Positions 1 to 64,000 of a stretch of DNA of 64,000 bases are shown in pieces. The notes under the pieces are model-generated. The model was not told where the DNA came from. It was given only the letters and a program-made list of their open reading frames with translations, and made no database searches. Source of the DNA: a virus; IMG/VR virus record IMGVR_UViG_3300012359_000028, positions 18,433 to 82,432 of that record. One strand, written 5' to 3'. Position 1 is the stretch's first letter. The number at the start of each line of letters is the position of its first letter. Both the position numbers and the translations under genes were made by a program.

Positions 1-2
1 CT

Positions 3-1892
3 TGCATAAAAGATAGTCTTGGCGGAGCAGGAGGCGCGGGTAACCTTCAAGTATGTATTGGCTCTCTTGTTAACGGTGCAGTTGTTCTTGGCGGAAAAGG
101 TACAACTGGGCTTAATCCTCCTGCATCATGGGCGAGCACATACGGTCAACAAACTATAGATGGGTCTGTAGTGTGGGTTTGTATTGGCCGTGACACCGGC
201 TGGTTATCAAACACAATTCATTATTTGCCTGCGGCGGGATTTGCTGCGCCAGTTCAGGTTACAGGTCTCGGTGGGGCACAAATTATTGAAGGGACTCCCT
301 CGATTGTTCAATTCGTCTATAATACTGGACTTTCCCAAACACCTGGACCGCCATCATGGAATAATGCGAAGAATGCTACTACAACCGACAATACGATCAC
401 GTGGATAAGTAATGGCCCGCAACTAGCAAACTCGATTTCGTGGGCAAAAGGTTATGCCTATGCTTATTCGTACAAAGCGCGATCAACGACAGATTTCTAT
501 TCGGTAGCAACGGGAACACCCCCAACGCTACCTATTCCTCCTGGTTCGACATTTGGGGCTCTTCCTGCTCCAACAGGCAGTAAGTCCGGTGGAGTGTCCA
601 CAGCCTCTCCTGTGACGCTTATTGTTACTTCGAATGCTGGAGCGCAGAACATTTTGACGATACCGGGTTCTACAGACCCGCAAATCGATACTATTGTGAT
701 CTGGCGCAGTAAGGATGGCGGCGGCTCCAGCAATATGTTCGAGCTGACAGAGATTCCGAATCCAGATGTAATCAATGGAATTGCTGGAACGGCGACATAT
801 ACAGACTTTCAACTTGATTCCATTCTTAACACCCAAATCTTGGCTCCTATTGCGAACGCTAATAATCCTATCCCGACTGGATCAAGCATTCTAGTATGGC
901 ATGCGGGTCGTTTATGGGCTGCAAATGGAAACATTGTTTATTTCTCTGGCGGCCCAGATACATCGCCGGGGGTGGGTCAAGAAAGTTGGCCTCCGGGTAA
1001 TAATTTTGCGTTGCCCGGAAATGTCACGGCTATGACGAGTACAACAGCCGGGCTTATCATTTCAGTGAACGATGATGCGTACGTGACGACGGGAACAACG
1101 TCGGCATCGTTCACGGTTCCGATTTTGTGGCAAGCAAACTTTGGCGTGCCTACGATGAATGCGGTTGCCCAAGATGGCGACAATGTTTTTTTCTTTACTA
1201 CGAAGGGTCAGATTTGGCATTTTTCTGCAAACGGACTCGCCGATATTGGATATTTGAATGCAGTGGATTTTGCCGCAATGACTCCGGCCAACGTCTACAT
1301 CGCAATTCATCGCTCAGGTGCGGACGAAGGCTTATTTGTTAGCAATGGTTCAACGAATCTATGGCGATATAGCCAGAATTCGAATGGGTGGGACCCAACA
1401 TATACTCCAGTCAACGGCGTGAATGCTATCGGTTCCATTGAAACATCGAATGGCACATGGAATTTACTGCTCGGGCGACCTACGGGTTCGGGATTTATTC
1501 TTAAACGCGACTTGACCTTGTACACGGACGACAGCACTGCATACCATGCCTTTTCTACGATTGGATCGTTGGTTCTTGCACCACCCCGTCAAGTAGCAAA
1601 TATCACTTCAGTTCTTTTTCAGGGTAGAGTTATTGGAACGTATCCGACAATTTCGGTTATGCTCAATGAGATCACGGATACGGGCGTGTTTCCAGCGACA
1701 TTTACGGTATTGCCGAATCCGGTGGTTGATCCGCCTCAATTAGTCGGCTTTCAGAACACGATTTATATGAAGCGCCATGATTTTAAGTCGGCTTCGGTTC
1801 CGCTGCCGCAGCATGTGGTGCATATGCAAATTAAGGTCGATTTTGGAAATGATACAGTTGCTAATGAACTCATGGGCTTGGGGCTCGCCTGA
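3..1892 (+). CDS. Tail tubular/nozzle-like virion protein (5'-truncated by window edge)
   Basis: Frame is open from position 3 (CIKDSLGG...) into the 573-aa ORF. Beta-propeller-like segments (WHAGRLWAANGNIVYFS, QDGDNVFFFTTKGQIW) and position before the fibre and ejection genes fit a podovirus tail tube B. Confidence 0.6.
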   Translation, partial: CIKDSLGGAGGAGNLQVCIGSLVNGAVVLGGKGTTGLNPPASWASTYGQQTIDGSVVWVCIGRDTGWLSNTIHYLPAAGFAAPVQVTGLGGAQIIEGTPSIVQFVYNTGLSQTPGPPSWNNAKNATTTDNTITWISNGPQLANSISWAKGYAYAYSYKARSTTDFYSVATGTPPTLPIPPGSTFGALPAPTGSKSGGVSTASPVTLIVTSNAGAQNILTIPGSTDPQIDTIVIWRSKDGGGSSNMFELTEIPNPDVINGIAGTATYTDFQLDSILNTQILAPIANANNPIPTGSSILVWHAGRLWAANGNIVYFSGGPDTSPGVGQESWPPGNNFALPGNVTAMTSTTAGLIISVNDDAYVTTGTTSASFTVPILWQANFGVPTMNAVAQDGDNVFFFTTKGQIWHFSANGLADIGYLNAVDFAAMTPANVYIAIHRSGADEGLFVSNGSTNLWRYSQNSNGWDPTYTPVNGVNAIGSIETSNGTWNLLLGRPTGSGFILKRDLTLYTDDSTAYHAFSTIGSLVLAPPRQVANITSVLFQGRVIGTYPTISVMLNEITDTGVFPATFTVLPNPVVDPPQLVGFQNTIYMKRHDFKSASVPLPQHVVHMQIKVDFGNDTVANELMGLGLA

Positions 1893-4003
1893 TGGCTGTC
1901 AACATTGTAAATAAAGACCTTCAGGATTTGCAGTTTCAAGAAGGACGCCCGACGCAATATACGCCGGTGACATTTCGTCCTACGCGGCCACTTTTGCCAT
2001 TTACGATTATTCCGGGTCCTAAAGAAGTTAGTAGCATTCAGATTATTAAAAATACGTTGTCAGTAGCCTCCACTCCTGCGGACACGGATTTGTTCTTGTT
2101 GTTTCGAGGAACATGGCAATCGTTCATTGCTTACAGTGTGAACGATGTTGTGGTTCAAAATCTTAGCACGTATGTGGCTATTCAAGGTAGTGTAGGGTTG
2201 CGCCCAGATCAAAATCCTTTGAATTGGACAATTTTGGGAGAAAATCTAGTTTTTAGTTCCAATGTTTTACTTTTTGATGGGCATAAACTGAATTTCAGTA
2301 CAGCCGGTAGTAGTCCTGTAATTGGTTCCTTGACTCCTTCTGCTCCGAATGATCTTGCATTTCTTGCCCTGAGTCAACGTGAGACAGACCTAGATTCTTC
2401 ATGGGTAAAATTATATACCAGCGGAGGAGCGGTAGCGGTTGCTATTAAAGCATTGCCGACTGCCGCACCCTTAGCAACCACCCTGACGAATACAGGATTT
2501 CCATGGGGATCGAACTTGTTATTTTTCAAGGGCGGTTTCCCAACACTGACTGGAAGTATAACGTCCGTACAGATCATTAGCAATGTTGTGACTTGCCAAT
2601 GTGTGAATGCATTTATAGTTGGGACTCAAATCATAGTCAATGGATTGGCGGGCGCTAATTTTTTGAACGGTACCCAGGCCCAAATCACCGCCGTGACTGC
2701 GAGTTCATTCAGTTTTGCTTTTACGCACGCGAACTATGGCCCGGCTGCTGATAATGGAACAGTCACGTGGCTGCCTTATTTTCAGATGGTGTCAGCAAGT
2801 TTCCCTGGAACTAACAATAGCAATACGACCGATCATCTCATATTTCCAAACCCAGTTAAATCAGGTAGCCTTCTGGTTTTTGTCGGCATCACGGGAGACA
2901 ATAATGCAGTGGCATCCCTGGTTTCAATTACAGATACGGTTGGGAATACATGGGTGCCCTATGGAGATAGTCACTTCGGGTGTGGTGCCTCAGTAGGTTA
3001 TTGTCAGTCATCGAATTCTGGCACCGTTGATATGGCTTGCTTTGGCACATGGTCTACGCCGTCTGATGTAGGCATAGCTTTTGAATTTCCAGTGGCTATT
3101 ATACAGAGTTGGGAACCTTATGATGTAGTTGAATTTCGTGGCTCAATGTTTGTATGCTTGCGCGAGACGGCCACGGATGCGTTTAGTGATCCTACATCTT
3201 GGGCTTTAATCGGCCCTGGTGTGGGGTCTGTTGATATTCTTTCAGCAAATTATTTGGCTATTTCTACTGATTCCGGCCGATTGCTTTCATTCAATTCCAG
3301 TTCTGCGGTCACATTGACATTGCCGAATCCAGTTTCAGCACCGCCTTCGGGCTCTACAGAAACAGGATGGATGATTTTTGTTGAAAATATAGGAACGGGC
3401 GTACTCACAATTTCGAACAACACTCGGACAATTGACGGTGTGGCCGGAAATTTAACGTTGGGTCAGAATCAGGGTGTTGTTATTTTTGCCGATGCGACTG
3501 GGAACTATAAAACTTACCATGGCATGAATTCAATTGTGGTGCCAAACATTTTCACGGTTACAGTTCCAAATGGATCGGGCCAGATAACAATTGGATTAGC
3601 AACGCAATCTGCAAATACCTTTTGGAGAGGCCCGAGCAGCGGTGCCCCCGCGCAACCGGTATTTGGGCCTATCGTTGCCGGGGATATTCCGTCATCGGCG
3701 TTACCTCCGCTTGCATTGACGGTTGTTGTTTTGACGCAGGCAACGCACACGCTCAGTGGGACTCTTCTTATAAATGGACAGCGTCCACCCGCTGGTGTAT
3801 ATCGACTGAGTGCTAATTTCTTTTTACAGGCCAATCCGAGCGCGGGAACCCTGGCAGTCAGTTTTGGATATAACGATGGAACGGCTGCACGAACTGATTC
3901 ACCGGCATCTATGGATACTTCTGCTTTGAATCTGGGCGAGCATGACATAGTGATTGTTTCCGATGGCATTCACGACATCACTTGGTCAATGACGCTGGTA
4001 TAA
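1892..4003 (+). CDS. Tail fibre/adhesin with carbohydrate-binding-like modules
   Basis: 703 aa, S/T/G-rich. Two CBM5/12-like motifs (GTWQSFIAYSVNDVV...PLNW; WEPYDVVEFRGSMFVC...PTSW). Confidence 0.6.
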   Translation: MAVNIVNKDLQDLQFQEGRPTQYTPVTFRPTRPLLPFTIIPGPKEVSSIQIIKNTLSVASTPADTDLFLLFRGTWQSFIAYSVNDVVVQNLSTYVAIQGSVGLRPDQNPLNWTILGENLVFSSNVLLFDGHKLNFSTAGSSPVIGSLTPSAPNDLAFLALSQRETDLDSSWVKLYTSGGAVAVAIKALPTAAPLATTLTNTGFPWGSNLLFFKGGFPTLTGSITSVQIISNVVTCQCVNAFIVGTQIIVNGLAGANFLNGTQAQITAVTASSFSFAFTHANYGPAADNGTVTWLPYFQMVSASFPGTNNSNTTDHLIFPNPVKSGSLLVFVGITGDNNAVASLVSITDTVGNTWVPYGDSHFGCGASVGYCQSSNSGTVDMACFGTWSTPSDVGIAFEFPVAIIQSWEPYDVVEFRGSMFVCLRETATDAFSDPTSWALIGPGVGSVDILSANYLAISTDSGRLLSFNSSSAVTLTLPNPVSAPPSGSTETGWMIFVENIGTGVLTISNNTRTIDGVAGNLTLGQNQGVVIFADATGNYKTYHGMNSIVVPNIFTVTVPNGSGQITIGLATQSANTFWRGPSSGAPAQPVFGPIVAGDIPSSALPPLALTVVVLTQATHTLSGTLLINGQRPPAGVYRLSANFFLQANPSAGTLAVSFGYNDGTAARTDSPASMDTSALNLGEHDIVIVSDGIHDITWSMTLV

Positions 4004-4012
4004 AGGAAGAGC

Positions 4013-5374
4013 ATGAGTCGCGTTGAAGATGATCTTCGGACGAAGACCTTAGAAGTAGACGGTACGGCGTTACCTCTGGTCCTGATTAGGAGTGCTGCTT
4101 CTCATGCGCAGATCAATATAGATGCCGCAGTCGGGTTTAACTCAGTCCATGAGTTCTTGGCTGGTGGTGTGCCTTTGTGGGCCTACGGTAATCTAGGGTC
4201 TGATAATAGCTTCGTTCTTATCGATAAGAATGGCGTCACGCGATTCAAGATAACTTTGAACGGCGACTTTCAGCACCTTGGCGGTAATGTTTCTGTAGCT
4301 GGTGGGAGTATGAACGCACTCACCGGCTTTCAGCAAAATAGCGGAGCGATTTCGGGACATGTTCTTCGAGGAAATGGAACTAATTTTGTTGACGCAGCAT
4401 TGGCAGCGGCAGATTTGAGTAATGGAGTAACTGGTTCTGGTGCTGTTGTTCTGGCAACATCTCCTTCGTTATTGGGTTCTCCTGTAGCGCCAACACAAGC
4501 CGCTGGTGATAATACCACTAAGATTGCTACTGATGCCTTTGTTACAACCGCTATCAATAACGCGGTTGCCGGGGTGAATCCTGCTGTTGCGGTACAGGCG
4601 GCTACAACTCAAGCAAGTGACACCTCTGGCTTTACATACAATAACGGCGTTTCAGGTATCGGCGCGACTCTCATGGGCTCCGTGAATACCGCCGTAACGG
4701 TTGATGGTTTTACGTTTACTGGTTTAGGGCAACGGTTACTGGTCAAGAATGACACACAATCACCATCTGGAGCATTTAATGGCGTCTATTATGTTACACA
4801 ACTTCAGACTGTGTTGCTACCTCCAGTTTTGACTCGTGCTCTAGATTATGACATGCCATCGGATATCAACAACACCGGGGCGATTCCGGTGGTTAACGGT
4901 TCCGTGAATGCACTCACGAGTTGGTTACTAACTTCAACAGTCAATACGGTTGGCACTGATCCACTTACTTATGCTAAATTTTCTACCGGCCCGGTTTCAA
5001 TCATCGGTATTGATAGTCTTGCATTGGGCGCGGCGGTCACGTCTACACTTCTCTATGCCGTGCCTGCCAACGGTGCAGGGTTATATCGCGTTCTTTGGTG
5101 TGCAAAAGTCACCAGAATCGCCACGACATCATCAATCTTGGGAGGCTCTGCTGGTTTTCAGATTGGGTATACCGATGCTGATGACTCCGTAGTAGTGACC
5201 ACACTAGCCAACCCGACTGGAAATGCAAACGGTAACACCACCGGAGTGCAAATTTCTGGCGTATTTGTCATAAACGCCAAGGCCAGCACGAACGTCAACT
5301 ATCAGATGGATTACACCAGCGTCGGAGCAACGTCGATGCAGTATAGTCTTCATGTTAGACTTGAGAAACTCTAA
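4013..5374 (+). CDS. Tail fibre protein
   Basis: Tail-fibre repeat PVAPTQAAGDNTTKIATDAFV and the common phage fibre motif VDG...GQRLLVKN...NGVYYVT. Confidence 0.7.
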   Translation: MSRVEDDLRTKTLEVDGTALPLVLIRSAASHAQINIDAAVGFNSVHEFLAGGVPLWAYGNLGSDNSFVLIDKNGVTRFKITLNGDFQHLGGNVSVAGGSMNALTGFQQNSGAISGHVLRGNGTNFVDAALAAADLSNGVTGSGAVVLATSPSLLGSPVAPTQAAGDNTTKIATDAFVTTAINNAVAGVNPAVAVQAATTQASDTSGFTYNNGVSGIGATLMGSVNTAVTVDGFTFTGLGQRLLVKNDTQSPSGAFNGVYYVTQLQTVLLPPVLTRALDYDMPSDINNTGAIPVVNGSVNALTSWLLTSTVNTVGTDPLTYAKFSTGPVSIIGIDSLALGAAVTSTLLYAVPANGAGLYRVLWCAKVTRIATTSSILGGSAGFQIGYTDADDSVVVTTLANPTGNANGNTTGVQISGVFVINAKASTNVNYQMDYTSVGATSMQYSLHVRLEKL

Positions 5375-5383
5375 GGAAATTAA

Positions 5384-7795
5384 ATGGCTCTTCCGATCAA
5401 AGTCAATGGGTGGACTAGTTCTCCTACCAACGTAGCGAGCACGTCCAATACGGTTACCTTTAGTCCGGGTGCAAATCATGCGCTTGTAGTGTGGATATTC
5501 AGTACCGCTGCCGTATCGATCATTTCTGACGGGACCAACACTTTTTACAATGTTCAAGGCGCGCTAACCGGGGGCTTGAACGTCGCGCTATACACAACAG
5601 GTCCGCGTAGTTCAAAGGCAGGAACTAATCTTACGATCACGGTCACTTTTGCGTCATCTTGCCAAAGTTCGATAGCCGTCACGGAGTGGTCAGGTGTCGT
5701 GGCTTTTGGGGGTAATGGCTCTCAGCAAGGAACGAGCACAACCCCCACGTATAACATTCAGTCCACGACTAACAACAATAACGTTATCGAGTGCGGATTT
5801 GGAGTCATAGGAACTCAGACTTGGAGTGCTACCGGAAGCACGACGCTTGATCTTCAAGAACAAGGGGCTTCTGGAGGAGCGACTCCTGGATTTGGCGTGA
5901 TGTACAACTCATCACCCACGCCTGCGGCTGTCGGCGTTACGGGAAGTATCTCATCTTCAGGAACGTGGATTGGAATAGGAATTGAATATCGTTCTGAAGG
6001 TATCGCGGTATCACTAGGGGGAACGAGCAGTTCGGACACCACGTCCAGCACCACTAGAACTATAGGTTCGGCGCATATCGTAGCGGATGCAACGGTCATC
6101 ATCTCCTGTGTGGCGGGTGGTGGGGGCGGCGGGCATATCACCAACGTGACCGACACACTTGGAAATATCTACGCCCCGTTAGCGCCGTATGCATTTAACA
6201 CAGCATCAGACGTTATAGATATGTGGGGATGTTTGCAGGCGTCTAAAGGCGGCATAACAACCATCACAATTACATTAAGTGCAGCTTCAACAAGTCATGC
6301 TGCCTTTCAAGAATATACTGGTGTGACGTGCTTCGGCGCGAATAATGTCGAGATTAACACCTTAGCATCGCTTAGCCTCAGCCAAACGACGGTCGATAAC
6401 AACAATTTTGTCGTGTTTGCAGGCGGCGCGCAAGGTACCTCTGACTATACGGTAACATCCGGCACGGCTCGGTGGCATGTGCCTGGGGCAAGTTCAACAG
6501 TCCCCGGTATCCTAATAATGGATAATATGTCGGCATCACCGGCATCGGTTACTGGTACCGCAACGATTACGTCCAGCGCTCTTGAAGGTTTGCTCTCTGT
6601 TGAGTTGCGAACAGGCGGGACCTCTTGGTCCATAGTTAATAAGGGTGGGCCTTTTACGCCCAATAGTGGAGTGCCGGTCACTCTGGGTTTTACGCCTACT
6701 TCGGGTAATCTACTGATTGCAGCAATTCTACTGTCCTCCTATCAAGCAGATATCTTGAAAATCATTGATAACGGAGTCGGTGGTGGTAGTGTTTGGAAAC
6801 CAGCCGGTGATGGGAAAAGTGTTACAGCGCACACCGATGCGGTGACGAACGCAGGCTCAACTATCTGTTTCGCACAAGCTAAGCCCGGCATCACGATCTT
6901 AACGTTTACTACAACGGATGGTACTCAAGTTTCTTCGGTTGAGATTTATGAGGTTTCAGGCTTGAAGAATCAGGTTGCTGATGTTTTTTCAGGTACATCC
7001 AGCGCTACCGGCAATGGGACTTTATATCCCTCCGGGAAGGTATTTACCCCCAAAATTGGGGAGTTCATAGTTAACACGATTTTTTCTGCCCAATCGCTAA
7101 ATAGTATTGATAGTGATTTTCTGGTTGATGTGAGCGGAACGAAAGCATTTGCGCACAGTGCCATCAACTTTGGATTACCTCGTATCTACAACGCAACCTG
7201 GACTTCCGTCTCGAACAGTCAGCCGTATTGTTCCTCCTCGGCGGCATTTGCGCCGGGATCGGGTACGCCATCACAGGACCCGCAGCAACAACTTTTGCTT
7301 CCTTTTCCTGTGCCGATAACAGAACTGGTATATCCCCTTCAAATGGGCGCGGGCGATAACGGATTATTTTGCGCGGTGTTCACCGCGCCATTCGATATGC
7401 TGCTCGGGAAGGCAACAATCGAAGTGACGACGACTATTCCTTCAAGTACAGGTTTCGTTGGAATCTATTCGTCTAATGGAAACACCCTCATTACCGAATG
7501 TCGCTTTGATACGTCGATTATGGGAAAGCAGACGGTAACGCCGCAGCATGGGGTAGGTATCGATAATCTTATAGCGGGTACCACTTATTGGTTTGTGACT
7601 GGGAACACGAGCAACCTGGTTCGGTGTCAAGGTGTAGCGGCTGTGAGTGGTGAGCACTTCCTATCAGTTTTCAATGCTAATCGGATTCATGCTGGCTTTT
7701 CGACCAATGTAATTGCATCCGGTGCTCTCCCTGCGACGCTTGGTCCGGTAATAGATACAATCTACGTTTCCCCTTTAGTGCTTTTCGAATCATAA
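5384..7795 (+). CDS. Large beta-rich virion/adhesin protein
   Basis: 803 aa, S/T/G-rich, with repeated ~200-aa modules. Lies in the structural operon. Confidence 0.55.
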   Translation: MALPIKVNGWTSSPTNVASTSNTVTFSPGANHALVVWIFSTAAVSIISDGTNTFYNVQGALTGGLNVALYTTGPRSSKAGTNLTITVTFASSCQSSIAVTEWSGVVAFGGNGSQQGTSTTPTYNIQSTTNNNNVIECGFGVIGTQTWSATGSTTLDLQEQGASGGATPGFGVMYNSSPTPAAVGVTGSISSSGTWIGIGIEYRSEGIAVSLGGTSSSDTTSSTTRTIGSAHIVADATVIISCVAGGGGGGHITNVTDTLGNIYAPLAPYAFNTASDVIDMWGCLQASKGGITTITITLSAASTSHAAFQEYTGVTCFGANNVEINTLASLSLSQTTVDNNNFVVFAGGAQGTSDYTVTSGTARWHVPGASSTVPGILIMDNMSASPASVTGTATITSSALEGLLSVELRTGGTSWSIVNKGGPFTPNSGVPVTLGFTPTSGNLLIAAILLSSYQADILKIIDNGVGGGSVWKPAGDGKSVTAHTDAVTNAGSTICFAQAKPGITILTFTTTDGTQVSSVEIYEVSGLKNQVADVFSGTSSATGNGTLYPSGKVFTPKIGEFIVNTIFSAQSLNSIDSDFLVDVSGTKAFAHSAINFGLPRIYNATWTSVSNSQPYCSSSAAFAPGSGTPSQDPQQQLLLPFPVPITELVYPLQMGAGDNGLFCAVFTAPFDMLLGKATIEVTTTIPSSTGFVGIYSSNGNTLITECRFDTSIMGKQTVTPQHGVGIDNLIAGTTYWFVTGNTSNLVRCQGVAAVSGEHFLSVFNANRIHAGFSTNVIASGALPATLGPVIDTIYVSPLVLFES

Positions 7796-7809
7796 TTTAG
7801 GAGAAGAAA

Positions 7810-8280
7810 ATGGCAACTTTGAAAGAGCAGATTTCGGTCGCCGCTACCGGCATAACGATTACACTCGCAAGCCTTGGTTCGGGGTCATGGCGTCAAGGTG
7901 CGTTTGTTGAAAACACTACCACCTTGCTGCTTGATTCCTTTGTTCAATTCGTAGTGAAGACAGGTGCAACCGCAGCGGGCACCGTCGATATCTGGCTCTA
8001 CGGGTCTATTGATGGCACGACATATTCGGATGGGGCAACAGGATTAGATGCGGCATTTACACCGACTGCAACTCCGAATCTTGTGTTTCTGGGTTCGATA
8101 AATACGCCAGCGGCGACGACCGCTTATACGTCTAAACTTATGTCTGTGGCGGCTGCTTTTGGCGGCAGTATACCGAAGCAATGGGGGCCTGCTGTTAAGA
8201 ACACGAACGGCGGCGCTCTTGATGCGACCGAAGGTAACTTCTCGAAACAATATCTCGGATTGACATATCAAAGCGTGTAA
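7810..8280 (+). CDS. Putative virion protein
   Basis: AGGAG RBS; beta-rich 156 aa in the structural operon. Confidence 0.5.
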   Translation: MATLKEQISVAATGITITLASLGSGSWRQGAFVENTTTLLLDSFVQFVVKTGATAAGTVDIWLYGSIDGTTYSDGATGLDAAFTPTATPNLVFLGSINTPAATTAYTSKLMSVAAAFGGSIPKQWGPAVKNTNGGALDATEGNFSKQYLGLTYQSV

Positions 8281-8283
8281 CCA

Positions 8284-9027
8284 ATGGCTATTTCTTTCGT
8301 CAACTTTTCTGGTGGCGGGGCACAAAACGGGCCATTTACCACGGTCATATCCTCCGCCCAAAATGTCACTTCTGGGAATTCGTTAGTTGTTGGGTTGCGT
8401 TGGGGAATAACTAGCATTTCAGATAATGCGGGAAATACTTATCAAAACCTGACGAAATTGCTTTGGCCGAACGGAAACTTGGGTGAAGGAAACCAATGGT
8501 TTCTTTGCAATAACTGTGTCGGGAACTCAAATCTTCAAGTAACCGGAAACCTTGTCCCAACAAGTCAGGCTCTAGATATTTACACTACTATAGGTGTATG
8601 GCAGTTCAGTGGCGGTACACTCGTATATGATCAAGGAATCATTGGAAATTCTGGGAGTTCGAGCACAACTCAGACCGTAACAGTAAATCCGCATTATCAG
8701 CAGTCGGTAGTTTGTTTGATCGACATGGTCAACAATCTATCAACTTATTCTGCTAGTGGCGGATTGACTCTGGATGGCGGCAGTAGCGTAAACGGACAGC
8801 AAATTGCTGGTGCGTCGCATCAAATTTTTAACAACGGATTCCAGTCTCAAACGTTTACTATGACTTCGGGAACCTCTGCCGCATGGCAACTTGCCGGGCC
8901 GGTATTTGGGGTCGTGCCGCGCACCCCTCCTCCGATTCGGAATCGTAGAGCTTCTGCTGCTGCAACGTCGCCATTATTTACAGGTCGGTTGTACGCCAGT
9001 TACATAACGTTAGAGCGATTATTTTAA
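8284..9027 (+). CDS. Putative virion/adhesin protein
   Basis: Shares the ISDxxGNTY module with neighbouring fibre proteins. Confidence 0.5.
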   Translation: MAISFVNFSGGGAQNGPFTTVISSAQNVTSGNSLVVGLRWGITSISDNAGNTYQNLTKLLWPNGNLGEGNQWFLCNNCVGNSNLQVTGNLVPTSQALDIYTTIGVWQFSGGTLVYDQGIIGNSGSSSTTQTVTVNPHYQQSVVCLIDMVNNLSTYSASGGLTLDGGSSVNGQQIAGASHQIFNNGFQSQTFTMTSGTSAAWQLAGPVFGVVPRTPPPIRNRRASAAATSPLFTGRLYASYITLERLF

Positions 9028-9037
9028 GAGAGGAAGT

Positions 9038-9526
9038 ATGGGATCAGAAATTCGTGCAGAGTTAATGCCGCTTTACGCTGTATCAGAAGCGGACGCGAAA
9101 TTGTTCATTGAATGGATGCAGATTCAACGGGCAAGCACCAATTTTGATAAGCGCGTTTTGGGTTATCCGCGAACGTGTGTGGTGCAGGTTCAACAGAATG
9201 ATGAAACTATTGTTATGGTTCCGTTGCATTCAGTCTTTATGCTCGAATCATTAGCGCGGAATCCGAATCTCACCGATTCACAACTGGTGCTCGCGCTTAA
9301 TAGCATTGATAAGAAAATTCAGCAAGTGATGCAAGATTCTGGGATGGCAGAAACATTTTTTCAGACAAACAGTGAGCGGTTCGCGGATATATGTGAACGG
9401 CACGGTTGGATTAAGACTCTCTACGATCCGGCTAAGCAAGAGTGGCTGATGAAAAAGAGAGCGAATATCGACTGGACGAAACTTTTAGAGGCGGAAAATG
9501 CGTGTAACGATCAACCCAGTTCTTGA
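9038..9526 (+). CDS. Putative GNAT-fold virion assembly protein (T7 gp13/P22 gp14-like position)
   Basis: 162 aa immediately before the ejection-protein genes; C-terminal FADICERHGW resembles the end of a GNAT fold. Mostly inferred from synteny. Confidence 0.35.
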   Translation: MGSEIRAELMPLYAVSEADAKLFIEWMQIQRASTNFDKRVLGYPRTCVVQVQQNDETIVMVPLHSVFMLESLARNPNLTDSQLVLALNSIDKKIQQVMQDSGMAETFFQTNSERFADICERHGWIKTLYDPAKQEWLMKKRANIDWTKLLEAENACNDQPSS

Positions 9527-10217
9527 TATGTGTTCTATGACGTGGATGTCGCGTCCATCGTACGAATACTGCGGCCCGATTATGTCCTTTAAGGGTGATG
9601 ATACTGCTAAGGCTGCTGAAGCGTCTCAAGCTGAGTTCGCCAAGCAATTGACGGGCCTTTTCCATACGCAATACGGCAAACAGAGCCAAATTTTTGATTT
9701 CCTGACCGGTAAAATGAAGTCGGCTGTCGAAACAGGTGGAATAGGTTATCGTCCCGACTTCCTGGCAGCGGCACGGACTGAGGCTTCCGATGTAAATGCG
9801 CAGCAAACTAAAAATGCTGAGCAAGCCTTTGCAAATAGTGTTTCGGCTCGATCAGGTGGGTCAAAGTTAGCTGGCCTATCTGGCGCTGTGGCTTCGGGTG
9901 AGGCTACTATTGCCGCAGCCGGAGCGGAGCAAGAAGCATCGAGCCAAAATGCAATCACTATGGCGAATGAGCAACTCAGACAGCAAAACTACTGGAACTC
10001 TATCAATGCTCTCACTGGTCAGCAAGCTGTGGCTAATCCACTCGGATATGCGGCAGGCGCGACATCTGGTACTAACGCCGTTACAAATGCTTCAGAGGCT
10101 GTGACGGCCGCGCAAGGTCCTGGCGCGGCGCAAATTATTGGTGGGCTTGTGGGCGGAGCGGCTGATGCTTTCCTTGGCGGTTTTGGTCAGGGTATCGGCG
10201 GCAAAAAGGGAAAATAA
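9498..10217 (+). CDS. Internal virion/DNA ejection protein
   Basis: A/Q/G-rich helical protein with a Gly-rich hydrophobic C-terminus (IIGGLVGGAADAFLGGFG), typical of podovirus ejection proteins. Confidence 0.55.
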   Translation: MRVTINPVLDMCSMTWMSRPSYEYCGPIMSFKGDDTAKAAEASQAEFAKQLTGLFHTQYGKQSQIFDFLTGKMKSAVETGGIGYRPDFLAAARTEASDVNAQQTKNAEQAFANSVSARSGGSKLAGLSGAVASGEATIAAAGAEQEASSQNAITMANEQLRQQNYWNSINALTGQQAVANPLGYAAGATSGTNAVTNASEAVTAAQGPGAAQIIGGLVGGAADAFLGGFGQGIGGKKGK

Positions 10218-10218
10218 T

Positions 10219-12117
10219 ATGGCATTCAATGATTCTTCGGTCCCGGTTCTAAGTGGTATGGATACTACGCCGCTTACCGGCCCAGAAGTTACGGATTCTG
10301 ATGTTGTTCTACAACGCCGTGGAGCCGAGATAGCATCAAATCCAGCGAGTCAAGTCAATGCACCGGAGCCCGCTAATACTGGCGTTCCGGCAATGGCTGG
10401 CCTCACGATGGGCGGTCCTGCGCCAATGGCTCCACCTATCCCACCGGTAAACCCTGCTCGTCCATGGATGAGTATACTACAGGGTGCTTTATGGGGATTG
10501 CAAGGGGCTTCCGCGAAGGCTCCAGGTCGTGGCGGCTTTGGGGCCGGACTCGGCATGGGCGTAGCTGCTGCGCAAGGGATGAAGTTTGCTAGTGTCAAAG
10601 CAGCGGATGATCATGTTCGCGCAATGAAAGAAGCGCAACTTATGGATTTGCAAACTCAGGAGGCGAAGTTGAGCCTCCAGATGCAATACCAAAACATTGC
10701 TGCTCTAAATAAATTGTTCAATCTTAAACCTGACGGAACTATTGCTGGAGCAACCTCGCAAGACATGAATGCTCAAGCGGTCGGTGCTCATCAGACTATG
10801 GCTGCGGCATCTTCGGATGGTCAAACACTTCCACAAGTTCAGACCGTGAGTTCTCCATTTGGTCACGGCGATCAGCCTGACAAGCATGTCATCGATTATT
10901 ACAATCCCCCGAGTGCTCAAGAGTTGCAGCAGAATCCAACTGGATTTCACGATCTTGTTGTTGAATCATTTAGAGTTGATGGAAAAATCTTGACTGATCA
11001 AATGTGGCAGACTGCTGGCGGCGCTGTTAAAGTGGGCGAGAAGCCTAATGCCATCGGCATGTTGGTGCAACAACAAGAAGGTCAGGCACAGATGGTGCAG
11101 GATGCTTATAAGCGTCTCTATGCGCCCTTCGGTGGTAAAGAAATTGTTACAACTGGCTCACGTGAGCCCGCACAGATTACTTCTATGAATCAAGGTACAT
11201 CGGCTTCGCTGCATCAACAGGCGGAAGCGTACGATAAATTGCCTGATTCGAATCCGACCATTTCTAAGATATTGCACGGTCAAGCAGTCAATTTCGATTT
11301 TGCCGTGGAGAACGCCCGCAATCTTGCTACGCAGAAGAAAGGTGAAACGGTTACTTCATTGGCTCCTGCGGAAGCAGCGGCGGCCGGATTGAAGACTACT
11401 GCTGAAGAAGCGGCGAAGTTTGATCCGAATACGCCAGCCGGTCTCTTGAATATCCAAAAGGCCCAACAGGATTTGATCGACAAGAAATATGCAAATGCCG
11501 ATAAGCGCCAGAGAACTTTGTTTGATGAAGGTAAGGCCCCCGATGGTGAGACCCTCAATTTGACTAATGCTGCGCCTGAAATGTTGGTTGATCAGAAAAC
11601 CGGTCAGCCGATTCCGACTAAGATGGTTTCGACAATGAAGCCGACTCAGCAGGAAAGTAATCGTGCTGACTTTGCAAAGAGCACACTGCATATTCTTGAT
11701 ACTATAGATAAACTCCGTGCGCAAGGCAAAGTTCCGAACGGACCTATCACGGGCTTGACTGCAAAGCATATGGCGGCAGTTGGTCTCGGTAGTGATAGTC
11801 AAGAGGCCCTCGATCTCATCGGCTTCGGCTCATCGGCCTCGACCGGAGCCCATGTCGGCGGTCGATTTAATCAAGAAATCATGAAAAAGATGGACACCAT
11901 GTTGAATATCAATATGAATGATGCTCAATTCACTGGCGCTGAAAATGCCATCAGGGAAGTTATGACCCCCTATGCTACAAATGGTGGTCGTATGAGTGTG
12001 GCTGAGTTCAAGCAGAGTGCGATGGCTACACCTAAATATAGAAACGGAGTTAAAGGCCATATTATCGGTTTTGATAAGGACGGGCGACCGCAATGGGTTC
12101 CCGATCAGGCGCAATAA
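10219..12117 (+). CDS. Internal virion/DNA ejection protein
   Basis: Likely start ATG at 10219, just after the upstream stop. Q/A-rich with a GGFGAGLGMG segment. Confidence 0.55.
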   Translation: MAFNDSSVPVLSGMDTTPLTGPEVTDSDVVLQRRGAEIASNPASQVNAPEPANTGVPAMAGLTMGGPAPMAPPIPPVNPARPWMSILQGALWGLQGASAKAPGRGGFGAGLGMGVAAAQGMKFASVKAADDHVRAMKEAQLMDLQTQEAKLSLQMQYQNIAALNKLFNLKPDGTIAGATSQDMNAQAVGAHQTMAAASSDGQTLPQVQTVSSPFGHGDQPDKHVIDYYNPPSAQELQQNPTGFHDLVVESFRVDGKILTDQMWQTAGGAVKVGEKPNAIGMLVQQQEGQAQMVQDAYKRLYAPFGGKEIVTTGSREPAQITSMNQGTSASLHQQAEAYDKLPDSNPTISKILHGQAVNFDFAVENARNLATQKKGETVTSLAPAEAAAAGLKTTAEEAAKFDPNTPAGLLNIQKAQQDLIDKKYANADKRQRTLFDEGKAPDGETLNLTNAAPEMLVDQKTGQPIPTKMVSTMKPTQQESNRADFAKSTLHILDTIDKLRAQGKVPNGPITGLTAKHMAAVGLGSDSQEALDLIGFGSSASTGAHVGGRFNQEIMKKMDTMLNINMNDAQFTGAENAIREVMTPYATNGGRMSVAEFKQSAMATPKYRNGVKGHIIGFDKDGRPQWVPDQAQ

Positions 12118-12118
12118 A

Positions 12119-13411
12119 ATGCCACAACAGCAAACTCCTATTTCGGTAGATATGTCTGAACTGAGTGATACTCCGCAAGCCCCGGAATCCAAACTTTCGG
12201 CTCCTCCGGCCAATACTGCGCAATCGGGCTCTGCTCTGATACCTGTGAGCATGCAGGAATTGAGTGATACGCCGGACCCGTTTTCGAGCGTTGGAGGTGT
12301 AGCTCATAAGACTTTGGCTGAACGATTTCGTGAAGGCCGTCCAGGATATCTCCCGCCTAATTCTGTAGGCCCCCAATTATCTATGGCCGAACAATTGAAG
12401 CGTGATCCTGGTATGCCGCTGCGGACTAAAATTCGAGAAATTGAAAACTACACTCAAGAAGGTCGCCAAGTTCATCCGATTCTGGCAACAGTTGGAGACT
12501 ATCTCAAGAAAGTATTTGTTCCGGGTGCTGAAGTTCCGAACGATCTAGAACATCCTTTGGCCTCTCCAGTTCCTCCACCGCTTCCGGGTCTCTCTAGTGC
12601 ATTAGAAGGTGCTTCAGCCGTGAGTACAGTGGCGAGTGCGGCACGGGCAGCAACGACTCCAGCGGCTGAAGCGCCGGGTGTAGTCTCCAAAATTGTAAAA
12701 GGTGCGAAGGTAGCGCAGCCTAAAGCGCAATCGGCTTTACGTGAGGCTGCTAGTGTGGCTTCTGAGTCTCCGACTGCTCAACCGATGAGTCTTCCGAGAA
12801 TTTTGGAGCAACCGATTGACACAACTGAGGCTCAAGCTAAGAGTCTTTATTCAAAGATTGATGCTGCGGCCGGAACTGATATTAAGGCATTGCGCGAGAA
12901 ATTGGGTAATACCGAATATCAGATTCGAAATCTGACAGACACTGAGGAAGATCGAGTCTTGGAAGCACGTCTTGAAGCATCACGACAGGGCCTTCTCGAT
13001 AAGATTGATACGGCTAAGCAAGATGCTATTAAGGCTGGAGTGGACCCGGCAACTCTTGATCAAGCGGATGCAACATATGGAAAGGCTCAAGCGCTTCGAG
13101 AAGTCGAGAAAATTTTCAAGAACCCAAACAACATTTCAGGAAATGCTCGACTCGGCCAAGAAGAAATTATCAACGTTGATCCCACAGTCAAGGCTCTTCA
13201 GAAACTTCAGTATGCTGACAAGTACGGCGGTTCTCGACTGGAGCAGGCTTTGGGCGAGCAGAATGCGAATGCATTGCTCGGGAAACTTTATGAGGCTCAG
13301 AGACTTGGACAATCTGCTATAAGAGCGCGAAGAATTGCTGAATGGGTCGGTGCGGGAATACTAGCAGCCGGTCCAGTGATTGAGGGTACTAAAGTCCTGC
13401 TTTCGAAGTAA
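12119..13411 (+). CDS. Internal virion/DNA ejection protein
   Basis: Likely start ATG at 12119; helical A/K/E-rich with a hydrophobic C-terminus. Confidence 0.5.
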   Translation: MPQQQTPISVDMSELSDTPQAPESKLSAPPANTAQSGSALIPVSMQELSDTPDPFSSVGGVAHKTLAERFREGRPGYLPPNSVGPQLSMAEQLKRDPGMPLRTKIREIENYTQEGRQVHPILATVGDYLKKVFVPGAEVPNDLEHPLASPVPPPLPGLSSALEGASAVSTVASAARAATTPAAEAPGVVSKIVKGAKVAQPKAQSALREAASVASESPTAQPMSLPRILEQPIDTTEAQAKSLYSKIDAAAGTDIKALREKLGNTEYQIRNLTDTEEDRVLEARLEASRQGLLDKIDTAKQDAIKAGVDPATLDQADATYGKAQALREVEKIFKNPNNISGNARLGQEEIINVDPTVKALQKLQYADKYGGSRLEQALGEQNANALLGKLYEAQRLGQSAIRARRIAEWVGAGILAAGPVIEGTKVLLSK

Positions 13412-13416
13412 CCAAA

Positions 13417-16400
13417 ATGGCAAACGATCTAACTCCTACAACTGATCAGCAAGTCACGACACGGCCTGATCAAACGTCTCCCGTGCCGTTACCTCCGGGC
13501 TTGCAACCTGATACTGCGCTGCAAGACTTTAGCGGATGGGATAAACTTGCAGTCAAACAAAATGAACCTACGCCCCCCGGCTGGAAAAATCTGGTATCCC
13601 CAGATGGAACATTGGCAATGCTTACGCCAAATGGCTCCCATTCCGGCGAGGTTCCGTTGCATAAAGTGCAGGCAGCCCGAGATTCCGGGTATCACATTGC
13701 AACCCCAATGAAGGCACCCGATCAACAAACTGGATGGGTTCCGTGGCATCGCGTCGGGGAGGCTCTCGATTCTGGATTTCAACACCTAGCTGATTCTAAC
13801 GCCATGCGTCGTCTTCAGGAATTGTTTGGACCGGGGCCACTTAAGCAAACTCAGATAGGTCGAGAACTCATTCAAGAAATTTCTTCTACAATCACTGATC
13901 CAACAAAGCGTAGCCAGTTTCTTGTTGGTTTGGTTCAACCTGGTGAATTGGGCGGCGGTGAGGCAATGGGCGAGGCTGCGGAGGCTCTAGGAAAAAAGCC
14001 GCAAACTCCGATATCTCCAGAAACAAAAGTTCCACGAACAATAGATGTGCAACCTGTTGCTCCGAATGTTTATGGGGCCGAGGCTTCGGCTGAAGGCAAA
14101 ACATTTCTTTCGAAAGCGGCAAATGCATTTAATCAAGAGCAAGGTCGTTCACCAATCAATCCGACTCATGTGGCGGAGGACCCGCGATCTTCTCAGATAG
14201 CTGATGCTTATAAAGCTGCAACCCATGCGCCGAATGATCCGACTGTTAAATCGTCGTATGATGCGTTGAAGTCCGATGTGGATAAGCAGTGGGATTTTGC
14301 TACGGATAAATTGGGCATCAAGGTTGATACATCCACGACAAATCCGTATGGCTTGAATGAGAAAATTCCGGCGCACGAAGAACTGCACAATGACGTTCTG
14401 AATAACAAGCACTTGACTGTGTGGACTGGCGGAGAGCCTCCGGCTGATCATCCATTATCCGAGATCGATCCGAAGACCGGTTTGACATACAACACGAAAT
14501 TCCGCGCAGTTCATGATATCTTCGGGCACTCAGCCGAAAAAACTGATTTTAGTCCGGCTGGTGAAGAGACTGCTTGGAACTTGCATCGACAGATGTTCAG
14601 TCCCGAGGCTCGGCCAGCGTTAGCGACGGAGACCCGAGGACAGGCTGCATATACTTATAAGTATGGAGATTTTCCTCCACAGAAAGCGGCACTTCTCCCC
14701 GAAGAATTTCATTTTCGTCCTGAAGATTTGAAAGGACCGATTATAGCTGCTACTCCTTCAGGAGAGGCTATGCATGTTCCTCCTCGAAACACTAAAGGAC
14801 TCTCTGCAAATACGGTCAAAGCCATTGAGGCAGGCGGCGGTATTCCTGGTGGTCTTCAAAAGGGCGCTCCCGAGGAAGATATTCCAGACTATGCGATCTT
14901 TCATGATCCGAAGAGCGGTTCAAGTTTGATGTTACCAATGGATCAGGTTACGCCCAAAAATGTGATCGCGCATCTTGAGATAAGTCGTGCCCAGTATGCG
15001 GCAGCAGCGGCGAAGAATACTGCTCCCGCCCCTACTCCCGAACAAAACAAACCCTTACGTGGAACTGAATCTTATCATCCTGATTTACAAGAATTCGTTC
15101 GGCAAACTAATTCTTTGGTAGACGATCCTTCGCGTATCACAAAACAGGCTGCATTCATCACGCCAGACGGCCGCTTTAGTTATGTGCGCCCTGGAGAACA
15201 ACACGCTGGCCCTATTCGTAAAGCAATGGCAAATGAATGGGACCCATCTGTTCTTGATCCTCGAATAGATTTTATAAACCAGACGGGCGCAATTCGAACT
15301 CGATTTGGAACGGGACGGGAAGGTGAGACTCTTCATATCTCGGTGCCGAAGACTGGTGTTACTGATGAGCAAATTACGGCTATGCGGCAGTCGGTTGGAC
15401 AATTGGGCCGGAACGCGAATCTTGTATTAGAGACTGCTGATAATCCGTCTCTAGTGAAAACGGCAACAAAAGAATTTGTACGTCCTTCGGATGTTGAGCC
15501 GATGCTGCGGGAAATCAGGGCACACCCAGAATCTAACGATGAAAGTAAAAATCTTTTGATGGAAGAACGGCAGTCTCCATTGAAAGAACCTTATACGGCG
15601 CAAATTACGGATTCAACTGGAACTCATATAGAAACGATACCAGATTTTTCTTCAAAGGCAGCAATAAATACGGCCTGGAAAAAGTTTCCTAACGCATCAA
15701 CAGTATACGTTAAACCTTTTCCTGAAAATGTGGCTCCTTCCACTGAGTATTCTATTCCTACCGGCAAACCATTGGCTATGAGTAAGTCGCTGCGTTCCGA
15801 GCAGGACACAATTCATCACGAACTTGGGCATGCGATGATTGGGGAGAAAGAAGGAATTATTCAAAACGGTATGATTCGCCATACTCACCCCAATGCAAGG
15901 TTTTCGACGCGGGCAGCAATCATTTGGGACGGACCAAGTTTAATGTACGGTGACCGAGTTAGGCCAGATAAAGCCCCTAGTTTAGTTCGTACTTTTATGG
16001 GAGGGATTGCCCAAGATGAAATTCTGGGATATTCTCGTGAAGAAAACCATAATTTTCAACTAGGTCGCAAAGGCAGTGATGGGTACGAGGCTTTGCATAT
16101 TTTGCTCGATGCAGGCGAACCTATGGATCGAGCCGTTGAGATTCTTCATCAAGCAATCGACGAAAATAAAAAATACTTGACTCAGCCAGCGGTTGCAGAT
16201 ATAATCAAAGAAAACGCGCCCTTCCGAGAATCAAATCTTTCGAGGCAGTATCATTTTAGTCCCAATCGGATTAGGAATATGCACGCGGAAGCGCAAAGGA
16301 GAATGAATGTTGAACCAACGGAAGCTGGAGCGGAGCCTAACAACCAAACAACTAATGGAGAAAACATCCCAGGACGTGCAGCAGATGTCGCCGGAGGAAA

Positions 16401-17862
16401 AGGCGAAGCTGCGGCAGGGTCTGGACAAGGCATTCCCGCCCAAAAAGAAATAACGACAAAAGACTTGACTGCTCCAGGCCAATCTCATTGGGGTGATACT
16501 GCGGACCTTCTGGCCTCACGACCAGATGGCGGAGCTATTGATCCGAAAACTGGTAGTGAGGACGCAAAAGGATTCGGCGCTGAAGTGCTTCCTGAAGAGC
16601 GGCAGAGGATCGATCACCAGCCAACTGCGGTAGACCTGCAAGGTTATTATGAGCAGCATAAGGATGTTTTTGATAAGCATCCTGAATTGCGTATTGGATG
16701 GTATCAGGACCCCGAGAAGGGTTGGGAATTGAATATCGGCGCATCAACTCAGTCTCGTGAGGGCGCGGAGTGGGTTGGTCGCAAATTAGACCAGAAGGCA
16801 ATTTATGACATTGAAAAAGGCCAGGTTATTGATACAGGCGGCCAAAATCAGAGGACCACATTCGGCCGTTATCCTTTGGAGCAGAGATTAGAAGATTTGT
16901 CCGGCCGGGGGTTTAAGGAAATGCAAACGGCGTATCCGACGCAGCCTGAGATGCGTTCTATGATTCGGGCTGGACAAGTTGCGAAATCATGGTGGCAAAA
17001 TTCTCGTGATGCAATGAGTCTTCTCACCAATTCAGACCCTGAAGCTGCACATGATCTCGGACAATTTCTAACAGCAGTTAGTTCAAATAAGGGGAATGAT
17101 TTGGCGCTGCGCTTGGGCTTGAAAATTTATACCGATTGGATTGAGGCCGGAAAGCCTAATGCGCCGGGCGCGATTTCAGATATTGCGGAAAAGGCTCAGC
17201 AGGCTTTGAGAGAATCAGATGAAGGAATGTCTTTATTTGGTTCTTTGCTCTCGCCAGAGAAAGCACAATCAATGATGCCGGTTGACAAAATGATGCTTGA
17301 GCGCTATGTCGGCGGTCAATCATTTTATCATCCTGAAGATTTACGCGCCGCAAAGATTGCTAACATGGGTTTGACTATGGGCGGTGATCCGTGGGCCGGA
17401 GTTTTGGATCGTCATACCGGCCGAACCATGGCCTATGGCGAGGAATTGCAGCCGACGGCTAAGTCATACTTCGCCATGAAAGAATGGCTACGTAAAGCAT
17501 CCCAAGCTGAGGATATGACTCTGGAAGAGGGACAAGCCGCGAATTGGGTTGTAGGACGATTACTGAGCCCCGATCTGTCCTTGACAGATAAGCAGATTCT
17601 TGCTAAGATCAAATCAGGGAATACGCTGAAAGAAGGAGAAACTTATGCCAATATCATCCTCAATGACCCCAAAGTCAATCGCCTCGCCCGAGAAGTCATT
17701 GCCAAGTTTGGAGGCACTCCAGACGAAGTTTTTGCAGACCTCCGCAAAATCACCGAGCAAGGAAAGTCCAGACTCCTCGAAGGATCGAAAAAAGAAGCAT
17801 CTAACCCAACTCTTAAATCTTATCTTGGGCGAGCCGTCAAAGGCCGAGACGCCGGAAAGTAA
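13417..17862 (+). CDS. Large multidomain (polyvalent-like) virion protein with zincin metallopeptidase motif
   Basis: 1481 aa with HHELGH...FMGGIAQDE (M41-like zincin), an FRAVHDIFGH domain and a C-terminal DRH...QAANW domain. Last gene of the structural operon. Confidence 0.6.
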   Translation: MANDLTPTTDQQVTTRPDQTSPVPLPPGLQPDTALQDFSGWDKLAVKQNEPTPPGWKNLVSPDGTLAMLTPNGSHSGEVPLHKVQAARDSGYHIATPMKAPDQQTGWVPWHRVGEALDSGFQHLADSNAMRRLQELFGPGPLKQTQIGRELIQEISSTITDPTKRSQFLVGLVQPGELGGGEAMGEAAEALGKKPQTPISPETKVPRTIDVQPVAPNVYGAEASAEGKTFLSKAANAFNQEQGRSPINPTHVAEDPRSSQIADAYKAATHAPNDPTVKSSYDALKSDVDKQWDFATDKLGIKVDTSTTNPYGLNEKIPAHEELHNDVLNNKHLTVWTGGEPPADHPLSEIDPKTGLTYNTKFRAVHDIFGHSAEKTDFSPAGEETAWNLHRQMFSPEARPALATETRGQAAYTYKYGDFPPQKAALLPEEFHFRPEDLKGPIIAATPSGEAMHVPPRNTKGLSANTVKAIEAGGGIPGGLQKGAPEEDIPDYAIFHDPKSGSSLMLPMDQVTPKNVIAHLEISRAQYAAAAAKNTAPAPTPEQNKPLRGTESYHPDLQEFVRQTNSLVDDPSRITKQAAFITPDGRFSYVRPGEQHAGPIRKAMANEWDPSVLDPRIDFINQTGAIRTRFGTGREGETLHISVPKTGVTDEQITAMRQSVGQLGRNANLVLETADNPSLVKTATKEFVRPSDVEPMLREIRAHPESNDESKNLLMEERQSPLKEPYTAQITDSTGTHIETIPDFSSKAAINTAWKKFPNASTVYVKPFPENVAPSTEYSIPTGKPLAMSKSLRSEQDTIHHELGHAMIGEKEGIIQNGMIRHTHPNARFSTRAAIIWDGPSLMYGDRVRPDKAPSLVRTFMGGIAQDEILGYSREENHNFQLGRKGSDGYEALHILLDAGEPMDRAVEILHQAIDENKKYLTQPAVADIIKENAPFRESNLSRQYHFSPNRIRNMHAEAQRRMNVEPTEAGAEPNNQTTNGENIPGRAADVAGGKGEAAAGSGQGIPAQKEITTKDLTAPGQSHWGDTADLLASRPDGGAIDPKTGSEDAKGFGAEVLPEERQRIDHQPTAVDLQGYYEQHKDVFDKHPELRIGWYQDPEKGWELNIGASTQSREGAEWVGRKLDQKAIYDIEKGQVIDTGGQNQRTTFGRYPLEQRLEDLSGRGFKEMQTAYPTQPEMRSMIRAGQVAKSWWQNSRDAMSLLTNSDPEAAHDLGQFLTAVSSNKGNDLALRLGLKIYTDWIEAGKPNAPGAISDIAEKAQQALRESDEGMSLFGSLLSPEKAQSMMPVDKMMLERYVGGQSFYHPEDLRAAKIANMGLTMGGDPWAGVLDRHTGRTMAYGEELQPTAKSYFAMKEWLRKASQAEDMTLEEGQAANWVVGRLLSPDLSLTDKQILAKIKSGNTLKEGETYANIILNDPKVNRLAREVIAKFGGTPDEVFADLRKITEQGKSRLLEGSKKEASNPTLKSYLGRAVKGRDAGK

Positions 17863-17870
17863 GTAGAATT

Positions 17871-18050
17871 TTACTTCTTCGCCTTCTTGTCTGATACATT
17901 CTCTTCAACCGTGAATCCTTCCCGTTTGAATTTCTCAGGATCAAACCCCTCGAATGCTGCATCCCATTTTTCTTGAGTGATCTTTCCATTGCTCATGCCA
18001 AATGCTGCACTGCTTGCGCCTCGGGCTAAACGATCTCCGTATCCTTCCAT
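17871..18050 (-). CDS. Hypothetical protein (59 aa, not in ORF track)
   Basis: GGAGG RBS then MEGYGDRLARG...KKAKK*; converges on the structural operon. Confidence 0.5.
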   Translation of the reverse strand: MEGYGDRLARGASSAAFGMSNGKITQEKWDAAFEGFDPEKFKREGFTVEENVSDKKAKK

Positions 18051-18181
18051 TATTTCCTCCTTCGAAATGATTCAAATTTCTGGCGGCCCAGGTGGTACCG
18101 TGCTGAAGTAGACCGTGATCAGTGCGATAACGGCTGCGCCGAGTACGATACCCATTAAGAATGATTGTAAATCGAAATGGT

Positions 18182-18607
18182 TCATGGCCGGGTAGGACCG
18201 CCTTCGAGTATTTCCCTATGATGAGTCAGGGTAACCCAACCACCACCAGGGAAAATTTCCTGCCAGTAATTGGCCCAGGGGCCTCGAAAAGAAAGGACCC
18301 ATGTGTTTCCGGCGCTCTCTACTTTGTGATAGTTCTCACGCTCTGTGAAAATAGGCTTGAAACTGGGTCGGTAAACAGTCTTTATGGTTATGTCATCTAA
18401 TCTATATGGATTGATGAGACGGTTTTCGGTCAGTTTTCCGCGTAGCACCCAGGAGATGCTATTGAATGCATGCGAATGGTATGCTTCCCGTGAGCCGTCC
18501 TTGAAATGAAGCAGGACAATCGAGAACAATTTTTTCCATTCAATCAACCAGTAGCCCCAGACTCGTGACTCAGGCCCGCCGTCCTTCATCTTCGAGAAGA
18601 TTTTCAT
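18182..18607 (-). CDS. Cupin-fold protein
   Basis: YHSHAF...WVLRGKLTE and YHKV...WVLSFRGP cupin metal-binding motifs. Confidence 0.6.
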   Translation of the reverse strand: MKIFSKMKDGGPESRVWGYWLIEWKKLFSIVLLHFKDGSREAYHSHAFNSISWVLRGKLTENRLINPYRLDDITIKTVYRPSFKPIFTERENYHKVESAGNTWVLSFRGPWANYWQEIFPGGGWVTLTHHREILEGGPTRP

Positions 18608-18760
18608 AGCGTTGTTTACACTCCTTTTTGTGTTCGTCATAAAAGAACGTTCGGATATTCGTTCGGCAGTACGGACAGCGATTGCAACAGGGCATTAAGT
18701 GATTGAGAAGGCCGCTATGGCATCTGCAACGGCATTCCTCACCTGAAGTGCGACAGTCAA

Positions 18761-19111
18761 TCATAGTTCGACTCCGTGCCTCTTAGCAATTTGTTTCAGA
18801 ATGTTAATGGCGATTTGCTCAGGGTAAAACGGTCCCGCGTCTTCTTCACGAGTGTCTTCATCAAAACCTCCAAAATCTCCGGCGGTCTTGAGTGCGTGCT
18901 TTATGTCATTCAGCATTTCTGTGATCGGGTCTGGCGCGCTTAAAAATTTCTCGATATTTTCGGCTAGTAAAAAGCGTCTCTGCTCCGGCCCTTCGAGTTC
19001 TCCAGACCGACGACTAGCGCCGATGCCCGGAACGGTACCGTCTTCACGCTTCAAATACTGGAGCGTTTCCTTGAGAAGTCCGTTCGCACTTAATACGTTG
19101 TATGATGACAT
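18761..19111 (-). CDS. Hypothetical protein
   Basis: GGAG RBS before MSSYNV; in a tightly packed - strand cluster. Confidence 0.4.
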   Translation of the reverse strand: MSSYNVLSANGLLKETLQYLKREDGTVPGIGASRRSGELEGPEQRRFLLAENIEKFLSAPDPITEMLNDIKHALKTAGDFGGFDEDTREEDAGPFYPEQIAINILKQIAKRHGVEL

Positions 19112-19379
19112 CGGTATCTCCCATGCTGTGACCGGTTCCATCTGGCAAGCACCATCCGGTACCGATGCCATTTATGAACCGGTAGTCGAGTTTTCCTGCA
19201 TAAATATCGTCCTCTTGCTGCTGAGTCATTATGACTCCGGGACAATCAGTCGGTAGAGTTCCTTCAAATCCATGACAGACTGTACAATAGCCGAGATTAC
19301 CGTCACAGAATAGGCAACTGCGGGCGTAATCTCCGTTATCATGATGACCCGGAGGACATGAGTACCATGTATGTTTCAT
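19044..19379 (-). CDS. Cys-rich hypothetical protein
   Basis: CLFC...CTVC...DCPG motifs; GAGGA RBS. Confidence 0.45.
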   Translation of the reverse strand: MKHTWYSCPPGHHDNGDYARSCLFCDGNLGYCTVCHGFEGTLPTDCPGVIMTQQQEDDIYAGKLDYRFINGIGTGWCLPDGTGHSMGDTDVIIQRIKCERTSQGNAPVFEA

Positions 19380-19735
19380 GTTGTCCTCGAATAATAGTCT
19401 CCGCGAAATGCCTTCTTTGTCTGTGCTCCAAAGTAGGATTCGGTAACTTTTCACGGTACGATGACCAGCTTCAGAATATCGATGAGCGCGCCGAGAATTC
19501 TATGCTGTCGTTCTAGCTCTCCATTAGAATGAAGATCGGCGCTGAGTCCGGTAATGCCTAGAAGTTTTAAGGCAGCCAGTTCTTGTTCGTTCGTCGGTTC
19601 GAATGTAAGTTTAACCTTCATTGAAGTTTCCCTCCGTGTTTCGTCACCTCTCCGTCAGTCACTCGTTCAGCCGACGGTTTGTGCGGTGAACACTCTTCAT
19701 AACTACAATCCAGTTGATCGCCCTCGTTAACAAAA

Positions 19736-20077
19736 TCAAAAAAGTCTTTGCTGGTATGATCGCATTCGCGGACGTTCTATGCGGTCCCAATAGACAATTT
19801 TCACCGGATCATCATCGATATCACCAAGGACTTCGACAAGAAACATTGAACCGCAGCCTTCACACGTCACTACTCGACCGACACCGCCCTCGGGTCCGAA
19901 CTGGAAGGTGGTACCTTTGCAGTCTGGACAATGACCGGAATTCATCAAGGCTGCATCACCGTGCGTCGGGCAGCTTGACTCACGGCTAAGGAGAACGTTA
20001 TGGATGCCTACAAGGTTACTCAGTACGCAGGTGCATGCTGGCTTGAACTTTAGCACTGTCTTGAGCCACTGGAACAT
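19736..20077 (-). CDS. Zn-ribbon protein
   Basis: CPDC...GPEGG...CEGC. Confidence 0.5.
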   Translation of the reverse strand: MFQWLKTVLKFKPACTCVLSNLVGIHNVLLSRESSCPTHGDAALMNSGHCPDCKGTTFQFGPEGGVGRVVTCEGCGSMFLVEVLGDIDDDPVKIVYWDRIERPRMRSYQQRLF

Positions 20078-20417
20078 TGATTACCTCCCTTAAGAGTTTC
20101 TCACGCTCTTTTTGAAGTTCGATTCCTCGTTCCCACAACCGATTCCATTCAGCAATGCCCCAGACACTATCATTGAATGTGAATTCCATTCGAGACATAG
20201 CAGCTTCAATCCATTCAATATCGATAGCATCAAGACGTTTACGTTGTGTTGGACTTAGCATTATCATTCCTTTCGACAACAGAGGATTGAAGATCAAGGG
20301 CGTAGTCCACAAACTGTACATCAATCCATTTGCCGGATGGATGCACACTGCGAACGGTGCCCTTGACCAGAACAGAGTCTCCGCGTTGCAGTTCTTTTGC
20401 TTTGGCCGGAGTCATTG

Positions 20418-20654
20418 CTATGCCTTTCGGTTTTTCTTGGGCTTTCTAGTGACAACACGCAAATTTTCCGAGTCAACGTACCAGTGGCCGGTACCGTCGA
20501 TTTCTCCACCATGACCTTCTTTCCACCGAGGAAAGAAAATTAGGGCAGCACCATTTTCATCGATAGATATAACTTTCCCAATCCGACCAGCAACTTCTGT
20601 TGAATCGCCAGTACCGTTTTTTATAACTCTGACCTGAGTTCCGATTTTAAGCAT
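20418..20654 (-). CDS. Small SH3/KOW-like protein
   Basis: LKIGTQVRV...GRIGKVI pattern. Confidence 0.45.
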   Translation of the reverse strand: MLKIGTQVRVIKNGTGDSTEVAGRIGKVISIDENGAALIFFPRWKEGHGGEIDGTGHWYVDSENLRVVTRKPKKNRKA

Positions 20655-20937
20655 TACGCACCTTCCGGCCGATTTTGCGAGCCATGACGAACCGCGTCGG
20701 AGTGATACCGAGCCAACGAATGATCTTCTTACTATTGGCGCGGCTGAACGTATGGCAGCCTAGATTTAACCTGCCGTTTTCCATGTAAACGGGGATTTGA
20801 TATGCGAGGCTCAAATCCGAAACGTAATTGAGATTGAGGTCATAGGTGATATGGTCGGTTTCCAGATACTTCAAAAGAGACGCCCTGGTTCCATTACGGG
20901 TAGCATATCGCTCGCCATCCGTGTTACGAGTTTTCAA
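20647..20937 (-). CDS. Hypothetical protein
   Basis: ORF overlapping the next gene in the - strand operon. Confidence 0.4.
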   Translation of the reverse strand: MKTRNTDGERYATRNGTRASLLKYLETDHITYDLNLNYVSDLSLAYQIPVYMENGRLNLGCHTFSRANSKKIIRWLGITPTRFVMARKIGRKVRNA

Positions 20938-20998
20938 AAACCTAAGTACATCACCATCTACGTCGGGTATTTAACTTCATTTTCAGTCTCCTTTATGA

Positions 20999-21409
20999 TC
21001 AGTCATTTTCAGGTCGTGCTAATTCACCGTATACTACAGTTGGCTCCGATTGTCCATCAAAAACTTCTTCTTTGATACTCCACCTTCCGCCTCGTGCTGG
21101 ATTCGCAGCAATCCATCGGGCAGCACTAGGCCGAGTCCTGCGAACAATTCCAGTCGATGTCGGAGGTCCGAAATCGTTTTCAAAATTCGGTTCATACATA
21201 ATGCGGTACTGCTTTTTCTTCAGTGGCTCCGGCTTCTTGACTACGAATCCATTCGAAGCTGCCATCGCATCGAGGAACAGATTCAATTCATCGCCGTCTG
21301 CCTGAAATGTTACAACACGCCCAATATCCGTTGGGGTAGGTTCGCCAATATACCACTGTCGCCAACGAATTTTCCCAAGAGGTGTCGCCCTCATTTGAAT
21401 TGCAAGCAT
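20999..21409 (-). CDS. Hypothetical protein
   Basis: GGAGG RBS; 136 aa. Confidence 0.5.
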   Translation of the reverse strand: MLAIQMRATPLGKIRWRQWYIGEPTPTDIGRVVTFQADGDELNLFLDAMAASNGFVVKKPEPLKKKQYRIMYEPNFENDFGPPTSTGIVRRTRPSAARWIAANPARGGRWSIKEEVFDGQSEPTVVYGELARPEND

Positions 21410-21505
21410 TAGTATCCTCCGCGATTCTTCAATCTTTCTTAAGAGGCTTGCTTATGGCAAGCAACAAAATCAATAGCGCGAACACACCAATTCCGATAAG
21501 AGTTC

Positions 21506-22402
21506 TCATTGTGGCAATTCGAACCCGAGTCCGACGCGCTCAGACCATTCACGTCGCTCGTCGGTTCTTGAAATCCATTTCACATAGCGCTGATGCACGT
21601 CTTTTGCCGCATGGCCTGCCCAAAAGTAATCCAGTTCAGTCGGAGTGCTCTTCACCGCAACCTGAGTCAGTCTAAAACGCCGGAAAGCATGGAAGCCGGT
21701 GCTCGGGATGAGCCTGTCGAGACGTTTACGCGCCGCCCCCTCCCGACTGGTAATCAGAAAACCGTTTGCTGGAATCACTTTGAGCAGAAATTCATTCAAT
21801 GACGGGCACAAATCGACGATCCTGCGCCCGGCTGCCGTCTTTACAGGCCCCAGGTCGCCCGCTTCATGCCGTTGAACATCAACCGTGATCGTCCGATTGG
21901 ACGGGTTCCAGTAGTTACCGGGGCCGTTTGGAAGAGTATGTACCGCTAAAGCCTCACCGATGCGGAGCCCGGAGCCCGCTAGCAAGCCCCAGAGTAGCCT
22001 ATCATCGGGAGACCCCTCTAGAAACGCCTCCTGTAGCGTTTTATCGGCTATCACAGGGGTGTTTTGATCGGCCGGAGACAGTTTGGGAAGGTCCAGGAAC
22101 GACTTATTCCAGGTCCGAGGGTAGATTTGATTGCCATTTTGGTCTACGGCGGAGGCTATAACCCCCTTAAAAACGTTGAAGATACCCTTGACCGTGCTGG
22201 CGGCCAGTTTGTCGCTGATCGGACTAAAAAACACTTTGGCAGCGGCATTATCAAGGTCTAACAACGCCCTGGAGCCCATTTGGGGTAGCAAATGAGCGTC
22301 CAGATAGGACTGATAGGCGTCCAGGGTGCCGGAACGCCGAGGTTTGCGGTTCATTCTGAGCCCGCGCATGTACTCTATCGATTGATCAGCGAATGTTGTC
22401 AT
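21506..22402 (-). CDS. int: Tyrosine recombinase/integrase
   Basis: Catalytic residues present: GLRIGE (R), KT (K), GFHAFRR (HxxR), AGH, QRY (Y). Confidence 0.9.
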   Translation of the reverse strand: MTTFADQSIEYMRGLRMNRKPRRSGTLDAYQSYLDAHLLPQMGSRALLDLDNAAAKVFFSPISDKLAASTVKGIFNVFKGVIASAVDQNGNQIYPRTWNKSFLDLPKLSPADQNTPVIADKTLQEAFLEGSPDDRLLWGLLAGSGLRIGEALAVHTLPNGPGNYWNPSNRTITVDVQRHEAGDLGPVKTAAGRRIVDLCPSLNEFLLKVIPANGFLITSREGAARKRLDRLIPSTGFHAFRRFRLTQVAVKSTPTELDYFWAGHAAKDVHQRYVKWISRTDERREWSERVGLGFELPQ

Positions 22403-22408
22403 GCCCCA

Positions 22409-22437
22409 ATCCTACCGAAAATGAAATGTCCTGTCAA
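22409..22437 (-). promoter_or_regulatory. Sigma70 promoter, leaderless integrase transcript
   Basis: TTGACA-17 nt-TAGGAT, then 6 nt to ATG; no SD. Confidence 0.7.
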
Positions 22438-22526
22438 GTCCTATTTTCGGGAATTATCCACTTGAGTCCCTCGATTTCGGCCCTTTCAACCTCAATGCCT
22501 ATCATATACCGTTGAATTGAATAACT

Positions 22527-22961
22527 TTATTCTTCAAATTCCGAAAGATATTCTCCGACTTCTTTGATAGTTTCTCTCAAAACTTTCATTTCTTTAGGAC
22601 ACATCTTAACCCAACCGGACCAATCTTCTTCTACCCTCTCGATAGCAGTTCTTATGCTTTCTAGACGAGTGGTAAGGGCACCAATTATATCGGCGTTAGT
22701 TTTTGCCCGGACCGGGCGGGCAGGCTTTAGCCCCTCCGCTTCAAGATGAGCCTGAATCCAGCGATAGGCATTCTGCCTCGGGATATTCAGGTCGCCCCAA
22801 ATTTTAGTTATCGGAACGTGAACTTCTCGAAGTTTTTCTTGCCAGTCGTAGCATTTTCGACCGAAGTCTAGACACCGTTTTTCAGACTTCTGACAATCAT
22901 CCCATGCTACTTGCAAATCCTTTTTTGCCGCCGCTACAACTTGTTCCGCATCCTTACTCAT
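22527..22961 (-). CDS. IS passenger: HTH/coiled-coil protein
   Basis: WGDLNIPRQNAYRWI is HTH-like; ATGA overlap with the upstream gene. Confidence 0.5.
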   Translation of the reverse strand: MSKDAEQVVAAAKKDLQVAWDDCQKSEKRCLDFGRKCYDWQEKLREVHVPITKIWGDLNIPRQNAYRWIQAHLEAEGLKPARPVRAKTNADIIGALTTRLESIRTAIERVEEDWSGWVKMCPKEMKVLRETIKEVGEYLSEFEE

Positions 22962-24178
22962 GCGGCCTCCTTGCCCACAAATTCGTGACTGTAACAAATT
23001 CTTTTACTATCCCCATGATAATCACTAAAGAGTGCTTTATGACCCTCTTCTTTAGCGGCTTTGTCTCTCTTTGTCTTATCACTTATATCCAGTCGCTCTT
23101 TACGATATTTGCAGGTGGGTATCCACCCCGAGTTTTTCTTGTCTCTGTAACCCCCGAAGCGAACATGTGCTGTTTTTGAAAAATATCTTTTTCCCTGGTC
23201 AAGATAGAATTGGGCGATAGTGTCCGAAATTCTTGGTCCGATTCCTAACCCCTGAAAGTCAGGTAATACTACAGTGCGGTGTTCTCGATATGCCTTGCGT
23301 TCGTCCGACCCCCTTTGGAATTTGAAGTTCTTACATTTACACCCTTTACTGACCGGCGTTTTCCCACAGTCCTTATCTACATGCCCGTGTCCGCAATCCG
23401 CACAATTCCGTCCACCTATCGGTTGTGCTATACTAGAAACGAAACCGACTATTGTTTCCGCCTGTTCCCCAAACTGAGCAGTTGCCAAATAGGAATGGCA
23501 CGACTGATTCAGATCGGGAGTCAAATAGTGATGACTCGCAAACATGGGCCAGATACTACGTTGGCACGGATAGAGTCGGAGTTTGATTTTTGGCCGCCGA
23601 AGTGACCTCCCATCGTGCAAAATTCCTGTCACCGTATCAAAATACCAGTCGGGACGCAACCATTCTAAAATATCATAGTGGCAGGAAGCGAAAACCAACC
23701 CATGAAAATTCTGATTATCGACATAACGACGTACGGCAACCGACGCAGCCTTTGCTACGTTCCTATCAATCACCGATGTATATTCGTCTATGACCGCTCC
23801 ATTCTCCAGTTTACGAGCAAGGTTTGCCCGAAACTGCTCGCCGTTAGATAAAACATGAAACGGTTTGCACCATGAGGGGACGGAGTTAAGCCCCACCGCC
23901 ATTAAGCGATCTATGGCTTCAGCCGGAGTCGAAAAATGGGAGACAATCGCTTTTGTGTCGCTCCATTCTGGTTGGGCTTCCGTTCCGAATTGTCTCAGAA
24001 GCAAAGTTTTTCCGCTTCCGCTCGGGCCTAGAATCAAGCCTATTTTGAAGTCCGACGGCACTTCTGGCTTTTCCCAACCTTCAAAGACGGACTCTCCTAT
24101 GAAAGCATAATCTAATGCTTTGGCAACTTCATCGGTAAACGTATCAGTCTTTACCTTAATTTTGTAGAGTGGTCTCAT
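22958..24178 (-). CDS. IS passenger: ABC-type ATPase fused to GNAT acetyltransferase
   Basis: Walker A GPSGSGKT, signature LSNGEQFR, Walker B VIDE, H-loop SCH. C-terminal HHYL and RTVVLPDFQGLGIG (GNAT motif A). Confidence 0.85.
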   Translation of the reverse strand: MRPLYKIKVKTDTFTDEVAKALDYAFIGESVFEGWEKPEVPSDFKIGLILGPSGSGKTLLLRQFGTEAQPEWSDTKAIVSHFSTPAEAIDRLMAVGLNSVPSWCKPFHVLSNGEQFRANLARKLENGAVIDEYTSVIDRNVAKAASVAVRRYVDNQNFHGLVFASCHYDILEWLRPDWYFDTVTGILHDGRSLRRPKIKLRLYPCQRSIWPMFASHHYLTPDLNQSCHSYLATAQFGEQAETIVGFVSSIAQPIGGRNCADCGHGHVDKDCGKTPVSKGCKCKNFKFQRGSDERKAYREHRTVVLPDFQGLGIGPRISDTIAQFYLDQGKRYFSKTAHVRFGGYRDKKNSGWIPTCKYRKERLDISDKTKRDKAAKEEGHKALFSDYHGDSKRICYSHEFVGKEAA

Positions 24179-24725
24179 ATGCTACCTCTTTTGAAAATAT
24201 CCGATGAGCAAGAGCCTCTAATTCTTCTGCGGCACGAATCATACCTTCCGCCTGAGCACGATAAGCATCTGCATCCCCGAACAAGTCACTGGCGTCGGTT
24301 GCTAGGAAGTACCCTCCGTCTAGTGATCGGACGGAACAAATTGGAATGTCTTTTTCGGCAACCAAATATGCCTTGGCAAAGCGAAGTTGCCGACGATTCG
24401 CTTCGCTATCCTTAAACCCCATCGCTAGTAAGACATCCTTAACTAGCATTACGGACGCTTTCCCTTGTCGAAGAACAGTTGGTAATTTTTCAATATAATC
24501 TTGACGGGCAATAAATTCTTCGCCTGTTCGCTTATCTCTCCAAACAATTTGCAATGGCTTCTGCTGAGGAGCGGCTCTTTCGACGGTTTGAATTTGCTCT
24601 GTACGTATGCCTGGCCATGCGGCGAGGAATTTGATTTGAGCATCTTTTTCATCGGCACCTTCAAAGGGCCGAGTTATCGACTTTCCAAGTGTAGTGGAGT
24701 GATAGGTGATATTGAATGACCCCAT
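24156..24725 (-). CDS. IS passenger: putative winged-HTH protein
   Basis: RRQLR...L...IPICS...GGYFLA pattern typical of phage wHTH proteins. Confidence 0.5.
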   Translation of the reverse strand: MGSFNITYHSTTLGKSITRPFEGADEKDAQIKFLAAWPGIRTEQIQTVERAAPQQKPLQIVWRDKRTGEEFIARQDYIEKLPTVLRQGKASVMLVKDVLLAMGFKDSEANRRQLRFAKAYLVAEKDIPICSVRSLDGGYFLATDASDLFGDADAYRAQAEGMIRAAEELEALAHRIFSKEVAYETTLQN

Positions 24726-25255
24726 TTTCCAATAGTCTCCTTTGTAAGTTGCTCATATGTAATTCTCTTTCCTACAACAACATCCACGAAACTATCCAAT
24801 CTCTCGAAAGTATGCCGCTGCACTCGGCCCGCATTGAGCCGAAATGTAAATTCATTCACATAGCGTCCGAGATGCTTCTTGCTGGCATGATGATAGACCC
24901 CATGCAATCCCCTCTTCATCACTGCCCAAACACTCTCAATTGAATTTGTGTGGACATCGCCACGAACATATTCTCCAGTGATGTGCTTCACGGATTCGTG
25001 CTCAAACCCCTCTCGTTTCAAAGCAACGTAACTTCCAAAATCGTCGGTCATGATTCGAGAACCTGCCGCCACGTTCTTGTGAATCGCTGCTCGCAACTCC
25101 CGACCGCCCGTGCTTTGGATCACTTGAGCCACGACATTCCCGCCACGTTCCCGCAACCCGATGACGGCTGCTTTCTCTGACCGTTCTCTCGGCTTATGGA
25201 TTCGGTCCCACATATGCCGACTATCCTCTCTTCCGCTCAAATAAGTCTCATCCAC
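24674..25255 (-). pseudogene. IS1595-family transposase, N-terminally deleted (DDE domain only)
   Basis: VDETY, MTDD, HTNSIES...KRG..GVYH..SKKHL.RY..EF.FRLN motifs. Begins directly at the inverted repeat and lacks the Zn-ribbon and HTH. Confidence 0.85.
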
Positions 25256-25275
25256 GAGTCAAGTGGATAGTTCCC

Positions 25276-25860
25276 CTATTTTCCACCCGTCGTGCCTTCC
25301 TCGATTTCTTTCGCAACAGCATCGAGATTACGGAATTGATCATCCTTATGCGCCGCTTCGGTAAAATTAATTTTTCCGTCAACATAGCCAACAAAAATCT
25401 GAATACGCGCCGCACGGATTGCAGCACGGTCAACGAAAGTAGGTGTGACTGTTTGCTTTGTACCGACGCGAATGTGCTTCGTATATTTTCTCTTCGGTGT
25501 TACAGTAATTGTAGCTCCCTTCTGTGCTTGTTCGGCAACATAGGAGCCGACTTTTTGAGATGCAAGGGATACTGCATGCTGGCCGGGTCGAAGCACGACA
25601 GTTTCGCCGACATGATTCTCAACGTGATATTCAGTTTTTCCCGTTACTACGCCGCCGTTCCCGCTGGCGGCTCCTGCACCGGCTCCATGAACGTGCGGAA
25701 ATTGTCCCGTTGTAGGGTCCAGGTCGATCACGCCGTCAGATACCGGGGTAAAGGTTACCGTTGCTGTCGGAGTTGGGGTCTCTTCTGTCTTCCCACCGTG
25801 CTTTTCAGGAAGTTCTACTCCTTGTGATGCTACTGCTGTTTCAACTTTCTTTTTACGCAT
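25276..25860 (-). CDS. Hypothetical protein
   Basis: AGGAG RBS; its TAG stop lies inside the IS target duplication. Confidence 0.55.
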   Translation of the reverse strand: MRKKKVETAVASQGVELPEKHGGKTEETPTPTATVTFTPVSDGVIDLDPTTGQFPHVHGAGAGAASGNGGVVTGKTEYHVENHVGETVVLRPGQHAVSLASQKVGSYVAEQAQKGATITVTPKRKYTKHIRVGTKQTVTPTFVDRAAIRAARIQIFVGYVDGKINFTEAAHKDDQFRNLDAVAKEIEEGTTGGK

Positions 25861-25868
25861 GATTTCTC

Positions 25869-26099
25869 CTATTCGGATTGAGATGATTTCTTCGTTCGGG
25901 GCCGATATCCGCCGCGTTTTGATTTCGATTTGACGACGGTGACGTGCTCGACCTGCTCGATTTTCACTTCGACACCTGCTGCTTTCAACGCATCAAATTC
26001 CTTGCGGGCATTGGGATAGACAGTTCGAATACGATGGAATGTATCGGAATTATCTTGAAGCTGACTCACTAGATTTAACAACTGTTCGAGATTCTCCAT
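25869..26099 (-). CDS. Hypothetical protein
   Basis: AGGAG RBS; basic C-terminus. Confidence 0.5.
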   Translation of the reverse strand: MENLEQLLNLVSQLQDNSDTFHRIRTVYPNARKEFDALKAAGVEVKIEQVEHVTVVKSKSKRGGYRPRTKKSSQSE

Positions 26100-26247
26100 T
26101 GTTTTCTCCTAACTTTGAAATTCGTCCCAAATGGGTTGAAACCAGTCCTTAAATGATATGGACTCTATCGGATTTACGTCCTTAACGTAAGGCCAACTGA
26201 GATCACTGCAAATTTCATTTCGTCGTGAAATTTTTTCGTTCATATGT

Positions 26248-26652
26248 TCATTCATTGCTCATCTCCTGAATGTCGAATTCGCCGAATGGCAGTCGAGTCG
26301 CGCCGGGTAGTATTGTGTTCATCCAAAATGCTCCCGGCTCATTGCAAGAGTGGATTACAATAACCCGTTGGGACCGTCGCGTCGTCAGTCGGCCATTCAG
26401 GAAATCGACAACTGGTATCGAATTGATAGTCGAATTTTTCACATTTCCCGGCCCGAGATCGAAGTCCAGGAAAATAGCATCAAACATCTCTGGAACCATC
26501 ACTCGTAAATGGTCAACCGCTAGATCAGGGTCTGCCTGATGGTAGACAATCTCATGCGGCATTTTTTCGAGAAACCATTTGATGCGCTCTTCATTATCCT
26601 CGACGATATAGACGCGACCGCCCTTTCGAATTTGAATAACTGGTTTCGTCAT
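26248..26652 (-). CDS. Cyclic-phosphate-processing receiver-like domain protein
   Basis: IVEDNEER...IFLDFDLG...IHSCNEPGA..M matches the phage stand-alone receiver pattern LDHDLG/IHSxNxxG. Confidence 0.7.
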   Translation of the reverse strand: MTKPVIQIRKGGRVYIVEDNEERIKWFLEKMPHEIVYHQADPDLAVDHLRVMVPEMFDAIFLDFDLGPGNVKNSTINSIPVVDFLNGRLTTRRSQRVIVIHSCNEPGAFWMNTILPGATRLPFGEFDIQEMSNE

Positions 26653-26930
26653 TTGTTCATCTCATGTTTGGTAAGGGGTCGTACTTGTGGTTTGTACCAA
26701 TAACCATCAGTTGTCTGGATGGCCGTGTCATCAATTCTCTGTATTTTTCCGTAGCGATTACGTGGCTGCAACGGACCCTTTGGCAGACAAATTACTTGCC
26801 CTACCCAAAATTTTGATCTGGATTTAGATGGCATTAAACTAACTCCTCCATGATGCCGAGGACTTCGGCAGTGATCAGAATGCCAGCAGCTATGGGAGCA
26901 ATGTATGCCAAAGCACCATATCCGACAATT

Positions 26931-27356
26931 CTAATCAGACTCTTTCCGAGCGATATTAAAAGATGCTTCTCGGGGTTTGGGCTCTGTTGCTTGGGCAGAG
27001 TTTCCTTTTCCGACATTGAGTTCCTCCAATTGATTGACAAGATCACGCGCCAAAGTTCTAATTTCTGTTCCTTCAGCACCATCACGGATAAGCCGAAATG
27101 CTTTGATGGAGTCCGCAAGAATTTCGCGGAGCCTTCGATTTTCTAGAACAAACTTTTTATTCGATTCCCAAAGATTGTGTCGAGCCTTTTTGACCCACTC
27201 AACACAGTAATTGGGGTCTCTGGCAAATTCGCTCCCACCAGGAGTACAGTCATTTAGTGCTCGACGCCAACGATCACGATCCTTCTCCATGGTATGAAGA
27301 TCATCCCATGCTTGTGCTAACTGCGGGTTGACGAGAGTATCTCCGGGAACGCTCAT
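26931..27356 (-). CDS. Hypothetical protein
   Basis: TPGGSEF..DP..C motif; ATGA coupling with the upstream gene. Confidence 0.5.
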   Translation of the reverse strand: MSVPGDTLVNPQLAQAWDDLHTMEKDRDRWRRALNDCTPGGSEFARDPNYCVEWVKKARHNLWESNKKFVLENRRLREILADSIKAFRLIRDGAEGTEIRTLARDLVNQLEELNVGKGNSAQATEPKPREASFNIARKESD

Positions 27357-27499
27357 GCTTCTCCGCCGTCGTCAAAATCTTCATCAAATCCTTCAAACGG
27401 TTCCGGCTCGTAGGGAGGCGCAGATATTGCCAGAACTTTCTTTTTCGCCTCGCGAGTTTTCACCGTGGATTTCTTCTTTGCTTTCTTTTTCGCTGCCAT
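27353..27499 (-). CDS. Small protein with basic N-terminus and acidic C-terminus (48 aa, not in ORF track)
   Basis: AGGAGG RBS; MAAKKKAKKKS...FDEDFDDGGEA*. Confidence 0.55.
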   Translation of the reverse strand: MAAKKKAKKKSTVKTREAKKKVLAISAPPYEPEPFEGFDEDFDDGGEA

Positions 27500-27517
27500 A
27501 TTACCTCCTAATTAGTA

Positions 27518-27907
27518 AGTGGGGCCATCTTTTGGACAGCCCCACCCGGCGACTAGGCTGCCAAAGCCGCAGGCGCGAACGTATCGAAGGACTCGAACGT
27601 CGGCACCAGGGACTTTAGAAACCCAATCACCTTAGCCAACATGGTGTTGACTTTTATGATTTGGTACACTTTTATACGAGGTGTCCATTCTCGGCACGAG
27701 CCTCCCACCACTAATCTCATCTGTCGAAGCCGGGTCAGGCCCGCAGAAAAACTTCTCAGCGAGAAGGTATTGGTGGACCTGGGGAGAGTCGAACTCCCGT
27801 CCAGTTGAGTAGCCATGGGATATTGACATGCGTAATCTGGAGAAGCCAGAAACTCCGGTAACACGGTTTGATACGCCTCCACCACTGGACTTTTTGAAAT
27901 CATTGTA
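27518..27907 (-). ncRNA. ssrA: Circularly permuted (two-piece) tmRNA
   Basis: Acceptor piece ends GACGGGAGTTCGACTCTCCCCAGGTCCACCA (CCA at 27771). After a 28-nt spacer the coding piece starts GGGCCTGACCCGGCTTCGAC at 27742. G3.U70 pair, pk1 and a tag frame ending ALAA* are present. Outer ends are approximate. Confidence 0.92.
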
Positions 27908-27913
27908 TTCGTG

Positions 27914-27942
27914 AATATAGCAAAAATCACTTCAGTTGTCAA
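27914..27942 (-). promoter_or_regulatory. Sigma70 promoter for tmRNA
   Basis: TTGACA-17 nt-TATATT. Confidence 0.75.
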
Positions 27943-28561
27943 GTAGTTCTTCAAAGAATTTTTCTTTACCGAGACCGTCACACCAGAAACACACTGGCGG
28001 TTCCTCTGGGAAGTAGAGATTGTCGCCGCATATAGTGCATACGCCTATCGGTTTCGCCCATAATTCTTGATGGGTGAAGGATTCGTGTCGTACAAATCGT
28101 GCCAGTATGTCGCCGGGCAAACCGGCCCGCGTAATTTCTGTTTTACTCGTCCAGTAAACCGGGATTTCGCGATAGCATGTCGGCTCATACTCGGGCTCGA
28201 TTTCGTCCCCTTCTTCATGTTGTGCTGCAATCTTTGAGCGCTCTTGTTCTTTCTTTTGGAGTTTCTTTTGCTCTTTGGCAAACTTTCGGAGTTCGGCGTC
28301 GCGTTCTTCGATTGCTCGTAAATGATTGTAGGCATCCAGCGCGGTTCTCGTGATCGTAATGCCCGGCGAAACTCCCGCAGGATAAGTCTTCTGAAGTTTC
28401 GTGAGCGTGGCAGCCTTCGTAGTGCGCCATATCCACGCCGGAGGTCCATCAGTAGAAAATCCCGAGGCATCAGCAAGGTCCTTATCACTTTGCCACTGGT
28501 CGCCCTGACTAAACTGTGCTTCGAATTGTTTCTCATTTTCATTCCAGAGAATTCGCATCAA
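27932..28561 (-). CDS. Hypothetical protein with C-terminal Zn finger
   Basis: CTIC...CFWC and a coiled-coil segment. Confidence 0.55.
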   Translation of the reverse strand: MMRILWNENEKQFEAQFSQGDQWQSDKDLADASGFSTDGPPAWIWRTTKAATLTKLQKTYPAGVSPGITITRTALDAYNHLRAIEERDAELRKFAKEQKKLQKKEQERSKIAAQHEEGDEIEPEYEPTCYREIPVYWTSKTEITRAGLPGDILARFVRHESFTHQELWAKPIGVCTICGDNLYFPEEPPVCFWCDGLGKEKFFEELLDN

Positions 28562-28998
28562 AAGCCTTTGAAGCCTCCGGGTCCTGAGTCCTCACCTTTT
28601 TTAATTTCTTTTGCTTTCTCTAGATCAGCTTTCCATTGTTTGTGGGCCGCATCAAACCATTCTAAAATTGTGCTGAAGAATGTTCCTCGTTTAGTTTGTC
28701 GCAAGGCCGAATCCATATCGTGGCAGAGCCAGCAGCAAGAACCAAGTTCCGCAATATAAAATCCACCGTTATCTTCGAGCGGATATCGACATTCAGGGTT
28801 CGCGCACAGTTTCAGGTCCAGGAATTGCAAATCAAGATTTACAAGATTTTCTTGAATGATCCGACTTTCGGTAGCGGTTAAATTCCTACCACTCTCTTGA
28901 TGAAACGGAAATACAGCCGGGCGATTTTCGCAGCGATAGTCCAACTCATGCGCCCATCGGTCAAAGTCAGCTTGCTTCTCTCGCCTACTCAAAGTCAT
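28558..28998 (-). CDS. Zn-binding hypothetical protein
   Basis: CANPEC...CWLC; GGAGG RBS. Confidence 0.5.
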   Translation of the reverse strand: MTLSRREKQADFDRWAHELDYRCENRPAVFPFHQESGRNLTATESRIIQENLVNLDLQFLDLKLCANPECRYPLEDNGGFYIAELGSCCWLCHDMDSALRQTKRGTFFSTILEWFDAAHKQWKADLEKAKEIKKGEDSGPGGFKGF

Positions 28999-29164
28999 TC
29001 TTTCCTCCGCGTCGCCACAAGAACACGACGAGCCTGTTCCTGCATCTGTTTCAGCAAATCCAGGTTCCCGGCGTAGGCATTCGCTAGACTTGCCAATTGT
29101 TCGGCGTCCGCTTTTAGAGCAGTCAATTCGGCCTTTACTCGCGTTAGTTCTATTGATTCATCGA

Positions 29165-29590
29165 TCATGATCGAAACTCCTCTCTGACCTTCATCAAGAG
29201 TTCTCCGAGCCGATTTTTTCCATATCCGTTGTAAACGCCCCAGTATGTATCACCCCACCAGTTTTTCTCAATCAATCGTTCATTATCGGTTTTAAGTAGT
29301 AGAGTTTTCAACTCGGGATCAGAAAATTTCGCTCGTAAAACTTCAAGCATGACTGTTTCTTTGATGGTGCTCCAATCAGGTTTAAGATGTTTCAGTTTTT
29401 TGGGACTCCCGAAATGCTTTGCTTTAGCCGGAGTAATCGAACAATAAATAGCTTCTCGTTCTGAATCATCCGTTGTCTTTTCCGACTGGTAGACATGCTC
29501 AGCCGAAGGAAGCACCATTCCTTTCCACACAATCGGCCAGCAATAGAAGTTTGATAAAAATTCGTATTGCCCGTAAAATCCATTTATCAT
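29165..29590 (-). CDS. NADAR (YbiA/RibX-like) family protein
   Basis: FLSNFY, SAEHVYQSEK, AKF...LLKT...LIE...DTYWG...GKNRLGELLMKVR. Confidence 0.9.
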   Translation of the reverse strand: MINGFYGQYEFLSNFYCWPIVWKGMVLPSAEHVYQSEKTTDDSEREAIYCSITPAKAKHFGSPKKLKHLKPDWSTIKETVMLEVLRAKFSDPELKTLLLKTDNERLIEKNWWGDTYWGVYNGYGKNRLGELLMKVREEFRS

Positions 29591-29819
29591 GGATTGACAC
29601 TCCCGCAGGGCGTACCGTGAAAACTTTTCATCATCTTATTCGTAATGTTTTTGGGATCGCCGAGAGGAATAAGAACAAGAATCGGTTTAGGCCCTACTTC
29701 AATGATAACGCGAAAAGTTTGAGCAACACCTGCAAGTTCACCCGCAGGATCAAATGGCGTTAATGACTGGTCTTTTATTCCAATTAGAAACAAGACATCA
29801 TTGTCTTTTATAAAATGTC

Positions 29820-30254
29820 TCATGATTGAAACTCCTGTTCTTCGGCTTGACGGCGGCGCAGCAGCCCGGCGACAACTTTACCGCCAGCGAGGTCCCACTT
29901 CTCGAATTCTTTGGCGGCTGTTTCGAACTGTCCTTCATCAACTAATTTCAGTAACGTACTCGACTGAAGATTTCCACTACCAAGATTGAATGTGAAGTCA
30001 ACCAGGGCATCGAATTCTCCCTGCGTCAATATCACCTTCACGATATGGTTTACGAATGCCACGGCCCAGGCAATGTCAGCCGTGAGTAGAGCCTCGGCCT
30101 GTTGCGGCGTACAACTGTCACCCTCCTTTACACCGATTGTATGTCCGAAACCAATTGTTAGCCGTCCAACCTGATCACGATAGGCAAGCAATCGGCACCC
30201 TTCAAAATTCTCAGTTAAAGCAATCCCTTCCTGCGAATATGTCATTTTTGGCAT
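29820..30254 (-). CDS. Endolysin, GH24 lysozyme
   Basis: FEGCRLLAYRD..G..TIGFGHT catalytic E-D-T; FDALVDFTFNLG; GLLRRRQAE. Confidence 0.92.
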   Translation of the reverse strand: MPKMTYSQEGIALTENFEGCRLLAYRDQVGRLTIGFGHTIGVKEGDSCTPQQAEALLTADIAWAVAFVNHIVKVILTQGEFDALVDFTFNLGSGNLQSSTLLKLVDEGQFETAAKEFEKWDLAGGKVVAGLLRRRQAEEQEFQS

Positions 30255-30679
30255 AATCTACACCCATCCTTTATAATTCCGCGATTTACGTGCCAACGAA
30301 TATGAGCAATAGTTGCAGTTTGTCCACTATTTCGGGCTACGGCTGCGCCCAAGGAACTTATATTAGCCAGATGCGCTATGCGACTATCCGTCAGCCTCTT
30401 ATTTTCGTTCGATTTACTTGGTGTAGCCCAACGAACATTTCCCGGTTCGTAGTTGCCATTGTTATTGATGCGGTCGAGCAACATTTCTGCAAGTGGTTTT
30501 GTTCCTAATTCAGCATAAAATTGATCAAAATTCTTAAATAAAAATTTGATTCCTCTCCCCGCGTAGTCTAGATAGTCTTTATCTTCAGGATTGCAGGAAC
30601 AGCGACGCTTCGCATTGATGTACGCCGTGTATTCAGGAGTCATCTTATGTTCTGGTCGCGGTGAATATCGAATACTCAT
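30242..30679 (-). CDS. HNH homing-endonuclease-like protein
   Basis: YAGRGIK...LDRINNNGNYEPGNVRWAT. Confidence 0.8.
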   Translation of the reverse strand: MSIRYSPRPEHKMTPEYTAYINAKRRCSCNPEDKDYLDYAGRGIKFLFKNFDQFYAELGTKPLAEMLLDRINNNGNYEPGNVRWATPSKSNENKRLTDSRIAHLANISSLGAAVARNSGQTATIAHIRWHVNRGIIKDGCRLCQK

Positions 30680-30819
30680 TTGAAAAATTCTCCGACCGAA
30701 TGAAACCAGTGCTCGTTCTCAAGTTTGTGCGCAATTCGACTATGCGTTATCTTCCAGATGGCCCAGGCTAGTATGCTGAGCCCAAAGAATCCGGCCCCCT
30801 GACAAAAGCCGATCAACAT
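30676..30819 (-). CDS. Small membrane protein (possible holin; not in ORF track)
   Basis: 47 aa with one hydrophobic segment (GAGFFGLSILAWAIW), two genes upstream of the lysozyme. Confidence 0.3.
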   Translation of the reverse strand: MLIGFCQGAGFFGLSILAWAIWKITHSRIAHKLENEHWFHSVGEFFK

Positions 30820-30823
30820 TTCT

Positions 30824-31366
30824 CTAAGCACTGATATCCTCTTTCGAACGCCAGCCCTTAAAAATTGGAAAGCGTGGGCGATCTTTACTGCCAGTCGGAA
30901 AGTATTTGTATACCAGGATACGACCTTCCAGGCTCTTGCGTTGTCGCCACAATGCCGGTCGTTCGATCACTGGGATAGTAGAAGAACTGACATCAAATTC
31001 AACTCCTGTCTTGACATCCTTGACATGGAACCCACCGAGCATTCCGGTCGGCACCATACTATCCAATGTATTATCATTCTCAGTCATGACAGCAGAAACA
31101 GTTCGGCGATAAGGGTCATGATTCGGCCTGCCAACAATCAGTTCTCCATCTACGCCGTCAGGCAAATGTGCTGTTATCTCTTGGGCTCGCGGACTCGGAA
31201 TTGGTTTGAGAGTGCGGGACACCAGTTGTCCGTTCATTCTCAAAGCCCGGATGCCGTCCAACTTCGGAGAAACAAGTATGGGAAACGAAACTTTCGGTGC
31301 TTGTCCTTCTTCGGCTTCAGCCGTTGCGGCCAACATCGGCTTAACTTTAACGTTGCTATTTGCCAC
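30824..31366 (-). pseudogene. ATP-dependent DNA ligase with in-frame internal deletion
   Basis: Motif I KLDGIR, motif III DGEL and C-terminal PRFPIF are present; motifs IIIa, IV and V are absent. GTG start after AAGGA. Confidence 0.75.
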
Positions 31367-31399
31367 GATGGTTTCCTTTCTTGGGGCACCCTTCAACTA

Positions 31400-31429
31400 A
31401 TAGTACCAATGGAAGGATTCCTTTGTCAA
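31400..31429 (-). promoter_or_regulatory. Sigma70 promoter
   Basis: TTGACA-18 nt-TACTAT upstream of the ligase-HNH-lysozyme genes. Confidence 0.55.
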
Positions 31430-31519
31430 GTGCTTTGCGGCACTGCTTGCAGACAATCCAGTCAATACGTTTGCCTACATACAATGCCGCATGCTTGTAG
31501 AATACGCAGAGCCGTTTCA

Positions 31520-32728
31520 TTAGACCTTGTTACCTTCTCCAATATCGTGACCGTCCGGGTATGTCTTGTAATCAGATTCGATTTGCTTGACACCATCTGT
31601 CATCGTCGTAGCATCATAAACAACCCATTTCGGGCCGTCACCGGCTGCGTTGCCATTATCGTCAGTGAGAAACAGCGCGACATCATACGTGCCCTCTTTA
31701 GAGCCATTACGATATGCGCCGATCAGAGCATGATCCGCTGCGAACGAATTTAATTCATTCATGGCTGCTTCAAATTCCGCACTGGTCTCGGGAGTAAATA
31801 GCGCGTTCTTTACTTTGGGCTCATCCTGAAACATTTCATCCTTTCCTTTTGGATTCGTCAGAAAATTGTGTTCGAGAGCCTTTACAGCCATCAGCGGCTT
31901 TGGATAGCCTTCATTATTCCAGCCAATAACTTCTGTACTGTGAGCGGGGCCAAAATAATAGAATCGAGCAAACCAAGGTCCTCCTACTTCTTCACGACCG
32001 AATACAGCCCAGTCGATTTTCGTATCATGCGCCCTTGCAAAGTCGTCTAGCTCTTTGTCGGCTGCATCGATCTCTTCGGGAGTCGCGTCATTGTCTCCGA
32101 CTGCAAAGGAAGCGCGCTGAAGCCGAGCCTCATTCTGATCATCTTTCTCGACAACTGGACAGAGTAATGAAAGCGGCTTGACATATAGCCATGGGTCTAC
32201 CTTTGGGTTTGGGTCATCACCTGCCCGAATGGCATACAAGGCAAATCGCGTCCCGTCGAGATAAATCATAACGAGACCCTCAAGGGTTGTTGACATCGCG
32301 TGCTCCGCAGGTATACTCGGCTCTACCTGGATGTATAAATTCGGATTCGTAATGACAAGAATTACTTCGTGTCCATCGTCAATAAATCCGAGTGTTTGAA
32401 AATCAAAGGGCTTGATCTGAGCAGGCGGGTTATCGACCGGCTCGATAGCCAACATGCGAAACACGGGAGCCAGTTTCACGGCATCTTTTCCCGCATCCGG
32501 GTCAGGGATCGAATCGATACGGATGTTAAATTTAAGCCCATACGGACGCTCTACACGCGAGTCGCATGCGACGGCATTGAATTCCCCGAGAAAAGGTTGG
32601 GCTTTCGTTTTTACTTCTGTCTGAGGTACTTCCGGGATTTGTTCGCCCTGATCTTGTGCCGCCACGCATACTGCTTGGGTCGCGAACAAGATTGCCGTAA
32701 ACAGAACGGCGAGAATGTACTTTCTCAT
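31520..32728 (-). CDS. Secreted/periplasmic acidic protein
   Basis: Signal peptide MRKYILAVLFTAILFATQAVCVAA; GGGAG RBS. Confidence 0.6.
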   Translation of the reverse strand: MRKYILAVLFTAILFATQAVCVAAQDQGEQIPEVPQTEVKTKAQPFLGEFNAVACDSRVERPYGLKFNIRIDSIPDPDAGKDAVKLAPVFRMLAIEPVDNPPAQIKPFDFQTLGFIDDGHEVILVITNPNLYIQVEPSIPAEHAMSTTLEGLVMIYLDGTRFALYAIRAGDDPNPKVDPWLYVKPLSLLCPVVEKDDQNEARLQRASFAVGDNDATPEEIDAADKELDDFARAHDTKIDWAVFGREEVGGPWFARFYYFGPAHSTEVIGWNNEGYPKPLMAVKALEHNFLTNPKGKDEMFQDEPKVKNALFTPETSAEFEAAMNELNSFAADHALIGAYRNGSKEGTYDVALFLTDDNGNAAGDGPKWVVYDATTMTDGVKQIESDYKTYPDGHDIGEGNKV

Positions 32729-32738
32729 TGTGTTCTCC

Positions 32739-33293
32739 CTATTTGATTGCGGTCGCAAGCACCGCTTGCCTGATTTCTTCTTTCTGACTGAACCGAAAAA
32801 CTTTGTGACTATCCCCAAAAACATCGATCATAAAATGAATCATCTTGTTTTCGAGTTCCTGAGCATCACTCTCATTCTGGTAGCGGCCCTCTCGTTCATA
32901 TATCGCGTCTTTATCCTTCAAAAGCAGAATGTTTAGAGCCGGATAGTCTTGCTCATATTCTCGAATCAGTTCAGCGATGCCGCGCTTTAGATCATGCGGT
33001 GCATAGAAGACACTGAGCCAGATTGGAGAATCGGTCACAATGTTCTTCACACCTGCTTTCAGAAGTTCGTACTCTATATGATGCTGCTTGCCGAAAATGT
33101 AAATCTGATCGAACTGTTGAATTGGCCGGTGTTCCAGAGTCCATCCTTTCACCCATTCTTGCGCTAACTCCGCATTGAAATGCTCAAAACGCAATTGCGA
33201 GTGAATCCATGAAGCCATATTGGATTTGCCACGGCCGGGAGCGCCAAAGAAATTGATGCGAAGTTGTTTATTAAAGAATTGCTGATCAGGCAT
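32739..33293 (-). CDS. P-loop kinase/ATPase (NadR/AAA_28-like)
   Basis: INFFGAPGRGKS, EWVK, VTDSP, GRYQ. Confidence 0.75.
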   Translation of the reverse strand: MPDQQFFNKQLRINFFGAPGRGKSNMASWIHSQLRFEHFNAELAQEWVKGWTLEHRPIQQFDQIYIFGKQHHIEYELLKAGVKNIVTDSPIWLSVFYAPHDLKRGIAELIREYEQDYPALNILLLKDKDAIYEREGRYQNESDAQELENKMIHFMIDVFGDSHKVFRFSQKEEIRQAVLATAIK

Positions 33294-33600
33294 GTGGGCA
33301 TCCTTCATCGGCCATACGGTCCAGTTCGTGTTGATGTTCTGGCACTCTCATAGCCGCCAAAGCCTCAGCAGCCTCTGCACGCTTCAATAATCCAGCACAT
33401 GCTGGCCCAAGGGTAAGAACAGCATCATGTTCTTGGTCATATGCCGCCAAGAGTTTATCGACCCGGCTCATGTCACCGATGAACAGTCCGGCGACGCGAT
33501 TGTCTCGAATTGCCTTGATCGCTTCCTCCGTTGTTTCAACATGGATTTCTTTCTTAACCTTTCCCATACTTGCTCGGGCGGTCTTGCTTAGTTCAGCCAT
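33286..33600 (-). CDS. Hypothetical protein
   Basis: Coupled ORF between the RNA ligase and the kinase. Confidence 0.5.
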   Translation of the reverse strand: MAELSKTARASMGKVKKEIHVETTEEAIKAIRDNRVAGLFIGDMSRVDKLLAAYDQEHDAVLTLGPACAGLLKRAEAAEALAAMRVPEHQHELDRMADEGCPHA

Positions 33601-34175
33601 TATTCACCCTTCCCTTTCTCATCTTTTTCGATTGTCTTTTTGAACAACTGTTTTGTGCTGTGATGGTAGATTACAATTCCTTCCGGTTTGGCAAAGCCCG
33701 GCACAGCATGAGAACCGCCTTCTTTCAGTTCATTAAGTATCATTGTTATAACTGAGGAATCAAAAAGTCCCTCATATAGAACCGGCACAACATGACAGCA
33801 TGCCGGATAGTTGTTATTGTTCCATCGGCCGGTATTGAAAAGACTAAATCTCTTTTCAATCAGTCCATACCGGCGTTGGATACCAGCGCCCCACCATTCT
33901 CCAAAATGATGACCGGGGCCGAGTTGAAGGAGTTCTTCTTTGTGCTCGTGCGCCCATCGAGAGAACCCATAATTGTCGTCAGTCGGCGTGATCCAACGGG
34001 TCCGCGAACCTGTAAGAAAGAGGCCGTCTCCGGCTCTGCCTGCGATTTGTTCGCCAATATAGATACTGGAGTTGGTGCCGTCAATTTTCTCCGTGACCGT
34101 ACAGTCTCGGCTGAGCCGACCGATTTTCGGCATGGGTTCAAACTTCGGTACTTCCAAATCCATTATCGTATCCAT
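33600..34175 (-). CDS. RNA ligase (Rnl2-like nucleotidyltransferase)
   Basis: TEKIDGTN (I), GSR, FGEWWG (III), FSLFN (IIIa), PEGIV (IV), FKK (V). Confidence 0.85.
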   Translation of the reverse strand: MDTIMDLEVPKFEPMPKIGRLSRDCTVTEKIDGTNSSIYIGEQIAGRAGDGLFLTGSRTRWITPTDDNYGFSRWAHEHKEELLQLGPGHHFGEWWGAGIQRRYGLIEKRFSLFNTGRWNNNNYPACCHVVPVLYEGLFDSSVITMILNELKEGGSHAVPGFAKPEGIVIYHHSTKQLFKKTIEKDEKGKGE

Positions 34176-34540
34176 CCTTGTCCAATCACGAAGGTCTGTT
34201 TTGGTCTCTTGGTATTTTTCTTGTGCCGATCTTCCTGTTGCTGCGCGGCGCTCTGCTCGTTCTTACGTTCGTACGGGCGTTTCTTTTGTTTTTTATTGCT
34301 CTCGTCCCGCATACTGACCTTTCCGCAGCCACTCAGCCATCCAGGCTGCTTTTTGATTGAGAACACTTCCCGGCATAGGCTTCCCAGTATATCGAGTATG
34401 CTTGCCTCGGCCCGTCCACCCCAGAAAACGTACAACATGAAGAGATGTTGAAGGGGCCGTGGAGTCGAGTAGATTGGCGCTTTGATTGTGGGGATAATCG
34501 AAAACGCCGCGATACCTCAATGGATTAGCAATTGATGCCA

Positions 34541-34795
34541 TTAGTTTACCTTTCTGCCGCCACATTCCATAGTGACAGCGGGGCCGCGAATTTCAGTCTG
34601 ATACACTTGATTTTTGAATTCGTCATTTCCGTTCGGAAAAACTTCAATCCGAACGTGACGCTTGCAAGTAATGCAGCACGCAATTCGAATAGCACCACCA
34701 CAAAAATTCTCCCAGTTCCCGAGTGTATGCAGATTGAGGATCGCCTGTTCCTCGGCTTCGGCCATCAATTGCGCCTCAATTCCGGTCGTGTCCAT
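34541..34795 (-). CDS. Hypothetical protein
   Basis: AAGGA RBS; CITC motif. Confidence 0.4.
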   Translation of the reverse strand: MDTTGIEAQLMAEAEEQAILNLHTLGNWENFCGGAIRIACCITCKRHVRIEVFPNGNDEFKNQVYQTEIRGPAVTMECGGRKVN

Positions 34796-35084
34796 TTGGT
34801 TTCCTTTCGTATGCCGTATGGAAGCCGAATTGAACTGAATTGGGTCCGTAAAGAGGGGCCACGGTACGAGCGATCAGTTTGCGTAATTCCGCAGCACTAA
34901 TGTGCCCAGAGTGTTCGGAAATTTCGATGTTATTGCTGGCAAAGCCTGGTATAGTCAGCCAGAAAGCAAAAGTCATGATGGTGTTGCCGGGTATTGCCCG
35001 AATGGCCGAAGCAACTTTTCGGCGCATTTCACTTACTGTCATGATTGCGCCGTTTGTTCCGATCTCGATATGGAGTTTTGACAT
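34776..35084 (-). CDS. Hypothetical protein (leaderless)
   Basis: ATG lies 6 nt after a -10 box. Confidence 0.5.
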   Translation of the reverse strand: MSKLHIEIGTNGAIMTVSEMRRKVASAIRAIPGNTIMTFAFWLTIPGFASNNIEISEHSGHISAAELRKLIARTVAPLYGPNSVQFGFHTAYERKPNGHDRN

Positions 35085-35090
35085 GGGCTG

Positions 35091-35120
35091 ATCCTACTAG
35101 GGTTCCTACTAGTTTGTCAA
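35091..35120 (-). promoter_or_regulatory. Sigma70 promoter (leaderless)
   Basis: TTGACA-18 nt-TAGGAT-6 nt-ATG; contains a CTAGTAGGA direct repeat. Confidence 0.65.
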
Positions 35121-36103
35121 GCACTAAATTTCATCGGCGCAAAAAATACTCTATCGGAATTCCCGCTTGAAAAAATTGTCCGGCCAAGGATTGCATCAAT
35201 TAGTGCTCGACCTTCCTCAATACTCAATTGGAATCCGGCTGCTTTTTGATGACCGCCTCCACCTTTTGCTTGAGCTAATTTACTTGCATCAACACCCTTA
35301 TGGGCTCGCAATCCAAATTGAATAAGTCCGTCTTCACGTTCGAACCATCCGATTGCAACATCTATGCCGGGCCAGTCCGCAAGTTCTCCGCCAAGTTCGC
35401 TAAAATTGGTGTTTAGCCCGTTAATGACAGCGACTTGATATTCGTGGACGAATCCTTCCTTATCGATAAAAAGAAGTTTGCCTGTCTGCGCATGACGGGT
35501 GCCTTCGCGTACATAATGTTCAATCTGGCGCAGCGCTCCGGCTCCATATTCAGCAGCCGAGTCCGATTCAATGCCTGCAACCATAAAATCCCAAACTCGA
35601 AAATCTTTTTGTACAGCCCCAAGATACGCATTGATTGCTTGACTCTTCGGCAGTTTCCAGAGCCACAAATCGCGGTCTTCCACATAATTGACATACCAGG
35701 GGCGCGGCATTCGTGAACAATTTTCGCAGCAAGCAAAATCAGTTTCTTTAACTAGGCGACCATCATCGGGCGAATCTTTGCCAAATAGATAATCCCATGC
35801 TAATCCAGCACCACTTCGATTCATATCAAATGTAGCGAATGACAGCCCGGCAAGAACTTCCTGGGCGCTTTTATGATGGTCGAGAATGCGGAATGACTTC
35901 GCTCGGCGAGCAAGTTCACAATTTTCGAGAGAAGTGTTCCAACTAAAATCTACAACGAAAACATTTTTGCCCTCCACCTCAGCATACGGCGGCTCGACAC
36001 CGTAATCCTGCGCCAGTAACGTTGCTTCAGGCCAGCGCTGGTGGGCGACATAGGCCGCGCAGAACCCGTCAGTGCAATTATTGTGATAGATGATTAAGTC
36101 CAT
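35117..36103 (-). CDS. DHH/DHHA1 phosphoesterase
   Basis: YH..CTDG, VDFS, LDHHKS, EDRDLW, GGGGHQKAAGF. Confidence 0.88.
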   Translation of the reverse strand: MDLIIYHNNCTDGFCAAYVAHQRWPEATLLAQDYGVEPPYAEVEGKNVFVVDFSWNTSLENCELARRAKSFRILDHHKSAQEVLAGLSFATFDMNRSGAGLAWDYLFGKDSPDDGRLVKETDFACCENCSRMPRPWYVNYVEDRDLWLWKLPKSQAINAYLGAVQKDFRVWDFMVAGIESDSAAEYGAGALRQIEHYVREGTRHAQTGKLLFIDKEGFVHEYQVAVINGLNTNFSELGGELADWPGIDVAIGWFEREDGLIQFGLRAHKGVDASKLAQAKGGGGHQKAAGFQLSIEEGRALIDAILGRTIFSSGNSDRVFFAPMKFSA

Positions 36104-36185
36104 AGCGTTTCCTCAAATAAAAATTGATTTGATCTGCCATAGAAAGAGCCGCAATCATTGCGAGTCCCAAAATTATCAGAGGCAT

Positions 36186-36512
36186 TTACTCTTCAATCTG
36201 TGTAGGAAACGCCATTGGTTCCGGGCCGCCAGCAAATTTGATCGCATCAAAGGGATTCAGGCACTTCGGAATTTCTGATGGGGTTGTCACCGGATTTTCC
36301 AAATCATCCCAATAGGCATGCCGAATGTATGATTCAAGAATAGAGCACCGAATCTTATACTTCTTTAATTCGACCAGAAGCACATCTATTGCCCTCTTCG
36401 CATTATCAATAACAAGTGCGGAAGACTGCTTGTCGGATTCGGCTCGGAAAAGTTCGGTTTTCAGTATTTCGATGTCGCGCTTGCGTGCTCGATAGGCTTT
36501 GACTGACGGCAT
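36186..36512 (-). CDS. Hypothetical protein
   Basis: GAGGAG RBS. Confidence 0.5.
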   Translation of the reverse strand: MPSVKAYRARKRDIEILKTELFRAESDKQSSALVIDNAKRAIDVLLVELKKYKIRCSILESYIRHAYWDDLENPVTTPSEIPKCLNPFDAIKFAGGPEPMAFPTQIEE

Positions 36513-36699
36513 GGCTACTCCTCAAAAATCTCTTCGTAATTTTGACTCAGAAATACACGTAATGCGGCTCGAATCATAACTTCGGCTCGATCACTGGCGT
36601 CTGCATCCGTTTGACAGACACAGTTGTCCCCAACTCCGCCAATGAACCTTCCCATGATATGGTCAATAAGTTTTTCGATCTTTTGGGCTGGACCTAGAC

Positions 36700-37200
36700 T
36701 CATCGTGAACCTCCCGGCAATAGACCCCAATTTATACGACGACTGATATCCTGCATATGTTTGTGTAACACTCGCGCAGCAATCCACTGTTTACGCAGAA
36801 TAATTGCAGCACGTCGCTGAGCACGTCGAATCAGTCGGTCCCCCTCTTCATGGAAATAGGGCGCAATGTCTTGAGTATATATTTTTTCAGCTAGGTTGGC
36901 AAACTGACGGATTCGAGAATTGTGATGCGGATGAATACGCTGTTTTTTGAATGCCACAGAACGAGAAGGGATTTTAATATCACCAAATTTTTGCTCACCA
37001 TGAGCACGGCTAAGTTTGGCGAGCGAATCGCCTTCACGATGACGACGGCCACACAGACGACAATCAATCATTTTGCCGAGGTCTTCATGACGCTGACTGA
37101 AACTACGCTCGGCAAATGCTTCGGCAAATTTCTTGACTGCTTCGGTTAATTCTGGAGTTGCAACTACGCTTTCATTCACTACATCATCCATCGGTTCCAT
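36700..37200 (-). CDS. Hypothetical protein
   Basis: CRLCGRRH motif; AAGGA RBS. Confidence 0.5.
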   Translation of the reverse strand: MEPMDDVVNESVVATPELTEAVKKFAEAFAERSFSQRHEDLGKMIDCRLCGRRHREGDSLAKLSRAHGEQKFGDIKIPSRSVAFKKQRIHPHHNSRIRQFANLAEKIYTQDIAPYFHEEGDRLIRRAQRRAAIILRKQWIAARVLHKHMQDISRRINWGLLPGGSR

Positions 37201-37216
37201 TGAGGTCCTTTCTTAA

Positions 37217-37942
37217 CTACACGACTGCTTGACCATAATCATATCGGCGGCCTTGAGCATCGTGAGTCATATCTCCGGGAACATCCACCGGTTCTAGTGT
37301 AAACGAAATTGTCTTCTCTTTCAAGGGTTTTCCTTGAGGCTTTCCGTAAAGTTCCAGTCGGTTAATTTGGCCGTATTCCTCAACACGCTCTTGATCGTAT
37401 TTGCTACCGATAGCTGCACGAACAATATGCCCGAGACGATTCGGCCCGGAGGCTGGATTTGGCCCTTCTAACGTTGCAACGCGGGGCGTCTTTTTGTGCA
37501 ATGCTAAATTATAGTGGCCCTCTTCATCAGCAGAACCCACCATAATGATAGTGCCGCCCGGAGTGGGCTTCTGATGTTTGCTAAGTTCCTCCCAAAAGAC
37601 TTCGGGATTCTCATAGCCTCGCCCGTTGCAATTCTTACACAGTTTCTTTTTTGCTTCACTTAGTCTAGCACAGATCGGACAAATTTTGACAAAATTCTTA
37701 TCGGCCAGTGTTTTCAACGGAGGGTTAAACCGGCCACGTTCAGGGTTGAACTTCCCGATTTCCGCAGGGCTTTCAACTCTCGTCCGGCTAAGGATTAGCC
37801 AGTCGGCGCGACCTTCGGCAACTTTCTGCTCAGCCTCTTGAAACGTAATCCATTTACGACACTTGCATCTGGAGGGATTGATTTGTTCTCCGAGATGCTG
37901 CTTGAAACAGAAATGTACCTTAACGGTTTGATCGCGGCTCAT
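37217..37942 (-). CDS. Zn-finger hypothetical protein
   Basis: CPIC...CKNCNGRG; start directly downstream of the 28-bp motif. Confidence 0.55.
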   Translation of the reverse strand: MSRDQTVKVHFCFKQHLGEQINPSRCKCRKWITFQEAEQKVAEGRADWLILSRTRVESPAEIGKFNPERGRFNPPLKTLADKNFVKICPICARLSEAKKKLCKNCNGRGYENPEVFWEELSKHQKPTPGGTIIMVGSADEEGHYNLALHKKTPRVATLEGPNPASGPNRLGHIVRAAIGSKYDQERVEEYGQINRLELYGKPQGKPLKEKTISFTLEPVDVPGDMTHDAQGRRYDYGQAVV

Positions 37943-38486
37943 TGATATCGTCCTTGATAGAAGCCGCAGTAGTGTCACGAATTTTTCTTGGACGACCAAT
38001 CTTATGACTTTCTAGAATGCCGGAACCGTTCGAACGTAGTCCATGGGCAGCCCACTTCAAATCTCGTATAATCATTTTAACTTTATTCACTGTCCAGAAT
38101 ATAGGGATATTTTCATTTCCTATCTTGACCATATTTAATTCGCAAACAATTTGTCCTTGCGTCAAACTTCGATTCCAATACAAGTAGGCAATATACACCC
38201 ATCGAGAAGCCAGCCATCGTTGATGATACGGACATCGACAATAACGATGATTGTTAGAACAGGGAATGATTGTCTCACGCATTCGTGGAAAAGATCGCAA
38301 TAAAATTTTCCGCAGTGATCGTGACTTAAGTGCCCACTCAGGGGTTGCTCGACTCCCTCTCTTTCCCCCACTTCTACGCAGTCCTCCAATTCGAAATGCC
38401 ATACGAATCGGATCATCGGAATCGAAACTCTGGCGAAGTTTACTGTTGATCGCCGGAAGATTTTCTTTCAGAGTATTATAACTCAC
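37920..38486 (-). CDS. Putative transcription regulator with sigma70 region-4-like HTH
   Basis: WVYIAYLYWNRSLTQGQIVCELN...TVNKVKMII resembles the sigma region 4 HTH. Confidence 0.45.
   Translation of the reverse strand: MSYNTLKENLPAINSKLRQSFDSDDPIRMAFRIGGLRRSGGKRGSRATPEWALKSRSLRKILLRSFPRMRETIIPCSNNHRYCRCPYHQRWLASRWVYIAYLYWNRSLTQGQIVCELNMVKIGNENIPIFWTVNKVKMIIRDLKWAAHGLRSNGSGILESHKIGRPRKIRDTTAASIKDDINEPRSNR
37958..37985 (-). promoter_or_regulatory. 28-bp conserved motif, copy 1
   Basis: AAAATTCGTGACACTACTGCGGCTTCTA, 15 nt upstream of ATG 37942. Confidence 0.7.
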
Positions 38487-38692
38487 TCTTCAACCTCGTG
38501 ATTTATTATGAAACCTTCTTTCGCGGCTTCTTCTTCGGTTAATGTAGGATGACCCTTAGCAAATTGGCGAGCCGCATATTCGGATTCCGCAAAAACATCC
38601 TGAATTCGAGCACCACGATCCATACCAAGATTTTCTGATTTCAAAACTTCTTCCCAATACTTTGGGTCTATATTCTCTATATCATTTTTCAT
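38483..38692 (-). CDS. Hypothetical protein
   Basis: Overlapping start/stop junctions on both sides. Confidence 0.5.
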   Translation of the reverse strand: MKNDIENIDPKYWEEVLKSENLGMDRGARIQDVFAESEYAARQFAKGHPTLTEEEAAKEGFIINHEVEE

Positions 38693-39888
38693 TCTTCTGC
38701 CTCCACTTCATCTTCAAAAAGATCATTCATTGAATCTTCATCTGTTTTTACAAAGTTTTCTTTACGAAATGCCTCATCTTTCAAAACGAAAGCCTGAAAA
38801 TACGGGTCCGATCTGTTATCATGAGGAAATCGAATCCCAAACTTATTCGGCCATTTCTTTGTCTTCCATGCATTCACGATGCCGACGATCTGGGTCGCGC
38901 AGATTTGCCCCGCATCGAGTTGACTATCAGTCGTAACGAAGCCAGCGTTAAATTGTAGCCGTTGTCGGGTAAGGTACCCACTATGGACGCGAAATCCGTT
39001 GGTTTCGAGCCATGCTTGAGCACGCTCCTTGGCTGCTTTTGTTTGATCCGTCTTGTCATTTTTCTCTCCCTGGGCGGCGGACATCTGTTCAAGTTCGTAG
39101 TCATTGCGAACAATCCATGAGTTCTCCCCATCAACACGAGCGATCACTGCTTCATCTCCGGCTTTATATGTGCCAACGCCTTCCAGCAACGTTACACTTG
39201 AGCCCTTCTGCAATTTCCGCCCCACTTTCACAAAGACAACGAATGCGACATCATGGATACCGCTGAGCCAACTATATCGCCGCAATTGTTCGTCGAATGC
39301 TGCCATACCCTGTTCTTCAGGGTAGCCTCGGCCCGATGTCTTCATATCAACAATCAATGGCCGCAGCATGCCGTATTCTGGCTTCCATTCAAGCCGTGGT
39401 AGCATCGGATGAGTTGGATCAGTCCAGCAAATCATATCCAACTTTCCGGCATCTTCAATCTCTCCATAGTTAGCATCACCGGGGAAAACTTCTTTTGAAA
39501 CTTCTCTTTGGAATATGATTTGACCTCGTAGCGGTATTGGCAATGATGGCTGCCGAATGGAATACAATCGGAGTAGATCGTCGCCATCCGCATCAAGCGT
39601 AGTCCAATCCTTTTCTGTGCGGGTGTACACAAGATCATTTCGATCTTTGAAAATTTCCCAGAGTCGATGGAATTCTTCTCGGCCTCCGCTTCCATCGTGC
39701 TCGTGGTAGAATTGAACAGCTTGCTCGACAGCCCGACCAAAGAGGAGTCTGGCTTTATTATCAATCTCTTTCCAGCCTTGTACACGGCGCAGGTAATACT
39801 TAAGAGGACTGAAATCGAAATCCTGGCCCGCACTGTACGAATGCCGCCGCCATTGCGTGCCTTTCGAGTTTACGTAGAGGAAGGCCAT
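38689..39888 (-). CDS. PD-(D/E)XK (RecB/Cas4-like) exonuclease
   Basis: HSYS...P..YY, FG.AV, GKLDM, IVDMKTS, QL..Y. Confidence 0.8.
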   Translation of the reverse strand: MAFLYVNSKGTQWRRHSYSAGQDFDFSPLKYYLRRVQGWKEIDNKARLLFGRAVEQAVQFYHEHDGSGGREEFHRLWEIFKDRNDLVYTRTEKDWTTLDADGDDLLRLYSIRQPSLPIPLRGQIIFQREVSKEVFPGDANYGEIEDAGKLDMICWTDPTHPMLPRLEWKPEYGMLRPLIVDMKTSGRGYPEEQGMAAFDEQLRRYSWLSGIHDVAFVVFVKVGRKLQKGSSVTLLEGVGTYKAGDEAVIARVDGENSWIVRNDYELEQMSAAQGEKNDKTDQTKAAKERAQAWLETNGFRVHSGYLTRQRLQFNAGFVTTDSQLDAGQICATQIVGIVNAWKTKKWPNKFGIRFPHDNRSDPYFQAFVLKDEAFRKENFVKTDEDSMNDLFEDEVEAEE

Positions 39889-41537
39889 AGTCCGCTCCCC
39901 GGTTCAGTGTATTTTTTCAAATCAACAATCCGCGTTGCTGGATTAGAGTAAATTAGACTTGGATACTCATCTGGCCAAAATTGGCTTCGCTGGCAAGTGT
40001 AACTGAAATGCAATTCCTTTGCCGGTCGAGAAGCTGCAACATAGAAAATTCGCTTCTCTTCGGGCAGTTTGCCATCCTGATGTGGCATTTTCTTCTGGTT
40101 CACTCCGATGACATAAACATAATCCCATTCATGGCCTTTGGCTTGGTGAACCGTAGCAAGTGTAACCGCCTCCCCACTCTTACCCTTGCGCGCATGTGTA
40201 AGTCGGCGTAAATAATTCAAAAATTCACTAACCGACCCTTTACCGGATGCCATCTTTACAATGTCGTTCAAATTTTCAACCGGGCTCGATTCCATTGGAT
40301 TCTGAGCATAGCGATATTTTTCTAAAAACCTCTCTCGCTCAATTATGTCACTGAGAACCTGATGGGCTGGACGTAAACTGATGTCATTTTTTGCCAACCG
40401 AAGCAAAGCCTGAACTTCATTCTGCTGCCAGAAATCCTTTTTTCCGAGAATGTGATATTTCTTTCCTTCAAGAGTCAGAATCTTCTGATAAGTAAAAAGT
40501 TGGCGGTTGGTACGCGCCAAAATTGCTGTCTTGCCGGGCTCGGTTATCTTTGTTAGAGTCTGATGAGCCTCTTCGAGTTCATCTTCATAGCGAATGATCT
40601 CAGGCTGCACGCCATATGGGTTCGTTGTCATCATATGTGAACTGAGGCCGTTGTCCACGGGCAGAATCCGCAACAAGAATTCTACGATTGCGCCAGTCGA
40701 GCGGTAGTTCTGGCCCAGGAAAAGTTTTATCGCTCCCGGAAAATGTCTTTCGAAGTTCGATAAGTTGCCAGCCTGGGCATTTCGCCACTCGTACACTAGC
40801 TGATTTTCGTCGCCTACCACAAAGATATTTTTTTTGAACAGGAGTTGTAACAGCCGGAACTGAAGGACGTTTGTGTCCTGGCACTCGTCTACGGCGATGT
40901 ATTCTTTTTGCCATCTCTTCCTCACGTCGTCGTTGCTTTCGAGAAGACTAACGGTTTCGCGCATTAAGGAATCAAAATCAAGCCAACCTTGTTCACGACA
41001 ACGGCGCTCATAATCTCGGTATGCCATGCCATAATATCTCTCAAGTCCGAGAGATTCATCAATGGCTCGCTCCGGCGATACGTCGGAGCATTTCCATGCT
41101 TCAATATGCTCTTTGAGTGTACGGAAACTCTTCACCCCGGCTCGGTATGTCTTGACTAGATCGAAAAGGAGTTGATAGTCCTCACCGGAAAATGGCAAAA
41201 CATCATCAGTCACTTTGAACGGAAGGAAAGCGCGCTCTTTCCGCAGCAATTCCAGGCTATAGCTGTGGAACGTGCGGAAAATTGAGGCGGCATCCATGAA
41301 TCCGATACGTTTCACCATTTCTTCAGCCGCCTCATGTGTAAACGTGAGGTTCAATGTATCTTTCTGCTGAATGCCGTGGAGGAGCATATTGACATGTCGT
41401 TGTAGCAGAGTTGCCGTCTTGCCTGATCCTGGACCAGCTACCACTACATAGATGCCTTCAACTGCATTGATACAGACGAGTTGATCAGCATCTGGGCCAT
41501 AATCTCCGATGAAACAATTATTCATTTGGGTAGCCAT
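39870..41537 (-). CDS. UvrD/Rep-family SF1 helicase
   Basis: AGPGSGKT, VDECQD, VGDENQ, QNYRS, TVHQAKGHE, FYVAASR. Confidence 0.92.
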   Translation of the reverse strand: MATQMNNCFIGDYGPDADQLVCINAVEGIYVVVAGPGSGKTATLLQRHVNMLLHGIQQKDTLNLTFTHEAAEEMVKRIGFMDAASIFRTFHSYSLELLRKERAFLPFKVTDDVLPFSGEDYQLLFDLVKTYRAGVKSFRTLKEHIEAWKCSDVSPERAIDESLGLERYYGMAYRDYERRCREQGWLDFDSLMRETVSLLESNDDVRKRWQKEYIAVDECQDTNVLQFRLLQLLFKKNIFVVGDENQLVYEWRNAQAGNLSNFERHFPGAIKLFLGQNYRSTGAIVEFLLRILPVDNGLSSHMMTTNPYGVQPEIIRYEDELEEAHQTLTKITEPGKTAILARTNRQLFTYQKILTLEGKKYHILGKKDFWQQNEVQALLRLAKNDISLRPAHQVLSDIIERERFLEKYRYAQNPMESSPVENLNDIVKMASGKGSVSEFLNYLRRLTHARKGKSGEAVTLATVHQAKGHEWDYVYVIGVNQKKMPHQDGKLPEEKRIFYVAASRPAKELHFSYTCQRSQFWPDEYPSLIYSNPATRIVDLKKYTEPGSGLWPSST

Positions 41538-41722
41538 CCAAAACTACGTAACAAATCATTGCTCGTCCAAACTGCAACATATGGTTGCAAAAACCCTTTC
41601 GAGATCATCAACCACGTCAAGATATTGCTCGCAGAGATGATAATAACCTGCTTTATATTCCTGACCGGCACGCTCGTGAAGATGGATACGAAGAGCATGT
41701 ATCGCTTTGATTTCAGCAGCAT

Positions 41723-43027
41723 TCATTTGATGACTCCGATGGCTTGCTGCATATACTGCACGAGTCCAGCAGCACCACGAGTTTTTGCAACATCATCAAG
41801 GAAGTCGATGAACTTTAGCCAGTCCATATAATCCCATGTCTTGCTGCTCGGCTTCACAGAATTGAATTGGCTAACGAATTTCCTCAACTGAATTTCAACA
41901 CCACCAATCGAAGCAACTGGAACCATTCCACCGCCCGGGAGAATCTCATTGCGATATTTCGCCAGTCGGGTCTTAATTTCTGCTTCCTGGACCGGGTTTA
42001 GCAATTTTTGAACGGTAGGCGGCATGACAGGTTGTGCCGGGAGTTGCGCAGGCGCAGATGTTTCCGTAACGGCTTCTTGAACTATACCACGAAGAATTTC
42101 ATTGCCCTTGTTTGCCATTGCTATACCAGCCACGATAATTTTTTCAGGAATTACTTGTGTTGGCACAGAATTAACAACAGGACTTGCTTCTTGAGTCGGT
42201 GTATTTAGAGTTATCTCAGCAGCTTTACGTTTGCGTTGCTTAGGAGGTTCGGCAGCCTGAGCTAACGGATGATCAGACGGAAGTGTCGCAGCGAGGTCTG
42301 CCACGGTCTTAAAATTCTCGCCTGCTACGATTGCAAGAGTTTCCGTCTTGACTGTAGCTAGAGCATCTTGAGCGGCTCGCTGTGCTGGAGTCGGTGTCCA
42401 ATTTTGTTTAAGATTTGGGAGCCCTAATGCCTTCCCAATTGCTTCTACCTGATCTGGCGGAAAAAGAGGACCGTCAAACGGTGGAGGCTCTACAACAGAT
42501 GGCGTCGGATTCGGCATTACAACTGGCTGCGTTGTGATCACGTCCAGCGGGGTGCTATTCACTAGCGCTGTACGATCATGGCTAACTTCACTTTCATCAA
42601 GAATCCCGCCGCCGACAAATTGAAGAGTCATTCTTCGAACTGCGCGAGTCTGCGCTGTCGCAATAGCATCGGATAACGTTTTGCCATGCAGCCCGTCAAT
42701 TTCAGCCGCGCCGATGGCTCGTTCTTCGCGAAGGTCTTTATCACGACCTACTGCGAGAAAACAAATTTGTCCAGATACTATATTCGGAAGAACCTCGATG
42801 GCTACCGTAGAGATGCCTCGATTTCGACGAAGTAAATCCGTCGCGCCCTTCTTTGCATAAAGGACTTCATGATAGCCTGTGCCATCTACATCCTTTGAAA
42901 TAAATGCCAGAAGGTTCAGATCGGGAGGGATGCCTAAAAATTCGCAGGCACCTCTGAGGTAACTGGCCTTTTGGTCCTCGCTGAGTCTTTCAAGATCATA
43001 CAGCGGAATGAATCTGTTGCTATCCAT
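41723..43027 (-). CDS. Putative single-strand annealing recombinase (Bet/RecT-like N-terminal domain, Pro-rich tail)
   Basis: LYAKKGATDLLR...AQTRAVRR.TL...GGGILDESEV; GGAGG RBS; near the nuclease and helicase. Confidence 0.55.
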   Translation of the reverse strand: MDSNRFIPLYDLERLSEDQKASYLRGACEFLGIPPDLNLLAFISKDVDGTGYHEVLYAKKGATDLLRRNRGISTVAIEVLPNIVSGQICFLAVGRDKDLREERAIGAAEIDGLHGKTLSDAIATAQTRAVRRMTLQFVGGGILDESEVSHDRTALVNSTPLDVITTQPVVMPNPTPSVVEPPPFDGPLFPPDQVEAIGKALGLPNLKQNWTPTPAQRAAQDALATVKTETLAIVAGENFKTVADLAATLPSDHPLAQAAEPPKQRKRKAAEITLNTPTQEASPVVNSVPTQVIPEKIIVAGIAMANKGNEILRGIVQEAVTETSAPAQLPAQPVMPPTVQKLLNPVQEAEIKTRLAKYRNEILPGGGMVPVASIGGVEIQLRKFVSQFNSVKPSSKTWDYMDWLKFIDFLDDVAKTRGAAGLVQYMQQAIGVIK

Positions 43028-43058
43028 ACAATACCTCCAAAAAGAAAATTTGTCAAGT

Positions 43059-45329
43059 TTACTTGTGGTAATACTGATCTTCGAATCCATCACAGCCTAA
43101 CAAAAGACCTGGAGCCCACCAAATTTTCGAACGCATCATTGCATCCATCTCAGGTAGACCTGGAGCAATAGGATCATCCCACGTTTCGGAGATACCCTCG
43201 TCATGTACATGACCGACTACTGGAAGCCCGGCTTCTTCAAACATTAACAATTTGAGAGCTAGAACATCTCGTGACCAGGCTTGATCAATGTTCTCAAGGA
43301 TTTTTCCGCCGTGACTGGTAACATAGCAATCCCACTGATGCGTTTCTTGATTCGCTCCATCATAGACAAGAGTTGGCTTATATACGTCTTCTCCAGACTC
43401 AGAATTTTTCCACGGCATTTTTGTTTCTTCAATTCTGGCATTGAAATAATGAAGGGCTCGTCCAGATGGCAATAGAATTCGGAGAATGTTTCGTCGTGTA
43501 CCATGATCGGTGATAGTGAGTTTATCAAATTTTATACATCCGCCTGGTCCCCATTCACGTCTAACGCGAACAGTTCCTTCAGCGAGTACATCTGCCACAA
43601 TTTTTTCGAGGTCATACCATGCTTGCTTAATTTCACTATAGACCATGCGAAATACTTTCGTAAGTTCAATCGATTTCTCTGGAGTAAGATCAACGCCCAT
43701 TTTCTCGGCATAGTCGAGAAGTCCAGTTTTGTGTAGGCGTCCGGTCTTCCAGTCAGTCTCAATTCGGCCCGCAGACAATCGATAGACGCCGCCAATAACA
43801 GCAGGCTTCGCATCCTGGCGCATTTTCTTAGCAATAGCTTTGATGGCTTTGTCTAAACTGTGGTAATCGGCTTCAAGTTTTTCATATGGAATGTTCTTCC
43901 ATTGTCCGGCAAAGGTGAGATAAGGGCAATTCCCATTCGGTTTCCCAGGTCTCGGAATGAAAACATCATTGAGTGGCTGGCATTCACACAAATAAGCAGC
44001 ATCACGAGTTTCAATTGCGTTCAAGTCACAGACATTCAGACGCTTGCCTTCGGACGCATCAAAAATTGTTCGAATCGTGTTCTTTATTGTTGCCAGAACA
44101 GAACCATAATCTACTTCCTCGGGAGTCAATTTGCCGAATCGTTTGATTATTCCGTCAAAATCCAATTTGAAAATGAGCGTCCGAGCCTCATTAACGATGT
44201 CTTCATCTTCGAATAGCGGCTCTGGTCTTGCCATATTATGCATCTGGACGGCGTTTCCACTCCATCGACCGCAGCGCGCCGAGCCCATGTAGATGAATTG
44301 GCCCCGGAGCCGGTCATCATCACAAAGTTGCCGAAGAACAGCAGTCAATTTCGTGTACGTAGTAGAACTAGCATTGAGTCTCATCTCCAAAATTTTTCGG
44401 CATTCGGGTGTCAGTGTCGTGCTGAACTTCAGGGCTGTCTTTACTGCATCCTTCTCCAAAGAATCCTCTTCATAACCCCGAGCCTGTACCCACGGTAGCA
44501 ACTGATTGCGAGAGTTTGAATTCTCTAGGTTGGTAATCTTATTCATCACCTTCTTGGTTTCGATCTTTGCCCGAGTCCCAAGTTCAAGACCGTTCGTGAC
44601 GAACTGCCGGTTAACATGAATTCCTCGATCATTCACTTTTTGATCGAAGAGCCATACCCTTCGTTCGAATTCAGGAAGAGGAAACACCCGCAGCAAAATT
44701 TCTCGGCGTGTAACTTCGCGCTCCGCCCTCACGTCCTGTTTGCAATACTCACAAAATTCTTCCCATTCTTGCGGATGCGTATTCCAGTCGTTGTATAAAC
44801 ACGTTGCAGAGATACCATTTGGATTTTTCTTGGTAGGTTTCTTAGCTTTCTTTATAACCGGAGTACAGAACAAATTTATGAGTTGATGCCCACGTTTGTC
44901 TTTTCCGAGGTCTCGGTCCAACCCGAGAATATCTGATATGGCATCCAGGTCGGCGGGTAGACTGAGCATCCGAGCAGAAGGCTGAGCATCTTGAAATCTT
45001 TCCGGTCCCAGGTTAAAACCATGTTTTCGAAATCCGAGTCGCTCAAAGGATGAGTTGAATGCAACAATGTCCACCTCCGGGGCTTTCAAGTATTCATGTA
45101 AATCCTGTGGCATCGGCTCTCCGGTCCAGATACGCCAGAGTTTTACGTCGAATGGATGTTCGATAAGGCAATCTCCGTATCCATAGGCGCACATTACCAT
45201 CTCAGTCGTCGAGTGCGACATATAGTTGTACAATCCAACGGAATACTTACCGTTGATATCTGTATAGCTGCGCGATTCGAAGTCTGCAAACAGCCTCTTC
45301 TTGCGCATCTCTTTGGCGAAGTCAATCAT
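43059..45329 (-). CDS. DNA polymerase family A (phage type) with 3'-5' exonuclease
   Basis: DFESRS, AFNSSFE, GRWSG, DLNAIE (motif A), RQDAK...Y (B), VHDE (C). Confidence 0.92.
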   Translation of the reverse strand: MIDFAKEMRKKRLFADFESRSYTDINGKYSVGLYNYMSHSTTEMVMCAYGYGDCLIEHPFDVKLWRIWTGEPMPQDLHEYLKAPEVDIVAFNSSFERLGFRKHGFNLGPERFQDAQPSARMLSLPADLDAISDILGLDRDLGKDKRGHQLINLFCTPVIKKAKKPTKKNPNGISATCLYNDWNTHPQEWEEFCEYCKQDVRAEREVTRREILLRVFPLPEFERRVWLFDQKVNDRGIHVNRQFVTNGLELGTRAKIETKKVMNKITNLENSNSRNQLLPWVQARGYEEDSLEKDAVKTALKFSTTLTPECRKILEMRLNASSTTYTKLTAVLRQLCDDDRLRGQFIYMGSARCGRWSGNAVQMHNMARPEPLFEDEDIVNEARTLIFKLDFDGIIKRFGKLTPEEVDYGSVLATIKNTIRTIFDASEGKRLNVCDLNAIETRDAAYLCECQPLNDVFIPRPGKPNGNCPYLTFAGQWKNIPYEKLEADYHSLDKAIKAIAKKMRQDAKPAVIGGVYRLSAGRIETDWKTGRLHKTGLLDYAEKMGVDLTPEKSIELTKVFRMVYSEIKQAWYDLEKIVADVLAEGTVRVRREWGPGGCIKFDKLTITDHGTRRNILRILLPSGRALHYFNARIEETKMPWKNSESGEDVYKPTLVYDGANQETHQWDCYVTSHGGKILENIDQAWSRDVLALKLLMFEEAGLPVVGHVHDEGISETWDDPIAPGLPEMDAMMRSKIWWAPGLLLGCDGFEDQYYHK

Positions 45330-45556
45330 CGTATACCGATTACCCTAACAACTCGCGCTTTGTCCATCCACGGCCAATCATAAGCGAGGTTCTTACGATA
45401 TGTTTGGGTACGAGCAATGGCTTGGTATGCCTGACGCCGCGTTTCAAACAAAGTTGCATGGGTGCCGAACCAAAGTGTTTCATACTTTGAATCGTGTGCT
45501 TTAGCTGCACACATTACATCATCTTCAGCAATGACTATGAATCCTACTATTTTCAT
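45326..45556 (-). CDS. Hypothetical protein
   Basis: Coupled ORF between dUTPase and the polymerase. Confidence 0.45.
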   Translation of the reverse strand: MKIVGFIVIAEDDVMCAAKAHDSKYETLWFGTHATLFETRRQAYQAIARTQTYRKNLAYDWPWMDKARVVRVIGIR

Positions 45557-45559
45557 GAT

Positions 45560-46159
45560 TTATCTCCCGCTTGAGCCCCAATGTTTTTCACCGCGCTCGC
45601 TTGGATCAAGTTCATCAACAACCTCTGGACCGCCTTCCGCAATAGGGACGAAAACGATTTGCGCGATTCTCTCTCCTGCACTAATGTAGTATTGCGGGTC
45701 CTCACACGTCACACCGATTGTCACCTCACCACGGAAACCGTTATCATAGACGCCGCCGTGCGTGAAGAGTTGTTCTATAGCCCGGCTGGAGCGATCCTTA
45801 ACAATAAAACCCCAACCATTCCGAGGTTGAATTGCAATGCCGGTCTGAACTAGGGTTAGATGCCCTTTCCAGACTGTATAAGGAGCTATAGCATAGACAT
45901 CCCAACCCAAGTCACCGTAGTATGCTTTCGTTGGCACCATGGCGTTCGAATGAAGTTTCTTCACCTTGAAGAGCGGTTCGAATGTCGGAGTCCAAAAATA
46001 CTTTATTGGCAAGTCCCAATTGTTTCCGCCCCCAACTGATGGAATGATAAATGTCGTAAGTGCTCCGTCCGCAGACCGAGGTACCGTATAATCGGGTAAC
46101 CACGATCCAGCATTGTGAGTGAAATTCGTCGTATCCTTACCTGTGATTACAAACCCCAT
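45560..46159 (-). CDS. dut: Trimeric dUTPase with N-terminal extension
   Basis: GWDVY, DRSS, GVYDNGFRGE, ERIAQ, SERGEKHWGSSG. Confidence 0.88.
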   Translation of the reverse strand: MGFVITGKDTTNFTHNAGSWLPDYTVPRSADGALTTFIIPSVGGGNNWDLPIKYFWTPTFEPLFKVKKLHSNAMVPTKAYYGDLGWDVYAIAPYTVWKGHLTLVQTGIAIQPRNGWGFIVKDRSSRAIEQLFTHGGVYDNGFRGEVTIGVTCEDPQYYISAGERIAQIVFVPIAEGGPEVVDELDPSERGEKHWGSSGR

Positions 46160-48268
46160 TTATCCCTCCTGCTTAAGTAGATATGTCATTGCTGGCCGCT
46201 GATCTTCCGGTTTGCGCCCAGGCATAGCCCCGATAGCCGCACGCTCGTCGATTACTTTTTCAAGAATCAGGCCGTGGTATGCTCTATACCAACGATCCGA
46301 TCCTAATCGATCCGAGCGCATGGCTTTCTTCAGGTCCCGAGTTATCATCTTGCCGTGATTGCGACGGAGTTCATGGACAATCCCCATCTGATCCTTGCCT
46401 TGACTTGTCTCAGCCTGAATTGGATCAAGAAATTTCTGCGTTCGATTGCGATATTCAACCAGGGCACGAGCACGTTCACAGCAGTCCGCGTCAATGGCAT
46501 CTCTACCCAAATCAACCGCAAAGTAAAGACTAAAATTTTCGAACATAGCGAGGCTACGCGGATCGATGCCTCTGGCTTTGCCCTGCGCGTCAGTATAATC
46601 CTCATAATCAAAAATGCCGTCGTGTTGTGTCATCGCCGTTTCGATCATCTTCCGCGTCGACTCGGAATCAAGAACGGGCTCAGAATATAGACCGCTCTCG
46701 CGCTCTTCCTCTGGCGATAACAAAAAGAACATACGGTCATTCAATCCACTGTCCTCATTCGACAAATTGGACCAGAGTTGCGGAAATTTACGGTCTGTCG
46801 TACACCATAGCCAACTGAAGCAATATGTCCCGGCTGAAAATCGAAATGAATCCTTGTTCGATTTAATCTCATTCGCGAAATCTCTACTGTCATAAATCGA
46901 ACAAATATCTTCGACGAAAGAACTGTGCTCAATCCTGCCTTTCGCAACGAATTTACCTAACTCGTCGTAGTAGAGGACGGCATGAGTTGCATGGCAATCT
47001 TTCAATCGAAGACCAAGACCTTCCGGGCTGCCTGGCGAAAGAATAATAGTCTTATCACCCGCCATCTTTGCATCCTTGAGAGCCTTGCCCATTTGAATGA
47101 AATAATTTTGAGCCAGTTCACAACTCGATGACTTGTAAAAATGCCCATATGGCGCAATCACGCCAAGAAACAAATTCGGCATTCGTGCTTGCTGCGATTT
47201 CAATTTGACTCGTCCCGCAATCGTATTCAGGAACATCAATACAGCAGGCATCCAGATCAACTCCTCATATTTATCTGACGCCGCAGCAGCAGGCTTAACC
47301 AGATTTTCATAAAGCGATGTTTCGTTCATCACCCATTTCGGAAAGGCTGGTCGGAATGCCACTTCAGCATCATCGACTTCCGGTTCCGTCGTAAAATCTG
47401 AACCGCTAATTTGTCCGCTTGGGATTTGCACTGTTGTCTGGGAAGAAAGAGAAACATCCGACCCAACGGGAATGCCGTTATGCAATACGCGAGTGTCAAC
47501 TATAGGTTTTCTGCCGATGCTGTGCGCAATCTTGGCACACATTTCTCTATAATCGGAACCATAATCTTCACACCTCTTCTCACAGATTTCGATCAGCGCA
47601 TCAGCAAGGGTACTCTCTTCCATACCATCCTGCCGAAGTTTCCCGGCAATGCGTGTCAATTCATTGTCGTGCGATCCGCGAGGAATTTTCGGTCCATCAG
47701 AGCGAGCAGTCAGCGGAAGTTTCGCATTCTCGGTCAGATTTTTCTTGATCCAATCAATAAGCCACTGAGGTGCTTCCGTGATCGGCGCTGCTGAACGCAC
47801 TTCATAAACTACTTGAGTCTCAGGATGGACACTACCAGGACCCACAACATAAGCATGATTTAACCGCGCACTGCATTGCTCTTTACCATTCACGTCTTTA
47901 AGACTATAGTAGGATTTTGCCGCAGCAAGTTCGATGCTGGCATTATTATGTCGCCAATACAGATGTCCACGGCCGGGGCGAGAGCGAACTATGAATGTCT
48001 GAGGAAATTTCTGGCCTGTCTCTTTTTGTATGCGAGACCACATTGCAGGGTCATCTATCTCAAGTATCCAGGTACCATTCGATTCAGCTTTCGCAACTGC
48101 GGCGCAGTTTGCATTCGGAAACTCTGTATCCCATCGCAGTATCTGCGCAGAATCAGTTGTGGCAAGAGTAGGCCAGTCGGGCGAAAATGCAATTTTGGTA
48201 CGCGGTCTAAGAGGAATGACCGGAACACCGCGCTCGATTAAAGGCTGTATGATATCTTTGAAAGACAT
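46160..48268 (-). CDS. Bifunctional primase-polymerase with PriCT and C-terminal helicase-like domain
   Basis: PVIPL...K, LEIDD, GRGHLYW, YVVGPGSVHP, GSHDNEL; degenerate P-loop domain (YKSS, YYDELG). Confidence 0.82.
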   Translation of the reverse strand: MSFKDIIQPLIERGVPVIPLRPRTKIAFSPDWPTLATTDSAQILRWDTEFPNANCAAVAKAESNGTWILEIDDPAMWSRIQKETGQKFPQTFIVRSRPGRGHLYWRHNNASIELAAAKSYYSLKDVNGKEQCSARLNHAYVVGPGSVHPETQVVYEVRSAAPITEAPQWLIDWIKKNLTENAKLPLTARSDGPKIPRGSHDNELTRIAGKLRQDGMEESTLADALIEICEKRCEDYGSDYREMCAKIAHSIGRKPIVDTRVLHNGIPVGSDVSLSSQTTVQIPSGQISGSDFTTEPEVDDAEVAFRPAFPKWVMNETSLYENLVKPAAAASDKYEELIWMPAVLMFLNTIAGRVKLKSQQARMPNLFLGVIAPYGHFYKSSSCELAQNYFIQMGKALKDAKMAGDKTIILSPGSPEGLGLRLKDCHATHAVLYYDELGKFVAKGRIEHSSFVEDICSIYDSRDFANEIKSNKDSFRFSAGTYCFSWLWCTTDRKFPQLWSNLSNEDSGLNDRMFFLLSPEEERESGLYSEPVLDSESTRKMIETAMTQHDGIFDYEDYTDAQGKARGIDPRSLAMFENFSLYFAVDLGRDAIDADCCERARALVEYRNRTQKFLDPIQAETSQGKDQMGIVHELRRNHGKMITRDLKKAMRSDRLGSDRWYRAYHGLILEKVIDERAAIGAMPGRKPEDQRPAMTYLLKQEG

Positions 48269-48382
48269 TAAGCCTCATAAGAAAGTGGTGGGGCTTACCT
48301 CCACCGAACGTCTTACGCCGTTCAGCGCCGTAGTTTCCCCACCTTGGGTTACGGTATCCTTTTCAGGATATCTTCATTCACA

Positions 48383-48979
48383 CTAAAAAGGTATATCTTC
48401 GTCGGCAATCTCCACCTGCGCCTGATTTACATTTGACGTGACGCCAGATAGAGCCGGACTTGATACTTGAGTCGGCTGCCCCTGTTGGCCCGACTGCTTC
48501 GGACGATCCTTTTCACGTACATAACCAGTCGGAACTGCGGGAACCAGTGACATCATGGCAGGAGGCACCGGCATCATGGCAGCAATGGTGCGAAATTCTC
48601 CCATTGGTCCATTGGTTACCAGGACGAGTTGATTGACACGATCCATAAAAAATTCGTCATCAAACGGAGTCGGAATCTTGTCGGCTCCGCCAAAGACTTG
48701 CTCAGCCAACTTATACATCCGGCTGGCTTGATACTTCGTTGGAGGCGTCATCTTTGAGGGCGGCTGCTCCATATGACGGAACTGGCGACCTTCGCTATCG
48801 ACAACTGACAGGCCCTGACCCGGCACCGGAGCGACAACCCAAACAATGCGTGTTCGAACTTGTGCTGGAAAGCCGCCCTTTGACGGCACGGAGCCAAGTT
48901 CAACAACATCGATGGTACGGCCAAGCCAAATACCGGGGCTCGGCTTCTCAAACTTCTTACCGCCTGTAGCGATCAACAT
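48383..48979 (-). CDS. Single-stranded DNA-binding protein
   Basis: OB-like N-terminus and acidic tail ending DEDIPF. Confidence 0.7.
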   Translation of the reverse strand: MLIATGGKKFEKPSPGIWLGRTIDVVELGSVPSKGGFPAQVRTRIVWVVAPVPGQGLSVVDSEGRQFRHMEQPPSKMTPPTKYQASRMYKLAEQVFGGADKIPTPFDDEFFMDRVNQLVLVTNGPMGEFRTIAAMMPVPPAMMSLVPAVPTGYVREKDRPKQSGQQGQPTQVSSPALSGVTSNVNQAQVEIADEDIPF

Positions 48980-49002
48980 ATTGATATACTTCCTTTGCCT
49001 AT

Positions 49003-49317
49003 TTAGGCTTGTGGATTAAACGTCCAAATTCCGATCTTATTTGCATGACGTGAGACCCGAACCGACTTCTTGTAGCCAACGAATGACCAGCCAGCACCCC
49101 GAAAAATAGCTCCCGCCGCGTTGCCGAGTTCAGTTGAATCAATCCTGCGTAGTTCAAGTTCGGTTGCAACTTCGTCAGCATTCGTGGTTCCATTTGTCAC
49201 AGCCTGTGCTTTTGCAATCGCCCGAGCCGTCGCAAGAATTTTTCTCCGATGCGCGGCTGCTTGAGCGATGCCAGCATCCCTCGCTGCTTCAGATTGCTTT
49301 GCTCCTAACGTGATCAT
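49003..49317 (-). CDS. Hypothetical protein
   Basis: GAGGAGG RBS; NAAGAIF...SRH motif common in phage proteins. Confidence 0.55.
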   Translation of the reverse strand: MITLGAKQSEAARDAGIAQAAAHRRKILATARAIAKAQAVTNGTTNADEVATELELRRIDSTELGNAAGAIFRGAGWSFVGYKKSVRVSRHANKIGIWTFNPQA

Positions 49318-49485
49318 TATTCCTCCTCGACTTCTTCGATTTGTTCTTCGAAAAGACGCTCTTCTGCTATGTATCTATAGTTGTGCATCCTCTCATCAAT
49401 TATGTCGGAGTGCTCATCAGAGATATGATTAATAGCTGAATCGCTGTTTTTGAATTTCGCGCCGTCGAGTTTACAAATCAACATT

Positions 49486-50223
49486 TTAGCCCCAAAGTTG
49501 CCGGATATTTAGGTCTCGCCGGATTGATACATCAAACGGCGCTTCTTTCGCAATTGCGTCTACGTCAATCTCTTTCACAGCCTTCCACCAAATGTGACCC
49601 GGCTGATCATTCCAATGAAACTTCCTATCCTTCGCCTGTTGATTGTTGTCGCGATCCTGTAAACTTTGGAGGATCACAATAGGCGACTTGGCGCGTTCAA
49701 CAATCTTGTCGAATACTGGCAAACGATTCTCGATCAATTTCAGCGTCGTTTGGCAATCCGCCAAAGCACAATGCGGTGAGAGATTTAAGAAACCATCGTC
49801 AGCCGCCATATGTTGGAGTTGGCGACCCTGGACACCAGGCAGGTCCCACATTGTATCGATCAGCACCATAGGCGGAAGGATTGCATTATAGCGATTCGTC
49901 CAGTTACGCAACATCTCCCAGTCAAACTGATTGATGTTATGACCAGCAACCGCATCTACTTTCTTCAACCAGTCGAGAATTCCCAATAACGAATCTTGTT
50001 CGTCATAGCCAAACTTTTTTAGCATCGCCAACATCACTGCCGGATTGACGTGCATCTTCTCGGCCGCCTGAGCACAAATTGGACGATCTGTTGCGACAAG
50101 ATAACCAGTCGATTCAAGCACCCGCTGTTGACTTGTACTATAGATAATTTGACCTGCTTCCCAAACACGATCCTGAAGTGGATCAGTACCGGTTGTCTCA
50201 AAATCGAGAATGCCAAGAATCAT
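49486..50223 (-). CDS. DEDDh 3'-5' exonuclease (DnaQ-like)
   Basis: LDFETTG, GHNINQFD, IDT, HCALAD. Confidence 0.88.
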   Translation of the reverse strand: MILGILDFETTGTDPLQDRVWEAGQIIYSTSQQRVLESTGYLVATDRPICAQAAEKMHVNPAVMLAMLKKFGYDEQDSLLGILDWLKKVDAVAGHNINQFDWEMLRNWTNRYNAILPPMVLIDTMWDLPGVQGRQLQHMAADDGFLNLSPHCALADCQTTLKLIENRLPVFDKIVERAKSPIVILQSLQDRDNNQQAKDRKFHWNDQPGHIWWKAVKEIDVDAIAKEAPFDVSIRRDLNIRQLWG

Positions 50224-50442
50224 CAGTTCACCTAGTCTTTAGAATTTCTAAAAATTCTGGATTATTTCCTTTGTACGGCGCATCCGGGTCCTCGATGTAC
50301 CACTTATCAAGAATTTTGGATATGGCCGGGCCATTCGGCCCATTTGGACCTTCTTTATGCTCGGTGTGCAGAACTTCGCTGATCGTGAGATTGCTCAGCA
50401 AGTCATACATATCGTATGGGTGAATTGGAATTGGTGTATTCA

Positions 50443-50838
50443 TTAGTTCACCGTATCACCATTGATAATCGTCGTGCCCGGCTCTTCCGTTTCAAACATC
50501 GCCAGATCAGGAGGAAGCGTTGGCGGAGGCACTACAAGTGGTTTAACGATGCAATCAATATATGCGATCATGTGCTTCGGAACGCCCATGCGCTGATCGA
50601 ATCGAATCTTTGTGCCGTCCTGCATCTTACCCGGATTCTTCGGAACGACCATCCCATGTTCCATCAGTTGAAACGTGAGGACATTAACAAATTGTTTGAG
50701 ACCGACCTTCTCACCCTGTGTTTGGGGCTCATAATCTTCCTTCTCAAATTCCGAAATCACATCATAGTAGACTTCCCGAGGCATCACTACGCCGGGCTGC
50801 TGAATGACATGACCGACGAAACGAATGAAGTATCGCAT
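50443..50838 (-). CDS. Hypothetical protein
   Basis: AAGGAG RBS. Confidence 0.5.
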   Translation of the reverse strand: MRYFIRFVGHVIQQPGVVMPREVYYDVISEFEKEDYEPQTQGEKVGLKQFVNVLTFQLMEHGMVVPKNPGKMQDGTKIRFDQRMGVPKHMIAYIDCIVKPLVVPPPTLPPDLAMFETEEPGTTIINGDTVN

Positions 50839-50847
50839 GTGTCTCCT

Positions 50848-51204
50848 TTACTTAATTTCTGGAAGCGATTCTGGTTGCGTCTGTCCTTCGTAATGCCGTG
50901 GTGCAAAGCCTTCGCGTTGTAGCATATCAATTGCTGAGACTAGCAGACCAGCGGCCTTGCGAAGATAAGTTTCCTGCTCTTGGAGTGTCGTGTCCATCCT
51001 TGTTGCATCAGCAGCAAATGACATGGAATATATCACCCAATCATTCAGGGTGTTCTTACGATCAAAATCTTCTCCCCATGTTAGTTTGGCACGTTCGACT
51101 TCCAACGCAATTTCCTCCAAAATCAAATCTATTCGATTCGTTCGTTCAACTCCGCGAGAAGCTGCTTCTCTAATTTCAGCATAATTCGAATTTAGTATGC
51201 TCAT
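50848..51204 (-). CDS. Hypothetical protein, possibly MazG-like helical fold
   Basis: EVERAK..WG...LRKAAGLLVSAI; GGAGG RBS. Confidence 0.35.
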   Translation of the reverse strand: MSILNSNYAEIREAASRGVERTNRIDLILEEIALEVERAKLTWGEDFDRKNTLNDWVIYSMSFAADATRMDTTLQEQETYLRKAAGLLVSAIDMLQREGFAPRHYEGQTQPESLPEIK

Positions 51205-51366
51205 ATCTTTCCTCCATTTGTAGTACTGCTGTTTGCAAGCCAGATCAAAATCGGCTGAGGCTTCAGTCCTAGACCACTTCATAAGCATTCCTTAAGACAA
51301 CGTTGAATCAGATTCCAGACATTCAGTGCTCGATATTTATTTTGTAGATTCGCATTAATTCCCTCC

Positions 51367-51756
51367 CTACTTAGGGCTGATCTGAATCGGAGCCCCGGCA
51401 CGAAGAGCCGCATCTGCTGCTGCCGCACGGGTTTTTTCTTCGAGAGCCGCACGAATCTGCGATGTAGCATTTCCAGCAGGCTCAAAGATTTTCTTTTCTT
51501 CTGGAGGAATGAACATTCCAACAGAGGCTGCGTCTACCAGACAAGGATCAGAGCAGAAGAGGAATTGCTTTCCGGCTGCTTGAACAACTCGGGGACTCTG
51601 CAACCAGGGCGTATCCTTGAGTTTTTTATCGAGAATCGCCTTGATGCCAGGCTGTTGCTCCTGGTCACTGCTATTTACTTCAAGCAATTCAGCCGTCTTA
51701 GTACACTTCGGACCATCACAACTGATCGTGCGGAATACTGAATCTGTCATCGGCAT
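51367..51756 (-). CDS. Zn-binding hypothetical protein
   Basis: CDGPKC...FCSDPC. Confidence 0.5.
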   Translation of the reverse strand: MPMTDSVFRTISCDGPKCTKTAELLEVNSSDQEQQPGIKAILDKKLKDTPWLQSPRVVQAAGKQFLFCSDPCLVDAASVGMFIPPEEKKIFEPAGNATSQIRAALEEKTRAAAADAALRAGAPIQISPK

Positions 51757-51757
51757 G

Positions 51758-52108
51758 TTAGTATACGTCTCCATTTTGTTTGATTTTTTCGTCTTCGTAC
51801 GGCGCGGCTATCGCGTCGTAAAATTCGTTTGTGATATCGCTAAACAAAGCCGGGTCTTTACCACAACGACGCTTAACTTCGCGACGAGCGCACTCCAGTG
51901 CACCCACTACATCGTTTATAGCTCCATAGTTCAAGCCACGATGAGCAATATACTTCTCAATTTCTCGTCGAATCTCACTCAAGGCTTCTGACAGCCCAAT
52001 AGATATATTCAGAAAATGTTTGGTAATCGCATAGTTCAATTCGCCAGCCGTTTGAATTACTCCGCCTTCGTCGATAATTTTGCGAGCCATTTGAGTTATA
52101 TACGGCAT
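51758..52108 (-). CDS. Conserved phage protein (DUF6899-like)
   Basis: MPYI...GELNY...GALECA..E..RR...PYEDEK...NGDV. Confidence 0.65.
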   Translation of the reverse strand: MPYITQMARKIIDEGGVIQTAGELNYAITKHFLNISIGLSEALSEIRREIEKYIAHRGLNYGAINDVVGALECARREVKRRCGKDPALFSDITNEFYDAIAAPYEDEKIKQNGDVY

Positions 52109-52542
52109 AACTTTCCATCCGCTACTGCCGATATTCGTCGAAGCAGACGCCTTAAAGACATAACATTCTTTACATGCCGAACTTCCGGTAGGCAATCAAA
52201 AAGATTCTGCTTCCCACCAACAACAATAACCGGAATGTGAGCCTGGAGCGCCATTCCCATTTCCACCATTCGAGAGCCAGTCGCTAGTTTGGAGGGGACC
52301 ATTTTAGCAGTCAAGTCATCGGTAAACCGAACTAAAACATCCGCCGCTATAGCATCATCTCGGTCCTCAATTGCCAAGCGTGTATTTTCGCGGTCTGTTC
52401 TCTGCCAAAATGTTTGATCAGTCGGATCGATCTTAATCCAGCGCGCATTTACTATCAGGCCGGGAATAGCTTGTTCCAGTTCAATTGCGAGCCTTTTCAT
52501 TTCTTCCCGGCGAGACCATGCGGCTGCAATGTAAATGTTCAA
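52096..52542 (-). CDS. Nucleoside 2-deoxyribosyltransferase-like protein
   Basis: IYIAA...D..D...ADVLV...G..VEMGMAL...IPVIVVG. Confidence 0.7.
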   Translation of the reverse strand: MNIYIAAAWSRREEMKRLAIELEQAIPGLIVNARWIKIDPTDQTFWQRTDRENTRLAIEDRDDAIAADVLVRFTDDLTAKMVPSKLATGSRMVEMGMALQAHIPVIVVGGKQNLFDCLPEVRHVKNVMSLRRLLRRISAVADGKLCRI

Positions 52543-52544
52543 GG

Positions 52545-53033
52545 CTATACCTTCTTTCCATTTAAGTTACTTAGTGTCTCATGAAACTTCCCATTCTTCG
52601 GCCTGTCATCAACCAGATTTCCCATCGATTGAGCATCCAAAAGAATCCCGACACACGCTCGTAAATGCCCCAAATGGTGAACGCCACTGTCCGCTGCCTC
52701 TTCTTCACCTTCAAACCATGCGAACAGATGACGCAATGCCGCATCAACATAAATTGACGCAAGGACGCTATGTTCCCGCCAGTTATATCGCCCGTACCGT
52801 GATGCTCCATTCATCATGGCTTTTGCTTCATGCAGCAAAGCCACGGCAGGAATGGAAGTCAATGAAACCTTTGCTTGCCCAATTCGATCTTTTGGGTTAT
52901 TGCTTTCAGGGACTTGAGTTTTTATCTCCGCTGCTAACTTCCGCAGGTCAGCACTATCAGCATCATCAGGAACTGCCCGGAGTTTCGCAATTAGATCAGA
53001 CCAAGGATTAGGAGTTACAATCGACGTGCTCAC
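52545..53033 (-). CDS. dATP/dGTP diphosphohydrolase (DUF5664-like)
   Basis: NPKD.IG..K, GA.RYG.YNWR, DAALRH, DSGVHHLGH. Confidence 0.85.
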   Translation of the reverse strand: MSTSIVTPNPWSDLIAKLRAVPDDADSADLRKLAAEIKTQVPESNNPKDRIGQAKVSLTSIPAVALLHEAKAMMNGASRYGRYNWREHSVLASIYVDAALRHLFAWFEGEEEAADSGVHHLGHLRACVGILLDAQSMGNLVDDRPKNGKFHETLSNLNGKKV

Positions 53034-53903
53034 CTATAGCCTCCGTCCGCGAGCGTGAACGTTTGCATCGATTCTTCCATCAGGTTGCAGGATGGCAACT
53101 GACAGGCCGCGAAGACCCGGAGCCAAGCGAGTGTGAGCCGCGTACCCGCCAAAATACTTCAGATAACTCGGGCTAATAATGACCAGAGTATCCCGCTCGA
53201 ACAGCAGGCCCGTTTTCTGATCATAATCAGTTGTGTAGACTTGATCGACAATCGGTTGATGTAAATGGCCGGTCCAAATCATGTCAGCACGAGTCCAGGC
53301 CAGTTCTTTGCGAGCGGAATTGCGTTGCGCTCCTGCCGTCGTTGCTCCACCAGCACCGTGATGCGCCAAGATACGGAAGTTATTACCACGCCACTTAAGC
53401 GTGCAAAAAACATAATCCCCGAAATAAGGAACCTTCAAATTCTCAGCCAGGCGCTTCGCGCTTACCATGCCAGATTGCTTAAAGGTGCGGTCCTCGTGAT
53501 TACCGGGAATCGAGAACAGCATTTTGTGCTGTACTATGCCGAACTTTTTTGTCGCTTCTAACAGTTGTTCTTCGGGGGTCATTCGATCCTGCCCCATGTG
53601 TCCTTCATGCGGCGTCTTGTTTTCAAACGCATCACCGCCGTTCCACGTAAAAACATTCGGAGTATCCGCGATCCAGTGAAGATGCTTCTCGAAAAGAACC
53701 GGGTCGTGCTCGTTGCTGCCGACGTGAACATCGTATAGCGGAGCCAATTGAATTGTTTCAAAGTTGTCAGGCACCGTCACAAACAACTGTGGAAATTCGC
53801 CTTTCGGACGCCTATAACTAAATGCTCGCGGACGAAATGCCGTTTGAATCTCTTCCAACTCCGAAGAAAATTGCTCGGAGGCTTCTTCCTTATTCAACGC
53901 CAT
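53034..53903 (-). CDS. Calcineurin-like metallophosphoesterase
   Basis: DVHVG, GGD, GNHE, HHG, GHLH. Confidence 0.85.
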   Translation of the reverse strand: MALNKEEASEQFSSELEEIQTAFRPRAFSYRRPKGEFPQLFVTVPDNFETIQLAPLYDVHVGSNEHDPVLFEKHLHWIADTPNVFTWNGGDAFENKTPHEGHMGQDRMTPEEQLLEATKKFGIVQHKMLFSIPGNHEDRTFKQSGMVSAKRLAENLKVPYFGDYVFCTLKWRGNNFRILAHHGAGGATTAGAQRNSARKELAWTRADMIWTGHLHQPIVDQVYTTDYDQKTGLLFERDTLVIISPSYLKYFGGYAAHTRLAPGLRGLSVAILQPDGRIDANVHARGRRL

Positions 53904-54346
53904 TAGAATGCTCCTAAGATATTCATCCCTGTGTTTCGGACAAATAATTGTAAGCCGGTTAGTGATTGCGCCGTAACTCCTGATCTTCGTAAACGTAAAG
54001 CCCCATCATAGTGTTTTTTATTCAGGCCGCGTTGATAAGAATCTTTACGAGAGCCGTCTGCTCGGTGAACCTGACACGAACTGCATCGCCGCCTTCCATT
54101 GTGGACATAAAGAGAACGATTACATGAGCGGCCCGGGTGAATAAGGCATCGAATATCTTCAACATCCCAACGTTGCGCTCTGTTCCTTTTAGCCCTCGGG
54201 GACCCTTTCCAAATGTTTGTACATCGTGAACATTGGCTGCTGTTCCCTAATTTTTGCTTATGCGGCTTCACGAAATGCTGAGGGTGATGCGGACATCTCA
54301 GCCGCTTAACGCGCTTGTCATCGATAATGATGTACTCGATTTTCAC
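53903..54346 (-). CDS. Cys-rich basic hypothetical protein
   Basis: CPHH, CSRC, CLIH, CSSC. Confidence 0.5.
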   Translation of the reverse strand: MKIEYIIIDDKRVKRLRCPHHPQHFVKPHKQKLGNSSQCSRCTNIWKGSPRAKRNRAQRWDVEDIRCLIHPGRSCNRSLYVHNGRRRCSSCQVHRADGSRKDSYQRGLNKKHYDGALRLRRSGVTAQSLTGLQLFVRNTGMNILGAF

Positions 54347-55035
54347 AATTTTACGTGAAACACTTTCTCAACAATTACGGTCCCGACCGTTCCCGCAATC
54401 AGGCCCCACTTGAATCCCTTCAGCCACTGACCGTGCATCTCAGCTTTGAGAAGATTCGTGTCCTTCTCATGGGACTTTTTTTCATCCGCGAGCGCGAGAT
54501 TTGCTGACACTATTGCATCCGTTTGCTTCATGAGTACAGACTCATCATTCTTTAATTCAGTTTGCAAACCCTGTACATCCGCAGTGAGTTTATTCTTGTC
54601 GTCCACAACATCGGCAACCGTATGGGCGGCTGGCAAACTGAATGTAAGATTGCCTTGAGTGGGAGACCACGCTACATCTTGAGGCATGACAGCAAGAAGA
54701 GCCTGCAATCGCGTAGCAAGTTGTTGCCCAGCTAGGGCATCATCTGCTTGTTTTTGCTTTTGCGTATCGATACCGCGTTGAATTTCAGCGGCTTTGAGGC
54801 TGGCATTAGCCGTATCAATCTGCTTTTTCAGATCGGCCAACTGTTCCTGAACTTGAGCGCTTTGAAGACTGCTAATCTGGGCGGCTTCGTGAGCCTGATC
54901 TGCCAGACGTTTATCGTGGTCTACCCATGCTTGACGCGCCGAGTCGTAGACATGGAGACCGAAAAGAACTAAGGCTACAATGATGATTAACTTCTCGTGG
55001 GTTTTTATCCAGGTAAGATAGCCTTCAAATGTCAT
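54343..55035 (-). CDS. Membrane-anchored coiled-coil protein (spanin-like)
   Basis: N-terminal TM LIIIVALVLFGL, long coiled coil, hydrophobic C-terminal segment. Confidence 0.45.
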   Translation of the reverse strand: MTFEGYLTWIKTHEKLIIIVALVLFGLHVYDSARQAWVDHDKRLADQAHEAAQISSLQSAQVQEQLADLKKQIDTANASLKAAEIQRGIDTQKQKQADDALAGQQLATRLQALLAVMPQDVAWSPTQGNLTFSLPAAHTVADVVDDKNKLTADVQGLQTELKNDESVLMKQTDAIVSANLALADEKKSHEKDTNLLKAEMHGQWLKGFKWGLIAGTVGTVIVEKVFHVKL

Positions 55036-55113
55036 GCTGCCTTCCTCATGACGGCCCAATTAACCATCCATTTTATTTCGCGTTTGGCGGCAATAGAGTG
55101 CTTTTTGCACAAT

Positions 55114-55587
55114 TTAAGCTCGCCTTCTAACGGTACACAATCTGGACATTCGGTGATAGGCGGGGCGTCGTTTTTGGGGCTCAAGGGGTCCCTCCCTGCT
55201 AATAGAAGCCGCAGTAGTGTCACGGATTTTCTTCATCCATTTGTGATGGGCGTCTGTGCCCAGGCGGCCAGGATAGGTATAAATTTCTCGGCCGAGTGCC
55301 AGAATTGCCGGAAAATGCTCAAGGAAGTCGGCTGCCGCCCGGAGGAGTGCAATCGTGTTCTCACGCCAGAATCGTGGGTCCTCTATCTTCCCGAGGATGC
55401 GATTACAGCGTGCGCAGAGTAAACCTCGAATTATGCCGGTGAGATGACTGTGATCGGTACTGAGGTGATTGCCCGACTTATTCGGGCGCTTGCAGATCGC
55501 GCAGACATGATTCTGGTATGCATCAATAATATCCCACTCAGTTACGGTGAGATTGTAAAGTCTCAGATGACGTTCACGAGCGTTCAT
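55114..55587 (-). CDS. Endonuclease VII-like protein
   Basis: CAIC...DHSH.TG.IRGLLC..CN..LG. Confidence 0.85.
   Translation of the reverse strand: MNARERHLRLYNLTVTEWDIIDAYQNHVCAICKRPNKSGNHLSTDHSHLTGIIRGLLCARCNRILGKIEDPRFWRENTIALLRAAADFLEHFPAILALGREIYTYPGRLGTDAHHKWMKKIRDTTAASISREGPLEPQKRRPAYHRMSRLCTVRRRA
55203..55230 (-). promoter_or_regulatory. 28-bp conserved motif, copy 2
   Basis: AAAATCCGTGACACTACTGCGGCTTCTA (27/28 to copy 1), followed by a GGGAGG RBS and TTG. Confidence 0.7.
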
Positions 55588-56294
55588 ACAAATTTTGCGC
55601 GGCCCTTTGCTTTGATCCACGGTGCCGGAAGCAGCCACCCCCAGGCGGTCTTACTGCAATAATCCTTTTCATATTTCCCCCTATCGAATTTTTGAGAGGG
55701 ACATACTATCACGAATGCCCCTCTCGTGGTGAGGTTTTAGTCAATTCCGTCTTTTGCGCTCAGGTGGCCTCCTCAGAAGATTTAACTCCATGCGAAAATA
55801 AAATATCGCAACGATCAATTCTTGTCAAGCCTTCCTTTTCGTAGGTGTATTCTTTTTGTTTACCCTTTCGGCAATTTTCTTCAATGCTGCTACATAGCGT
55901 TTGGCCTGCTCTTCGGTCGCAAACTGCGCAATGTAATTTTTCATTTGGGCGCGCCACGGTCGCAGTGGTTCGCCGCAGTTCCAGATTTCATTTGGCTGGT
56001 GTGTCATTACTTTTCTCTTTCTTCGGACACTGATTCCACGAACACAGGCAATGCGTGGTCTTGCACTTTCGGCAATAAATTTTTCGAGTGTAGCAAGCAC
56101 AGCAGTAGTAGGGCATTACTTTTCACCTTGGAGTTGAGTTGGTTGCGGGTACGGCTTACGCGCACACGTCTCACATGAATCGAAGAACGGGCCGCGTGGC
56201 TTGGCATTCTCGGCTCGCAGATATCCGGCATGTGTTCCGCCGCAGAAGTGGCAGATGTCGTCCGCGTAACCGACGTGCTCTATGTCTTTCTCTT

Positions 56295-56669
56295 TCATGC
56301 CGCAAATCCTTTTCGATAAGACAGTGCCTCGGCAATCATGAGAGGGGCAAGTCGAGACCACCAGCCGCTCAAGTAATTGCTAGGGTCACTACCATAACGA
56401 GCCAGCACCGTCTTGTCGCCGTTTTGCGGACAGAAGTACAAATCGTACTCCGCAAACTGTCCGAGATACTTGCAGCCTACACAACCAGTGTGCTCATATC
56501 GAGCCGGAAGTTCTCGGTATAAATTCTTCTCAGCAGACGTGGCGACTCGTTCACTCCGAATTATATCTACTTCTGGGCCGTCATCGGCCGGGTCTGTCTG
56601 TGGCAGAGCCACGCTAACGGATTTTGCTTTGGGCTTTTGCATTGGGGTCTCCCTTGTGAATACGTCCAT
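56295..56669 (-). CDS. Hypothetical protein
   Basis: CVGC...DLYFC...ARYG....YLSG; true start is probably downstream (MQKPK). Confidence 0.45.
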   Translation of the reverse strand: MDVFTRETPMQKPKAKSVSVALPQTDPADDGPEVDIIRSERVATSAEKNLYRELPARYEHTGCVGCKYLGQFAEYDLYFCPQNGDKTVLARYGSDPSNYLSGWWSRLAPLMIAEALSYRKGFAA

Positions 56670-56919
56670 AGTAAACCATCAGAGAAAGATATGTCAGATT
56701 GGCAACCAACCGAAACATTTCTGCTGTTCGAGAAAAATCCTGGTGCAGCGAATTGAAGTAGAATACCCTCCAGGCACTTAGAACCAGGAAGAAAATGATT
56801 TGCATGACATGGCCTCCGGCGTAACCTTTGTCTTTCCATATCGCATGCACGCCGACCCAGACAGCAATAGAGCCGCCGAGTTCGAAGAAACTATTGATAA
56901 TATCGTGCCACTCCATCAT
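56614..56919 (-). CDS. Small multi-pass membrane protein (PQ-loop/SemiSWEET-like)
   Basis: About three hydrophobic helices; DIINSFFE...KDK.YAG...W..FYF. Confidence 0.45.
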   Translation of the reverse strand: MMEWHDIINSFFELGGSIAVWVGVHAIWKDKGYAGGHVMQIIFFLVLSAWRVFYFNSLHQDFSRTAEMFRLVANLTYLSLMVYYGRIHKGDPNAKAQSKIR

Positions 56920-57352
56920 ACCGCAGCCTCCGGGTCGGATTGGGGGTTCGCTATTTTCTGTTGGTAAGTCACTGGAACCGGGTACTCGGAATCCTCCCAC
57001 GTCCATAGGATAGTCGTATGCTTCGGCGCAAGATGCATCAAATACGCTCGGGCCTGACTTCCCGACATCACTGGAATGTTTTTGGTTTTGCGTCGATATA
57101 GTTGATAGCTCGGTTCCCAAGCCGGAAACAGAGCCGAAAGAATCCAAGATATCATAGCTCCTCCTATTTTTGTTTTCGAAAGAAGTCCAAGGATCAGAAG
57201 TTCAGTCATTTTATTCCACCGGCCTTCCAGCCGCCTCTTTTTCGTCCATCTCAAGAACACATTTCTCAACATTATGCCATGAATACCAATAGGGCTCTTG
57301 GTCTCCCAATGCATTTGATTCTCCCTTCGGTGTCGATATGCAAGGCCATCAT

Positions 57353-57670
57353 TTATTTCTCCTCCTGCTCGATCAAACGATAGTGTGCAGCCACGATCCC
57401 TAACGGGCCGGAATCTCGAATGATTACCTCTGTGTACCCGTTACCGGCTGGAGAGTAGGCTTCGATAATTTGTCCGGGATTAAAATCCAGACGCGATATC
57501 TTCCCCTCTAGTGTTTCCATGTCATAGCCATAGCCATGGGAACGTTGTGCCCTAATTACCCGAGACTGGGGAGCAGCCATCGGCACATAGCACCCGATCA
57601 GTTCCAGCCTACGGCCAATGTAGAACAAGGTTTTCAATTCCCTGCGAGAGATTACTTGTGTCGTTCCCAT
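57353..57670 (-). CDS. Hypothetical protein
   Basis: GGAGG RBS. Confidence 0.5.
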   Translation of the reverse strand: MGTTQVISRRELKTLFYIGRRLELIGCYVPMAAPQSRVIRAQRSHGYGYDMETLEGKISRLDFNPGQIIEAYSPAGNGYTEVIIRDSGPLGIVAAHYRLIEQEEK

Positions 57671-57857
57671 TATTTTCCTCCCACGAAATTGAATGCTCCG
57701 CGCTTGAAGCGGAGACCGTAATAATTCACGCCCGGAATGTATTCGATTTGATTCTCAGTGATTTCGGTTGCTTTTCAATTTCATTGTTTATCATGTAAGG
57801 ATGATACAGGGTTCCCGAGGAGCCGTCAATGGTACTTGCTGGTACTTTTGATTGGTA

Positions 57858-58379
57858 CTATCTAGCTAGGGTCAGAACATCGGCGGCATATTGCTCAGCC
57901 TTCGGGCCTATGCCGTTGTAATGGGCGACACCTTGGCGGGGACCCCAAGTCTTGAGAGACTTTGCCAAAATCTGAGCGCCAACTTCCATATTCTCTCGGG
58001 CGTTGAAGAGATTGATCCGCGAGAAATCATATTCGTCTTTGTGGGCGAGCACATTGACTTGAGCAATACCTACAGCGATGCCATTGTTTGCCAGCGGATT
58101 GCATGAGGACTCAATGCCGACAATAGCAGCCATAACATTCGCTGGAACCTGATTTTTCAGAGCGACGGTTGCAGTCAGTTCGGCTAGTGCTTTATCTCCA
58201 CAGCCTTTCTTACCGTACGTTCTTGCGGCGTCGAAGAATGCTTGCTGGAAGGCGAGGTTAGTGTAGTCGGCTGATTGGGAAAGGACTGGCGCAGGCGTGC
58301 CAGGGCGGGATTGCGCTGGTATAAACCAGGGGAGTGAAATCCCCATCAGTAATAACTGTGCATAATGTTGGGCTTGCAT
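57858..58379 (-). CDS. Lytic transglycosylase (SLT domain)
   Basis: IESSCNP, GIAQV, N...GA..L, HYNG; hydrophobic N-terminus. Confidence 0.85.
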   Translation of the reverse strand: MQAQHYAQLLLMGISLPWFIPAQSRPGTPAPVLSQSADYTNLAFQQAFFDAARTYGKKGCGDKALAELTATVALKNQVPANVMAAIVGIESSCNPLANNGIAVGIAQVNVLAHKDEYDFSRINLFNARENMEVGAQILAKSLKTWGPRQGVAHYNGIGPKAEQYAADVLTLAR

Positions 58380-58618
58380 GGTTCCTCCATTATTTTGTAG
58401 TATTGTGTGGCAAAGCCAGAAGGTCTCGCGTCGCTTCGGTGGTGTGGCGGACATAATTGATCATTTCCCTGTTTAAGATCATCCATTTCAGGCACACGTT
58501 GAATTGCGCCGCAGGACATGATCGAAATTGGTGTAAACTGCGCCTCATTCGGATCACAATCGGGACAGCCACAGCGCCAGAATTCGTGACAGACCGGACA
58601 TAGGTGTTTATGTAGCAT
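58346..58618 (-). CDS. Cys-rich hypothetical protein (leaderless)
   Basis: CPVC...C.CPDC; ATG lies 6 nt after a -10 box. Confidence 0.45.
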   Translation of the reverse strand: MLHKHLCPVCHEFWRCGCPDCDPNEAQFTPISIMSCGAIQRVPEMDDLKQGNDQLCPPHHRSDARPSGFATQYYKIMEEPCKPNIMHSYY

Positions 58619-58624
58619 GGGAAT

Positions 58625-58653
58625 ATCCTACCTGAGCCCTAGAAGCGTGTCAA
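58625..58653 (-). promoter_or_regulatory. Sigma70 promoter (leaderless)
   Basis: TTGACA-17 nt-TAGGAT-6 nt-ATG. Confidence 0.7.
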
Positions 58654-58874
58654 GCAAAATCGACCGAGAATCAGGCAGTGTATATGATTTTTCATAGATT
58701 ACCAGACTGTCAGTGAACACAACACCAATAGACTCTAGGATAGGCAATACCGCGATTTGCAGCCGATCTCCGCAATAGTCCTGAGCGGGCGGTCTAAATG
58801 TATCTGGGAATTAAACGGGCGGCGGGCGTATCCGAGCGCGAGTGCGAGCGGCCGAGGATGGGCGTGCCAAAAGG

Positions 58875-59381
58875 CTAATAGGTAGCGTGATTCTGATCAA
58901 GAAATTGACGTATAGGATACTTATCAGGATAATCGGCCAAGTGAATTACTCCCATTTCTATACCATCTAACACAATCGAAGTTGGATTACCCGCGAAGGC
59001 TCGGATTTTATTGAATGTTTTTGCTGCATCATATTGATCAATAAAGTGCTGTTCTGTTGCCCGCAGCATTTGCTTCGTCCGCTGTGGTCCTGTAACCTGG
59101 GCTAGGATTGAGACGATCACGGTTTGATGGTGCCTCTTTAGTTCCTCCAGAATTGAATGGCGAGGACGAACCTTACCATAATGGCGCAATTGCCATAGCT
59201 GTTGCTTTCTTTCGTGTCGAACATCAAAAGTGTAGTGATAGTGTTCGGCAATTCGTTCGAATGCAGCACAATCACAACTACCGATGTAAAGGCGATTGCA
59301 TATTGTGCATTCAAGAGAATACACTTCCCAAATTCGATTTGGGTTATGCTCCCGATAGCTGCCATGCATCGTCCCCATCAT
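58875..59381 (-). CDS. GIY-YIG endonuclease
   Basis: EVY...LYIGS...R..EH...E..FI...FN; AGGAG RBS and an upstream TTGACA-18-TAAAAT promoter. Confidence 0.7.
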   Translation of the reverse strand: MMGTMHGSYREHNPNRIWEVYSLECTICNRLYIGSCDCAAFERIAEHYHYTFDVRHERKQQLWQLRHYGKVRPRHSILEELKRHHQTVIVSILAQVTGPQRTKQMLRATEQHFIDQYDAAKTFNKIRAFAGNPTSIVLDGIEMGVIHLADYPDKYPIRQFLDQNHATY

Positions 59382-59639
59382 AAATTGTCTCCTAATATAT
59401 TTTAACCTAGTCGGGATCGGATTGTCAAGGATATTTGGAAGTGGCATCCCCAATGTTCCTAGTGCGTTCGCAAGATATTGAAAACAGCCTAGTTAAGTTT
59501 AACCATAATGAAATCAAAGGATTAACGAATGGGGGTGCCAAAGTCGGTCCTAGACTAGAGAAAAGTGGTGGTGTGACAGGTGTTCTTCCAGTGGTGTGGT
59601 CTTTCAGACCCCTTTCTCTACACGGATGCTGACATTGAG

Positions 59640-59860
59640 GTGCCCATACCCGTCATACCATATAGATTATATCTGATATTATCAATACGCCATTATGGTC
59701 TTTATTATAAAGGATTTAAATCAATAATGCTGTAAGATATCTTATTACATATATGGATTAAGGGATTATATACATATATAGGGCATTGGCACGTCCCTTA
59801 AAGGAATACCATACATACCCACATGTACCCGTGGACCGGAATTTTTTACATAGTCAGATT
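59640..59860. other. AT-rich divergent intergenic region (candidate origin or genome terminus)
   Basis: Non-coding, strongly AT-rich and TATA-like; the coding strand switches here. Confidence 0.4.
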
Positions 59861-59863
59861 TAC

Positions 59864-59891
59864 AAAATTCGTGACACTTCTGCGGCATCTA
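59864..59891 (+). promoter_or_regulatory. 28-bp conserved motif, copy 3
   Basis: AAAATTCGTGACACTTCTGCGGCATCTA (26/28 to copy 1) at the head of the + strand gene cluster. Confidence 0.7.
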
Positions 59892-59935
59892 CTAGAGGGA
59901 GAGGCATGGTGTAGTGTCTTATAGGGTGAGAATCA

Positions 59936-60226
59936 GTGTATAAAAAGATTGAACCGCGAGCACCAGATTTTGAGATTGGGCAGTTTCCACATTGTGATCC
60001 CCAGATTCTCCACGCCCCGGCCGAATGTGAATTTTGTGACCGGTATGTTAATTGGCAGGCGCTTCGCCTAGCTTGGGGTATTGCCTTTACCGGCTGGACC
60101 CCTGATGAATCTAAACATGAGTTGCCATGTCCGGCGAATCATGCACGGGGCGAAAAATGTGAAGTGTGGACAGGTAACCAGGCGACTCGAATGAGCGTCG
60201 GTAGTCCCTTGATGGAATCGTGGTGA
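59936..60226 (+). CDS. Hypothetical protein
   Basis: FPHCD..ILHAP.EC.FCD motif. Confidence 0.55.
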   Translation: MYKKIEPRAPDFEIGQFPHCDPQILHAPAECEFCDRYVNWQALRLAWGIAFTGWTPDESKHELPCPANHARGEKCEVWTGNQATRMSVGSPLMESW

Positions 60227-60238
60227 GAGTGGTCCGTC

Positions 60239-60550
60239 ATGAATATCAAGACACTTTATAAACAATTGTGTCGGAAATCATTTCATGTTAAGCCTTTCAA
60301 AGTCAAAGTCCGATTCAAGAAATTGGAAGGTCTATTGGCACTTACGGATTATTGGGAAGCGCCTGATGAGAAGATTTCCGGGTTACGAATCCAGGTTCAT
60401 AAAAGACTTCATTTCAGCCGTAATCTTGTAGCCCAAAGTTTGATTCATGAAATTGCGCATGTTGTAAGTCGCCAGTCAAATCATAATAGCAAATTTTACA
60501 AAATTTATTTCAAGGCTGCCCAAACCAAATTTGGGCGACGATTTTTCTAG
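60239..60550 (+). CDS. SprT-like zinc metalloprotease
   Basis: LIHEIAH...H...F. Confidence 0.65.
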   Translation: MNIKTLYKQLCRKSFHVKPFKVKVRFKKLEGLLALTDYWEAPDEKISGLRIQVHKRLHFSRNLVAQSLIHEIAHVVSRQSNHNSKFYKIYFKAAQTKFGRRFF

Positions 60551-60557
60551 GAGATTT

Positions 60558-60791
60558 ATGATAATGGCAAAGCACCGTTCTGAAGATCAAGGCGCTCGGG
60601 ATTTTACGCCGGTTGATGGTAAGTTGCTGACAGACGGCTATCCGACTGAAGAACTTTCATCCGATCCGAGTATTGCTCGGGATTGGGCGAGCTACACGTC
60701 CTTAAATCCGATGGAAGAGGACGTTCTGAATCGGTCTGGTATTAAACCGACTCACGGCAATCCGAAGCACGACACAGTTGAGCCTAAATAA
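60558..60791 (+). CDS. Hypothetical protein
   Basis: AGGAG RBS. Confidence 0.45.
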   Translation: MIMAKHRSEDQGARDFTPVDGKLLTDGYPTEELSSDPSIARDWASYTSLNPMEEDVLNRSGIKPTHGNPKHDTVEPK

Positions 60792-60936
60792 CTGAGGAGC
60801 CGAGGGCTCTGATTTTTCTATTCGCTGCGGTAGCATTTGTATCATGGCGCATCGAGCGTCATCGAACGACGCGGCGTCATGTGCGGATGTTTAAGACTAT
60901 GCTGGATGAGGAACTTCGGAGAAGGGTATTCTGGCA

Positions 60937-61374
60937 ATGAAATTCAAAGTTCTGATCTTGCTATTGTGGGTGATATTTATATTTACTTTGGTAGTTGCCC
61001 AAGGTGCAGCGCCACAGTTTATAGTGGAAGGCTCAACAACCTACGAACGGAATCGAATCATTCGTCTTGAGCAGTCTTTGAACTTCACACAAGAGCCCAT
61101 GCCTGAAGGTTGGGAAACAACGATTTGGCCGCAAGATCAATTCGAGAAATATGTTCGAGATCACAACACTCCAACCGGTATTGCATTTACATTTCTTGGA
61201 CTGGATCACACCTACATCAATGAGTATTTTTTGATCTGGGCAAATGACCAGCAAGTTCGCTTTGTGTTGGCCCATGAAGCCGGGCACATGATTTGCGAGT
61301 GTCATTCAGAAGATAAAGCAGACGCGATTGCACGTGTGCTAACCGGCGAGGATCGGCCGCCATTGGAACGATGA
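60937..61374 (+). CDS. Secreted zincin-like metallopeptidase
   Basis: Signal peptide; VLAHEAGH...E..AD..A. Confidence 0.6.
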   Translation: MKFKVLILLLWVIFIFTLVVAQGAAPQFIVEGSTTYERNRIIRLEQSLNFTQEPMPEGWETTIWPQDQFEKYVRDHNTPTGIAFTFLGLDHTYINEYFLIWANDQQVRFVLAHEAGHMICECHSEDKADAIARVLTGEDRPPLER

Positions 61375-61628
61375 TGGTGAAGACAACTGTTGAATTGAGA
61401 GCAGAACGAAATCACGTTGGCTTGCCTCCTCGTGAGCGCTTCGGTGAGAAAGTTCCGAAGGGCGGATCAATGTGTTCCAACTGCGAATATCTCGCTGAGG
61501 ATAAAAAGCATTGTACTGAGAAAAATTTTATTGCTTGGGAAGGTCCAAACAAACCCGCAGGCAGCAGCAAGATTCCAGCGCCGATAGATAGTTACTGTTC
61601 GATCTGGTGGTCGAATGAATCAAGGTAA
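61371..61628 (+). CDS. Cys-containing hypothetical protein
   Basis: GGSMCSNCEYL...C...YC..W. Confidence 0.5.
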   Translation: MMVKTTVELRAERNHVGLPPRERFGEKVPKGGSMCSNCEYLAEDKKHCTEKNFIAWEGPNKPAGSSKIPAPIDSYCSIWWSNESR

Positions 61629-62043
61629 TTATCATCGGAAGTGGCGGGAACAGAATTTAGAACATTGTCGAGCACAGAACCGGCAATGGAATCGTGATCA
61701 TCCTGAAGCTCATCGACGACATTGTTTGAAGGCGGCCAATAAAGAAATGAAAGAGAACCCCGATGGTCGAAGGAGTCGCTTTCTTCATAATTTGTACGGT
61801 ATAACTCTCGACGATAAACGACGAATTTATGAAGAGCAAAAAGGGTTGTGTGCTCTTTGTGGGGAACCGCTCCCTAATGATTTTAGAAAAGCAGCCGTCG
61901 ATCATAACCACGAAACGAAGAAAGTTCGGGCATTGCTTCACAAATTTCCGTGCAACAATGGTTTGGGATGGTTTGAGAATGTTAAGTTTCGTACGCAAGC
62001 AGAGACTTATCTACGGTTGCATTCGGAGATAGTGGAGAACTGA
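61615..62043 (+). CDS. Endonuclease VII-like protein
   Basis: YGIT...Q.GLCALC...VDHNH.T..VRALL...CN.GLG. Confidence 0.85.
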   Translation: MNQGNYHRKWREQNLEHCRAQNRQWNRDHPEAHRRHCLKAANKEMKENPDGRRSRFLHNLYGITLDDKRRIYEEQKGLCALCGEPLPNDFRKAAVDHNHETKKVRALLHKFPCNNGLGWFENVKFRTQAETYLRLHSEIVEN

Positions 62044-62044
62044 T

Positions 62045-62428
62045 ATGGCTATATCGACTGTAGTTATCGCGACACCATCCGGGCTGACTCTGTATAAAGA
62101 CACAGCGCTCGGCGTTACGTTGGATGGTGTTAAAGCGTCCTCGACGCTGATCAATTGGATTCAAGTTGACAATACTGCGAACGGTGGTGTTCCAAGTTAT
62201 TTGAAACTGTTCAATTTGACGAGTGGTGCAGTGACGTTGGGCACGACGGTTCCAGATGCAGTTCTTTATGTTGAGGCGGGTAAGCTAGATACATTTAATT
62301 TCCAGAGCGGAGCGAGCCAAGGTCTTACGTTTGCGACGGCGCTCACGATGGCATGCGTAACCACTGGCGGGACCGGAGGCGTTTCGGCTCCGACGAATCC
62401 GGTGATTGTCACAGTCGCGTTCATATAA
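62045..62428 (+). CDS. Putative virion protein
   Basis: Beta-rich; YLKLFN...VTLGTTVPD motif typical of phage structural proteins. Confidence 0.5.
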   Translation: MAISTVVIATPSGLTLYKDTALGVTLDGVKASSTLINWIQVDNTANGGVPSYLKLFNLTSGAVTLGTTVPDAVLYVEAGKLDTFNFQSGASQGLTFATALTMACVTTGGTGGVSAPTNPVIVTVAFI

Positions 62429-62973
62429 AAAAAAATGGATAGTCAATCGACCAAGCGCCAAAGTTTTCGCCGTGAAGTTTCCGTGTAAATTATGGACGCT
62501 AGCCTCACTTTCTGTATCTTGTTGAAAATACAGGGCAGTGTAAGTTTTACAAAAGTACGGTAAACTACTTGATTGATTGTAATTTCATTGATCTCAAAGG
62601 AGTTTAATCTTAGCCGCTCGGGATAGGCGAGCGTGAGACCATTCGGAATATCCAGGCATCTCACAGGAATTGCAGAGGTTACGAACACGGCGCTCGCGTG
62701 TATTCAACGCCCCATGCAAGTTGATTGCCAAACCCGCACAAAGTTTTTGATAGCATTGTTCATCGAGCAATATGTAACTTGTTGCATCGACTGGAGTTAT
62801 AAAGCATTCTTTGCAGGAACTTTTGACGGGGCGGGGAGCCCCCAAGCCGGTCGTCCGCTCGGCGGGGCTAGGCCAAATTTTTAGCAAAGCAAACGGGAGA
62901 CGGGTAATTTCGTACCGTCCTATGAATTTTCATAGTCGGGCTTACCCGGAGACCGGCTGTAAGGTTGACACCA

Positions 62974-63213
62974 ATGGCACGAGTCAAAGATATAGTTCGA
63001 TTCAAATTCCACCCGACGCATGTTGATCAGATGTTGGCGGCCCCAGGTCTTGACTCTGCTCACGACATTGCTTCAAGTCATATCAGCGAATATGGTCTGC
63101 TCCGCATCAGCGCGGTTCATACTGATGGAACTGTCGATGGAACGATGGTTGTGAATCACACGACTATCCCAGTTTCAAATGCTCAGCAATTCAATGGTTT
63201 CTGGGCTCTCTGA
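62974..63213 (+). CDS. Hypothetical protein
   Basis: MARVKDIVRF... ORF following the structured region. Confidence 0.4.
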   Translation: MARVKDIVRFKFHPTHVDQMLAAPGLDSAHDIASSHISEYGLLRISAVHTDGTVDGTMVVNHTTIPVSNAQQFNGFWAL

Positions 63214-63287
63214 ATAGACTTCAGAAAATGGTTAAGGTTGTCAATCGCCGGGCTCAATGTTGACAATTCCGGCGCTTAAGGTTTCCA

Positions 63288-63428
63288 ATGGAAGTGACCC
63301 CGGTGCAGGCCCCCGTCGCGCCCAAGTGTCCGCATTGTGGCCGCACGGATTTTCCGCACTGGTCAGCATGTAAACGGCATGTCAAGCGTTGCCTATTTGG
63401 CGCGCACCCGAGAAAACGAATTTCTTAG
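63288..63428 (+). CDS. Small C2HC zinc-finger protein (not in ORF track)
   Basis: MEVTPVQAPVAPKCPHCGR...RHVKRC; stop abuts the tRNA. Confidence 0.35.
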   Translation: MEVTPVQAPVAPKCPHCGRTDFPHWSACKRHVKRCLFGAHPRKRIS

Positions 63429-63502
63429 CCCGATTCATTTAACGGCAGGATGCGGAGCCTGTAACTCCGTCATGGTGGGTTCGACTCCTCCATTGGGCTC
63501 CA
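63428..63502 (+). tRNA. tRNA-Thr(TGT)-like, non-canonical
   Basis: Acceptor GCCCGAT/ATTGGGC plus T-CCA, D-arm, anticodon stem CGGAG/CTCCG with loop CCTGTAA, T-loop TTCGACT. Confidence 0.75.
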
Positions 63503-63532
63503 TTTATTTAACGATTTTTTAGGAGATTTTCA

Positions 63533-63862
63533 ATGTCACTTAACGCACCCGCGACCTTCACAATTTCTGGTGATGCTGCTATCACCATCACGGTGAGTTG
63601 GACTTCAAACCCGAGTTTGAGCACCATATCAAATGCGAGTTTTACGCTCGGGACCGTCAACGCTACCACGTATAACATGCTCGATGTGTTTGATAATCCA
63701 CAGAGGCTTGTGCTGGATATTCAGAAAACACAAACTGGCACGGATGCCGGTTCGCTTGCCATGGCTCAAAGACTTTTGACTGCGTTGCAGGCCATCGTCG
63801 AGTTCTATCAATTGCAGGCCGTCAATAGCGCTACATTCCGATTCAATCTCGTGATAGCCTAA
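63533..63862 (+). CDS. Hypothetical/virion protein
   Basis: AGGAG RBS; 109 aa. Confidence 0.5.
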   Translation: MSLNAPATFTISGDAAITITVSWTSNPSLSTISNASFTLGTVNATTYNMLDVFDNPQRLVLDIQKTQTGTDAGSLAMAQRLLTALQAIVEFYQLQAVNSATFRFNLVIA

Positions 63863-64000
63863 AAACGGAATCTGTATGGACTTTCTGTCGGAGGATAAAA
63901 TGAATTATGTCATTGCAGTATTTGATACCCTCGCTACTGTCGGAGTCTTCTACGCCGGATATAAATTCGGTGGGCGAGGCAAAGCGGCTATCGAGTTCGA

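Follow-up and report, generated by a model that had tools for sequence, protein, structure and literature searches.

A probable non-autonomous transporter-IS derivative of the IS1595 family beside a -35 box in a soil phage, with a putative DNA-modifying cargo

Insertion sequences of the ISNwi1 group, as defined in the ISfinder family table, have ends of the type ggnnatTAT, produce 8-bp duplications, contain passenger genes and are 1.75-4.75 kb long. Siguier, Gagnevin and Chandler reportedly described such transporter IS (tIS) in 2009 within the IS1595 family, in the ISNwi1 or "ISNwi1+" group. MITEs and mobile insertion cassettes have both ends and no working transposase, and need a helper for movement. 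A DNA-modification system consisting of a GNAT and an ABC ATPase is said to have been predicted by Iyer et al. in 2013. In PMC7986276, IS with passenger genes are termed tIS, and PMC9330008 also defines this class. According to Guerillot et al. 2014 (PMC3942029), TnGBS ICEs and IS of the ISLre2/ISKra4 group encode Mutator-like DDE transposases and settle, in a set direction, 15-17 bp upstream of sigma-A -35 boxes; the IS1202 family (PMC10132070) lands in one orientation at dif/pdif sites, 5 bp from their XerC side. The phage Mu Mom family, as described in PMC7824862, comprises enzymes with a GNAT fold whose modification of adenine in phage DNA guards against restriction. We found no paper in the literature searched on a -35 register or on a DNA-modification cargo theme in the IS1595 family, and the group of phage transposons to which the element belongs is little described.

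In the window, i.e., the whole 64-kb stretch of DNA that was analyzed, we delimited an element of 2,827 bp (22449-25275) in a soil phage. This element is probably a non-autonomous derivative of an IS1595 transporter IS that transposed into the phage beside a -35 box and carries a likely DNA-modifying cargo. The features of the locus are as follows:

21506-22402, minus strand: integrase-like gene, outside the element and downstream (phrog_1 integrase, E 7.4e-15)
22409-22437, minus strand: promoter-like site of the integrase gene, TTGACA-17-TAGGAT (10/12, the best in 21400-26000)
22441-22448, no strand: target-site duplication, cargo-end copy, CTATTTTC on the plus and GAAAATAG on the minus strand, read directly
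22449-22470, plus strand: terminal inverted repeat, cargo end (IRR in transposase orientation), 22 nt, matrix score 31.1
22527-22961, minus strand: third cargo gene, about 144 aa from the ATG at 22961; reading frame open from the TTG at 22997 (156 aa)
22958-24178, minus strand: second cargo gene, ABC-ATPase and GNAT, 406 aa (phrog_11143, E 8.3e-97)
24156-24725, minus strand: first cargo gene, 189 aa (phrog_2113, E 1.8e-5)
24674-25255, minus strand: 5'-truncated IS1595 transposase gene, 193 codons, no internal stop
25256-25275, minus strand: terminal inverted repeat, transposase end (IRL), outer 20 of 22 nt kept, matrix score 23.2
25276-25283, no strand: target-site duplication, transposase-end copy, including the stop codon (TAG) of the upstream gene
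25276-25860, minus strand: upstream gene, 194 aa, TAG stop at 25278-25276 inside the duplication

The repeat at 22449-22468 (GGGAATTATCCACTTGAGTC) and the reverse complement of 25256-25275 (GGGAACTATCCACTTGACTC) match at 18 of 20 bases, and this pair ranks first among 118 inverted pairs in 22300-25400. The ends of the element read GGGAATTAT and GGGAACTAT and start with GGGAA(T/C)TAT, which fits the ISNwi1 pattern, and the cargo-end repeat is identical to the ends of a related element, L004, at 21 of 22 positions. Scanning the window with a weight matrix derived from 34 ends of related elements yielded exactly two sites at a score of 15 or higher, both being the element ends; no site reached this score in five shuffles of the window. 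The 8-bp duplication is exact. The preliminary description had reported the 20-bp inverted repeats and the duplication and had regarded the element as the delivering unit; both points are borne out, as repeats and duplication enclose the transposase and the cargo together, which is the signature of transposition. The element would have entered the phage through DDE transposition, with GAAAATAG (minus strand) as the 8-bp target that was duplicated. It should be noted that the duplications of the transposase clade have the consensus NAAAATAG; therefore, an identical flanking 8-mer argues less strongly for one event than if targets were random. The empty site had no exact match in IMG/VR and no joint in the run contigs, and the flanking genes had no relatives at an identity useful for this search. 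A full-length element with the same cargo, for which the preliminary description had suggested a search, was not found either.

The record is a metagenomic assembly, and the earlier description had named an assembly artifact as a possible source of the transposase truncation. Logan contigs of the runs X1 (17,420 bp, spanning 21000-26197) and X4 (4,298 bp, spanning 21870-26167), produced by other assemblers from two soil runs of 2017 and 2019, bridge both element junctions and reproduce the truncation identically, with 0 differences; on the evidence of these contigs, such an artifact can be virtually dismissed. X1 and X4 represent the only runs crossing the transposase-end junction among the listed contigs, and may be the sample of origin. 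A 176-bp contig of the run X12 extends across the cargo-end junction, and 10 of the 13 listed runs contain half or more of the sampled words.

The GC content of the segment is about 46%, equal to that of the flanks, and ATPase-GNAT genes are ordinary in phages: IMG/VR contains 373 relatives, and in the 80 loci examined (805 kb), none has IS1595 ends or an IS1595 transposase; L002 carries a 58%-identical copy in its replication module, with repeats absent. These facts are compatible with a reading in which the three genes belong to the phage itself, never were carried as cargo and lie between the remnants of two separate insertions. We consider this very unlikely, as the whole unit is bordered by the identical 8-mer, and an upstream stop codon within one copy of the duplication, with the other copy abutting the promoter, is the pattern of a single insertion. 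Moreover, the 3' end of the transposase gene and the beginning of the first cargo gene overlap by 52 nt; thus, no phage DNA separates them.

The remnant transposase gene has a GTG start right behind the repeat and reads (V)DETY. Its product matches Pfam DDE_Tnp_IS1595 (PF12762) over profile positions 8-153 of 153 (E 1.7e-38; 132 bits versus a cut-off of 27) and NF033547 (transpos_IS1595; E 1.1e-32; 113.7 bits versus a cut-off of 75), and retains the residues that are invariant in relatives, D2, D71 and E107 in its own numbering. The closest protein, P0122, is 81% identical and full length (303 aa). In the alignment with the 310-aa full-length transposase of L004, the remnant corresponds to residues 136-308; the first ~135 residues are gone, so that the HTH region and the Zn ribbon (PF12760), the latter present in the relatives L004 and L025, are absent, and the promoter -10 of the transposase gene is missing as well. 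The Pfam span and this alignment agree with the earlier statement that the transposase starts at VDETY without Zn ribbon and HTH. The missing Zn ribbon reflects a deletion and does not point to another family. The deletion, of ~0.43 kb, would have extended from repeat position 21 to the codon preceding VDET, with the loss of the -10, the Zn ribbon and the HTH region.

Assignment to the IS1595 family is based on the DDE transposase domain, the inverted repeats, the 8-bp duplication and an architecture common to 19 related elements; the tIS feature is represented by three ORFs of 189, 406 and 144-156 aa that fill the space from the transposase gene to the repeat at the other end. All components of the classification proposed previously (IS1595 family, ISNwi1-type ends, 8-bp duplication, passenger genes) are supported, and the element is clearly a transporter IS of this family with ISNwi1-type ends, a member and no new kind of element. 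It shares with the tIS of the ISNwi1 group the DDE_Tnp_IS1595 domain (with a Zn ribbon in full-length relatives), the end type, the 8-bp duplication, the size range, and passenger genes located from the transposase gene to the far end. Unlike them, it is phage-borne, it has lost the 5' third of its transposase, and its clade has a fixed -35 register and a cargo theme of DNA-modifying enzymes.

Both ends were kept because the deletion starts at position 21 of the 22-nt repeat. The 193-codon remnant is not expected to bind the ends of its own element, which can therefore move only when a related transposase is supplied. The element had been described as stranded, i.e., immobilized; this is not supported, since the deletion spares the repeats and the related phage locus L032 includes a transposase-less unit with both ends (5440-6093). 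Given the spared repeat, movement in trans is equally possible; together with the L032 unit, the retention of both ends indicates that the element may have arrived truncated and may still be mobilizable. Like MITEs and mobile insertion cassettes, it retains both ends and has no working transposase; unlike those, it has two thirds of the transposase gene open and 2 kb of coding cargo.

A rival account takes this further, with the element truncated before its arrival and existing as a mobile non-autonomous cassette that a full-length relative, in a co-infecting phage or in the host, moved in trans. The exact sparing of the outer 20 of 22 repeat bases, which are needed for mobility and whose survival of a random deletion would be luck, argues for it, as does the L032 unit, and helpers are common, since the transposase has at least 578 relatives in bacterial genomes, many of them in soil Acidobacteriota and Alphaproteobacteria. 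However, searches by ends and by the cargo trio found no second copy of the element; of the two repeats, the one next to the deletion has the lower matrix score (23.2 versus 31.1), and 193 intact transposase codons would be useless to such a cassette. On balance, we regard pre-arrival truncation as possible but doubtful; if true, the term "stranded" would be wrong, and further movement could occur.

Returning to the element as a transporter-IS derivative, its cargo consists of three intact overlapping genes beside the transposase, as the ORF coordinates confirm: the first and second cargo genes overlap by 23 nt, and the stop of the second shares ATGA with the ATG at 22961 of the last. No strong promoter was found inside the element. 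Transcription of the cargo would probably depend on read-through out of the phage operon upstream, and translation of its genes would be coupled. The 406-aa protein is predicted to comprise an ABC-type ATPase (residues 1-194) and a GNAT acyltransferase (198-405), with a Cys/His-rich insert at ~255-290 in the GNAT half that is poorly modeled (AF2, pLDDT 86.5 for the protein). The best Foldseek matches of the model are ABC nucleotide-binding domains; in VIA-align, residues 1-194 match such domains at Z 13.1, and residues 198-405 match GNAT at Z 13.6 (1y9k_A, 139 aligned, rmsd 3.9). A Walker A motif (GPSGSGKT) and a signature-like LSNGEQ are present, and the protein has more than 5216 relatives. 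The "ABC-ATPase-GNAT" label is thus confirmed on the predicted structure model.

The labels "wHTH" and "HTH/coiled-coil", which had been attached to the two small cargo proteins, are not confirmed: neither protein has a significant match in Pfam, and the Atlas neighbors of both (scores 0.77-0.91, mixed or no families) are weak leads. The 189-aa protein, with no Pfam match, has a single homologue among 5.8 billion proteins, P0121, at 48% identity. The third cargo protein is a small viral protein whose nearest named Atlas clusters are DUF3102-like; in its 156-aa form, it is similar to a 167-aa protein of L002 (BLASTP E 8e-8), which has sub-threshold HTH_23 and HTH_Tnp_1 matches.

As for function, the 406-aa protein is similar to a gene of the Tenacibaculum phage pT24 (tblastn, 36% identity over 89% of the query, E 4e-58). 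Iyer et al. 2021 (PMC7824862) name pT24 as encoding a GNAT-ABC ATPase for which acylation of a DNA base is predicted; our match is a gene of that phage and may be the accession meant in the paper. In the same paper, the ABC-coupled GNAT is assigned, as a prediction, specifically to DNA base modification, and other phage GNATs are predicted to modify host proteins. The central cargo gene is likely to encode a DNA-modifying enzyme, as judged from its sequence and the published family prediction; this ATPase-GNAT of a widespread phage family would acylate a base in DNA, and the module would most likely modify phage DNA, thereby blunting host restriction. Like the system of Iyer et al., the gene is a phage-encoded ABC ATPase-GNAT fusion with a pT24 homologue; unlike that system, it is IS cargo, lies between two small genes and has the Cys/His-rich GNAT insert. 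The likeness to Mom is that of a GNAT-fold enzyme in an accessory position in a phage, and Mom-family genes are cargo of the related elements L004 and L035; however, the GNAT in the window is fused to an ATPase, a Mom-family (PF25680) match at E 0.1 or better was absent, and BLASTP comparison with the Mom protein of L002 showed no similarity (E 2.2 or worse).

The lack of a Mom match is one of the points in favor of the alternative that the cargo modifies no DNA, the GNAT acylating a protein or a small molecule (in host take-over, or in a toxin-like or exclusion role) and the small proteins acting as regulators. In fold comparisons, the GNAT half is closest to N-acetyltransferases of proteins and small molecules (such as RimI, Naa50 and AAC(6')), and the predicted host-protein GNATs of PMC7824862 point the same way. 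Conversely, that paper gives the ABC-coupled GNAT to DNA base modification, and the neighbors of ATPase-GNAT genes in cultured phages are DNA-metabolism and DNA-modification genes (formyltransferase, ParB-like gene, methyltransferase, primase/helicase genes). Among the sister elements, DNA methyltransferase, Mom/DruA-type or PAPS-reductase-type genes occur in 9 of the 15 tested cargos, and 5 of the 15 have no recognizable function. We therefore judge a non-DNA role unlikely. From the cargo theme of the sister elements and the published ATPase-GNAT prediction, we infer that the cargo may benefit the phage.

A set of 57 viral loci yielded 19 elements with both ends and a duplication matching at 7 or more of 8 bases. 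The full-length relatives in other metagenomic phages have near-identical ends and 8-bp duplications, each with a different cargo, and their homology to the element in the window is limited to the transposase and the ends. For example, the L004 element has perfect 22-nt repeats, the duplication TAAAATAG, a transposase with the Zn ribbon, and a cargo of a tRNA gene and a Mom-family gene (PF25680, E 5.4e-11); the L035 cargo includes a Mom-family gene (DruA, E 1.5e-11; Mom, E 1.5e-4).

The insertion lies between the upstream stop codon and the integrase -35, and direct reading confirms the earlier statement that neither is damaged; the promoter-like site begins 2 nt plus C past the cargo-end copy of the duplication. 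Counted from the element end, its TTGAC begins at a distance of 11 nt. The element has the same orientation as the upstream gene and the integrase promoter. The view of this site as merely harmless is not supported by comparison with the transposase clade, in which a TTGAC facing away at 8-14 nt was found at 11 of 71 ends versus 156 of 20,000 random positions (0.78%). The distance is exactly 11 nt at 8 of the 71 ends (the window, L030, three in L032, L034, L035, L080). The window belongs to a nine-row clade (SH-aLRT 97) with TTGAC at 11 nt in five rows and at 13 nt in one, TTGATA or TTGCAG at 11 nt in two, and none in one. Thus, the insertion site is not neutral: the transposase clade sets one end 11 nt from a -35 TTGAC, and this non-random target accounts for the position of the element between a stop codon and the integrase promoter.

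This behavior resembles that of TnGBS/ISLre2, with a fixed distance upstream of the -35, mostly one orientation, and promoter and neighbors intact. The likeness is behavioral only, as the clade has an IS1595 transposase that is not Mutator-like (p-MULT), 11 nt from element end to TTGAC, and 8-bp duplications of the consensus given above; unlike the TnGBS ICEs, its elements are small cargo IS in phages. Like IS1202, the clade is an IS lineage that keeps a constant register and orientation with respect to a short functional site in DNA; family and target are different, and IS1202 has no cargo.

Tentatively, and with slightly more doubt than confidence, we propose that this IS1595 transporter clade, mainly from soil and wetland phages, is a promoter-docking gene-delivery system that spreads DNA-modifying cargo. 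The transposase would recognize a site resembling the inner half of its own repeat, CTTGAC(T/A), which would double as the -35 of the transposase promoter. The cut would leave the element end 11 nt from the phage -35 box, and insertions would go into stop-promoter junctions, usually in the orientation of the neighbors. Since the target would be recreated by each insertion, elements would pile up and degenerate, leaving arrays of promoter-gene-repeat cassettes like the one that precedes the integrase homologue in L032. DNA-modifying enzymes would mostly occupy the exchangeable slot, here the ABC-ATPase-GNAT and its two partners. If so, the clade would spread anti-restriction functions among unrelated phages.

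Stacked or abutting ends are indeed known at such sites: L032 has four more ends between a full element and the integrase homologue, and element ends are joined end-to-end in L025 and L037. This, the recreation of the target next to the promoter by each insertion, and the differences between the repeats at 2 of 20 positions would be consistent with a chimera, in which serial insertions at a promoter-proximal hot spot were followed by deletion or recombination joining the left repeat of one element to the remnant, cargo and right repeat of another. We hold a chimera to be quite improbable: nothing in the window demands it, there being two ends, one remnant and contiguous overlapping frames, and its outcome is indistinguishable from that of a simple internal deletion. 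The integrase homologue of L032, 39% identical, likewise stands behind IS1595 ends.

The source record is an 82,432-bp IMG/VR virus with an estimated completeness of 65%, and the window codes for a phage-type DNA polymerase, helicase and primase. The preliminary description had reported terminal repeats, a target duplication, a headless transposase and three intact, overlapping genes, and every structural detail was borne out by reading of the sequence, a search for inverted pairs and profile matching. The features are as follows:

22449-22468 and 25256-25275: 20-nt inverted repeats with an 18/20 match, the best inverted pair of the region
directly outside both repeats: 8-bp duplication CTATTTTC, exact copies
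starting immediately after the repeat, - strand: 193-codon ORF, a transposase remnant whose match to the IS1595 DDE domain begins at profile position 8 and reaches the end of the profile
remainder of the element, - strand: three overlapping genes of 189, 406 and about 144-156 aa

All four genes within the repeats lie on the - strand. A matrix of 34 ends of related elements, from which three divergent elements (L064, L067 and L082) were excluded, detected just these two sites in the 64 kb, and zero in five shuffles. We rejected a 13-nt inverted match between 22477-22489 and 24660-24672 as a possible remnant of an earlier end, since such a match is within chance for 3 kb.

The possibility that the transposase deletion is an assembly artefact was ruled out. 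The stretch is present in 13 soil-metagenome runs, 10 of which contain at least half of the sampled words. Logan contigs from run X1 (2017) span 21000-26197 and those from run X4 (2019) span 21870-26167, with zero differences from the window; these two runs may be the samples of origin, and their contigs come from a different assembler. In addition, a short contig from run X12 spans the cargo-end junction. Among the Logan contigs, which hide rare variants, none skips the element or joins across it. The empty site that related phages might retain was not found by other routes either: the exact 28-base pattern of the predicted site had zero matches in IMG/VR, the integrase and the 189-aa protein used as queries found no relatives in viral contigs, and blastn of 20400-27400 against GenBank phages gave no match. 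It should be noted that one 68-bp contig of run X4 (depth 3.5) has CTAA in place of 55 bp at 26167-26223; this is a population variant within or beside the small gene 26109-26255.

Using the repeat as a query, we detected two further phage contigs in IMG/VR. The element in L004, a related locus, consists of 1,883 bp between perfect copies of the same 22-nt repeat, with the duplication TAAAATAG; besides a 310-aa transposase that has both the Zn ribbon and the DDE domain, it carries a Mom-family gene and a gene for a tRNA. The transposase of the window is 73% identical to that of L004, aligned to residues 136-308. Relative to L004, about 427 bp are missing; the gap opens at repeat position 21 and closes with the codon that precedes VDET. 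Zn ribbon, HTH region and the -10 of a promoter are lost with it, whereas the -35 of that promoter (TTGACT) is inside the repeat. These comparisons establish the architecture of the element, its IS1595 family and its truncation. Residues invariant among five relatives are retained, including D, D and E, presumably the catalytic triad; the remnant is likely to be inactive. Two histories of the truncation appear about equally probable. The deletion spared the repeat exactly, as expected if the transposase was truncated before arrival and the cassette was moved in trans. Conversely, the 193 codons are intact though useless and the left repeat is the weaker one, both of which point to a recent deletion in place. 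The deletion junction also forms a 7-bp hairpin (25249-25269, - strand; listed by the terminator scan), in which ATCCAC of the repeat pairs with GTGGAT, the Val-Asp codons of VDET; full-length relatives have GTGGAC at this codon pair.

A profile search identified 57 viral loci with transposase relatives. In 19 of these, both ends were found and the two copies of the duplication agree at 7 or all 8 positions; these elements are 1.3 to 3.3 kb long, and the end table shows several more. When the element of the window was compared to four relatives, the likeness was confined to the transposase and the ends, and the cargo was unrelated. The combination of ends (GGGAA(T/C)TAT...), passenger genes and an 8-bp duplication fits the ISNwi1 group within the IS1595 family. 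PMC7986276 and PMC9330008 document the term "transporter IS". Transposase relatives are found in bacterial genomes (at least 578) and metagenomic phages carry dozens of complete copies; among GenBank phages, 5 of 50,697 records have a transposase match, all weak (best 37% identity). Matches to the repeat pattern at 16 bacterial loci were rejected as chance, as about 17 are expected for 18 fixed bases in 596 Gb, and a transposase lies beside the match in none of the 16. In many relatives (for example L039, L045, L053, L032 and L027), the transposase stop is directly followed, or overlapped, by a small basic ORF (about 48-79 aa) with a recurring ...VDVVL.YRP...K-rich sequence; the element of the window has no such ORF, and its cargo begins at that place instead.

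The preliminary description placed the insertion between the stop codon of the upstream gene and the -35 box of the integrase promoter, with damage to neither. This position was confirmed. In transposase orientation, the window reads: upstream stop inside GAAAATAG, element, GAAAATAG GA CTTGACA-17-TAGGAT-6-ATG of the integrase. The corresponding junctions are TAAAATAG TC CTTGACA in L004 and ATAAATAG TG CTTGACA in L035, another locus with such an element. We examined 71 ends with a matrix score of 22 or more in the 57 viral loci and the window: TTGAC faces away from the end at 8-14 nt in 11 of them and at exactly 11 nt in 8, and in a random control from the same loci 156 of 20,000 positions qualified (0.78%). 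The eight ends at 11 nt are spread over six contigs, three of them coming from a single array in locus L032. One of the eight, in L080, has the opposite orientation, suggesting that TTGAC is the target and arguing against the hexamer as a part of the element. In a quick maximum-likelihood tree (25 of 73 bacterial rows kept; rows containing stops and those under 150 aligned residues dropped), the window belongs to a nine-member clade with SH-aLRT 97, in which TTGAC is located at 11 nt in five members and at 13 nt in one. In two others TTGATA or TTGCAG stands at 11 nt; the ninth member, a contig of a Dormiibacterota MAG, lacks such a motif. These sequence comparisons establish the 11-nt docking register and indicate that the lineage of this transposase docks between stop codon and -35, so that the position in the window is not luck. 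The target would have the form NAAAATAG-NN-CTTGACA. AAATAG-N3-TTGACA occurs in the window once, at the occupied site, a count not above chance (39 of 100 shuffles give at least one match). CTTGAC(T/A) is also present within the repeat, at positions 13-19, which leads us to suspect that one DNA-binding domain reads both the ends and the target. The closest published behavior is that of TnGBS, ISLre2 and the ISKra4 group, described in PMC3942029 as inserting 15-17 bp upstream of sigma-A promoters. The transposases of these elements belong to a family unrelated to IS1595.

A single transposition event would have brought the element into the window. Its genes are probably transcribed by read-through from the upstream phage operon; a promoter scan detected no strong internal site in the element. 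The integrase of L032 is 39% identical to that of the window, and upstream of it lie, in order:

L032 3258-5063: full element with duplication TTAAATAG
second position: promoter-gene unit, closed by a weak end
L032 5440-6093: both-ended unit without transposase
fourth position: a further promoter-gene unit; the solo end that closes it abuts AAAATAAG GCTTGACAT and the integrase

Insertion leaves a fresh copy of the target beside the promoter, so stacking and decay are expected at such sites, and the copy in the window is one stage of this process. Every junction in the L032 array (5040-6440) reads (A)AAATA(G/A)-NN-CTTGACAT. In two other loci (L025 3229-3248 and L037 5178-5229), ends abut other ends across a single AT-rich spacer of 8 to 9 nt, suggesting repeated insertion at one spot.

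The relatives of the central cargo protein (406 aa), a member of phrog_11143 (E 8e-97), number more than 5,216 and come almost entirely from metagenomes. Its structural model, built with 48 homologues (pLDDT 86.5), establishes two folds: the N-terminal half resembles ABC nucleotide-binding domains (Foldseek; VIA Z 13.1), and the C-terminal half resembles GNAT acyltransferases (VIA Z 13.6, 139 residues, rmsd 3.9) and contains a Cys/His-rich insert modelled with low confidence. By tblastn, this family is present in 76 GenBank phage records, including Tenacibaculum phage pT24, which is named as a carrier of a GNAT-ABC ATPase with predicted DNA-base acylation in Iyer et al. 2021 (PMC7824862). In phiE255 its neighbor is a formyltransferase. 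Gordonia phage AnClar has a ParB-like gene, an HNH gene, a methyltransferase and a terminase near it, a Nonlabens phage has primase and helicase genes, and the viral locus L002 has Mom, a PD-(D/E)XK nuclease and a primase. These neighborhoods fit nucleic-acid work. Neither IS1595 ends nor an IS1595 transposase were found in 80 viral loci with ATPase-GNAT relatives; this is therefore an ordinary phage gene acquired by the element of the window.

The names given earlier to the two small cargo genes (wHTH and HTH/coiled-coil) found no support in Pfam and Atlas searches. The 189-aa protein has one homologue (P0121, 48% identity) among 5.8 billion proteins. The last cargo gene, which codes for the 156-aa protein, has a weak relative in L002, and of the loci searched only L002 combines such a relative with the ATPase-GNAT (58% identity). 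A full-length element with the same cargo was looked for; tblastn of the three proteins in 57 viral transposase loci, 80 bacterial loci and 80 ATPase-GNAT loci detected neither such an element nor a second trio. The nearest ATPase-GNAT proteins are P0002-P0007 (76-83% identity). One of these, P0004, is probably located together with P0121, because both have the same listing figures (4 contigs, longest 45,650). Of the 2,415 transposase relatives, the best 120 include none with these figures, a hint, no more, that the pair exists without the IS of the window.

Main cargo ORFs were scanned in 15 of the 19 complete sister elements; the other four (L039, L045, L050 and L053) have small ORFs only. 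DNA methyltransferase-like cargo was found in 5 of the 15, and five others (L033, L064, L067, L069 and L082) had no recognizable cargo function. The assignments are:

L038: N6_N4_Mtase (E 5e-29, strong)
L047 and L052: phrog_757, DNA methyltransferase-like (E 8e-68 and 1e-65, strong)
L040 and L080: DNA methyltransferase-like (weak)
L030 and L035: Mom/DruA-type GNATs (2 of 15)
L056 and L055: PAPS-reductase-type (2 of 15; L056 strong, L055 at the cut-off)
L048: HNH nuclease (1 of 15)

Thus, 10 of 16 elements, including that of the window, carry an enzyme of a DNA-modifying kind, if the PAPS-reductase-type enzymes are counted in, which we assume to belong with DNA modification. The cargo of the window probably modifies phage DNA, which would help against restriction.

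Insertion sequences are thought to be poorly tolerated in phages, according to PMC3429520. A literature search gave no report of IS1595 elements in phages, of DNA-modification genes as their cargo, or of docking at promoters by this family. The element of the window is a further member of a group apparently undescribed in print and adds a new cargo trio to it; the group itself represents a variant of a known element type. If the clade truly homes to promoter-proximal junctions and swaps DNA-modification cargo, this would explain how phages gain orphan methyltransferases, Mom-like and similar anti-restriction genes without harm to their tightly packed genomes. It would also provide a second, unrelated promoter-targeting transposase family for comparison with TnGBS, and a natural setting for testing the still-uncharacterized ABC-ATPase-GNAT enzymes. 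The gain from the window alone is smaller, namely, a well-documented decayed member with a new cargo trio.

Several sister elements have further peculiarities. The 3,278-bp element of L035 (3927-7204) has a second multi-gene cargo in the nearest clade of the window, with proteins of 185 aa (unknown function), 293 aa (DruA/Mom-like) and 274 aa (sub-threshold match to ParB_N). The tRNA gene beside the Mom-family gene inside the L004 element (11367-11439) scores 30.9 bits with the Rfam tRNA model (gathering score 29); ARAGORN gives it no name and a four-letter anticodon, which makes its anticodon loop unusual. In the methyltransferase-carrying element of L022 (G003:C1:4753-5676), one TAA interrupts the transposase, and the methyltransferase stop is inside the right repeat.
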